From the NCBI GenBank assembly GCA_902789505.1, contig CADAOO010000004.1:4659-68658 (forward strand): 64,000 bases of DNA, given 5' to 3'. This DNA comes from an uncultured Methanobrevibacter sp. GTDB taxonomy: Archaea > Methanobacteriota > Methanobacteria > Methanobacteriales > Methanobacteriaceae. Of this stretch, positions 1-64,000 are shown piece by piece; position 1 is the stretch's first letter, and every line of letters starts with the position of its first letter. A model generated the notes under the pieces. That model was given only the letters and a program-made list of their open reading frames with translations. It had not been told where the DNA came from and did no database searches. Made by a program: the position numbers and the translations under genes.

Positions 1-1539
1 TTTAGCTCCGCCTCTTACAGAACCTGTAAACATAACATAAGCTCCTATTTTATATGTTAAAAGGGGATCGAATTTGGAAGGCATATCAATGGGATAATAT
101 ACAGTAGTATCTAAATTTAAAGGTCGTCCATCGTAATCAAATTCTAAATAATCATTAGAATCTAATTCTTTAATTTTGAAATTAGCATTTGAAATGAATG
201 TTTCGCCAGGAATTTTATCCAATTCTCTTTTATTAATTCTATTAGCTTCAGCATTGGAGGGGGTTATTGCTGTAATATTTTCAGGAATTTCGTCTTTAGG
301 AACAACATGGGTATTAATTTGTTTTAATACTGGAAGTATTTTATTTACATTTGGAGGGTCACGAAACATGTCTAACATATTTTCCCAATCGGGATCGACT
401 TTGTGTCTCTCAGAGATATTTAATTCATAAAATTTAATTTCTGAAAGATTATTTTGAATTACATGGCTATTAAAAAAGTAAACACCACCATATTCTCTTT
501 TTAAATATTTGAAGGTGTCTTCTGATTCAACAACGGGAGGTAATTGGAATAAATCACCAACAAGTATCATTTTAATGCCTCCAAAAGGCAAATTATTTCC
601 TAGTGCAGTAGAAAGAATTTTATGTATCATTTCTAATAAATCTACACGAACCATTGAAACCTCATCAATAACGATTATTCTTTTAAAATAAATTTTGCTT
701 ATAAAATTATCATTTTTAACATGATCATATTCTTTTGGATTTTGAAATCCTTCATCAATATCATCAAATTCGCCATAAAAGAAAGAATGTATTGTTTTCG
801 CATCAGTTTCATAAACTTGTTTTGCTAAATTAGTTGGGCATAAAATTTCATCTACTCCCAATATTTTACGGAGTTCTTCTACCAAATATGATTTTCCGCT
901 ACCTGCTTTTCCTTGTATAAAAGTAATTGGTGCAAGACCTTCACACATTTCATCAGCAATTCTTTGTTGTTCCTCATTTAAGCTCATGTTGCTCATACCC
1001 TTAGATTTTTTCATTTTAGATGTATTCTGTTTTAAATTATTATTTTCGTATTTTATAGATTTTTTCTTATTATCTTGTTTCTTAGTAGGTGGTGTTGAGT
1101 TCTCCATTTTACTAATTCTGTTATAAGCATATTGACGAACCTCTTGGTAAATAAAACTATGCTCTATACTTCTTTTCAAATAATCTTTATCTGATATTCT
1201 GTCAATAGCTGCTTTTTGAATATCAGTATCATGAATTCGAGATATGTTTACAATTTGAATTAATTTAAGATTATCTGAAATTTTTTTAATTGCTTCAAAT
1301 CTCATTTCTTTATTATCACTATATAAAGCGATGGTCTGTAGGTTATCTTCATCTGAAATTTTTTTAAATGCTTCATAACGAACTTCATCATTCTTATGGT
1401 AACGGGCAATATCAGTTAACCTATTATTGTCGGAGATTTTTTTTATTGCTTCAAAGCAAATTTTTTTATTATTGTGATGGCGGGCAATATCAGTTAATTT
1501 ATTGTCATCGGAGATTTTGTTAATTGCATAAATACAAAT
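1..1539 (-). CDS. PIF1/RecD-like SF1B DNA helicase with N-terminal ~25-aa HEAT-like repeats; 5'-truncated and runs off the left edge
   Basis: Not in ORF track. Manual translation is open from 1539 to base 1: repeats (CFEAIKKISDNNRLTDIARY, RYEAFKKISDEDNLQTIALY, RFEAIKKISDN), then GKAGSGKS (Walker A), CPTNLA, KTIHSFF, IIVIDEVSMVRVDLLE, PFGGIKMILVGDLFQLPPVV. In-frame ATGs at 1305, 996 and 987. Confidence 0.85.
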   Translation of the reverse strand, partial: MCIYAINKISDDNKLTDIARHHNNKKICFEAIKKISDNNRLTDIARYHKNDEVRYEAFKKISDEDNLQTIALYSDNKEMRFEAIKKISDNLKLIQIVNISRIHDTDIQKAAIDRISDKDYLKRSIEHSFIYQEVRQYAYNRISKMENSTPPTKKQDNKKKSIKYENNNLKQNTSKMKKSKGMSNMSLNEEQQRIADEMCEGLAPITFIQGKAGSGKSYLVEELRKILGVDEILCPTNLAKQVYETDAKTIHSFFYGEFDDIDEGFQNPKEYDHVKNDNFISKIYFKRIIVIDEVSMVRVDLLEMIHKILSTALGNNLPFGGIKMILVGDLFQLPPVVESEDTFKYLKREYGGVYFFNSHVIQNNLSEIKFYELNISERHKVDPDWENMLDMFRDPPNVNKILPVLKQINTHVVPKDEIPENITAITPSNAEANRINKRELDKIPGETFISNANFKIKELDSNDYLEFDYDGRPLNLDTTVYYPIDMPSKFDPLLTYKIGAYVMFTGSVRGGAK

Positions 1540-2250
1540 TTAACAGAATTAAGTCATGTACTACACAAGGAGTTTATTAAATCTATAGATAATAATGGTT
1601 TTTGTTATTATAAAGAAGTAAAAGAGCTGGGAACTATTATAATGGGCCAATCTCCTAAGGGTGAAAGTTATAATTATGATAATATTGGACTTCCTTTGAT
1701 AAATGGCGCAGCAGATTATGAAAATGGATATTTGAAAGCTCAAAAATATACAACAGATCCAAAAAAGACATGCGATAAAAATGATTTAATATTTTGTATT
1801 AGAGCAACAATAGGATTGCTAGTTATTTGTGATAAAGAATATTGTTTAGGTCGTGGAGTAGCAGGAATAACAAATATTGACACATTATATAAAGAATATG
1901 CATTTCATTTAATTAATTCTTCAATAGAAAATTTTAAAAGAGCTGCTACAGGGTCAGTTATTAGTGGGATAAGTAGAAAAGATATAGAAGAAATTCCTGT
2001 TAGAATTCTCACAAAAGATGATATAAAAAAATATCACACTATTCAAAAACCTATTTTTGATAAATTAGAAAATAACCGGATAGAAATAGACAACCTAATA
2101 AAATTGAGAGACACTTTGCTTCCTAGGTTAATGTCTGGTGAAATAGATGTTTCAAAGATAAATTATGATATGCTACAAACATCAAGAAAAAATTGTGATA
2201 ATAAGTTTACATTAACACTTCAAAATAATTTAATAGAGGTGATTTCATGA
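1528..2250 (+). pseudogene. hsdS: Type I R-M specificity subunit, half gene (one TRD + distal conserved region), lacking its 5' half
   Basis: Frame reads INTNLTELSHVLHKEF (central conserved-region-like) from 1528, then MGQSPKGESYN...RATIG...CLGRGVAGI, and ends LIKLRDTLLPRLMSGEIDVSK. The ORF-track start at 1642 is internal to the TRD. Confidence 0.85.
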
Positions 2251-3232
2251 AAACAAAAATTATTTCAAAGATTCAAAATCAAATGAAACCTTATCTAAAT
2301 CAAGGACAATACATTAAATTAACAAATACATTGTTAAATTCACTTCAAGATATAGATGTGATTGATAACAATAATGAAATGAGTGAAGTAGATAATTTTA
2401 AATTACTTAATCTCTTTTTATCTGCTAAACAAGTGGAAGGTTGTTCAGATAAAACAATCATATATTACAAATCCACAATCGAAAAAATGCTGATGAAAAA
2501 TAAAAAACAAGTTTATAATATTAATACTGATGATTTAAGAAAATACCTTTTTGATCACAAAAACGAAAAACACTCTTCAAAAACAACAATTGACAATATT
2601 AGAAGAATATTCTCTAGTTTCTTTTCTTGGCTTGAAGATGAAGATTATATTTTAAAAAATCCTGTTAGAAGAATTCACAGAGTAAAAACTGGAAGAGTAG
2701 TTAAAGAAGTTTTAACTGATGAACATGTCGAAGTATTAAGAGACAATTGTGAGGAAATTAGAGATCTTGCAATGATAGAATTATTAACTTCAACCGGAAT
2801 AAGAGTTGGTGAGTTAGTAAGATTAAATATTGAGGATATTGATTTTTATGAACGAGAATGTGTTGTATTCGGCAAAGGTGAAAGTGAAAGGGTGGTTTAT
2901 TTTGATGCAAGAACAAAAATACATCTGATTGAATATCTACAGTCACGAATTGACAATAATCCTGCACTATTTGTATCGCTTAATAGTCCTTATGAAAGGC
3001 TTGGAATTAGTGGTGTTGAAACAAGACTTAGAGAACTAGGAAAAAATGTAATATTAATAAAGTTCATCCACATAAATTTAGAAGGACAATGGCTACTAAT
3101 GCAATTGATAAAGGTATGCCGATTGAACAAGTTCAGAAGTTATTAGGTCATGTACAGATTGATACAACTATGCAATATGCGATGGTTAATCAGAGTAATG
3201 TTAAATTAGCTCATAGAAAATTTATTGGGTAA
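2247..3232 (+). pseudogene. Tyrosine recombinase (XerC/D-like, hsdS-associated), frameshifted at A6 run 3041-3046
   Basis: STGIRVGEL, GKGESER. Restoring one A gives NKVHPHKFRRTMAT...LLGHVQIDTTMQYAMV...FIG* ending at 3232, colinear with the intact paralogue at 20495. Confidence 0.9.
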
Positions 3233-3324
3233 ATTATTATTTAGTTTTGTAACAATTTTATAAAATATCAATATAACCGTGTTATTATTGATGTGAATAA
3301 AGCCCAAATCAATGTTGGATTTGA

Positions 3325-3876
3325 AAAATAAGAACAAATAGCTATTTTCTAAATAAAAATATAAAAAGAAGAATAACAGCAACAACCGTTATTCTAAATC
3401 ATAATTTAGATTTAAGATATGGCTCTTCTCGTGAGGATTTATTTTTTGAAGCAATAAAAATTGCTTATGAATATGCATATCATATATTGGGTGAAGAATA
3501 TTTACTTGATTCATTTGCATCTGAATTCCAAGAAATTTTATTGAATCTGGATACATTTTCCATAAATGAAATTAAAAAGTATTTTATCAATTATTACTTT
3601 GGAGAATCAAAATTTAACGATACTTTGCATGATTTAAACATGATTAGATTTGAAAATTCAATTGTTGTTAATATAAATTTGTTTGATTATTTTAATTTTT
3701 GCGTTGAAGTCTCAAAAAATTTAAATTTGTTTCCTCAAGATATTATAGTGTCATTTTTGTTAATTGGAAAAGATACTAACTTTGATGAGTATAATATTGA
3801 TGTAAATTTTATGGATATTGATTTTTTCAAACGATTTAAAGATATTGAAGTTAAAGACAATATTTTCAAATATTGA
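3325..3876 (+). pseudogene. Probable C-terminal remnant of an HNH-endonuclease-associated protein
   Basis: Frame is open upstream of the TTG at 3487 without a good start: EDLFFEAIKIAYEYAYHILGEEYLLD resembles the KIAYE..Y..LG..YL.D segment I recall from such proteins. Confidence 0.35.
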
Positions 3877-3919
3877 TTGTTTTAGGATATTAAGTTGTAT
3901 TTGTATTCGTTAAGTATAT

Positions 3920-5629
3920 TTATATTATTTTCATTTCAAATAATTCATAATACTTTTCAATTTCAATCTTTTCTTCATTATCTATGCATTTCTGGAGGTA
4001 TTCTTGACAATCAACTTGTGATGGGATATCTAGAATTAATTCATTTGTTCTATCTTTAAATATCGCAATGTTTTTATCATAATTTACATTAATTATATAT
4101 ATCTGAATGAGATTTTCAAAATATTGGGGTAAAATAAATTTCTTCTTTTTAGATTTATCTTTCATATATTTTTCATAACATTCAATTATATCATCTAATT
4201 CCCAGTTAACTTCTTCATTAAGTATTAATTTAGTAACTAACGTTTCAATTGTTAATTCATTTAAAATTTGATTAAAAGATGTTTTAGTAAATATTTCTTT
4301 AAATTTTGGAGATAAACCTTCTTCATCATATAATTTATTGCAAAGGTAATAAAGTGCAAATGCTGATGATTTGAATCTATTAGAAACCCCATACATGTTA
4401 TTTTCTAAATTTATTATAAAATCTTTTAGTTCCTTTAAATTATCTTTTTTGGAATATTTTTCAAAATGAAGGAGAAATCTTTTAAAATATTGTCGGATTT
4501 CTTCTTTTTTAAATGAGTCTTCATTATATATTCCATTTTCCGGATAATTATTATTACGTGGCTCTTTTTGTAAAGGATTTTCTTCATTCTTTTCTAATTT
4601 AGCATTTTGAAATACGAAATTTTTTAATACATTATGAACTAGTCTAGCTAATCCACTTAATGTTAAAAATTTACCGTTATCATAATTCATTGTTTCTTTA
4701 TCCACTTTCTGCATCATAAAAACTTGAATATCATCAAATTCTTCTAAACTGTGAACATAACCTGACCTAGTTGAATATACATTTTCTAATACTTGGTCTA
4801 GTTCAGATTTTCTCACTGGATCTTTAACATTCTTTGCTTCTTCTTTAAAGAAATCATCGTCTAAATAAAGTTTTACAAATTCAATAAATCTATTTTTTAA
4901 TTTTAGATGTTCTTTTTCTAGTAAAATATTTTGTAAGTTAATAGAATAATCGTTAGGCACATTATATTCTTTATTTAATTTATCTATCTTGTCACGAACA
5001 TCACCCGGATAATCTGCCCATGTATTTTCAAATTTATCAAATTTTTGACATAGTGATTCAATTGAAAAAACCATTAATGAATAGGATAATTCTAAATTGT
5101 AATCTATAGATTCAAGTGCATAGATAAATGCAGTTATGCTTGTAATGACGGATTCATATTCAAGTCTAGTTAGTTTAAATAAGCTATTTAAAAAATCATT
5201 AAAAGAAGAGATGTCTTTAGAAACTTTATTCATTTCAAAATATTCTGGTAAAATATTACAGGGTAATATCTGATCTTTTAAACTAGTGTTATTTTGTCTG
5301 CAACGTCTTTCAGCATCTATTTTTTCAAATTCAAACACACTTTTAAACCAAAATGATAGTAATATTCTAAATTGATTAGTGGCAGATGGAAATTCATAAG
5401 AATGATTGGTTTTAGGAATTTCTCCATCTAATGTGAGAAGATATGATGTTGAACCATGATATAAATCATTTAAATTAATTATTTCTAAAGTGCCAATGGG
5501 GGTTTCAAGTTTTTCTTTATTTTTAACAAGTTCGATTAATAATGTATTGGAATAAAATATGTCTTTATCAGTTATTTTTTTAGTTTGATGTTCTTCAAGA
5601 TAATATTTTCCAGTTAAATATTGTAACAT
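3920..5629 (-). CDS. HEPN-motif (ApeA-like) putative defence RNase
   Basis: 569 aa. SIESL helix followed ~100 aa later by an RxxxxH motif (YSTRSGYVH). Defence-island context. Confidence 0.6.
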   Translation of the reverse strand: MLQYLTGKYYLEEHQTKKITDKDIFYSNTLLIELVKNKEKLETPIGTLEIINLNDLYHGSTSYLLTLDGEIPKTNHSYEFPSATNQFRILLSFWFKSVFEFEKIDAERRCRQNNTSLKDQILPCNILPEYFEMNKVSKDISSFNDFLNSLFKLTRLEYESVITSITAFIYALESIDYNLELSYSLMVFSIESLCQKFDKFENTWADYPGDVRDKIDKLNKEYNVPNDYSINLQNILLEKEHLKLKNRFIEFVKLYLDDDFFKEEAKNVKDPVRKSELDQVLENVYSTRSGYVHSLEEFDDIQVFMMQKVDKETMNYDNGKFLTLSGLARLVHNVLKNFVFQNAKLEKNEENPLQKEPRNNNYPENGIYNEDSFKKEEIRQYFKRFLLHFEKYSKKDNLKELKDFIINLENNMYGVSNRFKSSAFALYYLCNKLYDEEGLSPKFKEIFTKTSFNQILNELTIETLVTKLILNEEVNWELDDIIECYEKYMKDKSKKKKFILPQYFENLIQIYIINVNYDKNIAIFKDRTNELILDIPSQVDCQEYLQKCIDNEEKIEIEKYYELFEMKII

Positions 5630-5664
5630 TATAAAAACCTTCTTTAATTAATTTTTTTATCTAT

Positions 5665-5832
5665 TTAACTTCTTATTATATTCAATTCAAGTCTTTCTGT
5701 TTCTGTATCCAGTATCCACTCTAAGGTATCTCCGGATTCTATTTTCAAAGCCTTTACATAGGTTTTCGGTATTGTTGTAATCAAGGAAATTTCACCTTGG
5801 TTTCTCACTTTTGTCTCTTCATTGATTTTCAT
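5665..5832 (-). CDS. AbrB/MazE/SpoVT-family DNA-binding protein
   Basis: TKVRNQGEISLITTIPKTYVKALKIESGDTLEW is a swapped-hairpin signature. Likely ATG at 5832. Confidence 0.8.
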   Translation of the reverse strand: MKINEETKVRNQGEISLITTIPKTYVKALKIESGDTLEWILDTETERLELNIIRS

Positions 5833-5958
5833 AGTCAATATTATATTCTTTATCTTAAATAACATTTTTGATTTGTTTTAATAGTTTAAAAAGTAACATT
5901 TAAATATCATTGGGTAGATATTATATACTAGTTAATACAAAATATAATTTGCATAGAT

Positions 5959-6969
5959 GTGATAACCATGATAAAAGTTGTAGAATTATGTGCAGGTGCA
6001 GGAGGATTGGCACTCGGATTTGAAAAAGCAGGCCTGGAACACGAACTACTTGTGGAAATAGACAAGGATTGTGTGGCAACACTCCACAAAAACAGACCTG
6101 ACTGGAATGTGCTTCACGCAGACATAAAAGAAGTTGACTTTACTCAATATCATCCGGATATAGTTGTGGCAGGACTTCCATGCCAGCCATTTTCATATGC
6201 CGGAAAAAAACGAGGATTCGATGATACAAGAGGAACACTATTCTTTGATTTTGCAAGATGCATAAAAGAAACCAATCCGAAAATGTGCATAATCGAAAAT
6301 GTGGAAGGTTTAGTTAGACATGACAAAGGACGAACCATGGACACAATCGTAAATGTATTGGAAAACGAACTCGGATATGATGTCCAATACAAAGTCCTGA
6401 ATGCAGTGGATTATGGTGTAGCACAAAAAAGAAAAAGAATGTTTCTTGTCGGAACCAAAAAAGGACTGATATTCAACTATCCTAAAAAAGTCAAAGGAAA
6501 TCCAGTGCTGCGCGATGCCCTAAAAGATGTTCCCGAATCTGAAGGAACAGAATACTCCGATAAGAAAAAGGAAGTGCTTGAACTCGTACCTCCTGGTGGA
6601 TGCTGGATAGATCTTCCTGAAGAAGTCCAAAAGGAATACATGGGCAAAAGCTTTTATTCCGGTGGTGGAAAACGTGGAATGGCAAGAAGAATATCATGGG
6701 ATGAGCCATGTTTGACACTGACAACTTCACCATGCCAAAAACAAACAGAAAGATGCCACCCTGATGAGGTAAGACCATTTACTGTAAGGGAATATGCAAG
6801 AATACAGTCATTTCCTGATGAATGGGAGTTTGAAGGTGGAATAACCTCTAAATATAAACAGATTGGAAATGCAGTGCCTGTAAAAGTAGCTGAAGCAGTT
6901 GGACGTGAAGTGATTAAAGCGTTAACCGGTGAAAATAAAAGAAAAGAAGGTCAAACAACTTTGTTTTAA
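5959..6969 (+). CDS. DNA (cytosine-5) methyltransferase, M.Sau96I/M.Eco47II-like (probably GGNCC)
   Basis: Motifs CAGAGG, PCQPFS, ENVEGL, QKRKR, QIGNAVP. TRD GGGKRGMARRISWDEPCLTLTTSPCQKQTERCHP is typical of the GGNCC MTases. Confidence 0.92.
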   Translation: MITMIKVVELCAGAGGLALGFEKAGLEHELLVEIDKDCVATLHKNRPDWNVLHADIKEVDFTQYHPDIVVAGLPCQPFSYAGKKRGFDDTRGTLFFDFARCIKETNPKMCIIENVEGLVRHDKGRTMDTIVNVLENELGYDVQYKVLNAVDYGVAQKRKRMFLVGTKKGLIFNYPKKVKGNPVLRDALKDVPESEGTEYSDKKKEVLELVPPGGCWIDLPEEVQKEYMGKSFYSGGGKRGMARRISWDEPCLTLTTSPCQKQTERCHPDEVRPFTVREYARIQSFPDEWEFEGGITSKYKQIGNAVPVKVAEAVGREVIKALTGENKRKEGQTTLF

Positions 6970-7679
6970 TCATCAAAGATGTGGTCTTCATATTCTTTAA
7001 TTATCTTTTTATCTTCCTTTGAAAATTCTCTCTCAGTTCCTAATATGTCATTAATTGCAATGGGGATTGCTCTGAAAGTTTTTTTCAAAGCATGAGGGTC
7101 ACAGGTAACTAATTCATATACTTTATCACAACTAATTCTTCTTATCCTTTCATTATTTTCATAATTCTTCTTTTCCCAGATTACGTCATCTGATTTGTAA
7201 TTTTTATGTATGATATATGCCCAGTAAGCAGTTGCATTTTCATTTTCCTGTACAATTTTTTCAAGGTTTTCTCTCACAGTTTTTCCTGATCCACTATTGA
7301 TTGTATTATATTTATTTTTCAATTCAATGTATATGGTTCCATCATCATTTTTTAAATCAACGTGGCTATTGTCACCGGTTCCTAAATCTTGCCAACCTTC
7401 TACTCTACCTAACAATCTTTGATGGAATTCACCCATTTTGTTTTCAATGCTTTTACCATTTTGTCTTATTCGTTCTGCTTTAACCCATTCTTCAAAGCTA
7501 ATATCATTCACACATAAATCAAACATTATCTTAAATTCATCAAGTCCATATTTAGATTTTTTTAGTAAGTCTATTGCTGATGGTATTTCTTGAGCATCAT
7601 TTGGATAAGAATCCATAACTCTTTTAACTTCTTCAAGAAACACATCATCTGAAACAAAATCAACATATTTATTTGTCAT
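6966..7679 (-). CDS. Eco47II-family type II restriction endonuclease (paralogue 2)
   Basis: ERIRQNGKSIENKMGEFHQ...VDL...IELKNKYNTINS (PD-(D/E)xK). Convergent with the MTase. Confidence 0.85.
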   Translation of the reverse strand: MTNKYVDFVSDDVFLEEVKRVMDSYPNDAQEIPSAIDLLKKSKYGLDEFKIMFDLCVNDISFEEWVKAERIRQNGKSIENKMGEFHQRLLGRVEGWQDLGTGDNSHVDLKNDDGTIYIELKNKYNTINSGSGKTVRENLEKIVQENENATAYWAYIIHKNYKSDDVIWEKKNYENNERIRRISCDKVYELVTCDPHALKKTFRAIPIAINDILGTEREFSKEDKKIIKEYEDHIFDD

Positions 7680-8402
7680 TTAATCATCCTCATTTTTGAA
7701 TATTATATTGTTGTATTCCATTTTAAGTTTTTCATCATCTTTGCTTAGTCTGTAATCTTCGCTCAATATTTCAACTATCGCTTTTGGTATTGCATCAAAT
7801 GTTTTTTCAAGTGCTTGAGAATCTCCAGTTATCATTGCATATAGTCTATCTCCACTTATTCTTTTTATTCTTTCATCTTCTCTTTGTTGATATTTCCAAA
7901 CTCTACATTCTGATTTGTAATTCTTGCTTATAACATATGCCCAGTATGCAGTAGCATCAGGATATTTTTCAATAACTTTTTCAAGCTTTTCACGACATGT
8001 CTTTTCAGATGAAGAGTTCATGGTATTGTATTTGTTTTTCAGTTCAATGAATACTGTGTTGTCTTCTTTTTTAAGATCAATTTCTGTTTCATCACCAACA
8101 CCTAAATCCACCCATCCATTGACTTTTCCTAAAAGTTCCTGATGAAATTCTCCAATCTTATTGTTGATAGTTTTGTCTTGCTGTCTTGTCAATTCTATTT
8201 TTGACCATTCATCAAAGCTAATCTGGTTTACACAAACATCAAAAATAGTTTTGAATTCATCAATGGTGTTTTTGCTTTCGGTCAATATTGATGTGGGAGT
8301 TATATTTTCATCTAGGGTTTGATATGAGTCTACAACTTTTCTGACACATTCTAGAAAGTCCTCATCTGAAACAAATTCTACATATTTGTTCATATTTTCC
8401 AC
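7680..8402 (-). CDS. Eco47II-family type II restriction endonuclease (paralogue 1)
   Basis: ELTRQQDKTINNKIGEFHQ...IDL...IELKNKYNTMNSSS. Abuts the downstream paralogue. Confidence 0.88.
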   Translation of the reverse strand: MENMNKYVEFVSDEDFLECVRKVVDSYQTLDENITPTSILTESKNTIDEFKTIFDVCVNQISFDEWSKIELTRQQDKTINNKIGEFHQELLGKVNGWVDLGVGDETEIDLKKEDNTVFIELKNKYNTMNSSSEKTCREKLEKVIEKYPDATAYWAYVISKNYKSECRVWKYQQREDERIKRISGDRLYAMITGDSQALEKTFDAIPKAIVEILSEDYRLSKDDEKLKMEYNNIIFKNEDD

Positions 8403-8775
8403 CTTGGATAAATAATTAATCTTAGTTCTGTTTTTCTTGTTTTATAGTATTTTTGTTATAACTATAATTTTCTGATGATTAAAATTTAAATAGAGTAATA
8501 TTTTATATGAATTTGTAATTTTAAAATATTTAAAAAAATTTCATCATAGTATTATTAATAGAATTATGTTTAATCATGTTATATTGATTAAACTCTAAAA
8601 TAAGATGCAGTTTAATTTATATATTTTTTTAAGAATTTTACATTTAAAAATGAATTTAATAAATTAAATTATTTATTCAAATCAATCACATACAAACTTT
8701 CATTATATTAATTTGGAAAAGTTTACAATAGATGAAATTAAAATTAAAAATATAAAGTAATAATGGTTTAAATTA

Positions 8776-9369
8776 ATGTCTGATTCAAAAAAATTTCAAA
8801 TGAAATTAAATAGTAGAGGGAAAATTTTATGGTCTATTGTGGCGTTTTCACCTTTATTTTTAGTATTACTATTAAAATTTATTTTAAATCTTTTTACTGA
8901 GCCCAATCCTTTAATTAAATATAATAGTATTGTTATTATTAGTGTGATAGTTATTGTAGTTTGCATTTTTTTGACATGGTTATTATTATGGATTTTAAAT
9001 CCTGGGGAAACTGAAGATTTAATGGAATTTGAATGCAAAATAAATAATTCTTCAAATTCAGATTATGGGATTTTCATTGTAACTTATTTAGTTCCATTTA
9101 TTTTCGTAAATTTTTCATGGGTTGATTTAATTCCAACGGGTGTAATGTTTATTTTTATAATTGCTATTTATATTAATAGTCCTATTTTTGCTATTAATCC
9201 TATTTTAGGTTTTTTTAAATATAATATTTATAATGCTGTAATAAATAATCATTCGAGCATATTAATTTCTAAAAGAAAATTACCTTGCAAAATCGATTCA
9301 ATGACTTTGATACAGTATGGAGATAACGTTTATTATGATGCGGACACAGGAAAAGAAGATTATAAATAA
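8776..9369 (+). CDS. KwaA-like (Kiwa) four-TM membrane protein
   Basis: Four hydrophobic helices with FSPLF, SDYGIFIVTYLVPF and IFAINPILGFFKYNIY, matching the TY(I/L)IP...NP.L...Y.IY pattern of KwaA-like proteins. Confidence 0.6.
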   Translation: MSDSKKFQMKLNSRGKILWSIVAFSPLFLVLLLKFILNLFTEPNPLIKYNSIVIISVIVIVVCIFLTWLLLWILNPGETEDLMEFECKINNSSNSDYGIFIVTYLVPFIFVNFSWVDLIPTGVMFIFIIAIYINSPIFAINPILGFFKYNIYNAVINNHSSILISKRKLPCKIDSMTLIQYGDNVYYDADTGKEDYK

Positions 9370-9379
9370 GGGTGTTAAA

Positions 9380-12300
9380 ATGGTTAACTTTAATAATATT
9401 TTACCTATTGATGGAGATCAAAGAGCAGGATTTGAAGAGTTTATTTGTCAATTAGCTAGAAAAGAAAAAAATCCTAAATTTATAGAATTCACTCGTTTAG
9501 GAAATCCTGATGGGGGATTAGAGTGTTATTGGCAATTAGATGATGATTCGATTGTAGGTTGGCAAGCTAAATATTTCATGACAGCTTTTGGCACTAGTCA
9601 ATGGAATCAGATTGAAAAATCAATTGAAGATGCAGTAAATAATTTTAAAAAATTTAATCTTAAAAAAATTATAGTTGCAGTTCCAACTGATGCTCCTTTT
9701 AAGATGAATAAAACCCTGAAAGATAAAATTAAAAAATGGAAAGAATTTGAAAATGCTCATGATGATTTAGAAATAGAATTTTGGGGTGAATCTGAAATTA
9801 TTGAACGTATCAGCACTCCTGAAATGGAGGGTTTTAAATCATTTTGGTTTGGTGAATTAGAACTGCCAAGTCATTGGTTTAAAGAACAAGCCGAAAATAC
9901 AATTTTAAGTTTTAAAAATAAATATAATCCTGATTTAAGTATTAAAACAGGTAATGAAAAATATTTTAATTCATTATCAAGAAACGAATCATTCAGGCAA
10001 TATTTTTTCAATGAAATCAATCAATATTTATATTCTTTGCGAGATTATTCTTGGAGCTGTAATGATAAAATAAATAGATTAAATCTCGAAGAATTAAATA
10101 ATCTAAATTTCAATTCAAATTTTGAAACAAATATGGAAGAGATTAAACAGATTTTATTAAACTTTGAAGAAAGATATTTTCAAATGGATAAGTTAGATAT
10201 TGTTAAAATTAACCGCCATATAGAAAATATATCCAATCTCAGTTTAAATTTAGAAAAAATAATAGATTCATTACAGGATAATGCTAAAAAAGATGATGAA
10301 AAATTACTGAAAAATTTATATTTTTCTAATATTCGTTTTAAAAACTCTTTAAATCAATTTAAAACTTTTTTAGAATCAGAAGAAGTAAATGTTATTAATA
10401 ATCCATTTATTATATTTAATGGGGATGCAGGTATTGGAAAAACATTTTTATTTGTACAAACATTAGATGAAAAAATTAAAAATAATGAAAATTGTATTTT
10501 ACTTTTCGGCCATCAATTTTCAAACAATCAAAATCCTAGAATCACAATCATGGATGAATTAGATTTAAGGAATTTTAACTTCGAAAATTTTCTAGATGCA
10601 TTAGAATGCAAAGCTCAAATTCAAAAAAGCCGCATTTTAATATTAATCGATGCTTTAAATGAAAGTCAAAGCATAAATTTATGGAATAATTATTTAACTC
10701 AAATTTTAAATTCAATATCTAAACGAAAATGGATTGGTTGTGCATTATCAATTAGAAAAGAATACTTTGATGATTTGGAACTTCATGAAAAGTTTAATGA
10801 AATAGTTTCTAATGTTACATTAGAAGGATTTAAGTACAATACCCAAGAAGCTATTTTAAAATATTTTGATTATTATAATTTACCTGTAAATAATAGTCAG
10901 TTATTTCGCCACGAATTTTACAATCCTCTTTTTTTGAAATTATATTGTGAAACAATTTCAAATGATAGAACAATTAAAGATTTAAATGGATTGATAAACT
11001 TATTTGAAGCATATTTTAAATCGATAAACAAGAATTTATCAAGTATTTATAATTACCCTAATGAAATAAACTTAGTGAAAAAGTCATTATTAAAATTAAT
11101 TGAAAAAGGAATATATGGCGGATTAAAATTTGAAGAGGCATATGATATTGTATTTAATTTCTTAAAAGATTATAATTTCGCAACTAATTTTTTAAATTCA
11201 CTAATTGATGAAGGTTTATTAATCAGATTAAAGTGGAGGAATCTTGAGGGTGTTTATATCACTTTTCAATTGCTTGCTGATTATTTAAATGTGGAATATT
11301 TATTAAATAATAAAAATTTGGAAGAATTTTGCAGTTTATTCAGTAAATATCCGGAAAGTGGAGTAATTCTACATCCGGATATTGAATTTTCAGATGAAGA
11401 AATTTTAAACATGCTTTCAATTTATATTCCTGAGAAATTTGGAAAGGAATTCTATTCAATAATTCCCGAAAACCTAAAAGAAGATTATAATATTATTGAA
11501 TCTTTTGTTTATAGTTTAAAATGGAGATGTTATTCAATAAATGATAATATTTTGGATTATATTAAAAATAATGTTTTAAAGTATCATGGGACTGCTGATG
11601 ATTTTTTAAAAACTTTAATATATCTAGCTCCAATTGAAAATCATTTATTGAATGCAGAGTTCACTCATAAATTTTTATTCAATATGAGTTTGTCCGATAG
11701 GGATTACTTATGGACAATATTTATTAATAAAGACTATATGGAATCTGATGATTTGGAAACTATCGTGAAATTTTGTTTCACAAGTAGTTTTACAAAGTAC
11801 AGTGATAATTCAGTCAAATTATATTCAATTATATTGTCATGGTTTTTAACAAGTTCCCATAGGAAATTAAGAGATTATTCGACAAAAGCATTAGTTTATA
11901 TTTTGAAGAATAGAATTGATGTCTTGATTGAAATTCTAAAACAATTTGAAAATGTCAATGATCCTTATGTTTATGAAAGATTGTTTGCAGTTGCATATGG
12001 TTGTACTTTATTAAATACAAACAATTCAAATCTTGATAGGTTAGCTATTTATGTTTATGAAGTAATTTTCAATGTTGAAGGGGAAATTTATCCAAATATT
12101 TTACTTAGAGATTATGCTAAAAATACAATAGAGTATATTTTGAATTTAATGGATATTCCTGAAATTAATTTAGATAAAATAAAATCTCCTTATTTTAAAG
12201 ATAATTTTCCAGAAATTCCATCTGATGATGAAATAAGATTGTTAAAGGATGAACATAAAGCTATCAGAAAAATCTTTTTTTCAATGGGTGTTGAACATGA

Positions 12301-13996
12301 TAATGAAGGGAATTTTTATGGATTAGGTGATTTTGGTAAATATGTGTTTCAATCAAATTTAGCTATTTGGAAAGATCAATTAAACGAAGATGATATTTCA
12401 TATTATGATTTAATGAAATTAGCTTTAAAAAGAATTTTTGAATTAGGTTATGATGCAAGATTGCATGGTGATTTTGATACATTTATTAGGTTTCAAAATC
12501 GTGACAAACCAGTTGTTGAAAGAATTGGTAAAAAATATCAATGGATTGTACTTTATGAAATTTTAGCTAAAGTTTCTGATAAATATGAACAAATTGATCG
12601 AAATTATTTTGTTGATGATGATAAAATAGATTTTGTTGGGGCTTGGCAATTATTTATTAGAGATATTGACCCAACTATTTTAAATTTGGATTGTAATCTA
12701 GAAATTGAAAATCCTTTTATTAATTTATATGATGTTGCTAATTTTGATAAAGAGGATTATATGTTAACAATTGATGATTTACCTAATCCTATAAATTTTA
12801 TTGATGCAACATTTAATATTGGGGATTCAAAATTAAATGCTTTAATTTTAGAAGGATATTTTAATTGGAAAGAGGAATTGCCGTTACTAAAAGACAGATA
12901 TCAATTCCCAGATAAAGATGTTAGTCTTCAAATTAAATGTTATTTAATTCCTAATAGTAAATCTAAAGAAATTATAGATTATTTTAGATATTGTAGGATT
13001 GAATGGAAATTAATACCGGAATCTTATGATTTACATAATATTTTTAACAAAGAAATTCCAAATTCATCACCTTTTAATTGGTTGTATGAAAATGAGTATG
13101 ATGAGGATAGAATGATAAGACCGTTAAATTTAAAAGTCGAATTTCCTGTGATAAATTCTAGTGCAATGGAATGGGATTCAATAAATAATAATCATTACTT
13201 AAAAGTAAATAAAAAGCTATTTAATTATTTTAATTTATACTATAATGATTTTGATAGTTTTATTTACCATGAAGATGATGTTGTTGGATTTGATTTTTCT
13301 GAGATAGGTAATCCTGGATCTTTATTAATCTTTGATAAAGAATTATTGCAGAGTTATGCTAATGAAAATAATCTAGATATAGTATTCATGGTTTTAGGGA
13401 ACAAAAGATATTCTCATGATGATTTTAATCAATTTTTAGATTTTTCAGGGATTTATTACTATAAAGATTCTAAACTTGAAGGTAAATTAAATATTTTTAA
13501 AGAAATAAGTTTTAAAGAATTATCTGCATCTCTAGTGGGAGTAATAAATGAAATAGAAACTGAAGAAGAGGATGTTAAATATTATTTTGATATAAATAAT
13601 GATATTATATATCAAGTTTTCACCATAGATGCTATTGAAAACATTTCTAAATTTTCATTTGAAATTTTTAAAAAGAATGTCAAAATTAATGAGTTAAAAT
13701 TAGATTTTGGTTATATTAATAAAATAACTCATGTCATTAATGAGGAATTTGATGAAGAATATGGAATATCTCATAATTCAGGTTATATTTTAATTTCAAA
13801 TAAAAATGACACATTTTATGTAATTGCAATTACCACTTCAAAATTTAAAGTAAATAAAAATTTAAGGGGTAATTTATATAAAAATCATGCTAAATATTTG
13901 ATAAATAGTTTAAAAATATATCAGAAACATATTCATTTTAATTTAGATAATTTAATGAAATCTATTGAACTGTCAAAAGAAAAATTTAATTTGTAA
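9380..13996 (+). CDS. Avs2-like STAND/NACHT antiviral ATPase with N-terminal PD-(D/E)xK nuclease
   Basis: N-term FEEFICQL...PDGGLE...GWQAKYF. Walker A GDAGIGKT, Walker B ILIDALNE. DPYVYERLFAVAYG, LLRDYA, ERIGKKYQWI, RDIDP. ATG 9380 follows a GGTG RBS (ORF track starts 9317). Confidence 0.8.
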   Translation: MVNFNNILPIDGDQRAGFEEFICQLARKEKNPKFIEFTRLGNPDGGLECYWQLDDDSIVGWQAKYFMTAFGTSQWNQIEKSIEDAVNNFKKFNLKKIIVAVPTDAPFKMNKTLKDKIKKWKEFENAHDDLEIEFWGESEIIERISTPEMEGFKSFWFGELELPSHWFKEQAENTILSFKNKYNPDLSIKTGNEKYFNSLSRNESFRQYFFNEINQYLYSLRDYSWSCNDKINRLNLEELNNLNFNSNFETNMEEIKQILLNFEERYFQMDKLDIVKINRHIENISNLSLNLEKIIDSLQDNAKKDDEKLLKNLYFSNIRFKNSLNQFKTFLESEEVNVINNPFIIFNGDAGIGKTFLFVQTLDEKIKNNENCILLFGHQFSNNQNPRITIMDELDLRNFNFENFLDALECKAQIQKSRILILIDALNESQSINLWNNYLTQILNSISKRKWIGCALSIRKEYFDDLELHEKFNEIVSNVTLEGFKYNTQEAILKYFDYYNLPVNNSQLFRHEFYNPLFLKLYCETISNDRTIKDLNGLINLFEAYFKSINKNLSSIYNYPNEINLVKKSLLKLIEKGIYGGLKFEEAYDIVFNFLKDYNFATNFLNSLIDEGLLIRLKWRNLEGVYITFQLLADYLNVEYLLNNKNLEEFCSLFSKYPESGVILHPDIEFSDEEILNMLSIYIPEKFGKEFYSIIPENLKEDYNIIESFVYSLKWRCYSINDNILDYIKNNVLKYHGTADDFLKTLIYLAPIENHLLNAEFTHKFLFNMSLSDRDYLWTIFINKDYMESDDLETIVKFCFTSSFTKYSDNSVKLYSIILSWFLTSSHRKLRDYSTKALVYILKNRIDVLIEILKQFENVNDPYVYERLFAVAYGCTLLNTNNSNLDRLAIYVYEVIFNVEGEIYPNILLRDYAKNTIEYILNLMDIPEINLDKIKSPYFKDNFPEIPSDDEIRLLKDEHKAIRKIFFSMGVEHDNEGNFYGLGDFGKYVFQSNLAIWKDQLNEDDISYYDLMKLALKRIFELGYDARLHGDFDTFIRFQNRDKPVVERIGKKYQWIVLYEILAKVSDKYEQIDRNYFVDDDKIDFVGAWQLFIRDIDPTILNLDCNLEIENPFINLYDVANFDKEDYMLTIDDLPNPINFIDATFNIGDSKLNALILEGYFNWKEELPLLKDRYQFPDKDVSLQIKCYLIPNSKSKEIIDYFRYCRIEWKLIPESYDLHNIFNKEIPNSSPFNWLYENEYDEDRMIRPLNLKVEFPVINSSAMEWDSINNNHYLKVNKKLFNYFNLYYNDFDSFIYHEDDVVGFDFSEIGNPGSLLIFDKELLQSYANENNLDIVFMVLGNKRYSHDDFNQFLDFSGIYYYKDSKLEGKLNIFKEISFKELSASLVGVINEIETEEEDVKYYFDINNDIIYQVFTIDAIENISKFSFEIFKKNVKINELKLDFGYINKITHVINEEFDEEYGISHNSGYILISNKNDTFYVIAITTSKFKVNKNLRGNLYKNHAKYLINSLKIYQKHIHFNLDNLMKSIELSKEKFNL

Positions 13997-14043
13997 TTAA
14001 TAGTGACAGTCTAATTATATATTAATTATATTCGTATGGCTCA

Positions 14044-14357
14044 CTAAAACCTAAACTCTTTAAAGAATTTCAGGAGCGTCACCGGATTGGTATTTTCCAG
14101 ATTATAAAAGGCATGATACTTTTTATGACACCAGTGACAGAGGGTTATTCCGTTATCCAAATCCAGTCTAAGAGGTATGAAATTCTTAAACGAGAACACG
14201 TGATGGACTTCCAGGTGCTGGTCGGCTCCGCATAAAACGCAGCGATCATCGTCCCGTTTTTTACATCCTTAACCCAGTCCTTATACTCTTTTGTGTTTCT
14301 CACTTCATCAATGTTTTTGCTTTTTTCAATGTCAATCCATTCATCTTCTGTTGTCAT
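14044..14357 (-). pseudogene. Small viral-type HNH endonuclease, frameshifted in an A6 run (14257-14262)
   Basis: Adding one A gives EYKDWVKDVKKRDDDRCVLCGADQHLEVHHVFSF...LDNGITLCHWCHKKYH...RF*. Confidence 0.85.
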
Positions 14358-14550
14358 GGTAATCCTCACTTTAAAAATAAGGGTAGCTATTTATACTAAA
14401 AGCGTAAAAAAGTAGAATTGTAAAATAATTGCATTAGTTATTTTACAGATCTTATTTAATTTCAAAATATTGGATAGGTTATAATAGTTCTGCCTCATTA
14501 TAATTTTTCCAAAAAAATCTTCATTCAATCACTTGATTGAAAAAGGTTGT

Positions 14551-14579
14551 ATCTGAGAGATTATATCAATCTCTCAGAT
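14551..14579. repeat. Perfect 12-bp inverted repeat (ATCTGAGAGATT-5-AATCTCTCAGAT), next to an 8-bp inverted repeat at 14524-14541
   Basis: Read directly from the sequence. Confidence 0.8.
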
Positions 14580-15187
14580 TTTACCAATAATAATTACTTT
14601 TTGATTTTTGCTTTAAAATTTAAAATTCATATTTTAAGTTCGTGGTTTTTATTTTACTTTAAAGAGTTTTAGTTGATTTGGATAATTTTGTGTTTTAGGT
14701 TGTTTTTGCTGATTTAGGTGATTGTAACCTTTTGGTTACCTTGATTTTTTTAGCGTGTTTTCTGGCTGATTTTAAAGAATGGCTTAAAAAATTGGAAAGT
14801 TTATTAATTGGGTGATTTTATCTTTAAACTAGTGGATTTAGCGTCTTTAGTTGATTTTAGTTAATTGAAAAAAATAGTCCAATCTAAGTTGTGTTAAACG
14901 AGTGGATAATCCAATTATTTTTTTGGATTTCACGTTCAATACCAGTGAACTTGATTTTTTAAAAGGGCATTTAAATTAGCTTATTTGAATTTTTTAATCT
15001 TTGAATGATTATTTAAGAATTATTTGAACTTATAATTTCTTTGAGATGTTTTAAAAATTTCTGTTATCTTTTTTGCAAGAAATTTATTGGAGGTTGGTGA
15101 TTTTGCAAATTTTAATAAAATCAAGCATGATTGAGTAATGGGAAAGTATATATTAATAATTAGATAAAATTATATTATATAGTATGG

Positions 15188-16321
15188 ATGTTAAAGTATT
15201 CTGTACTAATTCCTGCTTTAAGTTCATTTAAGTTTATTTTATTAAATGATAATAAAATTGATGCAAGTAATTATTTTTCATCTTTTTCAGTTATTGCCTT
15301 GAGAAAATTATACATTCAACACTCAAATTGTGTTAACAGTATTTTATGTTGTTACTCTAAGTTTAAAAAAGATTTTGATGATATTTATATTAAAATAATA
15401 CGAGAAAATAGGAATTCAAATATTCATAATCTTTTTGCATGGGCTGTAGAGAAATTTTTAGATAAATATGAAAATGAATTAGAACTCATTATGGATTATA
15501 ATGAATTTGAGTTTGATAATTTAAATTTAATTTCATCAAATGTAATTTTTCAAACAATTCCTGAAAACTCAAATGATGAATTGCATTTGGAGTTGTTTAA
15601 GTTTGTTTCCCAACTTTTTGCAAATGATTTGTTTGATAAGGATTCTCATTTAGATAGTTCTAAATATTATTTTGTTAGATATGATTTTTTAATGAGATTC
15701 TGCAATGTAATCCTAATGAATAAATCGAATTTGAAGGAATATATTTCTCCCTTTTTAAATCAGTTTAGAATAAGTGAAGGTGCATATGAATTATTTAATT
15801 CATTTGTAAGTGTTGTTAGAGATGATGTTATTGTTGAATTCTGGGATATTTGGTGGATGTTTTTAGAAAAGATATTGGAGAATCATGAAAATAAGGGGAA
15901 ATATTATTTAGAAAAGGTATTGACCAAATTTGTTATAAATTATCAACTAGAATATGATTTTGAGTTGAGTGAGGATATTGTTGAGATAGAAAAACAGTTT
16001 TACAGGAGAGTTTGCAAAGAACTTGGAGAGTATGAGTTTATTTTAAATTCCATTTCTAAAATAGTAATTAAAGATAAGTTCATTTTATCAGGTTTAACAT
16101 GGATAAAAATTATATTGGGTAAAAATGAATTTAATAATGTAGAAAAAGGAACAATTAGTAACTTGGAGCATTTTGTTAAAAAATATGTTAGTTTAAATTC
16201 ACAAAATATAATGAAAGATATTAAAATTCAGAATGATCTTTCCTTAATTTTAGATTTTTTAATTAAAAATGGTTCCAATGATGCATTTAGATTAAATGAA
16301 TGGTTGGTGTCATTAAAATAA
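15188..16321 (+). CDS. Stand-alone Avs4-like C-terminal helical (TPR-like sensor) region, without ATPase
   Basis: VRYDFL, YISPFLNQF, FWDIWWMFLEKI, SISK, GLTWI, TISNLEHFVKKYV and ILDFLIKNGS..F.L.E match my recollection of Avs4 C-termini. No Walker motifs. Confidence 0.65.
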   Translation: MLKYSVLIPALSSFKFILLNDNKIDASNYFSSFSVIALRKLYIQHSNCVNSILCCYSKFKKDFDDIYIKIIRENRNSNIHNLFAWAVEKFLDKYENELELIMDYNEFEFDNLNLISSNVIFQTIPENSNDELHLELFKFVSQLFANDLFDKDSHLDSSKYYFVRYDFLMRFCNVILMNKSNLKEYISPFLNQFRISEGAYELFNSFVSVVRDDVIVEFWDIWWMFLEKILENHENKGKYYLEKVLTKFVINYQLEYDFELSEDIVEIEKQFYRRVCKELGEYEFILNSISKIVIKDKFILSGLTWIKIILGKNEFNNVEKGTISNLEHFVKKYVSLNSQNIMKDIKIQNDLSLILDFLIKNGSNDAFRLNEWLVSLK

Positions 16322-16408
16322 GTAATTTTGATAAATTTGATAAATATTATAATATTTTTCAATTGATTGTTACAAAAGAGTTTTAAATTATAAATCTCAA
16401 AAAGAATC

Positions 16409-16966
16409 TTGATTGTTATGTTTTCAATAGATTCCACAATTATTGCAGCATTAGTAGGTGCTTTTTCAGCATGGGCTTTGACGTATTTCACAGAAGAATA
16501 TAAAATTTATAAGAAAAAGAAAGGAGCATCAATTATTCTAAAATCTGAAATTGAATTGAATCTTACCAATATAAAAAACTTTAAAAAATCATATTTGAAT
16601 GTTACTACAAAAGAATTGTATGATTCAGGGACTTTAGAAGATATATCAAATTTTTATTATTATTTAACCAAGTTTCCCATAATAAATCATGAAAATTGGG
16701 ATAGGTTAATAAACTTTGTACCTGATGTTTATGATGATTTTCAAATCAAAAAAGTCATTGAATTTAATAGTAAATTAGATAATTTATTTGATGAATGTAA
16801 AAGATTATCTGAAAAGGGAATGCCTGAAGTTACTTATAGTGCATTTTTGTTATATGAATTGGAACCTGAAGATTATGAAATTACTATCGGAGCTTTTGAA
16901 TCTTTTGAAAATCAAATCAGGAATACTATTGAATGTGGTGAGGACTTATTAAAATCAATAAGTTGA
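16409..16966 (+). CDS. Hypothetical protein with N-terminal TM helix
   Basis: IIAALVGAFSAWALTYF followed by a basic stretch. 185 aa. Confidence 0.7.
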   Translation: MIVMFSIDSTIIAALVGAFSAWALTYFTEEYKIYKKKKGASIILKSEIELNLTNIKNFKKSYLNVTTKELYDSGTLEDISNFYYYLTKFPIINHENWDRLINFVPDVYDDFQIKKVIEFNSKLDNLFDECKRLSEKGMPEVTYSAFLLYELEPEDYEITIGAFESFENQIRNTIECGEDLLKSIS

Positions 16967-17119
16967 TATGATTAATAATTTTCTTTTATTTTTTTAGAAA
17001 TTGGGTTCTATATTGATTATATGAATTAAGAACAAAAATTAAAAATTTCTGCATGAATTTTGAATAGTTTTAATAAGTTTGCAATAAATATATTAGCTAT
17101 TATATATAAATAATATAAT

Positions 17120-17938
17120 ATGTCAGATAATAAAAAAGATAATATTAGTTGGACAAGCTTTTGTCAGGCCATGAACTCAATATGTTACTGGCTGATTCAC
17201 AATAAAAAGAAATACAAAAAACGTGACTTTTATCAGATACTAACATTGAAAGGCAGCTGCACAGATATAGAAAAGAAAGCCAGAAAATTGGGTAATAATA
17301 AACTGGTTGCAATATATGTGATGGATTTAATCAAAGATAATAAATCTTTAGATTTCCTTCCAAACTATGTAACACTAAAAGACGGAACCAAAATCGATAA
17401 AGCGGAATATGTGGACATGGCCATAAGGGTGGAAGCATACATCAGGGCAAACGGAAGACTTCCTGCAATCGTATACAGAAAATCAACATTACCCGATTAC
17501 AATGATTCCACAATGAAGCTCTTTGTCAAGACATTCAACTTCAAGGGAAACACCATAGATGAGGCTTTAGCAGTAATAGCTAAAATCAAATTGTACCTGA
17601 AATACTTCGATTCACAAAAAACAGACAAGAAAACCATAACTGATGCTAAGGCAGGTAAGGGTTCTAACTGTGTGTACTGGGGACAGGTCTATTATCGTAT
17701 TGCCAAAAGCTTAGGCTATGATGTTCAGTTTGTCCATGTCAAATGCAGGGTTTCAGGAACTGGTCATATCAGATTGAGGCTGAAGCATAAAAAGCATACT
17801 GAAGGAAATTGGATTAACCGTGATCCTGCTGCAGTTGCTGATACAACTTCAGGTAATGTAAGGTCAATCTGGTGTGATGATGGGTACCTCATAGCTTACG
17901 ATCCATCTTGGATATTTACAGATTTGTACAGTAGTTAA
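17120..17938 (+). CDS. Pseudomurein endoisopeptidase (PeiW/PeiP-like, peptidase C71) with pseudomurein-binding repeat
   Basis: PMBR EYVDMAIRVEAYIRANGRLPAIV. Catalytic C-H-D context GSNC...LGYDVQFVHVKC...GHIRL...RDPAA. Confidence 0.8.
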   Translation: MSDNKKDNISWTSFCQAMNSICYWLIHNKKKYKKRDFYQILTLKGSCTDIEKKARKLGNNKLVAIYVMDLIKDNKSLDFLPNYVTLKDGTKIDKAEYVDMAIRVEAYIRANGRLPAIVYRKSTLPDYNDSTMKLFVKTFNFKGNTIDEALAVIAKIKLYLKYFDSQKTDKKTITDAKAGKGSNCVYWGQVYYRIAKSLGYDVQFVHVKCRVSGTGHIRLRLKHKKHTEGNWINRDPAAVADTTSGNVRSIWCDDGYLIAYDPSWIFTDLYSS

Positions 17939-18056
17939 GAGTATTTTTAACTATTTTATTTTTTTAATGATGGTTGCTAATGAGATTTAATTGTATTTTT
18001 AAGTTTAATGACGATTGGATAAATTATATATACTAACATAAATTATATAATGTTTT

Positions 18057-18653
18057 ATGGGCGAGTTAAAACAGTTTGTTTTGAGTGTATTAGGTGGAAT
18101 TATATCTTCATTTATTTATAGTATTATTTTAGTATTTTTTGGAGTTATGAATAATAGTAATGATTTAAGCATTACTTCATTTTTAATGGTTCTCATTAAA
18201 AATTGGCTTGTTCTGATGATAATATTTGTAGTAATGGCATTAATCATTTTTCAAAGATTAAGAATAATTAAATGGTGTAATGTTAATAAATTTCAGAGGA
18301 TACTGCCGTTTGTTGCATTAGACTTTATTTGCGCATATGATTTAATGTGGCAAGTTAATATTCAGGATAATTTTATTTCACAAGGTTTACCTAATTTCAC
18401 ATATAATTTAAATGGTCCTTTTTGTTCAAATAGTTTTGAGGAGGATATATGTTTAACACCACTTAAAATAAAAAATAGATTCTTATTTTATGAATTAAAA
18501 TGCCCTACATGTAATAAAAGATATTTTAAATTCAAAAATTTAAATTGTTATAAAAAGGATATAGAGTTGAAAATTTATCCATATCTGATTAAGAATAAAA
18601 TTTCAAGCTCAGAGCAGTTCATTGAATTTATAAAGAATAATAAGTACTTTTAA
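18057..18653 (+). CDS. Two-TM protein with C-terminal Cys cluster (putative Zn finger)
   Basis: Two hydrophobic helices, then GPFCSN...CLTPL...CPTC. Confidence 0.65.
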   Translation: MGELKQFVLSVLGGIISSFIYSIILVFFGVMNNSNDLSITSFLMVLIKNWLVLMIIFVVMALIIFQRLRIIKWCNVNKFQRILPFVALDFICAYDLMWQVNIQDNFISQGLPNFTYNLNGPFCSNSFEEDICLTPLKIKNRFLFYELKCPTCNKRYFKFKNLNCYKKDIELKIYPYLIKNKISSSEQFIEFIKNNKYF

Positions 18654-18991
18654 TAATGCTAGTTTGCACATTTGTTTAGATTAAATGTTATTTGTTAAAC
18701 CCATATAGGGTGCTGATGGTTATAGTATATCCTATAATCCTGTATGGATTTCACAGATTTATATTCAAGTTAACTGTTAATGTTAACTTATTTTCTTTTT
18801 TACATTAATAATCACATTAATCCATTCAGAACTAACTTTTTAAAACTGTATAATAAAATATAACGAATTAAAACTAATTTTTCTCATGAATTTTTCATGA
18901 AATGAATAGTTATCAAATGCTCTCACTCTTTGCTTAAATACCTTCCATAATAAACATATTATTTACCCACACATATTGAAGGTGCATATAA

Positions 18992-19315
18992 ATGATAAGC
19001 AAGACAGACACTAGTTTATTAAATTGGATTTATAAACATGTAGTTGACTTCACAGCTGAAGATGACACTTCATGTTTGACATGGGGGAGTACAAATAAGG
19101 AAGCGTTAAGTTTCATAAATCGCATTCCCAAAAAAGCAAGAGTTCAAGAATACGGCATTTATGCAGGTAAAAACTATCTTTTTGCAGTGGATGAATTCGA
19201 TGATCTTGAAGAGGGTTTGAAAGAAGGGCTGATATCTGAAAAGACCTGCAGGTTAATCTACACTTGGAATAAGGAAATTGGTCGTGAAAACTGGGAATTA
19301 TGTGCATATAACTAA
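18992..19315 (+). CDS. Hypothetical protein
   Basis: 107 aa. GGTG RBS upstream. Confidence 0.6.
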   Translation: MISKTDTSLLNWIYKHVVDFTAEDDTSCLTWGSTNKEALSFINRIPKKARVQEYGIYAGKNYLFAVDEFDDLEEGLKEGLISEKTCRLIYTWNKEIGRENWELCAYN

Positions 19316-20424
19316 ACATTTGTTGGAGTAAGCCTTTCTTAAACATTGTTAATTCATCAATATTATTATGTAATATTTTAATTTTTTCATCAAGTATTTT
19401 TATCTTAATTTCAGAAATTAATGGATATTTAAGATTCCATGTGTCAGATGTTAATCCTTGAGAATATTTTTTAAATAGATAAATCATTTCATTTGTCTTG
19501 AAATAATATCCAAAATATTTTGAATAAACATTTTTCGGAATTAAAATTGTGTATGCTGGACTTACAATACCCTCATATGGGGAAACACCACTAGCTCCTT
19601 GCCACATCCTCATTGAATTGTAAACAATATCTCCTGGAAGAACATGTTTATAATTGGATTTATTTTCATTAGAATTATCTTTAGATTCTATTTCAGATCT
19701 TTTTAACACCCCATCATTTAATGTGACTGATAATAATTCTAAGTCTAAAAAACCTTTTTCGCTTCTTTCATCAAAGATATCTTTAATTTTTACAATTTTC
19801 CATTCATCATTAAAATTAAATCTTAATTTCTGTGCGAAAATCTGTTGCATTAAATAATTTTTAAATTTCTGGTATTCCTGATATTTTGATTCCAATAATT
19901 GTTCTTTTTTAGTAATTTCTTCAAGAAGTGCAATAATCTTTTTTTGTTCATTAATTAGAGGAATTTTCATATTCATTACTTTAAAATCCTTAGGATACAA
20001 ATGAACAATAGATACTCCTTGAGCATATTTAGCAATTTCAGTTTTCTTTTGATTTAAATAATATGTAATAAATGGAGCATATTGATTAGTTTTAATGACT
20101 GTAATGTCCCCACCAATAGCTACTTGATCTTTTTGAATGCAAGATGCAGTTGCTAAATCAATTGCAGTTTCACCAGAGCAAGGTATTAAAATATCATTCT
20201 TTTCGGATAATATGAGTTCATTCTTATCTAAATTTGTTTTAGAGTCAACATTATAAATAATTTCACCATATTTTGTGTATAACTCACCATACCTTACACA
20301 TTCAATACCATAATCTGATATATCATTTTTAGAAATCCCCTTACCTTTTGAAAAAGTTGCAATATCATTTAAAGTAACTTCTTTCCAATCTTCTGTAAAT
20401 CCACTAAATCGTAAACTTCCGGCT
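19316..20424 (-). pseudogene. hsdS: Start-less two-TRD type I specificity subunit cassette
   Basis: Open frame begins *AGSLRFSGFTEDWKEVTLNDI (no start codon). TRD1, then LMQQIFAQKLRF, TRD2, KKGLLQQMF. No stop after QQMF (reads into the convergent gene to 19113). The second P..EQ.KI segment appears deleted (IKIKI|LDEKI). Confidence 0.85.
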
Positions 20425-20445
20425 TAATCAATAATTTATTGATTA
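20425..20445. promoter_or_regulatory. Perfect 10-bp inverted repeat TAATCAATAA-T-TTATTGATTA between the silent hsdS 5' end and the recombinase gene
   Basis: Read directly. A role as a protein-binding site is inferred. Confidence 0.5.
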
Positions 20446-20494
20446 TATTATAGTTTCATATTTTTTTGAGACAATATTTTAATATGGTGATAGG

Positions 20495-21490
20495 ATGAAA
20501 ACAAAATTAATTAATTCAATTAAGATAAAAATGAAACCTTTTTTGAATGATAATCAAATTGAAGAACTTAATTTAACTTTAAAAAGCATTTTAAGAGATT
20601 TTGAAGTAATCAAAAAAGATGAAAAATTAACATTTTTAGAATCTAAGGAAAATCAAGAATTAGTAAAAAATTTTCTTTCAGCAAAACAAGTTGAGGGATG
20701 TTCAGATAGAACTATTAGTTATTATAAAACAACAATCATAAGAATGCTGGATTGTGTAAAACTTAAAATTGAATCAATCACTACTGATGATTTAAGAAAA
20801 TATCTTTCAAATTATAAAAATAAAACAAATGCATCAAAAACGACAATAGATAATATTAGGAGAGTTTTATCAAGTTTTTTTAGTTGGCTTGAAGATGAGG
20901 ATTATATTTTGAAAAATCCTGTTAGGAGAATTCATAAAATTAAAACTAAAAAAGTTGTAAAAGAAGTTTTATCGGATGAGAATTTTGAAGTTTTAAGAGA
21001 TAACTGTGATAATATAAGGGATCTTGCTATGATTGAACTTTTAGCATCAACTGGTATACGTGTAGGTGAACTTGTTAATTTAAATATTGATGATGTTTTA
21101 TTTAATGAAAGGGAGTGTGTAGTATTGGGTAAAGGAGATTCGGAACGTATTGTTTACTTTGATGCAAAAACAAAAATTCACTTATTGAAATATTTAGAGT
21201 CTAGAAGAGATTCAAATCCAGCACTTTTTGTATCTTTTAAAAGACCATATAAAAGGTTAGGTATTAATGGTGTGGAACGTAGAATTCGAGAATTGGGTAA
21301 TGAGGCAAATATTAAAAAAGTACATCCACATAAATTCAGAAGAACGATGGCAACTAATGCAATAGATAAAGGAATGCCAATTGAACAAGTTCAGAAATTA
21401 TTAGGGCATGTGCAGATTGATACGACAATGCAATATGCTATGGTAAATCAGAGTAATGTGAAAATTGCTCATAGGAAGTTTATTGGTTAA
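20495..21490 (+). CDS. Tyrosine recombinase (XerC/D-like, hsdS-associated), intact
   Basis: STGIRVGEL, GKG, HPHKFRR, LLGH, TTMQY: full R-K-HxxR-H-Y set. N-terminal SAM-like domain. Confidence 0.93.
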   Translation: MKTKLINSIKIKMKPFLNDNQIEELNLTLKSILRDFEVIKKDEKLTFLESKENQELVKNFLSAKQVEGCSDRTISYYKTTIIRMLDCVKLKIESITTDDLRKYLSNYKNKTNASKTTIDNIRRVLSSFFSWLEDEDYILKNPVRRIHKIKTKKVVKEVLSDENFEVLRDNCDNIRDLAMIELLASTGIRVGELVNLNIDDVLFNERECVVLGKGDSERIVYFDAKTKIHLLKYLESRRDSNPALFVSFKRPYKRLGINGVERRIRELGNEANIKKVHPHKFRRTMATNAIDKGMPIEQVQKLLGHVQIDTTMQYAMVNQSNVKIAHRKFIG

Positions 21491-21544
21491 TTTTTTTAAT
21501 TACTTTTTACATAAATTAATAACAATATTTTATATGGTGAGTTT

Positions 21545-22432
21545 ATGCCAATTCCAAAATTCGATGAATTATTCAATGATGTATTAGAATTCCTTTCAGA
21601 TAAACAAGAATACAAAACTAGATTTGTTAAAGAAGAACTCTCAAAAAAATTAGATTTAACAGATGAAGAACGCCATGAATTACTGCCCTCAGGTTCTGAG
21701 CCAATAATTCAAAACCGTATTGGTTGGTCAATAACTACTCTTAAAAAAGCAGGTTATGTTGAATCTAAAAAGTGGGGTAGTGCGAATATCACTGAAGAGG
21801 GTTTAAAAGCACACGAAAAAAATCCGAATATCACAATTGATGATTTGATGAAAATCCCTAAAGTTTATGCATGGTTTAAAGGAGAATCCACAGAACCTCC
21901 TAAAGGTGAATCAACACCTGAAGAGGAAATTGATGAGGCATATAAAAGGATTAATGATTCGCTTTCAGATCAGATTCTTGAAAACATCTTAAATAAAGAC
22001 CCAATCTTTTTTGAAAGACTTGTGGTTGATTTGCTTTTAAAAATGGGTTACGGAGAATTTAGACCTGAAGCTGGTAAAGCAACTTCACCAACCAATGATG
22101 GTGGAATTGATGGTATAATTAATGAAGACAGATTAGGCCTTAATAAAATAGCTATTCAGGCTAAAAGATTTGATAAGGCAAATAAAATTGGAACACCTCT
22201 ACTTCAAAGTTTTGTCGGTGCATTGATGGGAAAAGGTGTTACAAAAGGAGTTTTCATCACAACTTCATCATTTACCAAAGGAGCTATTGATTATGCTAAA
22301 AATCAGTCTATAATTTTAATCGATGGTGATAAATTAGCTGAGTTAATGATAGAATATAATGTTGGAACTTTTACTAGTCATACTTATGAGATAAAACGTA
22401 TTGATAGTGATTATTTTAATATTGGTGAATAA
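21545..22432 (+). CDS. mrr: Mrr restriction endonuclease
   Basis: Mrr_N (NRIGWSITTLKKAG). FERLVVDLLLKMGYG, DGGIDGII, IQAKR, KGVFITTSSF, LIDGDKL. Confidence 0.93.
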   Translation: MPIPKFDELFNDVLEFLSDKQEYKTRFVKEELSKKLDLTDEERHELLPSGSEPIIQNRIGWSITTLKKAGYVESKKWGSANITEEGLKAHEKNPNITIDDLMKIPKVYAWFKGESTEPPKGESTPEEEIDEAYKRINDSLSDQILENILNKDPIFFERLVVDLLLKMGYGEFRPEAGKATSPTNDGGIDGIINEDRLGLNKIAIQAKRFDKANKIGTPLLQSFVGALMGKGVTKGVFITTSSFTKGAIDYAKNQSIILIDGDKLAELMIEYNVGTFTSHTYEIKRIDSDYFNIGE

Positions 22433-22451
22433 TTTCCGTAGTGGTGATTAG

Positions 22452-23915
22452 ATGATGTGGGATGTTCCAGATTTAAGAAATAATCTTAAAAAATTAGATG
22501 ATAAGCCAGCATATGTTAAATGGTGGGCTAAACGAAAGGAATTTGATTTGTTATTAGATAAATTAGATGTAAATTATGATGATATTAAAGAAGCTTTAGA
22601 TATTAAAGATGATTTGTATTGCATTTTTATTGGTCGTCCAACGAATAGATCAGTTGTTGGGTATTTGAAAATGCAATTCAATGAAAATTCAACTTATAGG
22701 TTGACCATTAGTAGTATTCTTTCATCCAGCCAAAACAATAGGCAAGTAGTTGATGATTTCTTAGATAAATTGAAAATTGAAATTTTTCCAATAGATTTAC
22801 CAGTCAAATCTGAAGAAGCAAAAAAAGAGCTAGGAAATCTTGTCGATAGTTGTCTTGAAAAGAATTTGTATATTTTAAATATTCAGAAGAATTATCATCC
22901 ATTGGCTAAAAATATTAAAAGTAATCTATCAAAAATTAGAAAAGAGGCTGGAAAAAATGATGAAAATAATGAAAGGGGAACTTCACTAAATACAAATATT
23001 GCATCAAATGAAAAACGAAACATAATTTATTTTGGAGCTCCTGGAACAGGTAAATCATACAATTTAAACAAAGATAAAGACAAACTTTTAGAAAACTATG
23101 AAAATAACTATGAAAGAGTCACTTTCCATCCGGATTACTCATATGCTAATTTTGTTGGAACATATAAACCCGTTCCAGAAAATAGTTCAATCACTTACAA
23201 GTATGTTCCAGGCCCCTTCATGACAGTCCTTAAAAAAGCTTTAGAAAATCCAAATGAACCTTATCTTTTAATCATTGAGGAAATCAATCGTGCTAATGTT
23301 GCAGCTGTTTTTGGGGATGTTTTTCAACTTTTAGACAGGGCTGAAAATAACGAATCTGTTTATCCAATAGATGCAACAGAGGATATGAAAGCATACATTA
23401 ATCAAGATAAAATCAAAATCCCACAAAACATGTTTATCTGGGCGACAATGAACTCAGCAGATCAGGGAGTTTTCCCAATGGATACAGCCTTCAAAAGACG
23501 ATGGGACTTTAAATACTTTGGAATCGATGAAGGCGAAGATAATATTAAAAACTCAAGAGTCGTTTTAAATAACAAAGAAATCTACTGGAATGACATAAGA
23601 AAAGAGATTAATGAAGAATTGTTATCTTATAAAATCAATGAAGATAAACTTTTAGGTCCGTTTTTTGTATATAATGAGTATTTAAATCAAGAAATCCCAG
23701 AAGATACATTCAAAGAAATTTTCAAAAATAAGATTATAATGTATCTTTTTGAAGATGCTGCCCGCTCAAAAAGAAATGATTTGTTCCAGGGAGCAAAAGG
23801 AAACAATAAATACGTTACATATTCAGAAATCTGTGAAATGTTTGATGAAAGAGGTTTAGAAATCTTCTGTGACAATATTAAATCAAAATTTATCATAAAT
23901 GATGAGGATAATTAA
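22452..23915 (+). CDS. mcrB: McrB/LlaJI.R1-like AAA+ GTPase, copy 1 (degenerate GIY-YIG-like N-terminus)
   Basis: GAPGTGKS, VTFHPDYSY, IIEEINRAN, MNSADQ (NxxD), AFKRRW. Confidence 0.88.
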   Translation: MMWDVPDLRNNLKKLDDKPAYVKWWAKRKEFDLLLDKLDVNYDDIKEALDIKDDLYCIFIGRPTNRSVVGYLKMQFNENSTYRLTISSILSSSQNNRQVVDDFLDKLKIEIFPIDLPVKSEEAKKELGNLVDSCLEKNLYILNIQKNYHPLAKNIKSNLSKIRKEAGKNDENNERGTSLNTNIASNEKRNIIYFGAPGTGKSYNLNKDKDKLLENYENNYERVTFHPDYSYANFVGTYKPVPENSSITYKYVPGPFMTVLKKALENPNEPYLLIIEEINRANVAAVFGDVFQLLDRAENNESVYPIDATEDMKAYINQDKIKIPQNMFIWATMNSADQGVFPMDTAFKRRWDFKYFGIDEGEDNIKNSRVVLNNKEIYWNDIRKEINEELLSYKINEDKLLGPFFVYNEYLNQEIPEDTFKEIFKNKIIMYLFEDAARSKRNDLFQGAKGNNKYVTYSEICEMFDERGLEIFCDNIKSKFIINDEDN

Positions 23916-23927
23916 GAGGTGTAGATT

Positions 23928-26039
23928 ATGACAAATATGTGGATGGTAAGGGCAGGTCCTGATTCATTTTTAATAGATGAATTTAGAGAAACCAATATGG
24001 TTGCTATCGGTTGGAATGTGGGCAATTTAACTGATAAATCTGATGAAGAAATTGCTGAATTATTAAAAAACAAATATGGACACATCAAGGCACTTAAACA
24101 AGTGCTTCGATTTAAAAATGAAATTAAAGTTGGTGATTATGTACTTTCTTCAAATGGTGAAACTAAAACTTATTTTATAGGTGAGATTACCTCTGATTAC
24201 CATAGATCAGATGTTATTAATGAAATGGATTCATCAGGTGATAATTATTTTGATGTTCGTGAGGTTAAATGGATAGGGGAAGTTTCAAGAGATTTTCTTA
24301 AAAAATCGACTAAAACTGACTTAAATAAGTATGATACGGTTTATATTATTGAAGAAGATGCAAAACAGGATATTTTAAAAGTTTGCAGTGATAATAAAGA
24401 TTCTATTGAAAATTCAGCTAGAATCATCAGAAATTATTTGGATGAAAATAATTTAGGTAATTTTGAAAAAAAGGAACATGAAGAAGCATATATTAAATTT
24501 AGACAGTCATTTTCTCCAGAACAGCTAAAAAATTTATCAGGTGTTGATATTTTAAATTACATGTTTTCACATGATGGTGATAAAAATAATTTATGTTATC
24601 ATTTAGAGTTTGATAAAGATTATAATTTTGCAGGAAGCATTGCTGGAGGATCTGCATATAAATTCGGTTTATTCAAACATTCAAAAACTAATCAATGGAC
24701 TACTGGTTCATCTAGAAAGTCAAGAAATGTTAGTGAGGCTGAAGCAATAGAAATTGGTGAAAAAATAAGAAATGCAATTGTTGAAGGAGCAAACCTAATC
24801 AGAAATTTTGATTCAGATTCAATTAGTGATTATATGAATCTTGAAATAGAATTGGGTAAAATATTTTCTAGTTGCAACACTTCTCATAGAAATCAGTGGA
24901 TTCATAAATATTATGTATTAATATTTCCGGATAAATTTCCAATTGTCCATTGGCAGGATATGAAAAAGGATTTTCTTAAAATATTTAATTTAACTCCATA
25001 TGATTGGTATTATGCTTTAGATGGTCAGTTACAATTGCTGACTAAAAAATCAGGTATTAAAGGTTATTCATTATTTAATAATGAAATTTTAAAGTTATTT
25101 GATGATGGGGTAAAACCTCCAAGACCATTTTTAAGTTCATTAAAAAGGAATATAATTTACTTTGGAGCACCGGGAACAGGAAAATCATATAATCTAAACA
25201 AGGATAAAGATAATCTTTTAGAAAACTATGAAAATAACTATGAAAGAGTAACTTTCCATCCAGATTATTCATATGCAAATTTTGTTGGAACATATAAGCC
25301 TGTTCCGGAAAACGATTCAATCACATACAAATACGTTCCAGGTCCATTCATGAGAGTTTTAAAAAAGGCAATGGAAAATCCAATTGAACCTTATATTCTA
25401 ATCATTGAGGAAATAAACAGAGCAAATGTTGCAGCTGTTTTCGGTGATGTTTTTCAACTTTTAGACAGAGAAAACAATGAATCTCTCTATTCAATCGGCG
25501 CATCGGAGGATATGAAAGCATACATAAATCAGGATAAAATCAAAATCCCTCAAAACATGTTCATATGGGCAACCATGAACTCAGCAGATCAAGGTGTTTT
25601 TCCAATGGACACAGCCTTCAAAAGACGGTGGGACTTCAAATACTTCAGCATCAACAATGATGAAAAATTGATTGAAAATACTAAAACCACTTTAAACAAT
25701 ATGGAAGTCAACTGGAACGACTTAAGAAAAGCAATAAACGATGAATTATTATCATATAAAATCAATGAGGATAAACTTCTTGGACCGTTCTTTGCATTTA
25801 ATGAATTCATGAATCAGGAAATACCAACTGAAACCTTCAAAGATATATTCAAAAATAAAATTATCATGTATTTGTTCGAAGATGCCGCCCGCTCCAAAAG
25901 AAATGATTTGTTCCAGGGAGCAAAAGCCAACAAGAAATATGTCACATATTCACAAATCTGTAAAATGTTTGATGAAAGCGGTTTGGAAATATTCTGTGAC
26001 AATATCAAATCCAGATTTATCAGGGATGAAGAGGAATAG
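23928..26039 (+). CDS. mcrB: McrB/LlaJI.R1-like AAA+ GTPase, copy 2 (MWMVRAG/EVE-PUA-like N-terminus plus middle domain)
   Basis: Same AAA+ motifs, near-identical to copy 1. N-term MWMVRAG...VAIGW...IKVGDYV...REVKW. Middle domain LCYHLEF...GSIAGGSAYKFGLF. Confidence 0.9.
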   Translation: MTNMWMVRAGPDSFLIDEFRETNMVAIGWNVGNLTDKSDEEIAELLKNKYGHIKALKQVLRFKNEIKVGDYVLSSNGETKTYFIGEITSDYHRSDVINEMDSSGDNYFDVREVKWIGEVSRDFLKKSTKTDLNKYDTVYIIEEDAKQDILKVCSDNKDSIENSARIIRNYLDENNLGNFEKKEHEEAYIKFRQSFSPEQLKNLSGVDILNYMFSHDGDKNNLCYHLEFDKDYNFAGSIAGGSAYKFGLFKHSKTNQWTTGSSRKSRNVSEAEAIEIGEKIRNAIVEGANLIRNFDSDSISDYMNLEIELGKIFSSCNTSHRNQWIHKYYVLIFPDKFPIVHWQDMKKDFLKIFNLTPYDWYYALDGQLQLLTKKSGIKGYSLFNNEILKLFDDGVKPPRPFLSSLKRNIIYFGAPGTGKSYNLNKDKDNLLENYENNYERVTFHPDYSYANFVGTYKPVPENDSITYKYVPGPFMRVLKKAMENPIEPYILIIEEINRANVAAVFGDVFQLLDRENNESLYSIGASEDMKAYINQDKIKIPQNMFIWATMNSADQGVFPMDTAFKRRWDFKYFSINNDEKLIENTKTTLNNMEVNWNDLRKAINDELLSYKINEDKLLGPFFAFNEFMNQEIPTETFKDIFKNKIIMYLFEDAARSKRNDLFQGAKANKKYVTYSQICKMFDESGLEIFCDNIKSRFIRDEEE

Positions 26040-26042
26040 ATA

Positions 26043-27359
26043 ATGAAAACAATCTATATTCGGGAATTGAAGTATTATTCTAAATCAGAGATTCTTAAAA
26101 TTCTTGAGGATGATGAAAAATCATTCAATACTCTTATAAAAAATGACATCATCAATAAAGAGGACGACAGCTTCTTATTTAAGTTTGTTGGAGTTATCAT
26201 TATAGACAACATTGTCATTAACTGCTATCCGAAATACATTCCGAATGAAGATAATATTAAAAACGATTTTAAACAGGTTATAAACGTTGTTAAAAAGTAC
26301 AATAATCTGTATGAGGAAGTTGAGTATCAAAATGAAAGTCTGGAAGACATTTCATTTAATCTGCTTTCAATGATGATATTCTTTCTGGAGGATTATTTTG
26401 AACATGGAATTTATAATAACATTCAAAATATCCTGGAAATCAACGGCAATGGAGAAATAGATTGGAATCGAACAATCAATTACACTGATCCAATTATTAA
26501 AGATAATAAACCTTATTATGCTGAATTATATACCAAATATAAAATCGATGATTTATTCGATTACTTCAGACTGCTTCATGAATACATCATCACTGAATGT
26601 TCAAAGCGTTTGGAATGTGCAGATTTGCTGGAACTGTTTGATTTGACTCCGGTTGAATTGTCTGATAAAGAACAAAATGACTTTGGCGAATTGGATGTCA
26701 TTTTAGAAAATCTGGAAAAGGAATTGCATGTTGAGTTCAATTCACACAAACAAAAGCTATTGAAGTCCATGCATGCATTTTTAAAGGAGAAAAATTCATT
26801 TTCAAATGAAAACTACCTGACCGTTTATGGAACAACCACTTATCATGTAATCTGGGAAGATATCTGCAAGAGAGTATTTAGGGATAAACTGGATAAGCCT
26901 CTAAGGGAAATAACTGATTCTAATTCCAACACCAAACTAATCAACATCATTAAAAAGCCTGTTTGGTATTTAAATGAAGGTGAATTTAAGGTTGACACAT
27001 TCAGACCTGATTTGATTACATTCTGGAATGATTACTTTATCATTTTCGATGCCAAATATTATAAACTTAAAATCACTCAAAAGTTAGAAAAGCAGCCTGG
27101 TTTGAGTGATGTTTCAAAACAGTATTTATATCAGTTGGCTTACCGGGATTTCATTGATGAAAATAACTTTAAAGGGGTTAAAAATGCATTTTTGATGCCG
27201 ACATATGATGGTGAAGTAGAAAATAAGGGTTATGTTGAAATTAAAATACTGCATGATTTAGGGCTTGAAAATATTCAGGTTATAATGCTTCCCGCAGGTG
27301 AAATGAACCGGTTATATTTGGAAAATAAGAAAATGAGAATTGAAGATTTAAATCTTTAG
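26043..27359 (+). CDS. LlaJI-family (McrC-like) restriction endonuclease subunit
   Basis: FVGVIII..CYPKY, GEIDWNRTI, WEDIC, RPDLI...IFDAKYY, PGLSDVSKQYLY, NAFLMP. Confidence 0.88.
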   Translation: MKTIYIRELKYYSKSEILKILEDDEKSFNTLIKNDIINKEDDSFLFKFVGVIIIDNIVINCYPKYIPNEDNIKNDFKQVINVVKKYNNLYEEVEYQNESLEDISFNLLSMMIFFLEDYFEHGIYNNIQNILEINGNGEIDWNRTINYTDPIIKDNKPYYAELYTKYKIDDLFDYFRLLHEYIITECSKRLECADLLELFDLTPVELSDKEQNDFGELDVILENLEKELHVEFNSHKQKLLKSMHAFLKEKNSFSNENYLTVYGTTTYHVIWEDICKRVFRDKLDKPLREITDSNSNTKLINIIKKPVWYLNEGEFKVDTFRPDLITFWNDYFIIFDAKYYKLKITQKLEKQPGLSDVSKQYLYQLAYRDFIDENNFKGVKNAFLMPTYDGEVENKGYVEIKILHDLGLENIQVIMLPAGEMNRLYLENKKMRIEDLNL

Positions 27360-27403
27360 AAATTTTTTTATGTAATTTTAAACAAAATTATGATTGTGGT
27401 ACT

Positions 27404-28657
27404 ATGGTAAATTGTTATAAATGTGGTAAAAATTTAATTAGAAATGCTAAGTTCTGCAGTAATTGTGGTGATGCAATTACCTGGCCTGAAGGTAAAGAAC
27501 AAGTTCCTAATTCTGTTGGTGATTTTCTAAGGGATAAAGGTACTGAAATAATACATGACAATTTACCTGAAGAATATATTGATAAAATTAAAGATAATAT
27601 TCCAAATTATCAAGAAATAAGAAATGAACCTGAAAGTGGGGAAATAGATGAAAATCAACATTTAAGTAATGCTAAAGAAAGTATTATGAATGCATCTGAA
27701 ACTATAAAACAGTCTAGTGATGATTTTATTTCTAGCAATGAATATTTAAATAATGCTAAAAATTCTGTAGTCTATGCTTCTGATGCAGTTAAAAAATCAA
27801 GTTCTACTTTTATTAACAATAATATATCATATGAATCTCAAGATAAAATAAAATCTTGTGCTAATAATTTTTCAAAGTCAACTAAAAACTTCTTGGGTAA
27901 TGCAGGTGAAGTATTTTCAAATATTCAAGCTCATAGAAGTAAAGTTAAACAGCAAAAACGGGAAGAACGTGAAGTTGAAAATGAAATCAAAAAAGTCAAA
28001 ATGGATGAAGATAAAGAGCTACGTGAAAAAGAAAGAGCTGAAAAGGAAAAACAGAATCAAATTTTAAAAGAAGAAACCCATCAAAATAATATAATTAAAA
28101 TAAGAGCCACTAGAACAGTTTCGATTGAAATTCCTTATCATGTGCCCACTGATGATGTTATGCATGGATCAATTAAGGGTGAAATGATGGGAAGTGCTGC
28201 TGGAAGAGCTATGGAAGGATTATTTGGAGATAATAATTCTTTATCAAGTACTGTAAATGCAGGATTAATTCTTGGTGGCGTTGGATCTCTTATAGGAGGT
28301 CTTGCAGCTGCATCGGATGATGGAATTCGTTGGAATACTGCTCAACTTTATATTGCAGATGATGAAATAATAATTTCGGGAAAATATTCACTTTCGTTTG
28401 ACGAAATTAAACTTATATCTGTAGGAAAATATAAATCCAGTGATGTTATTGTATTCACACTTCAAAATCAAGGTCTTGAATTTAAAACAGATGATGCATT
28501 AGCTTTAAAAATAGTTATTGAAGAATATATTCAAAAGTATAACTCAAATAAAAAATCTCCAGGAAATGTTGATGATTTACTGAAATATGGTGAATTATAT
28601 GAAAAGGGTATAATTACAAAAGAAGAACTCGAAATGAAGAAAAAAGAGTTATTATAA
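27404..28657 (+). CDS. Zinc-ribbon / glycine-zipper / SHOCT-domain protein
   Basis: CYKCG...FCSNCG. GLILGGVGSLIGGLAAA. C-term LLKYGELYEKGIITKEELEMKKKELL (SHOCT). Confidence 0.8.
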   Translation: MVNCYKCGKNLIRNAKFCSNCGDAITWPEGKEQVPNSVGDFLRDKGTEIIHDNLPEEYIDKIKDNIPNYQEIRNEPESGEIDENQHLSNAKESIMNASETIKQSSDDFISSNEYLNNAKNSVVYASDAVKKSSSTFINNNISYESQDKIKSCANNFSKSTKNFLGNAGEVFSNIQAHRSKVKQQKREEREVENEIKKVKMDEDKELREKERAEKEKQNQILKEETHQNNIIKIRATRTVSIEIPYHVPTDDVMHGSIKGEMMGSAAGRAMEGLFGDNNSLSSTVNAGLILGGVGSLIGGLAAASDDGIRWNTAQLYIADDEIIISGKYSLSFDEIKLISVGKYKSSDVIVFTLQNQGLEFKTDDALALKIVIEEYIQKYNSNKKSPGNVDDLLKYGELYEKGIITKEELEMKKKELL

Positions 28658-28678
28658 TTTATTAATGGTATTTCATCT

Positions 28679-29428
28679 TTGAGGTTATTAATTGGAGATA
28701 ATTCAATGGATAAATTAAAACAAGAGTTAAATGATTTAAATAACTCCATTCGTGAATTGGAAAATCGAATTCAAGAAGCGAAAGAGGAAGCTGAAGACAA
28801 CATCAAACCATTGAAAATAGAATTGGATCAAGTTAAGCAAGACAAAAGAAATTATGCATCAAAAAACGATTTTGAATCAGTCCAAAACTGCAGAAGAAAG
28901 GAAAGTAATCTCAAATTCAAGATTGATGCTCAATGGAACAAATATTCTCTTTTAAAAGGCGATTTATTCAAACTCAACCAACAAAAAACAGATTTGGAAA
29001 AACAAATCAAGCTCGAAGAGGATAAAATCAAAAGAAACAATGAAATCAAAGCCAGAATGGAACAAGTCTTAAATAATTATAGGAAAACCCAAAATCTAAA
29101 GGAAGCTGCAGTCAGTTCAAACATCAGCCATGACTATGTTGAGCAGTGGTATGAATGGGGCAAAGGCGATTTCAATGAAACATATTCCTATTTTTACACA
29201 AAAATAACAGAAATCGACAATCAGCTCAATGATAAAAAAGTCCAAAAGCTCAAAAAACAGATGGATGATGTCATTGAGGCCTACAGAAAAACAGATTCCC
29301 TGAAGGAAGCTTCAAAAATTGCAGACGTAAGCCATGATACCGTTCAGTACTGGTATGAGTGGGGATCAAAAGGTTTCGGTGAGGAAAACGCTTACTTTTT
29401 CAAAAAAATTAAGGAAATGGATATTTAG
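28679..29428 (+). CDS. Coiled-coil protein with two tandem HTH-like repeats
   Basis: NLKEAAVSSNISHDYVEQWYEWGKG and SLKEASKIADVSHDTVQYWYEWGSKG. Confidence 0.7.
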   Translation: MRLLIGDNSMDKLKQELNDLNNSIRELENRIQEAKEEAEDNIKPLKIELDQVKQDKRNYASKNDFESVQNCRRKESNLKFKIDAQWNKYSLLKGDLFKLNQQKTDLEKQIKLEEDKIKRNNEIKARMEQVLNNYRKTQNLKEAAVSSNISHDYVEQWYEWGKGDFNETYSYFYTKITEIDNQLNDKKVQKLKKQMDDVIEAYRKTDSLKEASKIADVSHDTVQYWYEWGSKGFGEENAYFFKKIKEMDI

Positions 29429-29452
29429 ATAAACATCCATTCAAACCAGATT

Positions 29453-30112
29453 TCACAATCTTGTACTGCCGCCGGCACCAAATCCGTTGCTTCCGAAGTA
29501 ATAGAAACTTTCACGATTGTGCTTATCGTTATATGTTCTGTAGTAGTCTTCCAAATCCAGTTCAAGATTTTTCTCATAGTCTTCACGGATGTAATCCCTT
29601 TGGGCATTGTCCAGCTTATTTAGAAATGTTTCTTCGGACATTTTTGATTCGGGGGCGCTTTCGATGATTTCCTGAATTTCTTCTGTCAGTTTGTCGCCTT
29701 TAAATGAAATTTCAAATATTTTGTTGCCGGTTGAAAAGAAGACATATGATCTGTTCAAACCGGTACTGTCTTTATTCCATGGGGAGTGATAATCATCATA
29801 GATATGAATTAGGTCATGGCCTGAAAGTGAGCTTTGTTCGATATCAACAATTCCCTTTCCTGTTGAATCGGAACCGTAGTTGTGTTTTAATGTATTGTAA
29901 TCAACACAGGATACAATTAATAAATTATTATAAGAATATGATTTTTCATAATTTGGATTTCTGCTTTCATTGAAATATTTGTCCGGAATCTTGAAGTTCA
30001 CCTTATTTACAGTGATCTCATGCCAGTTACTCGTATCCAGTGCATATATGCATGGCAGGCCAACAAGAAGGATTGCCAAAATCAAAGCCAGTTTCATTTT
30101 CATTCCAATCAC
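29453..30112 (-). CDS. Secreted/membrane-anchored hypothetical protein
   Basis: Signal peptide MKMKLALILAILLVGLPCIYA. Confidence 0.7.
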   Translation of the reverse strand: MIGMKMKLALILAILLVGLPCIYALDTSNWHEITVNKVNFKIPDKYFNESRNPNYEKSYSYNNLLIVSCVDYNTLKHNYGSDSTGKGIVDIEQSSLSGHDLIHIYDDYHSPWNKDSTGLNRSYVFFSTGNKIFEISFKGDKLTEEIQEIIESAPESKMSEETFLNKLDNAQRDYIREDYEKNLELDLEDYYRTYNDKHNRESFYYFGSNGFGAGGSTRL

Positions 30113-30437
30113 TGATTTATATTTTTTTTATTTGAGAGTTATAAAATTTATCTTATTTATGAAATTTTTGCTTTGTAATATGTTCGAGCGAATAGTTCAC
30201 ATCAGGTAAAATTTAAAATAATGTAAGTTAAATATTTTTATTGACAACTTATCGGGAAGATGATGATTATCTGTTTTGTATGGGCTTGTGAATGAAGATA
30301 TGATTCATTTCAAAACTGAAGACGAATGTTAGGGCGATTAGATAGCTGATGAAATTGGTATTTGATTATATGATGTGAAAATATTTTTTTCTAAAAATTT
30401 ATTAACATAGTTGTCACAATATATGAATAGTGAGCTT

Positions 30438-30821
30438 ATGATGGGAAAAGAAAAGTGCGAACTGCTCAATGAAATCAGGCAAAATATTGCCGATGCAAAC
30501 GATATTGAATTCACTGTTTATGAATGTACTTTCGAAGGTGAATGTAGTGGAACTTGCCCTAAATGTGAGGCTGAAAGGGAATATTTGGAGCGGGAGCTTG
30601 AAAAAAAGCAGAATGCTGGTGAAAAAATCAATTTAAAAGGTGTTTTTAAATTGAAGCCTGAAGAAAAAATAATTGAGATTCCATATGATGATGTATATCT
30701 AGTCAGAAAACCTTCATCAAGGCCAACTGCTTCTTTGGGCCATCTCTTTGGAAATGGCATGCCGAGAGGTGATCCTGACCATTTTGTTTTAAAAAAGCCA
30801 TTAAATGAGAATAGTGATTAA
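30438..30821 (+). CDS. Cys-rich-leader protein 1 (radical SAM-associated)
   Basis: GKEKCELLNEIRQNIADANDI...ECTFEGECSGTCPKCEAEREYL. Likely ATG 30438 (ORF track 30411). Confidence 0.8.
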   Translation: MMGKEKCELLNEIRQNIADANDIEFTVYECTFEGECSGTCPKCEAEREYLERELEKKQNAGEKINLKGVFKLKPEEKIIEIPYDDVYLVRKPSSRPTASLGHLFGNGMPRGDPDHFVLKKPLNENSD

Positions 30822-30822
30822 A

Positions 30823-31302
30823 ATGAAAGGAAGAGACAAGTGTAATTTGCTTAATGAAATCCGGCATAAGATAGCTGAGGATAACAGCATTGAATTTGAA
30901 ACTGAAGAGTGTACTTTTGAAGGGGACTGTACCGGGACCTGTCCGAAATGTGAATCTGAAAGGGAATATTTGGATTCGGAACTCAAGAAAAAGCAGGATG
31001 CCGGTGAGGAAATAAACATCAGAAATATATTCGCATTAAATGAGGATTCAAAAGATTATAACTATGATCCAATTGGGGTAATTGAGAAATTAGCAGAGGA
31101 TTCCGGCGAAGAAAATGATGCACTTTTGGGAAATCTTATTTTTGAAGAAAGACTGACTGGAGATGTTCCGGCACAAACTGATGATGAAGATGATGAACTT
31201 TTGGGAGATCTTATTTTTGAAGAAAGACTGACTGGAGATGTTCCGGCACAAACTGATGATGAAGATGATGAACTTTTGGGAAAGCTTAGTTTTGAAGAAT
31301 GA
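30823..31302 (+). CDS. Cys-rich-leader protein 2 with acidic Gly-centred 25-aa repeats; probable AGA>TGA nonsense at 31300 (full frame to 31413)
   Basis: GRDKCNLLNEIRHKIAEDNSI...ECTFEGDCTGTCPKCESEREYL, then LLGDLIFEERLTGDVPAQTDDEDDE repeats that continue in frame past the TGA. Confidence 0.8.
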   Translation: MKGRDKCNLLNEIRHKIAEDNSIEFETEECTFEGDCTGTCPKCESEREYLDSELKKKQDAGEEINIRNIFALNEDSKDYNYDPIGVIEKLAEDSGEENDALLGNLIFEERLTGDVPAQTDDEDDELLGDLIFEERLTGDVPAQTDDEDDELLGKLSFEE

Positions 31303-31351
31303 CTGACTGGAGATGTTCCGGCACAAATTGATGATGAAGATGATGCACTTT
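31108..31351 (+). repeat. 75-bp tandem repeat, ~3.2 copies
   Basis: GATG(C/A)ACTTT recurs at 31117, 31192, 31267 and 31342. Confidence 0.95.
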
Positions 31352-31396
31352 CAGAAGAAATTAGTATAACTGGAGCTATTCCTCCTTCTTCATTAA

Positions 31397-32707
31397 ATGA
31401 TAAAAATGATTAGCGTTTCAAAGATTTCACGATTAAGAACCTACAGTGACGGTGACGGGGTTTCAACCTTGATTGGCTGCATGGGATGTCCTTTAAGATG
31501 CGCCTATTGTTTCAATCCTTTCAGTTGGGATGAATCCATCAAACCTAAAAGATACACTGTTGATGAATTATACGATGAGGTTAAAAAGGACAATATCTAC
31601 TTTCTAGCCACAGGAGGAGGATTGGTTTTCGGCGGCGGAGAACCGTTGCTCTACCATGATTTTATTAAGGAATTCATTGAAAAATACAGGCCAACTGGCT
31701 GGAAATTCACGCTTGAAACATCCCTCAGTACAAAACAGGAGTGTCTAAAAGATATAATTCCATATATTGATTATTTCATAGTGGATACAAAGGACATGGA
31801 TAAGAACAGATATGAGTTGTATACTAAAGGCGATTATGATTTGTTTTTGTCAAATTTAAAATATCTGCTTGAAAATGTGGGGGCAGATAAAATCAGAGTT
31901 CGCGTTCCTAAAATTCCCAAATTGAATACATTATATGACGTAAGAGTAAATTCTGAAATCCTTAAAGGCATGGGATTTAGGGAAATTGAAGTCTTTAATT
32001 ATATCGAAGTCGATGAATTTGAAAAGATATCAGAAATTGCCTTAAGGAATAAACAGGAATTTGTTGAGCTGATGACTAATAATTTTATAAAGGATTTTAT
32101 CCTCTCGGAAATAGTTTTAAAAGTTACTCCCTTAATAGATTTTCATATTAAATGCTTTCCGGGATATTTATGGAAAAATACAGAGTTCATATTTGAATTC
32201 GATTCCGTTTATGGGGAGAATCTATATGATTTAAAAGAGGCCATCATTTCCAGATTATGTGAATGTTACGATTATTTGGATTTGGAATACTCGTTTTATG
32301 TAATTTTATATCCCGTCGATTCTCTGGTTCATAAATCCTTTGGAAAAGATGAATGTTTCAGGACTGCTGATGTTTTAGAGGGATTCAATCAAAGAGATAG
32401 GGACGACTATCTGTTGAAGCTATGGGAAAAAGATAAGTGGGGCTATCTTGAATTTAAAAACTTTTGTCGGACCACAAATAAATTGAGTGACTATTTTGAT
32501 AATTACACCTATGAACTTGACCCCAAATACATCCTTTCAAATTCCTATGAAGTTTTCCCGCCAGAATCTGAAATCAGGATATTTCTTAATAAATCAGGCG
32601 AAAAATATAATATTGTGGAATATGGAGATGCAACACATGTTCTGGTTCAAAAATTAGACATTAAAATGGAAGTTATTTCTCAAGAAATTAGTATGTTAAA
32701 CAGATAA
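31397..32707 (+). CDS. Radical SAM protein, PFL-activase (glycyl-radical activating)-like, with ~220-aa C-terminal extension
   Basis: DGDG, GCPLRCAYCFNP (CxxxCxxC), GGGLVFGGGEPLL, LETS, VDTK, RVRVPKIP. Confidence 0.88.
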   Translation: MIKMISVSKISRLRTYSDGDGVSTLIGCMGCPLRCAYCFNPFSWDESIKPKRYTVDELYDEVKKDNIYFLATGGGLVFGGGEPLLYHDFIKEFIEKYRPTGWKFTLETSLSTKQECLKDIIPYIDYFIVDTKDMDKNRYELYTKGDYDLFLSNLKYLLENVGADKIRVRVPKIPKLNTLYDVRVNSEILKGMGFREIEVFNYIEVDEFEKISEIALRNKQEFVELMTNNFIKDFILSEIVLKVTPLIDFHIKCFPGYLWKNTEFIFEFDSVYGENLYDLKEAIISRLCECYDYLDLEYSFYVILYPVDSLVHKSFGKDECFRTADVLEGFNQRDRDDYLLKLWEKDKWGYLEFKNFCRTTNKLSDYFDNYTYELDPKYILSNSYEVFPPESEIRIFLNKSGEKYNIVEYGDATHVLVQKLDIKMEVISQEISMLNR

Positions 32708-32708
32708 T

Positions 32709-33610
32709 GTGATTCAAATGTCAAACTACAGAAACGACCTGCTTGAAGCAAAAAGGCAATATAAGGCTAAAAATTATGCAAAATCCTGTAAAATTTACAC
32801 TAGACTGTATAATGAAATTCCCTTTGACAATTCCGCCAAATATTCCTATGCCTGGGCGGTCTATCAAGCAAAAGTCAGAAATTACGCTTCCGAAAGCCAA
32901 TTATTCGAGGATGTTGATTTAATAACAAATCTCACAAAGCAGAATGATTTAAATCGAACCAAGTTATGCGTCTACACAATGAGCGTTTTTAAGGTTTTTA
33001 AGTTGTTGTATCATAATAACGAGTATGAAAGCCTGCCCTACTGGCTGGATAAAATCAACCCTGATTTTCTTGATGAGGTCAGATTTACAAGAGACGGTGA
33101 AATCTATCCTTCAAACAGGGAAAGCTATTACATCTACTCTTCGGTTACCTATTTTAAACTTATGGAATATGAAAAGTGTATCGCCATATCCGCCAAGGCA
33201 CTGAATTCACTTACCAAGTTCACAGCAGACAACGGAATTTGGTTTGAGTGGAGAACGCCAAATCACTAAGGCAAATCGGAGAGTATACAAAGGCTCTGAA
33301 GTACCTGAACAAAATCAGTTTGGATGAATGGTATGTCTATCATGAGATGGCTGAAAACTATTATTTCCTGCAGTTTGAAGATGACAGCCTGAAGTATGCC
33401 CTGAAAGGTGCGCTTAAGGACGATCCGCAGGATATGAAGTACAATCTTTATTCATTACTGGCTTATTTGTTGCATGTTGATTATCGGGATTATGCAGAAA
33501 AGCATGAAATGTTATGTGAGCTGATTCGGCTTGAAAGTGGTGATGGCAAAAAGGAACTGGAAGATGATTTGGTTGAAATTTGGACTGGACTTGAAGATAA
33601 AGTAATATGA
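32709..33610 (+). pseudogene. TPR protein split by a 1-bp frameshift near 33255
   Basis: ORFs 32709-33269 and 33248-33610 join as WFEWR-x-AKSLRQIGEYTKALKY...WYVYHEMAENY. Confidence 0.75.
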
Positions 33611-33658
33611 AAATTTTTTTAAACAATCACAATCAAAGTATTAAACAGGTGCATGTAA

Positions 33659-35578
33659 ATGGGTCTTTTTAGAAAAAATCCTTCTGAGAAAAAACTGAAG
33701 GAATTGACAGGCGGTTTTGTATTAAATAATGAATTCATTAGTCGTTTGAAGGATAACGGCCTGGAGATTCGTGACGGCAGTCTGATTCAAAGCCAGCTTA
33801 AGGATGAAATCAAAGAGGGATTGCCTGCAGATGATGTGGGCATAAGGCTGAATCAGTTAATAGTTGAATATAAAAAGCAAAAGACCGATTCAGTTCTTGA
33901 TAAAACCTGTCCAAGATGCAGCACAAAACAGGAATTTGAAAATACATTCTGCATCAACTGCGGCTATGAGTTTAACCGGACAAAAAACTGTCCAATATGC
34001 GATACATCACAGGAAGATTCCAATATTTTCTGCATCAATTGCGGATACGATTTTGCAAGCAAGAATATCGCAAACACAAAAAAGGAATGTCCAAATTGCC
34101 GCAAGTCCCAATATATCCGGAATAAAACCTGTTCCGATTGCGGTTATGATTTTGAATCTGAAAAATTACCGAACTTGCTTAAAAAATGCCCATCTTGCAA
34201 TCTATTGCAGAAATCAGCCAACATGTTCTGCAGAAACTGCAAGCAGGACCTGCGGGATGTTGACTATGAACCGTGTGAAGAGCTGGTTGAATGCAGTCAT
34301 TGCGGGCGCATGATTCCGGCAAACAAGGATATGTGTCCATTTTGTAAATTTGATTTCAATAAATTTGAACGTGAGAAAATTGAAAAACAGAAAAAAGAAG
34401 AAAAAATCAGATTATTGAATGCTCTTGATACCGAACGTAAGGCCACCTTTCTGGCAAATTACGAATTCAACCTTAAAACCTGTCCTGACTGCAATACTAA
34501 ATTCCTTAAAGCAGACCCGTTCTGCTTCAACTGCGGAGCGAGTGTTCTTACCAAACAGACTGTCAAAAATGATAATCTTGAAGTAAAAGATGGCAAGCTG
34601 GTTGCAAAGGATGAATCAAATCAAAAGGATGAACTGACAGACCTTGAAGCACTATATTCACAGACTGTTCAAAGCAAATACGCCCCGGCATTCAAGGTCG
34701 CTTATGTCCTGTACCTGGAGGAGTTCAGGAAAAATCCCACAAAGAAATTTTCAGACAGGCTTGCAAAACATTACGACACAACTCCTAAAAAGCTCAACAG
34801 GCAGGCTCTTGAAGACGAGTTCATCGAGCCGGCACCACCGTTAAATGTGGCCAAGGATTTTAAGGTGTCCGACTTAAAGGAGATTTTAAAGGAACACAAC
34901 CTTAAGGTTTCAGGCAAAAAGGATGAGCTGATTGAAAGGTTGGGCGAAAACTTGTCCGAAGATGAGCTTAAAAAGTATTTTAAATCAAAAACATATCAGA
35001 TTAGCGATTCTGGACTGGAATTTCTGTCCAAAAACAGTTGCATCCTGTACATCTACAATAGCAAGGACATTTCAAGAGTATTCTATCCGTCTGAAATCGG
35101 AAAGATTTTCGAGGAAAAGCAATACTCTGAAACAGAAATTCAGGATATCATATTGAAATACCTCAAAAGGATATTTGATGAAAAGTTGACACAAGAAAGA
35201 TGGGTTGATTTCAAAATATATGCAAATGCAATCGCCGAAGTCATGGAAGACAAAGGCGAACTTAAGGATGCCCTGAATGTCCGTTTGAAGGTGTTTTTGT
35301 TTGACCTCAACAATTTCTCGATTGTCACCGAAAGGCCGAATCCGAGAAATACAAAACTCAAACAGAAAGACATGTCAAAATTAATGGAACTGATGCATAA
35401 TTTGGCTCTTTCAATCGATGATCTTAAAGAGGAGTTCGGCAGGGCATACAATGAAGTGCTGTTTGAAGTTGAAATCACAAAAGAGGATTCATTAATCTAT
35501 TTGCTTAAAATATTCGGCGGAGAGGATTTGGATAAGATATCCGCGGAAATCAATGAAAGCTATTCTAATCCTCATTGA
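33659..35578 (+). CDS. Multi zinc-ribbon (DZR) + SAP-domain protein
   Basis: Six CxxC-x10-CxxC units. FKVSDLKEILKEHNLKVSGKKDELIERL (SAP). Confidence 0.85.
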   Translation: MGLFRKNPSEKKLKELTGGFVLNNEFISRLKDNGLEIRDGSLIQSQLKDEIKEGLPADDVGIRLNQLIVEYKKQKTDSVLDKTCPRCSTKQEFENTFCINCGYEFNRTKNCPICDTSQEDSNIFCINCGYDFASKNIANTKKECPNCRKSQYIRNKTCSDCGYDFESEKLPNLLKKCPSCNLLQKSANMFCRNCKQDLRDVDYEPCEELVECSHCGRMIPANKDMCPFCKFDFNKFEREKIEKQKKEEKIRLLNALDTERKATFLANYEFNLKTCPDCNTKFLKADPFCFNCGASVLTKQTVKNDNLEVKDGKLVAKDESNQKDELTDLEALYSQTVQSKYAPAFKVAYVLYLEEFRKNPTKKFSDRLAKHYDTTPKKLNRQALEDEFIEPAPPLNVAKDFKVSDLKEILKEHNLKVSGKKDELIERLGENLSEDELKKYFKSKTYQISDSGLEFLSKNSCILYIYNSKDISRVFYPSEIGKIFEEKQYSETEIQDIILKYLKRIFDEKLTQERWVDFKIYANAIAEVMEDKGELKDALNVRLKVFLFDLNNFSIVTERPNPRNTKLKQKDMSKLMELMHNLALSIDDLKEEFGRAYNEVLFEVEITKEDSLIYLLKIFGGEDLDKISAEINESYSNPH

Positions 35579-36554
35579 TTTCAGTGTAATTGTTTTTAAA
35601 GGTATCCAGTATTTCACGCATTTTCTTGTCTTTGGCAGCATCATATCCGCTTTTTAGAATGCTGATGATGGATGCAATCTTGTCTTCGGGACTTAGGATT
35701 GCATTATTTTCAAGCATGATCTGGTCGTATTTCGGAGGATATGTGAAATCCTTTTTGAACTGCTGTTTGATTTCTTCCCTTAAATCATAATCAATGAATT
35801 CCTCTAGAATATGCAGTATGTCATGCGCTATTGTATTTCCCATAACAAGACTGATTGTAATGCTTTTTTGGTCCTTTTCAGGGTCAAATTCCTGTATAAG
35901 AATATTGTTGAATGAACCGTAGTTCTGATAGCCGTGAGGCACGAATCTCCCTTCGCAGGTGTGTGCGCAGTATTCATTTGTAAGCTGTGTCAGCGGGCTT
36001 CCAATCAATGTAAACCATGCAAGGGCTTCAATTGCATCGCTTTTGGATGAACCCCATACATACATCAGTAACTGTTCAAAAATCTCGCTGAACAAATGAT
36101 GTGACAGTTCATGAATCAGTGTGGAAATCTGGCTTGCCTTGTCCAGCCTGTCGTCGACTCTGATGATGTTGAATGAATAGCTTCCAAGCTCTGCGCCGCT
36201 TGACTTGTAGATTATTTTGCTGTAGGCTTCGGCAATGGCTTTTATCTTATCAAGGATGTTCATGTGGCGTTTGTTCACATCTGTGTTTTTATAGTATTCC
36301 TCAAGGTGGTGGTGCCCCATGTTGGCAATGTTTTCAATGACCGTATTGTAGCCCTCAAGGGTTATTTCATCAAGTTTTTTATAGTTTTCTTTTGTGAAAA
36401 TGTCTTCAAAGTTTTCATAGCTTTTAACTTTGAAATGTTCCTTTTTAAAAAGTAGTTCTCCACAGTTTTCACAGTTGTTGTTGTCGTCGCTATTTTCAAA
36501 TCCACATTTAGAACAGAACACCATGCTAATCACATGTAAAGGTATGTTTTTCAT
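35565..36554 (-). CDS. Zinc-ribbon + HExxH (ImmA/IrrE-like) metallopeptidase-domain protein
   Basis: FCSKCG...CENCG. STLIHELSHHL...NEYCAH..EGRF. Paralogue of 62461-63651. Confidence 0.8.
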   Translation of the reverse strand: MKNIPLHVISMVFCSKCGFENSDDNNNCENCGELLFKKEHFKVKSYENFEDIFTKENYKKLDEITLEGYNTVIENIANMGHHHLEEYYKNTDVNKRHMNILDKIKAIAEAYSKIIYKSSGAELGSYSFNIIRVDDRLDKASQISTLIHELSHHLFSEIFEQLLMYVWGSSKSDAIEALAWFTLIGSPLTQLTNEYCAHTCEGRFVPHGYQNYGSFNNILIQEFDPEKDQKSITISLVMGNTIAHDILHILEEFIDYDLREEIKQQFKKDFTYPPKYDQIMLENNAILSPEDKIASIISILKSGYDAAKDKKMREILDTFKNNYTEINED

Positions 36555-36828
36555 CTATAAAATAAATGTATGTTTTGCTATAAACTTTTTTTACGGGATA
36601 ATTGCAATAGAAAATAATTGATTCAAATCACCGTTTGATAAACGTCGGAATATGAAATTACTTTATATCTTAATTAAACAATTTTAAAACTGTTTTAAGC
36701 AATTTTAAGATGCAAGTGGGCACTTACATTCGAAAACATTTATATATGGTCGTTTTAATATTATTAATTAGATAAAATTTGGGGAAAATGTGATTCGCAT
36801 TTTCATTATCTAAAAAGGATTTGTTATC

Positions 36829-37365
36829 ATGAAAAAAATATTATTTGCTTTACTTTTTATATCAATCGCCATCGTTGGCGTAAGTTTTGTCAGCGCTGCT
36901 GATGCGGATGCTGTAAGTTCAGTTGAGCCTGAACTTCAAGCTGACACCCCTAGCTTTGAAAGTCAACCTATCGTATCCAGTGACAGACCTACTTTAAACG
37001 GTCCTTCCATTGTTTCCGGTGACCGTCCTTGGTTTGAAAGTCAATCAACTGTTTCCAGTGAAAGACCTGAGTTTGACGGAACCATTATTGTCCAGTGGGA
37101 TGATCCTATTGTTCCTATCTTCACTCCTCTTGCAGGAGGTCTTGGTGGCGGTGAATACACTCCTTACTACGCTACTTTTGAAGGTGCAATGGGTGGTGGA
37201 GAATACACTCCATTCTATGCTGCTTTTGAAGGTGGTATGGGTGGCGGTGAATACACTCCATTCTATGATGCCTTTGGAGGTGCCATGGGAGGCGGTGAAT
37301 ACACTCCTTACTACGCTACTCTTGGCGGTGCCCTTGGTGGTGGTGGTGGCGAGAGCTTTTACTAG
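36829..37365 (+). CDS. Secreted protein with 13-aa repeats and four GGGEYTP(Y/F)Y 16-aa repeats
   Basis: Signal peptide ending VSA. Repeats evident in translation. Upstream TTTATATA box and downstream hairpin/T-tract. Confidence 0.85.
   Translation: MKKILFALLFISIAIVGVSFVSAADADAVSSVEPELQADTPSFESQPIVSSDRPTLNGPSIVSGDRPWFESQSTVSSERPEFDGTIIVQWDDPIVPIFTPLAGGLGGGEYTPYYATFEGAMGGGEYTPFYAAFEGGMGGGEYTPFYDAFGGAMGGGEYTPYYATLGGALGGGGGESFY
37144..37353 (+). repeat. 48-bp coding tandem repeat (~4.3 copies)
   Basis: GGTGGCGGTGAATACACTCC-like units at 37144, 37192, 37240 and 37288, partial at 37336. Confidence 0.93.
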
Positions 37366-37387
37366 TTCTGATATATTAACTTAAATG

Positions 37388-37430
37388 AATTCCTGAATAA
37401 TTGGAATTCGTTCCTTTTCTCTTTTTATTT
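37388..37430 (+). terminator. Putative terminator (GAATTCC...GGAATTC hairpin + T-rich tract)
   Basis: Directly after the stop codon at 37365. Confidence 0.55.
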
Positions 37431-37530
37431 TATATATTTTCCTTGTTTTTTACAATTAACTCTTGAATGTGTTATTTTCATTATTTTAAATCTGATTTTT
37501 GCATCTGTTCCAGTGTCGTTTTTTACCAAA

Positions 37531-37617
37531 AGATTTATATATGACTTCTTATTAACATTTTATTATCTAAGTATATACAAACTATTATACTGGAATTCGA
37601 ACCATCACCTAAAACCA
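37531..37617 (+). promoter_or_regulatory. TATA-containing promoter/leader element duplicated at 56721-56808
   Basis: TTTATA box and shared core TAACATTTTATTATC (37553-37567), with downstream GAACC.TC.C..AAA similarity. Confidence 0.6.
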
Positions 37618-37662
37618 TGCCATTTTAGTTGAATTATCGAAAAGACCAATTTAAGTGATAAT

Positions 37663-38316
37663 ATGAGAACAATTTCAATAAAAGGAACAGGTAAAGTGAA
37701 AAGGGACCCTGATTTGGTGATCTTTAACATTTCGACAACAGCACAAGCAAATGAGCTTGAAGATAGTGTTGATGCATCAAACAGACTCATCAGCGAATTG
37801 AAAAATGACTTTGAATCAATGGGATTTGAAAGGAATGATTTGAAGACTGTCAATTTCCATACTCGTCCTGTCTATGAGTATTTTGAGGTTGGAGTGGTCA
37901 ATAAGAGGCATGAAAGAAAACTGAAATGTTTTGAAGTCAATCATGATTTGAAAATTGAATTTGATTTGGACAATGAGAAAATCAATGATGTTTTGAACTG
38001 TCTTAAAAACTATAGGGATAATTTGGATTTCAACATGAGGTTTTCTGTAAAAGATAAGGATTCAATGAAAAAGGATGTGATGCTGGATGCAACAAGAAAT
38101 GCAAGATTCAATGCCGAAGTTCTTGCGGAGGCATCATCAGTTGAACTGGGCGATCTGATTAAAATAGAGTACAACTGGGGCGATTTCCATTTCTATTCAA
38201 GGGTCGATTATGATTGCTGTATGGATGATACAAATGACTATTCTCCATATGTGGAGTTCCATCCAGATTCTATCGAAATCACAGACAATGTCTCATTCGT
38301 CTGGGAGATTAAATAG
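37663..38316 (+). CDS. SIMPL (DUF541) domain protein
   Basis: RTISIKGTGKVKRDPD...DATRNARFNAEVLAEASSVELGDLIKIEY...IEITDNVSFVWEI. Confidence 0.88.
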   Translation: MRTISIKGTGKVKRDPDLVIFNISTTAQANELEDSVDASNRLISELKNDFESMGFERNDLKTVNFHTRPVYEYFEVGVVNKRHERKLKCFEVNHDLKIEFDLDNEKINDVLNCLKNYRDNLDFNMRFSVKDKDSMKKDVMLDATRNARFNAEVLAEASSVELGDLIKIEYNWGDFHFYSRVDYDCCMDDTNDYSPYVEFHPDSIEITDNVSFVWEIK

Positions 38317-38346
38317 ATTTAGGAGTTATAAATTGGTGTGATTTAA

Positions 38347-38628
38347 TTGAAAGAATATCCGATTGCCTATGAGGAATACGAGAAAAGGGTAATAGAACTG
38401 TTCCTTAAGGTGTATCCAGATGATAAACGCAAAATAATGATTTCCCGATTAAGTAATTTCTTAAAGAAAGATCCTAATTTCATAAAGGAATTGTACGTGG
38501 ATGACTGTTTTGTGTTTGATAATCCTCAATTGTACGGTGACAACTGCAAAAATGCATTTGATGATTATCATCTGGAATCTGTAGCGGTAAACACTTTGCA
38601 TATGCTTCTTGGAGGCAATTTCGAGTAA
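38347..38628 (+). CDS. Small hypothetical protein, YPMTYKEYEKRV family (copy 1, divergent)
   Basis: YPIAYEEYEKRVIELFL...DCFVFDNPQLYGDNCK. Confidence 0.75.
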   Translation: MKEYPIAYEEYEKRVIELFLKVYPDDKRKIMISRLSNFLKKDPNFIKELYVDDCFVFDNPQLYGDNCKNAFDDYHLESVAVNTLHMLLGGNFE

Positions 38629-38649
38629 ATGGATTGAAAGGAGAATATC

Positions 38650-38928
38650 ATGTTAAATGAAGAGGATTATCCGATGACCTATAAAGACTATGAAAAACGC
38701 GTAATAGAATTATTCCTAGAAGATTATGAAGGTGAAATGCTGGAGCTGATGAAGGATAGAATAGATGATATTTTATCAGAATCTCCCAATTTCCTAGAAC
38801 AATCATACGGATATGATTGTTTTACTTATGACAGTCCACATATCTATGGGGAAACTTGTAAAAAATGTTTTGAAGATAACTTTTTAAAACAAACTCCGGT
38901 TGCAAACTTAAGAATGCTAATCGGATAA
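38650..38928 (+). CDS. Small hypothetical protein, YPMTYKEYEKRV family (copy 2)
   Basis: GGAG RBS. Near-identical to 56891-57169. Confidence 0.85.
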   Translation: MLNEEDYPMTYKDYEKRVIELFLEDYEGEMLELMKDRIDDILSESPNFLEQSYGYDCFTYDSPHIYGETCKKCFEDNFLKQTPVANLRMLIG

Positions 38929-38972
38929 AAATAAGAAAAAATAAGATAAGTATTTGGAAGGAATAATTTAAA

Positions 38973-39158
38973 ATGTCTGATGTTCGTTTAAATCGAATCG
39001 AGTTAACGAGGGAGAGTAAAATGAAAGATGAGAAAATAATCCTTTCTACTGATGACAGTGAAATCAACAAAGCCATAGTGGAACACGAAAAAAGAATGCA
39101 AGAATTTATTGAAAATTTATTAAAAAAATTAGATGAAGAATATGGTAATGAAGAATGA
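38973..39158 (+). CDS. Small hypothetical protein
   Basis: 61 aa or shorter (GGAG RBS before the internal ATG). Charged helix. Confidence 0.45.
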   Translation: MSDVRLNRIELTRESKMKDEKIILSTDDSEINKAIVEHEKRMQEFIENLLKKLDEEYGNEE

Positions 39159-39189
39159 TTAATTATGAATTTTTATAAAATATCTGCGA

Positions 39190-39816
39190 GTGGTTATGAA
39201 GACGCATTTATATAATAAATTTCAGGTGATGAGTATTATGGCTCGATATCATGGTTTGATGAGTGATAATTTTCTTTTTCATCTAATGCAGCTTAAATTA
39301 GACAATTTGTCTGAAATTGAACAAAAAAAGTATCTGCAGGATTTAAAGAATCAAGATGAACAAAGATATTATGAATTTCAAGTATGGCGAAAGGAATATT
39401 TCAAAAGTAAGGCCTATGATAAAATTGTTGAAAAGGTCACCAGTATTGAAAGAACAGCATATGAATTATACTTAAATAATCAATTTAAGGAATCCTATGA
39501 ATGTTATTATGGTATTTTAGTAAATGCAACAGACTTTAAAAAGAAAGATTGGATAAAATCTTTTCGATGGTATGATGAAATTTTATTAAAATGCTTATTT
39601 GACTTTTCAGGGGATTACCAAAGCTTTTTCACAAATCTTTTCAAAATAACCGAGGATAATTATCAGATTTGGGTTGATAAGGCAAAATTTTTTGTTGATA
39701 ATGATTTACATGAAAATGCAGTTGAATGTTGCCGTAAACTTTTAAAATTTAATCCAACAGATGAAAATGTTTTAAAAATTATATCTTTAGTGGAATTAGA
39801 TGATAATGTTAAATAG
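39190..39816 (+). CDS. TPR-like hypothetical protein
   Basis: WVDKAKFF...AVECCRKLLKFNP. N-terminal helix shared with 57249-57626. Confidence 0.65.
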   Translation: MVMKTHLYNKFQVMSIMARYHGLMSDNFLFHLMQLKLDNLSEIEQKKYLQDLKNQDEQRYYEFQVWRKEYFKSKAYDKIVEKVTSIERTAYELYLNNQFKESYECYYGILVNATDFKKKDWIKSFRWYDEILLKCLFDFSGDYQSFFTNLFKITEDNYQIWVDKAKFFVDNDLHENAVECCRKLLKFNPTDENVLKIISLVELDDNVK

Positions 39817-39959
39817 GGTTATCATTCAGGTGTTTCAAAAAATTACTTCAAATTGTAATGATTTAACAAGTAAATTTTATGCCTTTCAAAGATAAGTAAA
39901 ATTATATTTGAGGGACTTAAATAAAGGAAAATAAAAAAATAATATCTAAAAAGGAGAGT

Positions 39960-40247
39960 GTGAAAATTATGGTTAATGAAGAAAATTATCCAATGACTTA
40001 TAAAGAATATGAAAAAAGAGTAATTGAGTTATTTCTTGAAGATTATGAAGGTGAAGCATTAGAATTAATAATGGAACGAGTAGAAGCAGAGATATCTGAT
40101 AAACCCAATTACATTGAAAGTTTTTATGGGCAAGATTGTTTCCGTTATGACCATCCTGAAATTTTCGGAGATTCTTGTAAAAAAAGATTCGAAGATAATC
40201 GATTAAGACAAACACCAGTTGCAAACTTGAGAATGCTTTTGGGATGA
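39960..40247 (+). CDS. Small hypothetical protein, YPMTYKEYEKRV family (copy 3)
   Basis: NEENYPMTYKEYEKRVIELFLEDYEG...QTPVANLRMLLG. Confidence 0.85.
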   Translation: MKIMVNEENYPMTYKEYEKRVIELFLEDYEGEALELIMERVEAEISDKPNYIESFYGQDCFRYDHPEIFGDSCKKRFEDNRLRQTPVANLRMLLG

Positions 40248-40325
40248 TTATAACTTATGTAATCAATATGAAAAACAATAATTGTTATTAACTTGTTAGT
40301 ATAAATATTAAATCAAGGTGATATA

Positions 40326-41048
40326 ATGGAACTTTTAGATGAAATCATAGACCTGCTGAATGATGCAAAATTTCAAGAAGTAATAGCTAAAATTGATGAT
40401 TTTCTGGATAAAAATCCCGAATATAAGACTATAGATTACTACCATTTCGCAAATCCTCTTGAAGAGCTTCTATTTGACCATTATCTCGGAGACATTAACT
40501 CTGTTAAAACGTTAAGTCTGGATGAGCCACTGGAGGAAATCTATACAATATACTCCATAGCTTATATGGGTATGGGCAAGCTGGAAGAGGCAGAAAAGTA
40601 TCTAAAAATTGCCAATCAAATCAATCCGGTATCAGCGCAGATACTTATGAGATTATGTGAGCTTTACCAGGAAAAACACGAGGAAGAGAAATTAAAGGAT
40701 CTCTCATGTGACATCTTCAGATATGCATATGACGTTGACATTCTGACCTCCAACTATTTCAAGCTTGCAGATTATCTCTTCCATACAAACAAGAATATGG
40801 ATCTGTATGACCATCTATTAAATTTCTATCTGTTTTTAAGATCCGGTGAAGAGCAGAAACCGGTAGGGGATGATGTGAAATATTTCAAGGAAAACAACAT
40901 TCAGCTCGGAGCCAATCGTGAGATATTCATGATGCTGATGTATCTAATTGAGGTTCACGAACAAAAGAACATGCCTGGAGCTGTCGAATACTTCAAAAAC
41001 ATTTTCAATGAGCTTGCAGGATTCACCAAATATGTAAATCATTTATAG
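40326..41048 (+). CDS. TPR protein
   Basis: AYMGMGKLEEAEKYLKIANQINPVSAQILMRLCELY. Confidence 0.8.
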   Translation: MELLDEIIDLLNDAKFQEVIAKIDDFLDKNPEYKTIDYYHFANPLEELLFDHYLGDINSVKTLSLDEPLEEIYTIYSIAYMGMGKLEEAEKYLKIANQINPVSAQILMRLCELYQEKHEEEKLKDLSCDIFRYAYDVDILTSNYFKLADYLFHTNKNMDLYDHLLNFYLFLRSGEEQKPVGDDVKYFKENNIQLGANREIFMMLMYLIEVHEQKNMPGAVEYFKNIFNELAGFTKYVNHL

Positions 41049-41056
41049 GTGATAAA

Positions 41057-41890
41057 ATGGATAAGAAAGATTTGGAAAACGTGATTAAAGAAACAACACT
41101 GGTGGACAATTCACAATTGGAAGAGCTGATGAGTAAAGAACTGACAGTTGAAAGCCAAAACGAATTTTTAAGATTATTCAAGGATTCACAGCTGTTCATG
41201 CCAGTTACATGGTCAGAAAACATGTTTGAAGGAATTGAAAACGCAAAAGAGGGGGACATATTCGAACCTGAAGGTCGGGTAGGATTTGACATAAACTATC
41301 TGACAGGCGAGAACGGCACAAAGGCTGTGCCTCTTTTTACAAGCAGTGAAATAATGGAAAAGGCAGGCGTTCAAAGCTCAGCAAACATATTGTTCATGAG
41401 CGATCTTGCAGACATGCTCAAACAGACTGACAGATATTCCGCAGTTGCTGTAAATCCATTTACGAAAATGGAGATTGACATACCAATGGATGTGTTTTTG
41501 AATCTGTTTTACAAACCGACTGAAGAGGAAATAAAAGCGATTGAAGCTTTAGATAAAGTATTGAAAATCATAAAGAAGCATTCAATCGAACTCGATGAAA
41601 ATTCCACATTTTTCTTAAGAAGCGATGAAAACATAATGGTTGATGCGGCCGTTGACGGCGTTTTCACACCTCAGTTGCCTTTATATGTAAGCAGCAATCC
41701 TCATCAGGGTGAGGATTTGAAGTATACCAACATATTGCTGATGCCAAAATCCAAAAAGTTCCTTCCGCTAGGTTCTGAAGAAGAATTGGATATTATAATC
41801 GCACCGGGAACCGAATTCAAGCTTGAGGATGTGCTGGATGAGACTCAAAATCTCTGGATGTGTGGCAATCAACCATTTTTTGATGATTAA
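41057..41890 (+). CDS. SseB-family protein with C-terminal ADP-ribosyltransferase-like domain
   Basis: SQLFMPV...AVPLFTS...AVNPF (SseB). C-term FLR...YVSSN...ILLMPK...EELDIIIAPGTEFKL. Confidence 0.7.
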   Translation: MDKKDLENVIKETTLVDNSQLEELMSKELTVESQNEFLRLFKDSQLFMPVTWSENMFEGIENAKEGDIFEPEGRVGFDINYLTGENGTKAVPLFTSSEIMEKAGVQSSANILFMSDLADMLKQTDRYSAVAVNPFTKMEIDIPMDVFLNLFYKPTEEEIKAIEALDKVLKIIKKHSIELDENSTFFLRSDENIMVDAAVDGVFTPQLPLYVSSNPHQGEDLKYTNILLMPKSKKFLPLGSEEELDIIIAPGTEFKLEDVLDETQNLWMCGNQPFFDD

Positions 41891-41916
41891 ACAAACACGC
41901 AAGATTAAAATATGGA

Positions 41917-43437
41917 TTGGATAAAGGTAATATCATGAATAAATTAAATTTGTCAAAATCAAGTTACTGCAGCTGCGTGCAGTGTGAAAAGATTTTATGG
42001 CTGAATGAATATAAACCAAAAGTTAAAGAGGAAAAAAGCAGTGATGCCATTCTGGAAGCAGGAAAAAAGGTGGGCGAGTTTGCAAAGGGCCTTTTCGGAG
42101 ACTATGAAGACGTCCCATATGATAACAGTCAAAGTGCAATGTTAGAAAAAACCAAAGAGCTTATGGAAAAAAAGCCTAATGTCATTACCGAAGCGTCATT
42201 TTCCTATGATAACAATTTCTGCAGGGTGGATATCCTTAAAAATGACACAGACGGTGTGGAAATCTATGAGGTGAAAAGCTCTACAAAAATCAAGGACATC
42301 TACCTTGATGACGTTGCATACCAGTACTTTGTCCTATCAAATCTTGGTTTGAACGTGAAAAAGGCAACAATCGTTTACATAAACAAGGATTACGTATTAC
42401 AAAAAGAACTGGATATGAATCAGCTGTTCAATATTGAAGACATTACCGATATTGCAGTTCAAAAGCAGGATGAGGTAAAAACCAACATTGACATGGCCAA
42501 CAGCTTCATGGAAATGCACGGAAGTGACGATGAGCCTGTAAAGGATATTGGAGTCTACTGTCTTGACCCCTATGACTGTGATTTCTGGGATTACTGTACC
42601 AGAGATTTGCCAAAACCAAACGTTTTCGATATAATGGGCGGAATGCGAAAATCTGCAAAATTCGACAAGTATTATGAAGGAAAAATTTCATTTGAAGATT
42701 TGGAAAACGAAGACCTCAATCCAAAATACCTTGAACAGATTGATTTCACCCTGAATGACAGGGAACCGAAAATAGAACGAGAAGCAATAAAAGAATTATT
42801 GGATTCTCTTAAATATCCCCTATATTTCATTGACTATGAGGCTTTCCAGTGCGCAATACCTGAATATGAGGGAACAAAACCCTATCAGCAGATACCTTTC
42901 CAGTACTCATTGCATATAATTCCGCATGAGGGTGCACCTTTGGAACATAAGGAATATCTGGCGCAAGCCGATGATGAAAACATTATCAGAAACTTTGCAG
43001 AGAGCATGATTGGTGATTTGCCGGAAAACGGCAGTGTTATTGTCTATAACAAGACTTTTGAAGAAAGTCTCGTAAATAAAAAGATTGCTTTGATGTATCC
43101 TGATTTAGCCGATGAAATCGAAAGAATCAACGGCAATATAGTTGATATAATGGTGCCGTTCAGCAGAAGAAACTATTACACCAAAGAGATGGAAGGCTCA
43201 TATTCAATCAAAAAGGTTTTGCCTGCATTATATCCGGATGATCCTGAATTGGATTATGGAAATTTAAATTTGATACATAAAGGTGATGAGGCATCACAGG
43301 CATTCTTAAGTCTAAGGGATATGGCTCCAAAAGAGCGGAAAAAAACTAGGGAAGCCCTGCTTAGATACTGTGAGCTTGATACTTATGCCATGGTAAAGAT
43401 ATGGGAAAAGTTCAGGGAAGTTACAGGTGAGGATTAA
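41917..43437 (+). CDS. DUF2779-domain protein (RecB/Cas4-like nuclease + RNase H-like domain)
   Basis: LSKS..C.QCEK.LWL, RVDIL, YEVKSST, DVAYQ, C..PYDCDFWDYC, FIDYE, PYQQIPFQYSLH, GSYSIKKVLP, YCELDT. Confidence 0.9.
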   Translation: MDKGNIMNKLNLSKSSYCSCVQCEKILWLNEYKPKVKEEKSSDAILEAGKKVGEFAKGLFGDYEDVPYDNSQSAMLEKTKELMEKKPNVITEASFSYDNNFCRVDILKNDTDGVEIYEVKSSTKIKDIYLDDVAYQYFVLSNLGLNVKKATIVYINKDYVLQKELDMNQLFNIEDITDIAVQKQDEVKTNIDMANSFMEMHGSDDEPVKDIGVYCLDPYDCDFWDYCTRDLPKPNVFDIMGGMRKSAKFDKYYEGKISFEDLENEDLNPKYLEQIDFTLNDREPKIEREAIKELLDSLKYPLYFIDYEAFQCAIPEYEGTKPYQQIPFQYSLHIIPHEGAPLEHKEYLAQADDENIIRNFAESMIGDLPENGSVIVYNKTFEESLVNKKIALMYPDLADEIERINGNIVDIMVPFSRRNYYTKEMEGSYSIKKVLPALYPDDPELDYGNLNLIHKGDEASQAFLSLRDMAPKERKKTREALLRYCELDTYAMVKIWEKFREVTGED

Positions 43438-43742
43438 CATTAACCTTTGCCAAAAGTTGTTTTAAAATCACTTTTCAAAAGCGTTTTGAATAATTATCAT
43501 GATTCCGATTTGGTTTTGATTTTCCAAAACAGTAATGTTAATGTCAGAAATGATTCGTTAAATCAAATGAAAAAATCTAACTATCAATTATATTGGTGCT
43601 GGCATTAAGTATTTTGCATCCAAATCATATGAAAAAATGTTGCTTGAAATGTTCTAAACTTGCAATGATTGGGGTCATGAAAAAGGCAAAAGAATTATTT
43701 GAAGAAATCCATAAACATAGTATTTAATAACGGGGTGTTAAT

Positions 43743-44537
43743 ATGAAAATCAAACTCAATGATGTATGTTCCATCAACAATGCGGATATTGACATTTCAA
43801 AAATCAATGTTGTGGGCGGCGTCAACTCAAGCGGAAAATCAATAGTGTCCAAACTTCTGTACTGTTATCTGAAATCAGAAAAGGACGATGAATCACTTGA
43901 ATTTTTAATGGACAGTGAAGGACTTTCAAATCTGAAAGATTCCAATATAACTTTCAAATCAGATTCAGATATCTCTGAAGTCTTTTATATTGACAACATT
44001 TCAATCCTGGATTTAAAGAACCTCGACATTTTAAGGGTGGATCATATAATCCATATCAAGGAAGCTCTGGAAAATGAGGAGTATTCCTCAAGGCCTTCCA
44101 TAATACAGGAAATCTTAAAAAATGACTGCACCGATCTGTCAGCGGCAGGAATAAAACAGATTGGAATCATTGAAATCCTGCTTCAGAACAACTCACTTAG
44201 GGAGAACTCATTTTTAATCATTGATGAGCCTGAAAGCAACCTGCATCCTCAATGGCAAATCAGGTTTGCCCAAATCTTAACAGTTCTTTCAAAGGAAATG
44301 GGCATTTACATATATCTCAACTCCCACAGTCCCATATTTATCGAAGCGGTCAGTCTTTATGTACAATTCTACGATCTGCTCGATGAAACTTCATTCTACC
44401 TGACCCAAAAGCAGGATAACGGCAAATACGACTTCAGAAAAATCAATCCAAAGAACATGGGTGATGTCTATGAAGATTTGACAAGACCCTATGATGAGCT
44501 TGACAAGATAAAAGCCGAAATCATTTTCAAGGGGTGA
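43743..44537 (+). CDS. Compact ABC/AAA (AbiEii/AAA_21-like) ATPase
   Basis: GVNSSGKS, AAGIKQIG, IIDEPESNLHPQWQ, NSHSP. Confidence 0.85.
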   Translation: MKIKLNDVCSINNADIDISKINVVGGVNSSGKSIVSKLLYCYLKSEKDDESLEFLMDSEGLSNLKDSNITFKSDSDISEVFYIDNISILDLKNLDILRVDHIIHIKEALENEEYSSRPSIIQEILKNDCTDLSAAGIKQIGIIEILLQNNSLRENSFLIIDEPESNLHPQWQIRFAQILTVLSKEMGIYIYLNSHSPIFIEAVSLYVQFYDLLDETSFYLTQKQDNGKYDFRKINPKNMGDVYEDLTRPYDELDKIKAEIIFKG

Positions 44538-45364
44538 TTTTCATGTCTTTAACAAAGGAGGAAACATTATTTGTGGACTTTCTGGATTCATTCCATCAAT
44601 TCTACAAAAAGGCCCATGAGATAGCTGAAAACTCTAAGGGGATATCAATTCTGCCGATGGAAGACGGCAAAAACGAGTTCAGGATGTATTCCCTTGATGA
44701 AATATGTCACTCATGTCAGATATTCAGGGAAGGAAATCTTTTAATCACTCCGAAGACAACCGATGCAATATGGTACAAAAAGAAAAATGATAAATTCTTT
44801 ATTTTTTTAATTGAATTCAAGGGAGACTTTCTTTGCAGAAATTCAACGAAATGCCTGCTTGTCAGTGCTGTTGATGATTTAAAAGTCAAAAACGAAAGAT
44901 TCAACAACGAATTTTCAAAAGACATAGCCAAACTTGATACGGTTATCGACAAGTATTCCGACAGGATGCTGAATGGACTTGCTGCAAAACCGTTGGAAAC
45001 TGTGACAATTGCATTGCCGTTAATCTATGAAGAGTATTATGAGAAAAACAAGGATGATGTTGAATATTTAGATATCAGGGAATTTCTTAATAAATCAAGA
45101 ATTATTTATCGTGTCGTTTCCATTTCAGATAAATACGAGCCGAACCGCCAGCGTTCAAGGGGAAAGTCCTACCGGTGCTCCAATATGATTCCATCAATCT
45201 GCAAAAGACTTGCCCATGAAAGGCGTGACCGTGAACTGGACTCATCATATGAATCAAGCCTGGAGACCTATCACAGAAGATATGAAAGGGCGGGAATAGT
45301 CTATAGCGCAGGCTTTGTCGATAATGTTGCATTCAATAATTTCATTGAGAATTATTTAAAATGA
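44534..45364 (+). CDS. Putative PD-(D/E)xK nuclease partner of the ATPase
   Basis: PKTTDAIW...FLIEFKG...KPLET. Overlaps the ATPase stop. Confidence 0.55.
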   Translation: MIFMSLTKEETLFVDFLDSFHQFYKKAHEIAENSKGISILPMEDGKNEFRMYSLDEICHSCQIFREGNLLITPKTTDAIWYKKKNDKFFIFLIEFKGDFLCRNSTKCLLVSAVDDLKVKNERFNNEFSKDIAKLDTVIDKYSDRMLNGLAAKPLETVTIALPLIYEEYYEKNKDDVEYLDIREFLNKSRIIYRVVSISDKYEPNRQRSRGKSYRCSNMIPSICKRLAHERRDRELDSSYESSLETYHRRYERAGIVYSAGFVDNVAFNNFIENYLK

Positions 45365-45401
45365 GTTTATCGTGACTGTCAAAAAGCCATATAATGTATT
45401 T

Positions 45402-45590
45402 AATATCAATAGAAAATGGCATTATTGACATGTTCTCTTTCATATTGTTAATAAAATGCCAATAGCGGAACTGTTGGCTAAAAAAGAAGATTCAAAAACT
45501 ACAAAATATTTTTTAAAAAACAGTATTCAACCAAAAGACTGCATTACCATAGTTTCTGATTTAAAATCAAGTTATGATTTCATTGCCTAT
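45402..45590 (+). mobile_element. Transposase remnant
   Basis: NINRKWHY*HVLFHIVNKMPIAELLAKKEDSKT...IVSDLKSSYD resembles the DDE core of methanogen IS transposases, with an internal stop at 45426. Confidence 0.55.
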
Positions 45591-45667
45591 GATACCATAG
45601 AAAATGAAAAAAATGTAAATATCTCCTTTAACATAATAGTTAAATAAGAAAATAGGGGGTAAATGAA

Positions 45668-46174
45668 ATGAAAATGAAAAGGATAGTGATAGTGGCACTG
45701 GTTATAGTGGCCGTTTTATTGTCCGCGGCTGTAGTCAGTGCGGGATTTCTGGAAGATCTCTTTGGAGTGCAGCACAAGGACAATGTCGTGGAAATAGAAA
45801 ACATCAAATTCAATACAACAAATGTGACATCATTCAAGCTGTCAAATGAAACAAACGTTTCAGGCGTACATGCAAGCGCATATGTTGATGATAAGGATAC
45901 AGGATATAACGTGCACATAATAAACTGCAGTGGAATCGAGTCAAACGCCGCTACTGATTTCATTCAGGATTATCTCACCAAGTTTGACAAGTCACCGTCC
46001 CAGACAATCAGCGGGGCAGTCATATACACCATATCCGCTGATTCAGGAAGCCATGCCGGCCAGCCAAGATATGTGGGTTACGTTCAAAACAAGGATTTGA
46101 AAACCCTGGTTGAGATAAGCTCTCCTGATGCAAATGAAACATCAAAAATGATTCGTTCATTGACATTCAAATAG
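45668..46174 (+). CDS. Secreted hypothetical protein
   Basis: Signal peptide ...SAAVVSA|GFLEDLFG. Confidence 0.8.
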   Translation: MKMKRIVIVALVIVAVLLSAAVVSAGFLEDLFGVQHKDNVVEIENIKFNTTNVTSFKLSNETNVSGVHASAYVDDKDTGYNVHIINCSGIESNAATDFIQDYLTKFDKSPSQTISGAVIYTISADSGSHAGQPRYVGYVQNKDLKTLVEISSPDANETSKMIRSLTFK

Positions 46175-46396
46175 AAACAAAACTGGAGATGCACACAGCA
46201 CCTCCCTACTCTTTTTTTCAGATATATTAAATGGCCCTGAAAAATGGGTTGCAGCAGATGATTAACCGACACTTATTTTTTTAATAAATCATGTTCATAT
46301 TATTCTTATTTTTCTACATATTATTCAGTAATATATTTTTTTCAAAACGAATATATAGTAATTTAAACACAAATAATTATCAATTGAATATTATGT

Positions 46397-49132
46397 ATGG
46401 GGGCAGAATTTTTGATAAATAAAAGATTAATGATGCTTGCAATACTGCTTGCAGGTCTGCTGGCGGTTTCAGCCGTAGGCGCCGCGGACAATGCAACAGG
46501 TGATATTGCAGATGAAGAAATAAGAGCTGATGAGGCTGTGGTAATTGAGGAAAATCAGGAGATTTTAAGTGAAAATGATGATTATGGAACATTTACAGAT
46601 TTGGCTAATTTGATAAATGATGCTGATATTAACTTAACGTTAGCTAAAAACTATAGGTTTACGGATGCAGATTCCAAATACGTGAATGGAATAGAAATCC
46701 GTAATGGCATTAATATTTTCGGTAACGGAGCTACCATCGACGGGTCCAATCAGGCAAGAATTTTTAATGTATTCATATATTCAAGTTTTCATGATATGAA
46801 TTTCATAAATGCCAAATCCGATATGGGCGGTGCCATTATGGGCAGCAGAGATGATAGCTTTGCTGTTTATAACTCCAATTTCACCAACAATCATGCAGAT
46901 TCATTAGGCGGAGCCTTATATAACGGCCATGCAATCAACTGCAGTTTTAAAAACAACACTGCCGAGTATGGAGGAGCAATTTATATAGGTGCTGCGGATA
47001 ACAGTACTTTTGAGGACAATTCCGCTTATTATGCCGGGGCGGTCTATAATGTGTATGCCGTAAACTCCACATTTCTCAGAAATCATGCGGATGATTCATG
47101 CGGAGCCATGTTTAACAACTCTGCGGCAAACTGCACTTTCACCGGAAATTATGCGAATAATCATTCGGGCGCTTTCGGTTTTGGTTATGCTTCAAACTCC
47201 ACATTCACTGACAATCACGCAAATCATGCAGGTGCTTTTGGGTTCGGCACTGCCGATTCATGCATCTTCAAAAGCAATCATGCCGATGAAGGAGGAGCAA
47301 TGTTTGCCGGTGATGCGAATGAATCAGTTTTCATTGAAAACCATGCAATTCGGGGAGGAGCCCTGTTGGGCAATGTTCAGGTTTCCAACTGCAGTTTCGA
47401 AAACAATTACGCCACTGAATATGGAGGAGCAATATTTGAAAGTTATGCCGAGAGATGTAATTTCACAGGAAATCATGCAAAAAGTGGAGGTGCCATTTAT
47501 AACGGTCCGGACGGTACTGCACACTGCATTTTCACAAACAACTCCGCAGATGAATACGGGGGAGCCCTTTACGGAACATATGCAAACAACTGCACATTCA
47601 CACTTAATTCCGCAAACTTCGGAGGAGCAATCTCATCACATTCATCAGCTTCAAATTCGGCTTTTGTAAGCAATACTGCAAGGACCAGCGGCAGCAACAA
47701 GTTCGATTCATATGTTTTCAACTGTACCTATGACGGAAAGCTGCCGAAATATACTCTCTACTGTCCGGACTTTGAAGCTGTGGAAGGATTCGGCACAAAC
47801 ATTATTGTAAAGATGTATGACTCTCCGGGCTATTTCGTTGACGGGGAAATAATAACAGTCAATATATATAATGAAAACAATACTCTTGTTAAAACTTATG
47901 GTGATGCACAAACAGGGTATAACATATTCATTAATCTGCCAGCAGGACGATACAGCTTAATCGCCAGCGTAAAGGATAATGCCTATGACATCAACTCCAT
48001 CAACATTACCGGAATCATTAAAAAACCGACTTTCATTTATGCGGGAAATGTCAACGCCACATATAAGGACGGCAAAACCCTGAATATTTACCTCCACGGA
48101 CCTGATGATATGGCTCTTGCCAATGAAAGGCTTTCCGTTACCCTTAATGGAGAGGATAAAAACTACACAACCGACATCAAAGGTCAGGTCATTATTCCGT
48201 TAGACAGTCTGCTTCCTGGAAATTACTCTGCAGACATCTCTTTTGCCGGAGATAGCGGGTATGTGGAATCTTCCGCACAGGCAAATGTCACAATAAACAA
48301 ACTGGAAACTAAATTAACTGCAGAGTATGATGTCGGCAGTGAAAACATTGTCGCTACCGTAAAGGATTTGAAGGGAAATCCCGTCAGAGGGCTTGAGGTA
48401 GGCTTTGCCGTTGACGGCGTGAAATATGTAACCACCGATGCAAAGGGTCAGGCAAGGTATTCCACCAAAGGCCTGGGAGATAAGGTTCACAATGTAAAAG
48501 TGATGGTATACGGCAATGATATATATAATGATTCAAATCAGGAAACCGTTAAAGTTGGAAACAAGACTCAGACAAAAATCTTTTTGCGTAACGCACTCTA
48601 TTTCGTTACACAGACAAAACTGGTTCGGGTTACCCTGTGGGATGCAAACAACCACCCCCTTTCAAATAAAACCGTTTATATCAGAGCATATGATTCAATA
48701 TGGCATGGCGTAACCGATGAAAACGGTGATGCATACGTCAGGGTGGGTATCGGTTTCGGAGTGCACGATGCCACAGTCGGCTTTGAGGGGGACGATGATT
48801 ACAATTCATCAACCAGAGCGGGTTACATCAGGGTCATCAAGCAGACTCCTTCCGTGATGGTGAGAGGTGCCGACAGCCAGTTCAAGGCAGGTGACAGCAA
48901 CAAAGTCGTTAAAGTCCACTTGAGAGACAGATATAACCAGCCGCTCATTGCCAACTCAAAAATAGTCTTCAAGCTAAACGGCAAGACTTACATCGGATTT
49001 ACCGACATCAACGGTGTTGCAAGCATTGAAATCAGCATAAACACTGTAGGCATATTCACCGCCCAGGCAATGTACGGAGGCAACAGTGCTTTCAATGCGG
49101 TAACAAGAGATATTAAAATTAGAATAACATAG
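46397..49132 (+). CDS. Adhesin-like protein (GGA(I/L)/FxxN beta-helix repeats + Ig-like domains)
   Basis: Signal peptide, GTFTDLANLIN, TIDGSNQARIF, many F.NN.A..GGAI repeats. C-terminal region homologous to 54122-56647. Confidence 0.92.
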   Translation: MGAEFLINKRLMMLAILLAGLLAVSAVGAADNATGDIADEEIRADEAVVIEENQEILSENDDYGTFTDLANLINDADINLTLAKNYRFTDADSKYVNGIEIRNGINIFGNGATIDGSNQARIFNVFIYSSFHDMNFINAKSDMGGAIMGSRDDSFAVYNSNFTNNHADSLGGALYNGHAINCSFKNNTAEYGGAIYIGAADNSTFEDNSAYYAGAVYNVYAVNSTFLRNHADDSCGAMFNNSAANCTFTGNYANNHSGAFGFGYASNSTFTDNHANHAGAFGFGTADSCIFKSNHADEGGAMFAGDANESVFIENHAIRGGALLGNVQVSNCSFENNYATEYGGAIFESYAERCNFTGNHAKSGGAIYNGPDGTAHCIFTNNSADEYGGALYGTYANNCTFTLNSANFGGAISSHSSASNSAFVSNTARTSGSNKFDSYVFNCTYDGKLPKYTLYCPDFEAVEGFGTNIIVKMYDSPGYFVDGEIITVNIYNENNTLVKTYGDAQTGYNIFINLPAGRYSLIASVKDNAYDINSINITGIIKKPTFIYAGNVNATYKDGKTLNIYLHGPDDMALANERLSVTLNGEDKNYTTDIKGQVIIPLDSLLPGNYSADISFAGDSGYVESSAQANVTINKLETKLTAEYDVGSENIVATVKDLKGNPVRGLEVGFAVDGVKYVTTDAKGQARYSTKGLGDKVHNVKVMVYGNDIYNDSNQETVKVGNKTQTKIFLRNALYFVTQTKLVRVTLWDANNHPLSNKTVYIRAYDSIWHGVTDENGDAYVRVGIGFGVHDATVGFEGDDDYNSSTRAGYIRVIKQTPSVMVRGADSQFKAGDSNKVVKVHLRDRYNQPLIANSKIVFKLNGKTYIGFTDINGVASIEISINTVGIFTAQAMYGGNSAFNAVTRDIKIRIT

Positions 49133-49160
49133 AGATTTTTACAATCTCTACCTTTTTTTA
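49130..49160 (+). terminator. Putative terminator TAGAGATT-5-AATCTCTA + T-tract
   Basis: Overlaps the adhesin stop. A similar element follows 56647. Confidence 0.6.
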
Positions 49161-49376
49161 TTATTTGATACTATTTTTTATGTCAGATTCTTGATTTGGG
49201 CATAGCTTATTATGTTATTTCTATTTTTTGTGCAATTATTTGAATCAGTTTTTCAGTATTTGTAATGCCCTATTTGCCGACAAGGCAATTTTTTTTTAGT
49301 TTTGTGTGGATTTAGGAATTGTTATATACATATTTAACACAATATTAAATTATATTAATATTTATTTCTGGGTGAT

Positions 49377-49925
49377 TTGATGGATAAGAATAAAATGATT
49401 ATTTGCGTTTTAGTTGCGATTGTTATAGTTCTTTTAGTGGCTTTAGCTGCAATAATACCTCAGGCAAATAAACAAAAAACAATTTTGACCTTTGAAAATG
49501 GACATGAATTTAGCGAAGGTGATTCAATACAGATTAAGTTGACTGATGCCAATGGAACAGCATTAGCCAATCAGACTGTAAATGTTACAATAACTGATGG
49601 CAATAAAGCAAATTATTATTATTCTGTCGTTACTGATGACAATGGTATTGGCACTTTGAAATTGGATAAAAGTGCTGGTGAATATAACGTAACCCTTAGT
49701 TATGATGGCAATAATGGTTATAAGAGTTGCAATGAAACTCAAAAAATAACCATTAAAGAAAAAGCAACTCAAACAGAACTAACAACAACTGAAGATAGTA
49801 TTGAGAAATATAGGACACGATCTGGAACATATTTGGAAGTTATGCCGTCAGGAGATGTTGTGGAAATGAGTGCTGATGGATCTACTGTTGTTAGCGTTAA
49901 TGGTGACCCTCATGCAGCTTTCTAA
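49377..49925 (+). CDS. Membrane-anchored Ig-like protein (tandem paralogue 1)
   Basis: TM + GDSIQIKLTDANG..LANQTVNVTI...GEYNVT..Y.GN + unique tail. Confidence 0.85.
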   Translation: MMDKNKMIICVLVAIVIVLLVALAAIIPQANKQKTILTFENGHEFSEGDSIQIKLTDANGTALANQTVNVTITDGNKANYYYSVVTDDNGIGTLKLDKSAGEYNVTLSYDGNNGYKSCNETQKITIKEKATQTELTTTEDSIEKYRTRSGTYLEVMPSGDVVEMSADGSTVVSVNGDPHAAF

Positions 49926-49955
49926 TAGGAGATATTATTATATATGGGGGATTTC

Positions 49956-50501
49956 ATGGAAAATGAAAACATAATCATAATATTGGTTGTAATAGCTGTC
50001 ATTCTTGCAGGTGCTGTTGGATTAATGTATTTAAAAACAACAGCTGCAAAACCGACTGAAATAAGAATAACCAGCAATGAAACTTTAAATAAAGGAGACA
50101 GTCTGACGATTCAATTAACTGATTTGAATAAAACAGCAATTTCTGAAAATGTCAGTATTGTAATAAAAAATACTGATGGTGCGGTTGTTGTTACTGGGAC
50201 TGTCAGTACCAATTCTAAAGGTCTAGCCAATTTCGATTTGGATTTGGAAAAAGGAGAATATACAGTTAATGTTACTTTTAATGGAAACAATAATTTCACA
50301 GGAAGTAATGCAACACAATAATTGACAATTAAAGAAGCGGTTACTGAAAGCATTGGTGACTCATCAAGTTCAGGTTACACTACCGAACCTGTTTATGATG
50401 CGCATACAATATCTTATAGAGATGGTGTGAGAGGGGTTTATAGTAAATCTGGAGAATTTTTCATAGACCCTACGCAAGATCCATCTTATAGATATCTTTA
50501 A
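49956..50501 (+). pseudogene. Membrane-anchored Ig-like protein (tandem paralogue 2) with AAA>TAA nonsense at 50319
   Basis: ATQ*LTIKEAVTES aligns to paralogue TQKITIKE. Frame continues to TAA at 50501. Confidence 0.8.
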
Positions 50502-50521
50502 AACAATATGGGGAGATATTC

Positions 50522-51112
50522 ATGGACAAAAATAAAATTATATTAATAGCGTTAATTGTAGTTATTATTGCGTTTTTAATTGGGATATTTGCAGCAATGC
50601 CAAATATGAACAAACAAAATACAAATTTAACAATTATAAGCAATGATACACTTAATGAAGGGGACTCTATTGAAATAAAATTGACTGATGCAGATGGAAA
50701 TTTATTGGTTAATCAAACAGTTAATGTAACTATCAAAGATAACAATAATGCAAGTTCTTCTTATTCAGTTGTTACTAACGAAAGTGGTTTTGGTGCTTTA
50801 AAGCTTGATAAAATTGCTGGAGAGTATAATGTAACCATTAGTTATGGTGGTAATGATAAGTATAATGGTTGTACTGCAACTAAAAAAATAAATATTGAAA
50901 AAGAAGTTGTTGAATCTGAAAATGGTGGTTCATCCAATTCTGGCAGTTCATCTTCAAGATATGTCTATGATGAAGCAGGCAAATTTGATACATATACAGG
51001 TAAATATGTGGGTGGTCAAGCTGACGGTCAAACAAGAGAGCAGGTAAGAAAATACAATCATGATATTGTTGAAGAAGAAAGAGCGTATAAACGGGAACAT
51101 GGTATGATTTGA
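50522..51112 (+). CDS. Membrane-anchored Ig-like protein (tandem paralogue 3)
   Basis: TM + Ig-like domain + Ser-rich linker + unique tail. Confidence 0.85.
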   Translation: MDKNKIILIALIVVIIAFLIGIFAAMPNMNKQNTNLTIISNDTLNEGDSIEIKLTDADGNLLVNQTVNVTIKDNNNASSSYSVVTNESGFGALKLDKIAGEYNVTISYGGNDKYNGCTATKKINIEKEVVESENGGSSNSGSSSSRYVYDEAGKFDTYTGKYVGGQADGQTREQVRKYNHDIVEEERAYKREHGMI

Positions 51113-51397
51113 TGAATGTAATATTTATCCAATAAAACCGGGAAGGCATGATTAAATAGAGTAGATGTTAATGCATTTGCTATTTTTTCTTTTTTTAATT
51201 TCATTTTATCTTTAAATTTTCTATTTACATCATTTATGATTAAAAATGCCCTGTTAAACAAAATCTTTTGGATTTTTAATATTCTATTCTCCAATTATTG
51301 AATAAATCATAAAAACGGTGAATTTTGCAGTCAATAAAGTTAAAAATAATATACATTATTTAAAAAGGTTTATTATATTAAAGATATAATTATTAAT

Positions 51398-52000
51398 ATG
51401 GCTGTTGAAAAAAACTTATCCGTTGCGATTGTTGATGTTGAAAAAATTGATGACATCAATAAGGTCATATTCAAATATGCAACCTATGTCAAGGAGTATT
51501 CCTCATATTATTATTTTAATTTAAGACCCATGCGAGGTAAAGAAATCAAGAGTGACATTACCCTTTTTCAGCTGGACGGCGAAAGCGAATCCGAATTGGA
51601 TAAAAAATTGAATGATCTGATTGAAGAATTGAATCAGCTGAATACGCTTTATGCCATCAGGGATGAGGACACACATGAGATGATTAAAGAAATTGACCAT
51701 GTAATAGCCGTTCTCATTAAATTTGACAATGTAAAAGTTATAAAAGAGGGAACATATGAAAAAATTGACGACTTCAATCATTTGAAGACCGAATTTGGAA
51801 TATGCAAAAGCTATAACCCGGATTTCCGGCCGATTGAAAACAGGCCAATTGAAAACACGACAGTTAAACCCGAATCCATTTATCTCTTTTCCGACTCTGC
51901 GGAAAATCTTTCAAAATTAAGGGAATATGTCTGTGAAAGGGTTAGGCAAATCGACCCCAATCTCAAAATAGAGAATATGCCGTTCATGTTTATAGACTAA
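51398..52000 (+). CDS. Hypothetical protein (tandem paralogue A)
   Basis: MAVEK...FKYAT...YSSYYYFNLRPM. Colinear with the next gene. Confidence 0.8.
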   Translation: MAVEKNLSVAIVDVEKIDDINKVIFKYATYVKEYSSYYYFNLRPMRGKEIKSDITLFQLDGESESELDKKLNDLIEELNQLNTLYAIRDEDTHEMIKEIDHVIAVLIKFDNVKVIKEGTYEKIDDFNHLKTEFGICKSYNPDFRPIENRPIENTTVKPESIYLFSDSAENLSKLREYVCERVRQIDPNLKIENMPFMFID

Positions 52001-52152
52001 TGATTTTCTAAATGACTGCTTTTTTTTGATAGGGATAACCTTCACACAATGCTTAAGATTTTCAAAATGATATTTCACTTTTGAAGTCAATCAGGTTAAA
52101 AATTATATCATTTAATAAAAACTTTTATTATATTAAAAACATAATTATAATT

Positions 52153-52752
52153 ATGGCTGTTGAAAGAAAGTTCACAATTGTAATTGCGGATATCGAAAAA
52201 ACTGAAGAAATCAATAATATCATATTCAAATATGCAACCTTCGCCCAAAAGTACTCCTCATATTATTATTTCAATTTGAGGCCTATGAATTCCGAGGACT
52301 TCAATCAGGACATAACCATTTTTCAGCTGAATGGCGAAGACGAATCCGCTTTGGATAAAAAATTGAATGACCTTATGGAGGAATTGAGCAGGTTAGATAC
52401 ACTGTATTTCCTTCTGGTTGAGGAAACTCATGAGGTTCTTGTGGAAATTGAGCATATGGAGATTTTTGACATCAAATTTGACAATGTTAAAATTATAAAA
52501 GAGGGCACATATGAAAAGATTGACATGCTGAATCATTTGAAAAATGAATTTGGAGTATGCAAAACCTATAACCCGAATTTCAGGCCCCTTGAAAACAAAC
52601 CGCTTGAAAACACTCCTATTGAAGCTGAAACCGTTTATGTCTTTTCGGACTCAGCAGAAAATCTCAAAAAAATGATAGAAATTGTATTTGAAAAAGTTAA
52701 TGAAATTGATTCAGATCTCCTGATTGAAGTTAAGGATATAACCTTTGATTAG
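52153..52752 (+). CDS. Hypothetical protein (tandem paralogue B)
   Basis: Start moved to ATG 52153 by alignment (MAVERK). The upstream promoter region is also conserved. Confidence 0.8.
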   Translation: MAVERKFTIVIADIEKTEEINNIIFKYATFAQKYSSYYYFNLRPMNSEDFNQDITIFQLNGEDESALDKKLNDLMEELSRLDTLYFLLVEETHEVLVEIEHMEIFDIKFDNVKIIKEGTYEKIDMLNHLKNEFGVCKTYNPNFRPLENKPLENTPIEAETVYVFSDSAENLKKMIEIVFEKVNEIDSDLLIEVKDITFD

Positions 52753-53078
52753 CGGGTTTTGAAACGTATTCGGGATTATGGTGAATTGCTTTTTTTCAGA
52801 TATTTTTCATCAAAATCTTCTGTTGAAATTATTGAAATAACGACTCATTATATTAACTGATTTTTCTTTTAGGATGAATTTTTTTCACCAATTATTCAAT
52901 CTGCTCATACTTATGGTGCTGACAGGATAAATTGTGCAATATCATGTAGATGTCGCAGCTCTTGTATGCATTTAATTATCCAAATGTCACGTACGAAGTA
53001 TGTGAAAACTGTGGAAAAGACTTTTCCGGTTATGGATAACCTTAAATATTTAAACCGAGTTATTATAATCTGATTAAA

Positions 53079-53363
53079 ATGGAACTTACAAAAGAGATGT
53101 GGGAAAAATACGGTTATGTCACAGCATCCTCATACAGGACAAAGGCATTGAAATCCCTTGACGGCGAAACCAAGATACCTTCCCAGATAGCAAGAGACAC
53201 AGGCCTGAAGCCAAATCATATATCCAAGACTCTAAGCGAGCTGAAAGCACAGGAGCTTATCGAATGCATCAATCCGGAAGCCAGAAAAGGCAGGCTCTAC
53301 AGGCATACCGATAAGGGAAAGATTTTGTCTGAAAGTATTGGGGATTCATCTCAAGATTCATGA
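53079..53363 (+). CDS. Winged-HTH transcriptional regulator (MarR/ArsR-like)
   Basis: PSQIARDTG...HISKTLSELK...LIECINPEARKGRLY..TDKG. Confidence 0.88.
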   Translation: MELTKEMWEKYGYVTASSYRTKALKSLDGETKIPSQIARDTGLKPNHISKTLSELKAQELIECINPEARKGRLYRHTDKGKILSESIGDSSQDS

Positions 53364-53388
53364 ATTTATTATATGGATGGGAGACGTT

Positions 53389-53640
53389 ATGTATAATATA
53401 GACGATATCAATATTGGTGATTTGAATTATGACAGGGTATGCCTGAACTGCAGATACTGGGTTGTGGATGTTCAGCTCAGGGGTGCGGCCAACGGCGTAA
53501 TCTGCACAAGAGGCAACGGCCACACAAATCCGAACGATACCTGTCCCCTGTTTTCTCCGAATATGACTGTTGACGGCTTTCAAGATCAAAACAGATATTT
53601 CGATAAAAGGGAAAAGATGCAGGTTTGGAAAAGCAGGTGA
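53389..53640 (+). CDS. Small Cys-rich protein
   Basis: CLNCRYW...ICTRG...PNDTCPLF. GGAG RBS before ATG 53389. Confidence 0.7.
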   Translation: MYNIDDINIGDLNYDRVCLNCRYWVVDVQLRGAANGVICTRGNGHTNPNDTCPLFSPNMTVDGFQDQNRYFDKREKMQVWKSR

Positions 53641-54121
53641 TGCAACAGCTGATTTTTTTACATTTCAGTTCACCTATTTTTTTAAGAAATTTAATGTTGC
53701 ATCAGCTTCATTTATACAATTTTTTCAATTTGACCTATTTCAACGATTATTTTATGATAAAAATCCTATTGGAGTTGGAATGGTCTGAATTTAATTTAAA
53801 TTGGATATTTTCAGAATATTTGGTAATAATAACTTCCTTTTTATCATCGGCATTATTTTAAAGGTCGATAACATCATCAATAATCCCTATATGCTCAGAC
53901 ATCATTAAAGCATTATCGTTGCTTTAATATCGTATAATCATTAATTTTATTGATTAAATTTTATATATGAACAATATTTAGGCTTATTTTTTAAAAATTA
54001 CTGATTTTAATCCAATTTTCTAAATAACAAGGTTTATATAATAATATCATATACATATTACTTAAAAAGGGTTTTTAAACCCATATTATGTTTCAAAAAA
54101 ATTTAAATGGAGTAGATAATT

Positions 54122-56647
54122 TTGAACAAACGAATATTTATCACCATATTTATGGTGCTCTTCGTGATGTTTTCTGTCAGTGCAGTTTCCGCAGTCGATG
54201 CGAACGCTACGGACGCTGGTGCTGCAGACATCGAAGAGGAATCTTTGGATGTATCGGAAATGCCTGAAGAAAGCGAAGATTCATCCGAGATTTTACAATT
54301 AAACTTTACAGATTTAAATGAGGATTCAATCCTGCTTTCGGCAACGGAAGGGGAATTATTGGAATCCGATTCAAGTGAATTGCCTCTTTCAGCAGGTAAG
54401 GTCACAATCAACAATATCATTGTAAGTGCAAATAATGTTAAAAGATATTATGATCAAAATGGCGTTCTGCCGAACACAGTCAATGTCGGCGGAACCACAT
54501 TCACAATTCATGAATTCTATTACCTGATGAGCAAGGCAACAACACTGTTGGCAAAGTCCGATTATTCAATGGTCGAGCCGATAATGGGTGTTAAAGGCCC
54601 ATCATCAAAATGCACAGATACGGTTTATTGCGCTGCAGTAACAGATGAAAATTACATATCTATTGCCAGTCAGGCTGTAAGTTACATCTCAAAAAACAGG
54701 CAGGTTGCAAATTACGTTGACGCAGTGGCAGGCAAAATTGCCTATGAGGATTATGTCTCAATGGTTGCCAGAGTGTTGGCTTTCTATTATAATAGTAGGG
54801 AACTGCCTAACTATGTGACATACTATTCCAATGACCCGTCCAAGGTCCATTATGAGCAAAAGGGCGAACTGAATCCCTTCGGCCTATACGGCAAAAACGT
54901 ATGGATTGATGCCGACGGAGGTTCAGATGCAATAAAATGGAAAATAGCCGAGGCCCTTAAGGCAGAAGGATGGAACGTTTATGTCGGTGAAACCGATCCG
55001 AATGCCCACTGGGAAGATTATCACAATGCAAAACCTGGTTATGTGCTCATAAACATATACAACGGCTTTTGTGCAGGAACCATGAGGGAAATGGTGACAT
55101 CTACTTGGATTCAAAATCTGTTGGATACCAAGCATGTTGTATGCGTTCCTATATGGGACACCAGCGGATGGACAGAAGGAATGAAGCCATACCGCTATGG
55201 AGACTTCAGCGGATACTCTGCCAAAAGGGCATGGGACGATGACTTCAGTGTCCTTGACCCTTCAATTGATGATGTGGATGAGTTCTTCAGATTCTACGAC
55301 GTCGACTACTGCGCATATCCTACCGTTCAGGGCATCATCGACCAGTTCCTGGCCGGAGGATACTACAGATATCACGGCGAAAAAGAGGATGTCGGCACGA
55401 TTTCAGTTTCAGATATTGTAAAGGCGGCTTCAAATTTAAAGAAGAATATTGAATCCGGATACTACCCGAGCACAGTAACTGTTGGTGGAGAAACCCATTC
55501 AACTCCCCAATTCCTATATCTTATGGCTAAGGCAACCGATCTTATCAATTCAGGTAAAACCGGCACAAAAATCAATGTCATAAAGGCGGCAGGTGCTTCA
55601 TCCTATGAAAATACTGCAAGCGGCCAGCTTCAAAAAAGCAAATATCTCAGTGTTGCATCACAACTGGTGAAATACGTTTCAGACAATAACCGCGTTCCTG
55701 GTTATCTCACAAGCGACCTTGGAAAGATCGGATATCCTGAACTGATTGATGCATTTTCACGCATACTGGCATACTATAATGACAATGGAGCCATGCCGAA
55801 TTACGTGACAGTCAAGAAAAGCATAAAACTGGAAGCCGAATATAAAAACGATAAAATTGTTGCCACTGCAACTGATGCAAACGGCAATGCTGTAAAAGGA
55901 CTTAAGGTCGGATTTGCAATCGCAGACGGCGTGAAATATGTCACTACCGATTCAAACGGAAAGGCAACATATTACACAAAAGACCTGCCTGACAATATCT
56001 ATGAAGTAACCGTAAGGGTTTTCGGCGATGGAATATATGCTGATTCCAATAAGGTAAGGCTTTCAGTTTCTGTGGGCAAGCAACCGACCAAAATATTTCT
56101 GAGAAATGCACTGTACTTCGTTACCGAAACCAAGATAGTAAAAGTCACCCTTTGGGACAGTGCCAACAATCCTATTGCAGGCAAAACTGTCTATATCAAA
56201 GTGGGTGAATCCAGATACAACGGTGTGACTGACGAAAACGGTGATGCATACATCAGGATAGGTATTGGATTCGGCGTTCACGATGCCACCGTCAGCTTCG
56301 CCGGTGATGACGATTATTTCTCATCCGACAAGAATGGAAATGTCAGGGTAATCAAGGGAACCCCTTCAGTGATGGTTCGCGGAACTGACACCCAATTCAA
56401 GAAAAGCGATGAACATAAAATCGTCAAGGTATATCTCTGGGACAGGGAAAGCCAACCGCTTCCGGTTAATTCCAAAATCGTATTCAAGATAAACGGACAG
56501 ACCTATACCGGATTCACTGATGAATCCGGAATTGCAAGCATTGAAATCAAACTCACTTCTACCGGTGTCTTCAATGCACAGGCAATGTTTGCAGGAAACA
56601 GCGCTTTCAATGCTGTTAGCCGAGATATAAAAATTACAGTATCATAG
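54122..56647 (+). CDS. Adhesin-like cell-wall protein with pseudomurein-binding repeats and a central putative catalytic domain
   Basis: Signal peptide. PMBRs (NGVLPNTV, VLAFYYNSRELPNYV, ILAYYNDNGAMPNYV). Central AHWEDY...YNGFCAGT domain. Ig-like C-terminus. Confidence 0.9.
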   Translation: MNKRIFITIFMVLFVMFSVSAVSAVDANATDAGAADIEEESLDVSEMPEESEDSSEILQLNFTDLNEDSILLSATEGELLESDSSELPLSAGKVTINNIIVSANNVKRYYDQNGVLPNTVNVGGTTFTIHEFYYLMSKATTLLAKSDYSMVEPIMGVKGPSSKCTDTVYCAAVTDENYISIASQAVSYISKNRQVANYVDAVAGKIAYEDYVSMVARVLAFYYNSRELPNYVTYYSNDPSKVHYEQKGELNPFGLYGKNVWIDADGGSDAIKWKIAEALKAEGWNVYVGETDPNAHWEDYHNAKPGYVLINIYNGFCAGTMREMVTSTWIQNLLDTKHVVCVPIWDTSGWTEGMKPYRYGDFSGYSAKRAWDDDFSVLDPSIDDVDEFFRFYDVDYCAYPTVQGIIDQFLAGGYYRYHGEKEDVGTISVSDIVKAASNLKKNIESGYYPSTVTVGGETHSTPQFLYLMAKATDLINSGKTGTKINVIKAAGASSYENTASGQLQKSKYLSVASQLVKYVSDNNRVPGYLTSDLGKIGYPELIDAFSRILAYYNDNGAMPNYVTVKKSIKLEAEYKNDKIVATATDANGNAVKGLKVGFAIADGVKYVTTDSNGKATYYTKDLPDNIYEVTVRVFGDGIYADSNKVRLSVSVGKQPTKIFLRNALYFVTETKIVKVTLWDSANNPIAGKTVYIKVGESRYNGVTDENGDAYIRIGIGFGVHDATVSFAGDDDYFSSDKNGNVRVIKGTPSVMVRGTDTQFKKSDEHKIVKVYLWDRESQPLPVNSKIVFKINGQTYTGFTDESGIASIEIKLTSTGVFNAQAMFAGNSAFNAVSRDIKITVS

Positions 56648-56890
56648 GGATTTTTAATAATCTCTAACTTCTTTTTCTTTTTTAGCAATACAAAATATTA
56701 CCATATTTTTTCCATCCGCAACATTTATAAGCAACTTATTACTAACATTTTATTATCAATCTATACACATAATTTATTGTATAAAACTATGAACCGTCGC
56801 AAAAACGAAGAGAGGATCAACTGGAATATAATGAATTTCTCAAATACATAGTATTTCTTAATTAATCTGCTGCAAAATGGAGTGATATAA

Positions 56891-57169
56891 ATGCTGAATG
56901 AAGAAAACTATCCGATGACATATAAGGAATATGAAAAACGGGTGGTGGAGTTGTTACTTGAAGATTATGAAGGTGAAACATTGGAACTGATGGTGGGCAG
57001 GATAGATGATATCCTATCCGAATCACCCAATTTCATGGAACAGCTATACGGATATGACTGTTTTACCTATGACAGCCCACATATCTACGGAGATACCTGT
57101 AAAAAGGTATTTGAAAACAATTTCTTAAGGCAGACTCCGGTTGCACAGTTGAGATTGCTGATTGGATAA
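56891..57169 (+). CDS. Small hypothetical protein, YPMTYKEYEKRV family (copy 4)
   Basis: GGAGTGA RBS. Near-identical to 38650-38928. Confidence 0.85.
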   Translation: MLNEENYPMTYKEYEKRVVELLLEDYEGETLELMVGRIDDILSESPNFMEQLYGYDCFTYDSPHIYGDTCKKVFENNFLRQTPVAQLRLLIG

Positions 57170-57248
57170 AAATCATAAAATGTGTTGTTTAAATATCATC
57201 AACATAAAGAATTTTATATGGCCGGGTTACATAGTTTAATGTGATAAC

Positions 57249-57626
57249 ATGATGATGGATCCTAAAAGTTACAGAAAAGAATTCGAAGTAGCAAGCCTTG
57301 ATAAGATTTTGCAGGAAAGAGACAGAATCATCCAGTTCATGCAGGACTTTGAAAACAAGAGATTGCCTGTAAAGTACTATGAACGTGACCCAAGTCCGGA
57401 AGTGGTCTATCTTACCAATATTGACTACCTCAAGGAAATATGCGACCTGATTAAAATCAAGATGCAGAAAAAGGAATCAAAGCCAAAGGCAGGACCATTT
57501 TTAGCCATCGAAGAAGTTCTCTCAAAGTTCAGCGAAGAAAAGCAGAAGGAATTCCTTGAAGACTTGAAGATCAAGGACAGGCAGCTTTATTATGAGTTCA
57601 TGGAATGGAAAATGCAAAACGATTAA
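57249..57626 (+). CDS. Hypothetical protein
   Basis: 125 aa. C-terminal helix FSEEKQKEFLEDLKIKDRQLYYEFMEWK. Confidence 0.75.
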   Translation: MMMDPKSYRKEFEVASLDKILQERDRIIQFMQDFENKRLPVKYYERDPSPEVVYLTNIDYLKEICDLIKIKMQKKESKPKAGPFLAIEEVLSKFSEEKQKEFLEDLKIKDRQLYYEFMEWKMQND

Positions 57627-57878
57627 TTCAGTGTTGAAACAAGATAATTATTATTTATTTTATTTAATTAATCGAGATATTTATCTAATAATAGGGTGTC
57701 AAATATAGAAAGTCAAGCGAAATATTTGGCAATCAAAGGGCACCTACATTATTACGTTCAAGGATTTCGATAAAAATGAAAAGGTTTATTAATAGACTAC
57801 CCACAATATTGATATAACCAAACTATTTTAGGAGATGATAGCCATGACCAGAAACATTTTAAACAGGAGGAATTCCCA

Positions 57879-58007
57879 ATGATTACATGCGGCGTTTGCG
57901 GACACCTCAACGATCCTTCAGCAGTAGTATGTGCGGAATGCGGGTCTGATCTCTCAGACAGTCCGGATTTTTTCGATGAGGATGACTTTTTTGATGATTA
58001 TGATTGA
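57879..58007 (+). CDS. 42-aa zinc-ribbon microprotein with acidic tail
   Basis: Below the ORF-track cutoff: MITCGVCGHLNDPSAVVCAECGSDLSDSPDFFDEDDFFDDYD*. AGGAGG RBS. Confidence 0.8.
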   Translation: MITCGVCGHLNDPSAVVCAECGSDLSDSPDFFDEDDFFDDYD

Positions 58008-58060
58008 ATGCTGCCGGACTGATTTTACTCGGGAACGGCAAGATGAAAACGGGTGATAAT

Positions 58061-58174
58061 ATGGCATGGGAATGTCCCTACTGTGGAACATTGAATGACG
58101 ACGACGAAACCGTGTGCAGCTGCTGTGACTATGATGAGGACATCAATCAGGGATGGATTGGTGAAAACTACTGA
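58061..58174 (+). CDS. 37-aa RanBP2-type zinc-finger microprotein
   Basis: MAWECPYCGTLNDDDETVCSCCDYDEDINQGWIGENY* fits W-x-C-x2-C-x3-N-x6-C-x2-C. GGTGA RBS. Confidence 0.8.
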   Translation: MAWECPYCGTLNDDDETVCSCCDYDEDINQGWIGENY

Positions 58175-58344
58175 CGGCACAGGGTCTGCGGTGAAATCAA
58201 TATGGAAATAAAAAAAGCATAAAGTGTATGCAAATCAAATTATTTTTTCGCTGCGAATGTTTGAAGAGCTGAATCAATTCTTCAAACCGAAATCTTTTTT
58301 TTAAATCTAAAAAACGTAAATGGATTACAGGCTGAAGACTACTC

Positions 58345-58623
58345 TTACCTGTCCAGTCTTTCAAGTATTTCCAAGCCCAGCTCCGTGTTCTGATATAGTC
58401 TGCCTTTGTGAGCGGATTCGTTCATGCAGACAACCAGATTCTTTTCCTTCATGTCTGAAAGGGCGTTGGATATCTGTGTTGTTCTAAGTCCTGTGGTTTT
58501 GGCAATTTCTGAGGGCATCAAAAAATCTCTCTTCAGGGTTTTCAGTGTTTTGTATCTTGTTGGTGAAACCTTGATAAATCCGATTAGCTCCCATATCTTT
58601 TCTTCATTTACTTCCTGAGCCAT
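58345..58623 (-). CDS. Winged-HTH transcriptional regulator, paralogue of 53079-53363
   Basis: PSEIAKTTG...QISNALSDMKEKNLVVCMNESAHKGRLYQNTELG. Confidence 0.88.
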   Translation of the reverse strand: MAQEVNEEKIWELIGFIKVSPTRYKTLKTLKRDFLMPSEIAKTTGLRTTQISNALSDMKEKNLVVCMNESAHKGRLYQNTELGLEILERLDR

Positions 58624-58834
58624 GCTATTTCATTTATTTCACATAAAAGACTAGCTTATTTACACGGTTATAAAGTGATTTCAAGTTTTTTGTAAATGTT
58701 TACCCTCTTTAATAACAAGTTAGATATATAATATTTATAAAAGATGAGATTGAAAATAAACATATAAAAGGATTTAATTATAATCAAAGACAAAATATAT
58801 CTAAATCAATATTCCTTTAAAAAATGGTGATGAT

Positions 58835-59758
58835 ATGGAAAGAACCTATATTACAAACAATCATTTGAAATCAGCCGTTCAAGAATTCCAGAAATATATG
58901 GACAAGGATGAAGAACCTCCTCAGGACGTGTTCATCGAAATGATGAATGAGCTGAAGGTATCCAACCTCCTGATTCCCGGAAAAATTGAAGGTGACAGCC
59001 TCAACTTCGAAAACCTGTCCTCAGAAGAGGATGACATAACCGTACTGCCTCTCTTTACTGATGACGAAGAGTTCATCAGGCAAAACGGCGAAGACTACGA
59101 ACTGGATCCGATTGCATGTGACTTCGACTACTATCTTGACCTGATTGAAAACGTTGCAATCGACGGAATCCTGATTAACTGCGCAAGCGATGAGTTTCTC
59201 ATTGAATCAGAACTCCTTTTAGAGTATCCTTTCATCCAGTTTGTTGAAGATGATGGCGAAGACGAAGGATTTGGAGCCGAAAAACTCAAAGACATTGCAA
59301 AAAGCACAAAAAACGATTCCCTTCTTGAATTCATAAGAAGCGGCGACACCCAGTTCGAAGCGCTGATGCTTGAGCTTCAAAAATCCAGTCCGCTGAATGT
59401 GGTTGCAAGCGAGGAAAGCCTTGATGAATTTGGCGAAAACGGAATAATCAGTGCTGATGAGGTCGGAGACTTTGAGCTTTGCACAGCAAATGTTGAAGGT
59501 GGGGAATTCGCGATACTATTTACAGACATCGATGCAATCAGCAAAACCAAAAGCGATGACATGCACTGCTACTGTCAGCTTGCACTGCTTGACGAGTTCT
59601 TTGAATATGTATTATGCAGCGATATGGATGGAATCATCATAAACCCCGGTCTGGAAGATTATATGATTCCAAGAAGCTATATACTTGAGGCATATGGCGC
59701 TCTCACCTATTCAAATCCGGACTTCAAAAAAGCGATTGACTATGCATTCATAATTTAA
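58835..59758 (+). CDS. Tandem SseB-domain protein
   Basis: SNLLIPG...LPLFTD...GILIN, repeated as ILFTD...DGIIINP. Confidence 0.8.
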   Translation: MERTYITNNHLKSAVQEFQKYMDKDEEPPQDVFIEMMNELKVSNLLIPGKIEGDSLNFENLSSEEDDITVLPLFTDDEEFIRQNGEDYELDPIACDFDYYLDLIENVAIDGILINCASDEFLIESELLLEYPFIQFVEDDGEDEGFGAEKLKDIAKSTKNDSLLEFIRSGDTQFEALMLELQKSSPLNVVASEESLDEFGENGIISADEVGDFELCTANVEGGEFAILFTDIDAISKTKSDDMHCYCQLALLDEFFEYVLCSDMDGIIINPGLEDYMIPRSYILEAYGALTYSNPDFKKAIDYAFII

Positions 59759-59827
59759 TCTCCAATATAATATTCAATATAACTTACATACAATTTTAAA
59801 TATGGGGTGAACCAATACTTTATATAG

Positions 59828-60622
59828 GTGATGCTTTTGCCTGTATGTCCGATATGTGGTGCTGTGCTGAAAGAGGGAACTACGACATGCTCATGTGGTA
59901 CAACAATAGTTGTTTCAAGCGATGACGAATTGGAGCATTTATTGACTATTGAAGCACAAAAGGTCGAAAAGTTCAGAGATTTGAAAGCCAAATGCCTTGA
60001 GGCGTTTGATGAAGGAGATTTTGAAAAGTCATTTGATTATTCTACCGAAGCGTTGAATTTGGGTATAGGATCCGATGCGGAGCTTTCCTTTGCACGTGGA
60101 AAGTCCCTGTATTACATGAACAGATTTACTGATTCACTGGAATGCTTTGACGAATACATCACCGAATATAAAAACTCATTTTACAGATTTTCCAATATTT
60201 CAGGAGCCTATGAATGGAAGGCAGCTGTATTATGGCAGCTTGGAGACGGATTTGAAGCCATAAAATGCTATTACAATGCAATGGAATTTGTCGACAACAA
60301 GCCATGCTCAATTGACGAAAAGATGGAGATACGCTCACGCATTGAAGAGTCAAGACTTAAGGTGATGCAGGAGTCAAGGGGGAAAGGCGTATCAAATCCG
60401 AGAATCGGACCTATCGATGAGCAGGTCTACGGCAGGCTTGAGCAGTATGGCACAGACATCCATATAACCATGCAGAACCTCTATGATGCAATTAATGAAG
60501 TCACATCTGATGAATGTGAATTCAAAGCACTGCTTTTGAAGGATGACAATGTATATGTCGAGTTCATTGAAGACGGCAAAAGCCTTGAGAAATGCTTTGA
60601 CGGCACATCTACTTTTAAATAA
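59828..60622 (+). CDS. Zinc-ribbon + TPR protein
   Basis: CPICG...CSCG. FARGKSLYYMNRFTDSLECFD, AYEWKAAVLWQLGD..EAIKCY. Confidence 0.8.
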   Translation: MMLLPVCPICGAVLKEGTTTCSCGTTIVVSSDDELEHLLTIEAQKVEKFRDLKAKCLEAFDEGDFEKSFDYSTEALNLGIGSDAELSFARGKSLYYMNRFTDSLECFDEYITEYKNSFYRFSNISGAYEWKAAVLWQLGDGFEAIKCYYNAMEFVDNKPCSIDEKMEIRSRIEESRLKVMQESRGKGVSNPRIGPIDEQVYGRLEQYGTDIHITMQNLYDAINEVTSDECEFKALLLKDDNVYVEFIEDGKSLEKCFDGTSTFK

Positions 60623-60644
60623 TATCCGATACAATATTTAACCA

Positions 60645-61550
60645 ATGTCAAACCACAAACATTTGAGAACTGTTATTGAAGATATTCACGCAAACGACGA
60701 CAAGCTCACAGAGGACCTTCTTTTTAAACTGATCAATGAATTCAAATACTCAAACCTGCTGATTCCTGCAAAAAAGGAAAACGGCACTTTGAATTTCATA
60801 ATCTATGAGGATGAGGATGCAAAAATCACACCACTCTTTACAGACCGCGACGAGTTCAGGAAATTCTACAGCGATGATGACATCCAGGTTCTGGAAAATA
60901 CCTTTGAGCTGTATCAGAACGTCATAAAGACAACAGAAATTGAAGGTTATATTCTCAATCCGGCTTCAGAAAAGTATCTTTTCTCCTCAGAGTTCATTTT
61001 ATCGATCACCAACCTTCCGAAGACTAATTTTTACTCATCAAACCCATATACTGAAAGTGAGCTCAAAGACATCAGAAACAATATTGACAACGGTGATCTT
61101 GAGGATTTCATCACCGTCCCATCCAATGTCGGCTATTTTGAAGGGCTGTTTGAAAAGCTTTCATCTTCAACCCTTCTTGCGTTGATGCTTTCAAACCATG
61201 ACCTCACACCTTACGCAGAGGATGGAATCATATCCATGCAGTCAACAGGACCGCTTGCAAGGATGCATGTCGACAGGATAGGAGGAGAATATGCAACCTT
61301 ATTCACCTCAGAAGAAAAGATGGGCCATGTCAGGACGGACTTATATCGCTACTCACAGATTGTAAACCTTGCAACGCTGGTAAATTTCGTTTTGACCGAG
61401 GACATGGACGGCATCGTAATCAATCCGGACAGCGACAATGTCCTCATACCAAGATCAGAGCTTCTTAAATATTCGCTGGGCTTTGAGAAGTATGCAAATG
61501 ACGAAAGACTTTCAACATCAATATTCTACATTTTTCCGGTTGAAGAGTAA
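60645..61550 (+). CDS. Tandem SseB-domain protein, paralogue of 58835-59758
   Basis: SNLLIPA...TPLFTD...GYILNP and TLFTS...DGIVINP. Confidence 0.82.
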   Translation: MSNHKHLRTVIEDIHANDDKLTEDLLFKLINEFKYSNLLIPAKKENGTLNFIIYEDEDAKITPLFTDRDEFRKFYSDDDIQVLENTFELYQNVIKTTEIEGYILNPASEKYLFSSEFILSITNLPKTNFYSSNPYTESELKDIRNNIDNGDLEDFITVPSNVGYFEGLFEKLSSSTLLALMLSNHDLTPYAEDGIISMQSTGPLARMHVDRIGGEYATLFTSEEKMGHVRTDLYRYSQIVNLATLVNFVLTEDMDGIVINPDSDNVLIPRSELLKYSLGFEKYANDERLSTSIFYIFPVEE

Positions 61551-61584
61551 AATTATAATAACCACAATATAGATACTATTAAAT

Positions 61585-62142
61585 ATGTCAGAATTATCCG
61601 AGTTAATTGAAATAAACAGAAACATAGAAAGGCAGAATGATGAAATCATCCGCCTTCTCAAAAAGATTGCCGGGGAGGAAAACGACGGTGAGATGACAAT
61701 ACCATATGTTGCACCCAAGCAGAATGCACCTCCCGAAATGTCATTCGCCTTTAGCGGTGAAAGTGATGTAGGTGAAGTCTATTTCATAGAGGAAAATGAT
61801 GTCTTCAGACTTACAGTCAAAAATAATGAAACTTCAATCGATAATTTAACAGGTTCACATGATGCATGCAATTTTGCCGAACAGGAAATGATAGCAAATG
61901 AATCCATCGCACTGAACGAGCCAATCGGACCCGCAACAGTTATACTAAACACTGAACAGTCAATGGAATTGCCGGAAACATTGAAGATATGCTATGAAAT
62001 CAGAGCCAAAAAAGTTTATATTCCCTGGTATTCAATGACACAGCTGGTTGGCGCTCCCGATACTCTGATGACACTCATGAAGCTTGACTTTTATAAAAAC
62101 GATGAACACCTGATTGAAAAGGTCTTCAAGAAAGGTGATTGA
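61585..62142 (+). CDS. Hypothetical protein
   Basis: 185-aa ORF in operon-like arrangement. Confidence 0.75.
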   Translation: MSELSELIEINRNIERQNDEIIRLLKKIAGEENDGEMTIPYVAPKQNAPPEMSFAFSGESDVGEVYFIEENDVFRLTVKNNETSIDNLTGSHDACNFAEQEMIANESIALNEPIGPATVILNTEQSMELPETLKICYEIRAKKVYIPWYSMTQLVGAPDTLMTLMKLDFYKNDEHLIEKVFKKGD

Positions 62143-62453
62143 ATGGTGAAATACTGTCCGAATTGTGGAGAAAAGCATATGGACGATGCCAAGTTCTGCA
62201 AAAAATGCGGAGCAACGTTCAAAGGCAATGCTCAGGCGGCAGGTGTCCCCGAACCTCCAGTATATGAAAAGTCATATACTGGCCATATCATAGTGGGCTA
62301 CATATTGGACATTATCTTTCCGTTGCTTGGACTGATATTGGGAATTTACCTTATGACAAGAAAGGACTCCGAAACTGCCAACACCAAGGAAAGTATGTGC
62401 TGATTGTGGCGATTTTGATAATGGCAATTTCAATTTTAAGCAGATTTATATAA
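62143..62453 (+). pseudogene. Zinc-ribbon + two-TM membrane protein, frameshift near 62380
   Basis: YCPNCG...FCKKCG, TM1. Adding one A gives [25 protein letters not shown] (stop 62453). Confidence 0.75.
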
Positions 62454-62460
62454 TTATCAA

Positions 62461-63651
62461 GTGATATTCATGTCAGAGTATGATTTACTGAGGGATTTTG
62501 TAGAGCGGGACAGCGAAAAGTCAAAGCTGCTGAAAAGCCTAAAGCAGCCGATTATGCGGGAAGTCAATGCTTCCATCCTGAATACACGCACTGATGCCAA
62601 GTTAAAGGATATAGAATATGATAAAATTCTAATGGCTCAAAAAATGGAAGTGTGTGAGTGTAATGATTCAATGATGGACATTGCTCCTTCAAAATACTGT
62701 CCAAAATGCGGCAGTCAGTTCAGCGAGGAGGAAAACTTCTGTCCCGAATGCCTTGTAACGCTTAAGGCCATCACCGATACGGTTGACATCAAGAGAATAG
62801 AGTTCAATCCAAATCTTGAATATGTCCGGAAAAACTCACAGGACAACATACTGACACAGGAAAACATCAATCTTATAAACGAATTCGACTTTAACATGGA
62901 TGACTTCAACAAGGTCACACACTCAATCAAGGCCCAGGCATTCAGGAATCTGGACAGTCTGATTAAGAATAACGGAATTGACCTTTACGAACTGGATGTC
63001 CTCGACAAGGTCATTCTCTTTGCAAAATCATTCGTATTTGTTGAATACAAGTCATACGGAGGACAGCTCGGATATTTTGAATTCGACAAGATTTATGTCG
63101 ACGACCGTCAGAGAAACTCCCTTCAAATCACAACCCTGATTCATGAGCTTACACACTTTCTCATAAAGGAGATTCTCACAAGGATAGTATGCTTAATCCT
63201 TGACTGCACCAAAAACAGTCATGTCGAATCTGTAATTACATATATATTGACCAGCTCTGTTTTCAACAATCTCATCGATGAATATGCAGCCCACAGTGTC
63301 GAGGGAAGATTTACAATATTCGGATATCAGGATTACTCTTCATTTCTGGCCCTTCAGGATGACCTTGACGGCGAACATGTGGACATTGCAAAGACAATCG
63401 GAAACACATTCTCAATCTATATCAAGGAGCTTATGGAAGGTTTTCTTGACTGGGATTTGAGAAAGGAAATCAAGGACCAGTTCCTGGCAGACACCATCGA
63501 AAGGCCGAACTACTCCCAGCTCAGCTTTGAAAGCTGCAACAAACTTTCCGATGAAGGTTTTCTAAAGGCGATATGGCTGATTCTAACCGACGGATTTGAA
63601 AACATCGACATGGAAGTCGTCAACAGATACATGGAAGAATACGGAAGCTAA
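62461..63651 (+). CDS. Zinc-ribbon + HExxH metallopeptidase-domain protein
   Basis: YCPKCG...FCPEC. TTLIHELTHFL...DEYAAHSVEGRF...GYQDYSSF. Confidence 0.82.
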   Translation: MIFMSEYDLLRDFVERDSEKSKLLKSLKQPIMREVNASILNTRTDAKLKDIEYDKILMAQKMEVCECNDSMMDIAPSKYCPKCGSQFSEEENFCPECLVTLKAITDTVDIKRIEFNPNLEYVRKNSQDNILTQENINLINEFDFNMDDFNKVTHSIKAQAFRNLDSLIKNNGIDLYELDVLDKVILFAKSFVFVEYKSYGGQLGYFEFDKIYVDDRQRNSLQITTLIHELTHFLIKEILTRIVCLILDCTKNSHVESVITYILTSSVFNNLIDEYAAHSVEGRFTIFGYQDYSSFLALQDDLDGEHVDIAKTIGNTFSIYIKELMEGFLDWDLRKEIKDQFLADTIERPNYSQLSFESCNKLSDEGFLKAIWLILTDGFENIDMEVVNRYMEEYGS

Positions 63652-63690
63652 CAAAAAAGTTTTTCAAACAGTAGATTTATAGTTGATATT

Positions 63691-64000
63691 ATGAACTTCG
63701 AGGAAAAGATTTTAGATATGGAAAGGGCATTTGCTAAGGAATCCTCACGCGATGCCTGTGAAAACGTTGGAGATTTATCCCTTACTTTTATTTTTAAATT
63801 TCAGGTCTTTGAACCGTGCAGATACATATCAGAGGATGAGGATTGGATTACATTTCTGATAGTTCCTCCGGATGAAAACTTTGAAAGCCAGATCATGTCA
63901 CTTAGAAAGGATGAAATAGTAAGCTTCGGCATCCTCAACGAAAAAAATCTGGCGGAATTCAGTGCAATATCTCAAGAAATCGAACCTGAGAGTCTGTACC
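63691..64000 (+). CDS. Hypothetical protein, partial (runs off the right edge)
   Basis: Open frame MNFEEKILDMERAFAKE... to the window end. Confidence 0.65.
   Translation, partial: MNFEEKILDMERAFAKESSRDACENVGDLSLTFIFKFQVFEPCRYISEDEDWITFLIVPPDENFESQIMSLRKDEIVSFGILNEKNLAEFSAISQEIEPESLY

Follow-up and report, generated by a model that had tools for sequence, protein, structure and literature searches.

Within the 64-kb stretch of DNA from an uncultured Methanobrevibacter sp. that was analysed here (64,000 nucleotides, hereafter the window), reading of the open reading frames revealed a compact locus in which two small genes are followed by a gene for a PflA-like radical SAM enzyme (rSAM), all of them tightly packed on the (+) strand (Table 1). 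Gene 2 begins 1 nt past the stop codon of gene 1, and both small genes, which carry a common cysteine-rich N-terminal domain (the head), lie directly upstream of the rSAM gene. An earlier note, made from the sequence alone, had described three tightly coupled genes here, and the reading frames were found accordingly.

Table 1. Features of the locus (positions are those of the window).
Feature	Position	Strand	Description
Gene 1	30438..30821	+	127-aa substrate-like protein; family-consensus start ATG 30438, stop 30819-30821; five-Cys head, residues 1-66 (30438-30635); disordered tail
Gene 2	30823..31302	+	159-aa substrate-like protein; start ATG 30823; head 30823-31020; acidic tail with repeated LLG(N/D/K)L and LTGDV
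Tandem repeat in gene 2	31111..31351	+	75-bp unit, 3.2 copies, 94% matches (Tandem Repeats Finder)
In-frame TGA of gene 2	31300..31302	+	AGA (Arg) at the same position in other repeat units
Gene 2 tail remnant after the TGA	31303..31413	+	In frame; LTGDV and ITGAI; TAG end overlaps the rSAM start
Radical SAM enzyme	31397..32707	+	436 aa; residues 1-205 PflA-like core; ~222-436 extra domain

Each 25-aa unit of the protein 2 repeat encodes two glycine motifs, and every one of the features that had been listed before, namely the 75-bp repeats and glycine pentapeptides of protein 2 as well as SLGHL and PRGDP of protein 1, is present. In the closest relatives of protein 1, the tail motifs are conserved as LG[HQN]LF (Gly101, 30738-30740) and xGDP (Gly111, 30768-30770). 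When gene 2 is read through its TGA, the frame stays open to a TAG at 31411-31413, and in relatives the stop codon of the head gene likewise overlaps the rSAM start. Probably the TGA arose by a recent nonsense mutation, or the repeat was misassembled at this point; a contig with 96% identity (L112) breaks off within the repeat, short of this position. Selenocysteine incorporation or another form of recoding was considered for the TGA and dropped, because the sister repeat units have AGA there.

Proteins 1 and 2 are 51% identical across 106 residues (E 2e-29) and have in common a head of 66 residues with five invariant cysteines, in agreement with the N-terminus of ~70 aa and five conserved Cys that had been noted from the sequence. 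The two proteins score 121 and 113 bits, respectively, against a head HMM, and in a family alignment of 60 sequences C7, C30, C36, C40, C43, G38, T39, P41, E44, and E46 are invariant. Conservation in these proteins is strongest by far in the head, where 15 of the 66 columns are invariant, and the domain family comprises 2,939 clusters at 50% identity. Its position is almost always N-terminal: nearly all of the 150 cluster matches listed begin the domain at their first few residues. Up to seven head-tagged paralogues follow a single rSAM gene, with near-identical heads and divergent tails. Neither the head nor the small proteins correspond to a family in Pfam, NCBIfam, or PADLOC; a Foldseek comparison of the head fold with the PDB gave nothing at E <= 0.001, and a wide VIA-align search returned generic helical hairpins only (Z <= 5.3). 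The AF2 model of protein 1 consists of a helix (residues 3-20), a Cys loop, a second helix (41-59), and a disordered tail. The cysteines form a knuckle pattern, C-x5-C-x3-C-P-K-C, which resembles the cluster-3 region of succinate dehydrogenase Fe-S subunits weakly and not significantly (E 0.3-0.5, E 0.085). The head thus consists of two helices with a Cys knuckle between them, and it probably binds a metal or an Fe-S cluster.

The radical SAM enzyme carries the motifs DGDG, CPLRCAYCFNP (CX3CX2C at 31487-31510), and GGGEP, and the corresponding columns (DGxG, CX3CX2C, GGE) are common to PflA outgroups; the activase-type signatures DGxG, CPLRCxYCxNP, and GGEP had been recognized before, and the best family matches are indeed glycyl-radical activases, with PFL-AE (3C8F, E 5e-13) as the nearest solved structure. 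However, the enzyme scores below the curated cut-offs of TIGR02494 (PFLE_PFLC, 131.4 against 174.35), TIGR02493 (PflA, 92.8 against 231.75), and TIGR02495 (NrdG2, 56.8 against 131.15), and its bacterial orthologues likewise fall under the activase cut-offs. It has no Pfam or NCBIfam family of its own, as its Pfam matches are Radical_SAM and Fer4_12 only. Against an HMM of its clade, the window enzyme scores 371 bits, and in the tree it lies inside this clade, which stands apart from PflA and NrdG at 99/99 support and is marked by the clade-specific residues R12, R14, D65, Y68, W102, Y139, and Y142. The bacterial orthologues are 202-213 aa long and 40-47% identical to the archaeal enzyme, and the C-terminal domain of ~210 aa is confined to some Methanobrevibacter loci; this domain has no Pfam or atlas match (the atlas feature score of 0.80 carries no information) and an AF2 pLDDT of 49. 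No SPASM/twitch region, RRE, or auxiliary cluster was detected in the enzyme, and the clade has no invariant Cys outside CX3CX2C. Two stretches of the enzyme align with TIGR02494; in the better one, residues 48-202 correspond to model positions 99-254, an alignment that reads as passing over the Cys-rich insert of that family.

As the earlier note had observed, no glycyl-radical enzyme is encoded in the 64-kb window. The whole genome (84% complete) gave no Gly_radical or PFL-like match, and the sole glycyl-radical enzyme found in it is NrdD, on a different contig. The note had also considered that the enzyme might serve a PFL or NrdD encoded elsewhere; the genome carries a separate, bona fide NrdG2 (170 bits against a cut-off of 131), hence the enzyme is not needed for NrdD. 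Four bacterial host genomes were checked for PflA, and three keep a separate one.

An orthologous rSAM gene adjoins a head gene on the same strand at 77 of 86 loci from archaea, Firmicutes, and Bacteroidota, so that the leader HMM co-occurs with the rSAM clade, a check that had been proposed at the outset. The remaining loci are mostly contig-end cases, and two real exceptions have the rSAM gene elsewhere in the genome; a further candidate exception, L011, was rejected, with no head ORF by the head HMM and no rSAM in the genome at E <= 1e-30. When the neighbours of 65 loci were clustered, no other family was found to be common across phyla and only the rSAM and head proteins recurred; in none of the phyla is the pair accompanied by a conserved gene for a protease, an exporter, or immunity. 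Among bacteria, head proteins occur in Bacteroides xylanisolvens, B. faecis, and B. nordii as well as in the families Muribaculaceae, Lachnospiraceae, and Oscillospiraceae; the archaeal carriers are Methanobrevibacter from the rumen and gut. The archaeal clade is nested within Firmicutes in the tree, and the cassette probably entered Methanobrevibacter from Clostridia-like bacteria. The presence of similar leaders in Bacteroidota and a transfer among gut microbes had been suspected from the start; such leaders do occur there and the tree supports transfer, but the nearest bacterial relatives are Firmicutes. Within the genus, the cassette is present in 16 of 103 species; here it sits in an integrase and restriction island, mobile and patchily distributed. 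Defence genes and a TPR gene lie near the locus in the window, but the defence genes read as island context rather than as part of the cassette. A role in a defence system was considered and rejected, as the enzyme matches pVip weakly and generically only (E 8.5e-08, PADLOC) and the TPR gene is not conserved in other loci.

In bacteria the head-tagged proteins are exported, measure 100-500 aa, and in many cases include a folded TonB_C or SusC-like domain; a Sec or lipoprotein signal peptide directly follows their head. In contrast, no lipobox or hydrophobic segment follows the head in the 13 archaeal proteins: the maximum 15-aa hydropathy after the head is at most 0.71 in 13/13 archaeal and at least 1.47 in 120/120 bacterial proteins.

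The tails diverge, yet a glycine motif recurs in them. The pattern [LIVMF].G[DE][LIVMAP] was seen 440 times in family tails versus 58 +/- 8 in shuffles, and L.GD (L-x-G-D/E-V/I) is the top unbiased gapped triplet (145 observed versus 11 expected). Of the non-redundant tails, 185/249 (74%) exceed the 95% shuffle cut and 26% have no significant motif, hence the question of a conserved glycine motif in homologue tails, posed in the earlier note, is answered in the affirmative; the logo is anchored on the G and fits an attacked glycine and a turn-former alike. The motif is kept across three phyla, including the archaeal proteins without an export signal. In protein 2, the family PWM gives 16.3 at the ERLTGDVPAQT sites (Gly codons 31159-61 and 31234-36) and 9.9 at 31204-06, with three sites over the 99% shuffle cut within the ORF and one further after the TGA. 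In protein 1, the glycine sites SLGHL and PRGDP are variants only, and neither of them scores on this PWM.

Co-folding of protein 1 with the enzyme, which had likewise been suggested, docked the head on the enzyme and brought the SLGHL glycine motif to the active-site region. The ipSAE values were 0.75, 0.75, and 0.76 in three runs versus 0.01 for the best of three controls, where the mark applied is reached by 58/80 solved complexes and 2/110 mismatched pairs, and where the use of custom alignments with ligands along places the runs outside this calibration. The runs have at least 77% of contacts in common, with a partner pLDDT of at least 64. On the side of protein 1, the predicted interface comprises both head helices, residues 66-74, and residues 97-104 (TASLGHLF), and head residues 37-39 touch the enzyme; on the enzyme side it includes residues 39-40, 79-80, 107, 128, 169, and 203, and the clade-specific invariant residues R12, R14, D65, Y68, and G79 lie inside it. 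The docking of the glycine peptide in these models may in part be a reflection of the solved PFL-AE-peptide complex 3CB8.

The locus is rather likely to be the archaeal copy of a widespread, unannotated cassette, in which a minimal PflA-like rSAM is paired with dedicated, head-tagged protein substrates. The interpretation in the earlier note is supported, as none of its refuting conditions that are open to computation spoke against it. This suggests an undescribed protein-modification system, for which we infer a chemistry at glycine. The head would act as a structured leader that docks on a clade-specific enzyme surface (residues 8-22 and 64-73), and docking would bring the hydrophobic-x-Gly-(Asp/Glu)-hydrophobic...Pro motif, which lies in the acidic, disordered tail, to the SAM/[4Fe-4S] site. 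There the 5'-deoxyadenosyl radical may abstract the C-alpha hydrogen of the tail glycine, in analogy to PFL-AE, which acts on the glycine of the RVSGYAV loop with its hydrophobic flanks. A radical on an exposed glycine would have no obvious productive fate, because the enzyme has no auxiliary cluster or invariant extra Cys; a cross-link, oxidation, or cleavage are candidate outcomes. In bacteria the modification would have to precede export, because the head stands before the signal peptide and the motif beyond it, while the export signal itself is no part of the enzyme-substrate logic, since the Methanobrevibacter copies have no signal peptide. A more far-reaching proposal, which we regard as doubtful, is that an Fe-S-bearing head is a substrate-borne auxiliary module and together with the minimal activase uses glycyl-radical chemistry at the Gly C-alpha to cross-link or oxidize proteins other than glycyl-radical enzymes or to cut their backbone, which would make it a new modification class. 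If true, such a module would serve exported envelope proteins of gut Bacteroides and Clostridia, with a cytoplasmic form in Methanobrevibacter.

It is conceivable, albeit fairly unlikely, that the enzyme acts on, or together with, the five-Cys head rather than the tail glycine. The head would then be either an Fe-S module in trans, replacing the ferredoxin-like insert absent from the minimal activase, or itself the site of modification (at G38 or a Cys), and in both cases the tail motif would serve the function of the mature protein. The conservation of the head, the contact of its residues 37-39 with the enzyme in the co-fold, and the TIGR02494 alignment that reads as skipping a Cys-rich insert are in line with this, as is the resemblance of the knuckle to SdhB, although those matches are not significant. 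However, the co-fold sets the tail motif, and not the knuckle, against residues lining the active site, and the motif is kept in three phyla and in signal-less archaeal proteins, with the rSAM as the only other common component; moreover, a pure redox partner need not be fused to up to seven exported proteins per locus.

That the cassette is a true RiPP pathway, in which the tails, and especially the 25-aa repeat units, are cut into small modified signal or antimicrobial peptides, appears quite improbable. The earlier note had proposed RiPP-like precursors that are modified by the rSAM, and the constant leader and the glycine cores on which this rested have held up; hypervariable or repeated cores, the multi-core tandem repeat, several precursor-like genes per enzyme, and a mobile, patchy island would also suit it. 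However, leader-tagged protein substrates fit better than RiPP peptides, because the bacterial partners are exported proteins, often with folded domains; as many bacterial members end in folded TonB_C or SusC-N-like domains, the products there are proteins. The absence of a conserved adjacent protease, exporter, or immunity gene in any phylum, and an enzyme without SPASM/twitch and without a detected RRE, also speak against peptide products. The reading as an ordinary activase for NrdD or for an unassembled PFL-type enzyme, with the small genes as unrelated neighbours, has the motifs, best family matches, nearest structure, and incomplete genome on its side, but is nearly refuted by the scores under every curated cut-off, the proper NrdG2 and lack of a PFL-like or Gly_radical match in the genome, the head-gene linkage across phyla, and the separate PflA of most bacterial hosts checked.

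Among known systems, PflA/PFL-AE (3C8F, 3CB8), TIGR02493, TIGR02494, and NrdG are like the enzyme in the partial-barrel core, DGxG, CX3CX2C-x-N, GGE, D-x-K, and R169, and the putative target is, as for PFL-AE, a glycine with hydrophobic flanks. Apart from its scores and separate clade, the enzyme differs from the activases in its partner, which is no glycyl-radical enzyme but a five-Cys-head protein, small or exported, with a disordered tail instead of the buried glycine loop of a large enzyme, and the glycine of the tails is followed by Asp or Glu and not by an aromatic residue. Leader-dependent rSAM RiPP maturases (the SPASM/twitch enzymes AlbA, CteB, and PapB, and three-residue-cyclophane systems with repeated short motifs) are alike in combining a constant leader with a variable or repeated core, in having several precursor-like genes per enzyme, and in the translational coupling of the genes. 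In contrast to these, the cassette has an enzyme without SPASM/twitch or detected RRE and a locus without protease or exporter, and its 66-residue leader is itself a folded domain, rich in Cys; in bacteria a signal peptide and, in many cases, a further folded domain come after this leader. The cassettes of gut Clostridia and Bacteroidales have the same five-Cys head, an orthologous PflA-like rSAM, and the same tail glycine motifs as the archaeal copy, whereas the latter has no signal peptide or lipobox, an enzyme with an extra C-terminal domain, and one substrate with several motifs in a tandem repeat, whose gene carries a nonsense codon.

The cassette is common, yet no curated family and no paper on this pairing of head and rSAM was found; a RiPP-mining paper on Bacteroidales (PMC10352776) contains neither "TonB" nor "glycyl", and "activase" occurs in its reference list only. 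If the enzyme abstracts hydrogen from the glycine of dedicated substrates, glycyl-radical chemistry would reach beyond the activation of glycyl-radical enzymes, and TonB-like and SusC-like envelope proteins of dominant gut bacteria would be subject to a new modification. The archaeal copy amounts to a natural experiment, in which head, glycine motif, and enzyme were kept while the signal peptide was lost, so that the enzyme-substrate logic is separated from export. Its two substrates are small and soluble (127 and 159 aa) and should express easily for biochemistry.

The cassette comprises two small genes and the gene for a PflA-like radical SAM protein (rSAM), tightly packed on the plus strand as the earlier note had described, with one base between the stop of gene 1 and the ATG of gene 2 and a Shine-Dalgarno-like element, AGTGA(G/T), six bases upstream of the ATG of both small genes. 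Proteins 1 and 2 share 51% identity (E 2e-29) across the first 106 residues, which include a five-Cys N-terminal head of 66 residues, and diverge beyond. In protein 2, each 25-residue unit of the tandem repeat pairs an LLG(N/D/K)L with an LTGDV, and the repeat continues past the TGA of the gene, as had also been noticed on first reading: the TGA stands in place of the AGA of sister units, and the frame runs on to a TAG (31411-31413) overlapping the start of the rSAM gene, encoding LTGDV and ITGAI on the way. The small gene's stop likewise overlaps the rSAM start in relatives. The TGA probably arose either as a recent nonsense mutation or through misassembly of the repeat; protein 2 keeps its head and two strong motif sites despite it.

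Features of the cassette (window positions)
Feature	Position	Strand	Size or detail
Gene 1	ATG 30438 to stop 30819-30821	+	127 aa
Gene 2	ATG 30823 to TGA 31300-31302	+	159 aa
75-bp tandem repeat in gene 2	31111-31351	+	3.2 copies, 94% matches
Radical SAM gene	31397-32707	+	436 aa

A search with protein 1 returned 59 relatives, and a profile of its first 66 residues matched 2,939 clusters at 50% identity (2,572 at E <= 1e-10). Of the 150 clusters listed, nearly all have the head beginning no more than a few residues from the N-terminus. C7, C30, C36, C40 and C43 are invariant across the family, together with the string G-T-C-P-x-C-E, yet neither Pfam nor NCBIfam holds a model of the head, and no curated family or paper on the head/rSAM system was found in database and literature searches. 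The AF2 model of protein 1 consists of a helix (3-20), a Cys-bearing loop, a second helix (41-59) and a disordered tail, and structure searches with the head returned generic helical hairpins only. The head knuckle, C-x5-C-x3-C-P-K-C, shows a weak resemblance, below significance (E 0.3-0.5; E 0.085), to the cluster-3 region of succinate dehydrogenase Fe-S subunits. This may serve as a lead towards Fe-S binding, not as evidence for it.

The co-occurrence of leader and enzyme that the earlier note had proposed as a check was found in most loci. A scan of one genome per species gave 469 head-encoding stretches, the best 79 of which lie in archaea (Methanobrevibacter), Clostridia (Lachnospiraceae, Oscillospiraceae and others) and Bacteroidales (Bacteroides, Muribaculaceae and others). 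As counted with HMMs built for this analysis, an orthologous rSAM adjoins the head gene on the same strand in 77 of 86 head-holding loci. In seven of the nine rSAM-less loci the head gene lies at or near a contig end, and for the two true exceptions the rSAM was found elsewhere in the same genome. In archaea and Firmicutes the head gene(s) precede the rSAM, and in Bacteroidales the rSAM comes first, with one to seven head genes after it; clustering the neighbours of 65 loci revealed no third gene family common to several phyla. A dedicated enzyme-substrate pairing of rSAM and head proteins is close to certain.

Residues 1-205 of the enzyme carry the activase-type motifs recognized on first reading (DGDG, CPLRCAYCFNP and GGGEP), and among solved structures PFL-AE (3C8F/3CB8; E 5e-13) comes closest. 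The best family matches of the enzyme are glycyl-radical activases, each under its curated cut-off (TIGR02494, 131 vs 174; PflA, 93 vs 232; NrdG2, 57 vs 131). Many TIGR02494 members contain a Cys-rich ferredoxin-like insert, and the match to this family is split in two stretches, the better one aligning rSAM residues 48-202 with model positions 99-254, which suggests that the rSAM skips the insert. An extra domain, from residue ~222 to 436, is confined to some Methanobrevibacter copies (loci L009, L010, L014 and the degraded L019); it had no match in Pfam and no informative match in an atlas search, and its AF2 model is unusable (pLDDT 49).

An enzyme of this type might simply activate a PFL or NrdD encoded elsewhere, as the family matches would allow. 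The host genome (1.89 Mb, 84% complete) encodes a single NrdD, on a different contig from the cassette, and has its own bona fide NrdG2 on contig 18 (170 bits vs a cut-off of 131); no Gly_radical or PFL-like protein was matched in this 84%-complete genome. A separate PflA is likewise present in three of four bacterial host genomes checked (296-327 bits), and maximum-likelihood phylogeny sets the head-linked rSAMs apart, as a single clade, from PflA, GRE-AE and NrdG2 outgroups (99/99 support). The ordinary activase reading is rejected on the host NrdG2, the absence of a PFL-like match in the 84%-complete genome and the separate clade.

The reading preferred here, that the rSAM acts on glycines of the head proteins, is further supported by the tails. 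The motif [LIVMF].G[DE][LIVMAP] occurs 440 times in 316 distinct tails (226 proteins carry it), against 58 +/- 8 in composition-preserving shuffles. In a scan of all gapped triplets in which glycine was not assumed, L.GD ranks first (145 seen vs 11 expected), with L.G.V, GDV, EL.G and L.GE also near the top; other high-ranking triplets derive from C-terminal TonB-type domains. The resulting position weight matrix is E-L-x-G-(D/E)-(V/I/P)-x-x-P, and 185 of 249 non-redundant tails exceed the 95% shuffle cut (158 the 99% cut), the first site lying at least 22 residues past the head (median 38.5). In protein 2, two sites score 16.3 and a third 9.9, and a further site past the TGA scores 12.1; the variant sites of protein 1, LG(H/Q/N)LF and xGDP, have no score on the family matrix and are kept in close relatives. 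Among archaeal copies the motif type seems, anecdotally, to track enzyme subtype, as long enzymes pair with LGxLF and GDP motifs, 238-aa enzymes with F-x-x-F-G and a 225-aa enzyme with L-M-G-D-I.

Co-folding of the full enzyme with protein 1, SAM and the [4Fe-4S] cluster gave ipSAE values of 0.75, 0.75 and 0.76 in three runs (best of three controls, 0.01). Among solved complexes 58 of 80 attain the mark of the three runs, and among mismatched pairs 2 of 110; the use of own alignments and ligands places the prediction outside the calibration of the tool. The runs have at least 77% of contacts in common and a partner pLDDT of at least 64. In the model, enzyme residues 8-22 and 64-73 form the surface on which the two head helices and residues 66-74 pack, with further contacts to the enzyme from head residues 37-39. 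The clade-specific invariant residues R12, R14, D65, Y68 and G79 of the enzyme lie within the interface. The head likely docks on the enzyme. The interface includes tail residues 97-104 (TASLGHLF, with Gly101), which by elimination would lie against the barrel-lining residues 39-40, 79-80, 107, 128, 169 and 203, a placement that may be carried over from the solved structure of PFL-AE with its peptide. The model speaks for binding of protein 1 by the rSAM, short of showing it. The interpretation of the earlier note, that in a RiPP-like system the rSAM may modify Gly residues of precursor-like proteins with a conserved leader, survives every computable test, and hydrogen abstraction at the motif glycine is the most likely first step, held with moderate confidence.

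In each of the 120 bacterial head proteins the head is directly followed by a hydrophobic segment (maximal 15-residue hydropathy at least 1.47), with a lipobox-like end in 36 of 37 Firmicutes and 29 of 83 Bacteroidota proteins and Ala-x-Ala-type ends on several other Bacteroidales segments; many Bacteroidales proteins also carry TonB_C or SusC-N-like C-terminal domains. The bacterial head is an extension ahead of a signal peptide, and any tail modification must precede export. The 13 archaeal head proteins have neither the segment (maximum <= 0.71) nor a lipobox, and the persistence of head, Gly motif and enzyme where there is no export argues that these three are the functional core. In 11 Bacteroides loci (L029, L036, L040, L056, L057, L063, L066, L077, L078, L082 and L087), the rSAM and head-TonB_C pair lies on the same strand between genes for an AddA-like helicase-nuclease (~1060-1080 aa, 11 loci) and an AddB-like PD-(D/E)XK protein (~960 aa, 10 loci).

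In the tree the archaeal rSAMs are monophyletic (100/100), with a long stem, and fall within a Firmicutes-plus-Archaea group (94/87). Within the genus 16 of 103 species have the head, and within the phylum 24 of 329 genomes, all in one family (4 of 30 genera); some copies contain stop codons. A single transfer from Clostridia-like gut bacteria, with patchy retention afterwards, would account for this, the exact donor being uncertain because the archaeal branch is long. Similar leaders do occur in Bacteroidota, as the earlier note had suggested, and its proposed transfer among gut microbes fits, but the sister of the archaeal clade is a Lachnospiraceae sequence (96/84) and the Bacteroidota lineages branch below it. 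Head-domain matches with in-frame stop codons in three genomes of the same family (G007, G002 and G121) indicate ongoing loss of the cassette from some Methanobrevibacter lineages. A decaying Methanobrevibacter-type cassette, with a 79-aa tailless head protein and an rSAM in three fragments, was also seen at L019, on a contig labelled as a Bacilli bacterium MAG that may be mis-binned.

The cassette in the window adjoins an integrase, an Mrr nuclease and a McrB/LlaJI-type restriction operon: positions 20495-27359 encode a tyrosine integrase, then an Mrr-type nuclease, two AAA_5 (McrB-like) proteins, the first with a GIY-YIG-like N-terminus, and a LlaJI-type nuclease, which places the cassette in a mobile defence island. 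Downstream, at 32709-33610, two overlapping ORFs in different frames (186 and 120 aa) match consecutive positions, 3-174 and 175-264 of 368, of PADLOC PDLC01170 ('TPR repeats containing protein fused to cold shock-like domain'). The two ORFs appear to derive from a single defence-associated TPR gene that has a frameshift near 33248-33269 and whose C-terminal part is missing, a gene not kept beside the cassette in other loci. Three zinc-ribbon genes also flank the cassette (27404-28657, 33659-35578 and 35565-36554 (-)), the flanking proteins being of 417 aa (Zn-ribbon plus SHOCT), 639 aa (at least four double zinc ribbons and a SAP domain) and 329 aa (Zn-ribbon). In a Methanobrevibacter-type metagenome contig (L002:56-8942), the cassette follows an SMC/LmuB-like gene and a gene for a 1134-aa GajB-like UvrD helicase-nuclease and has the gene of a TPR protein and a split Hsp70-like gene after it, a neighbourhood that is variable and of defence type.
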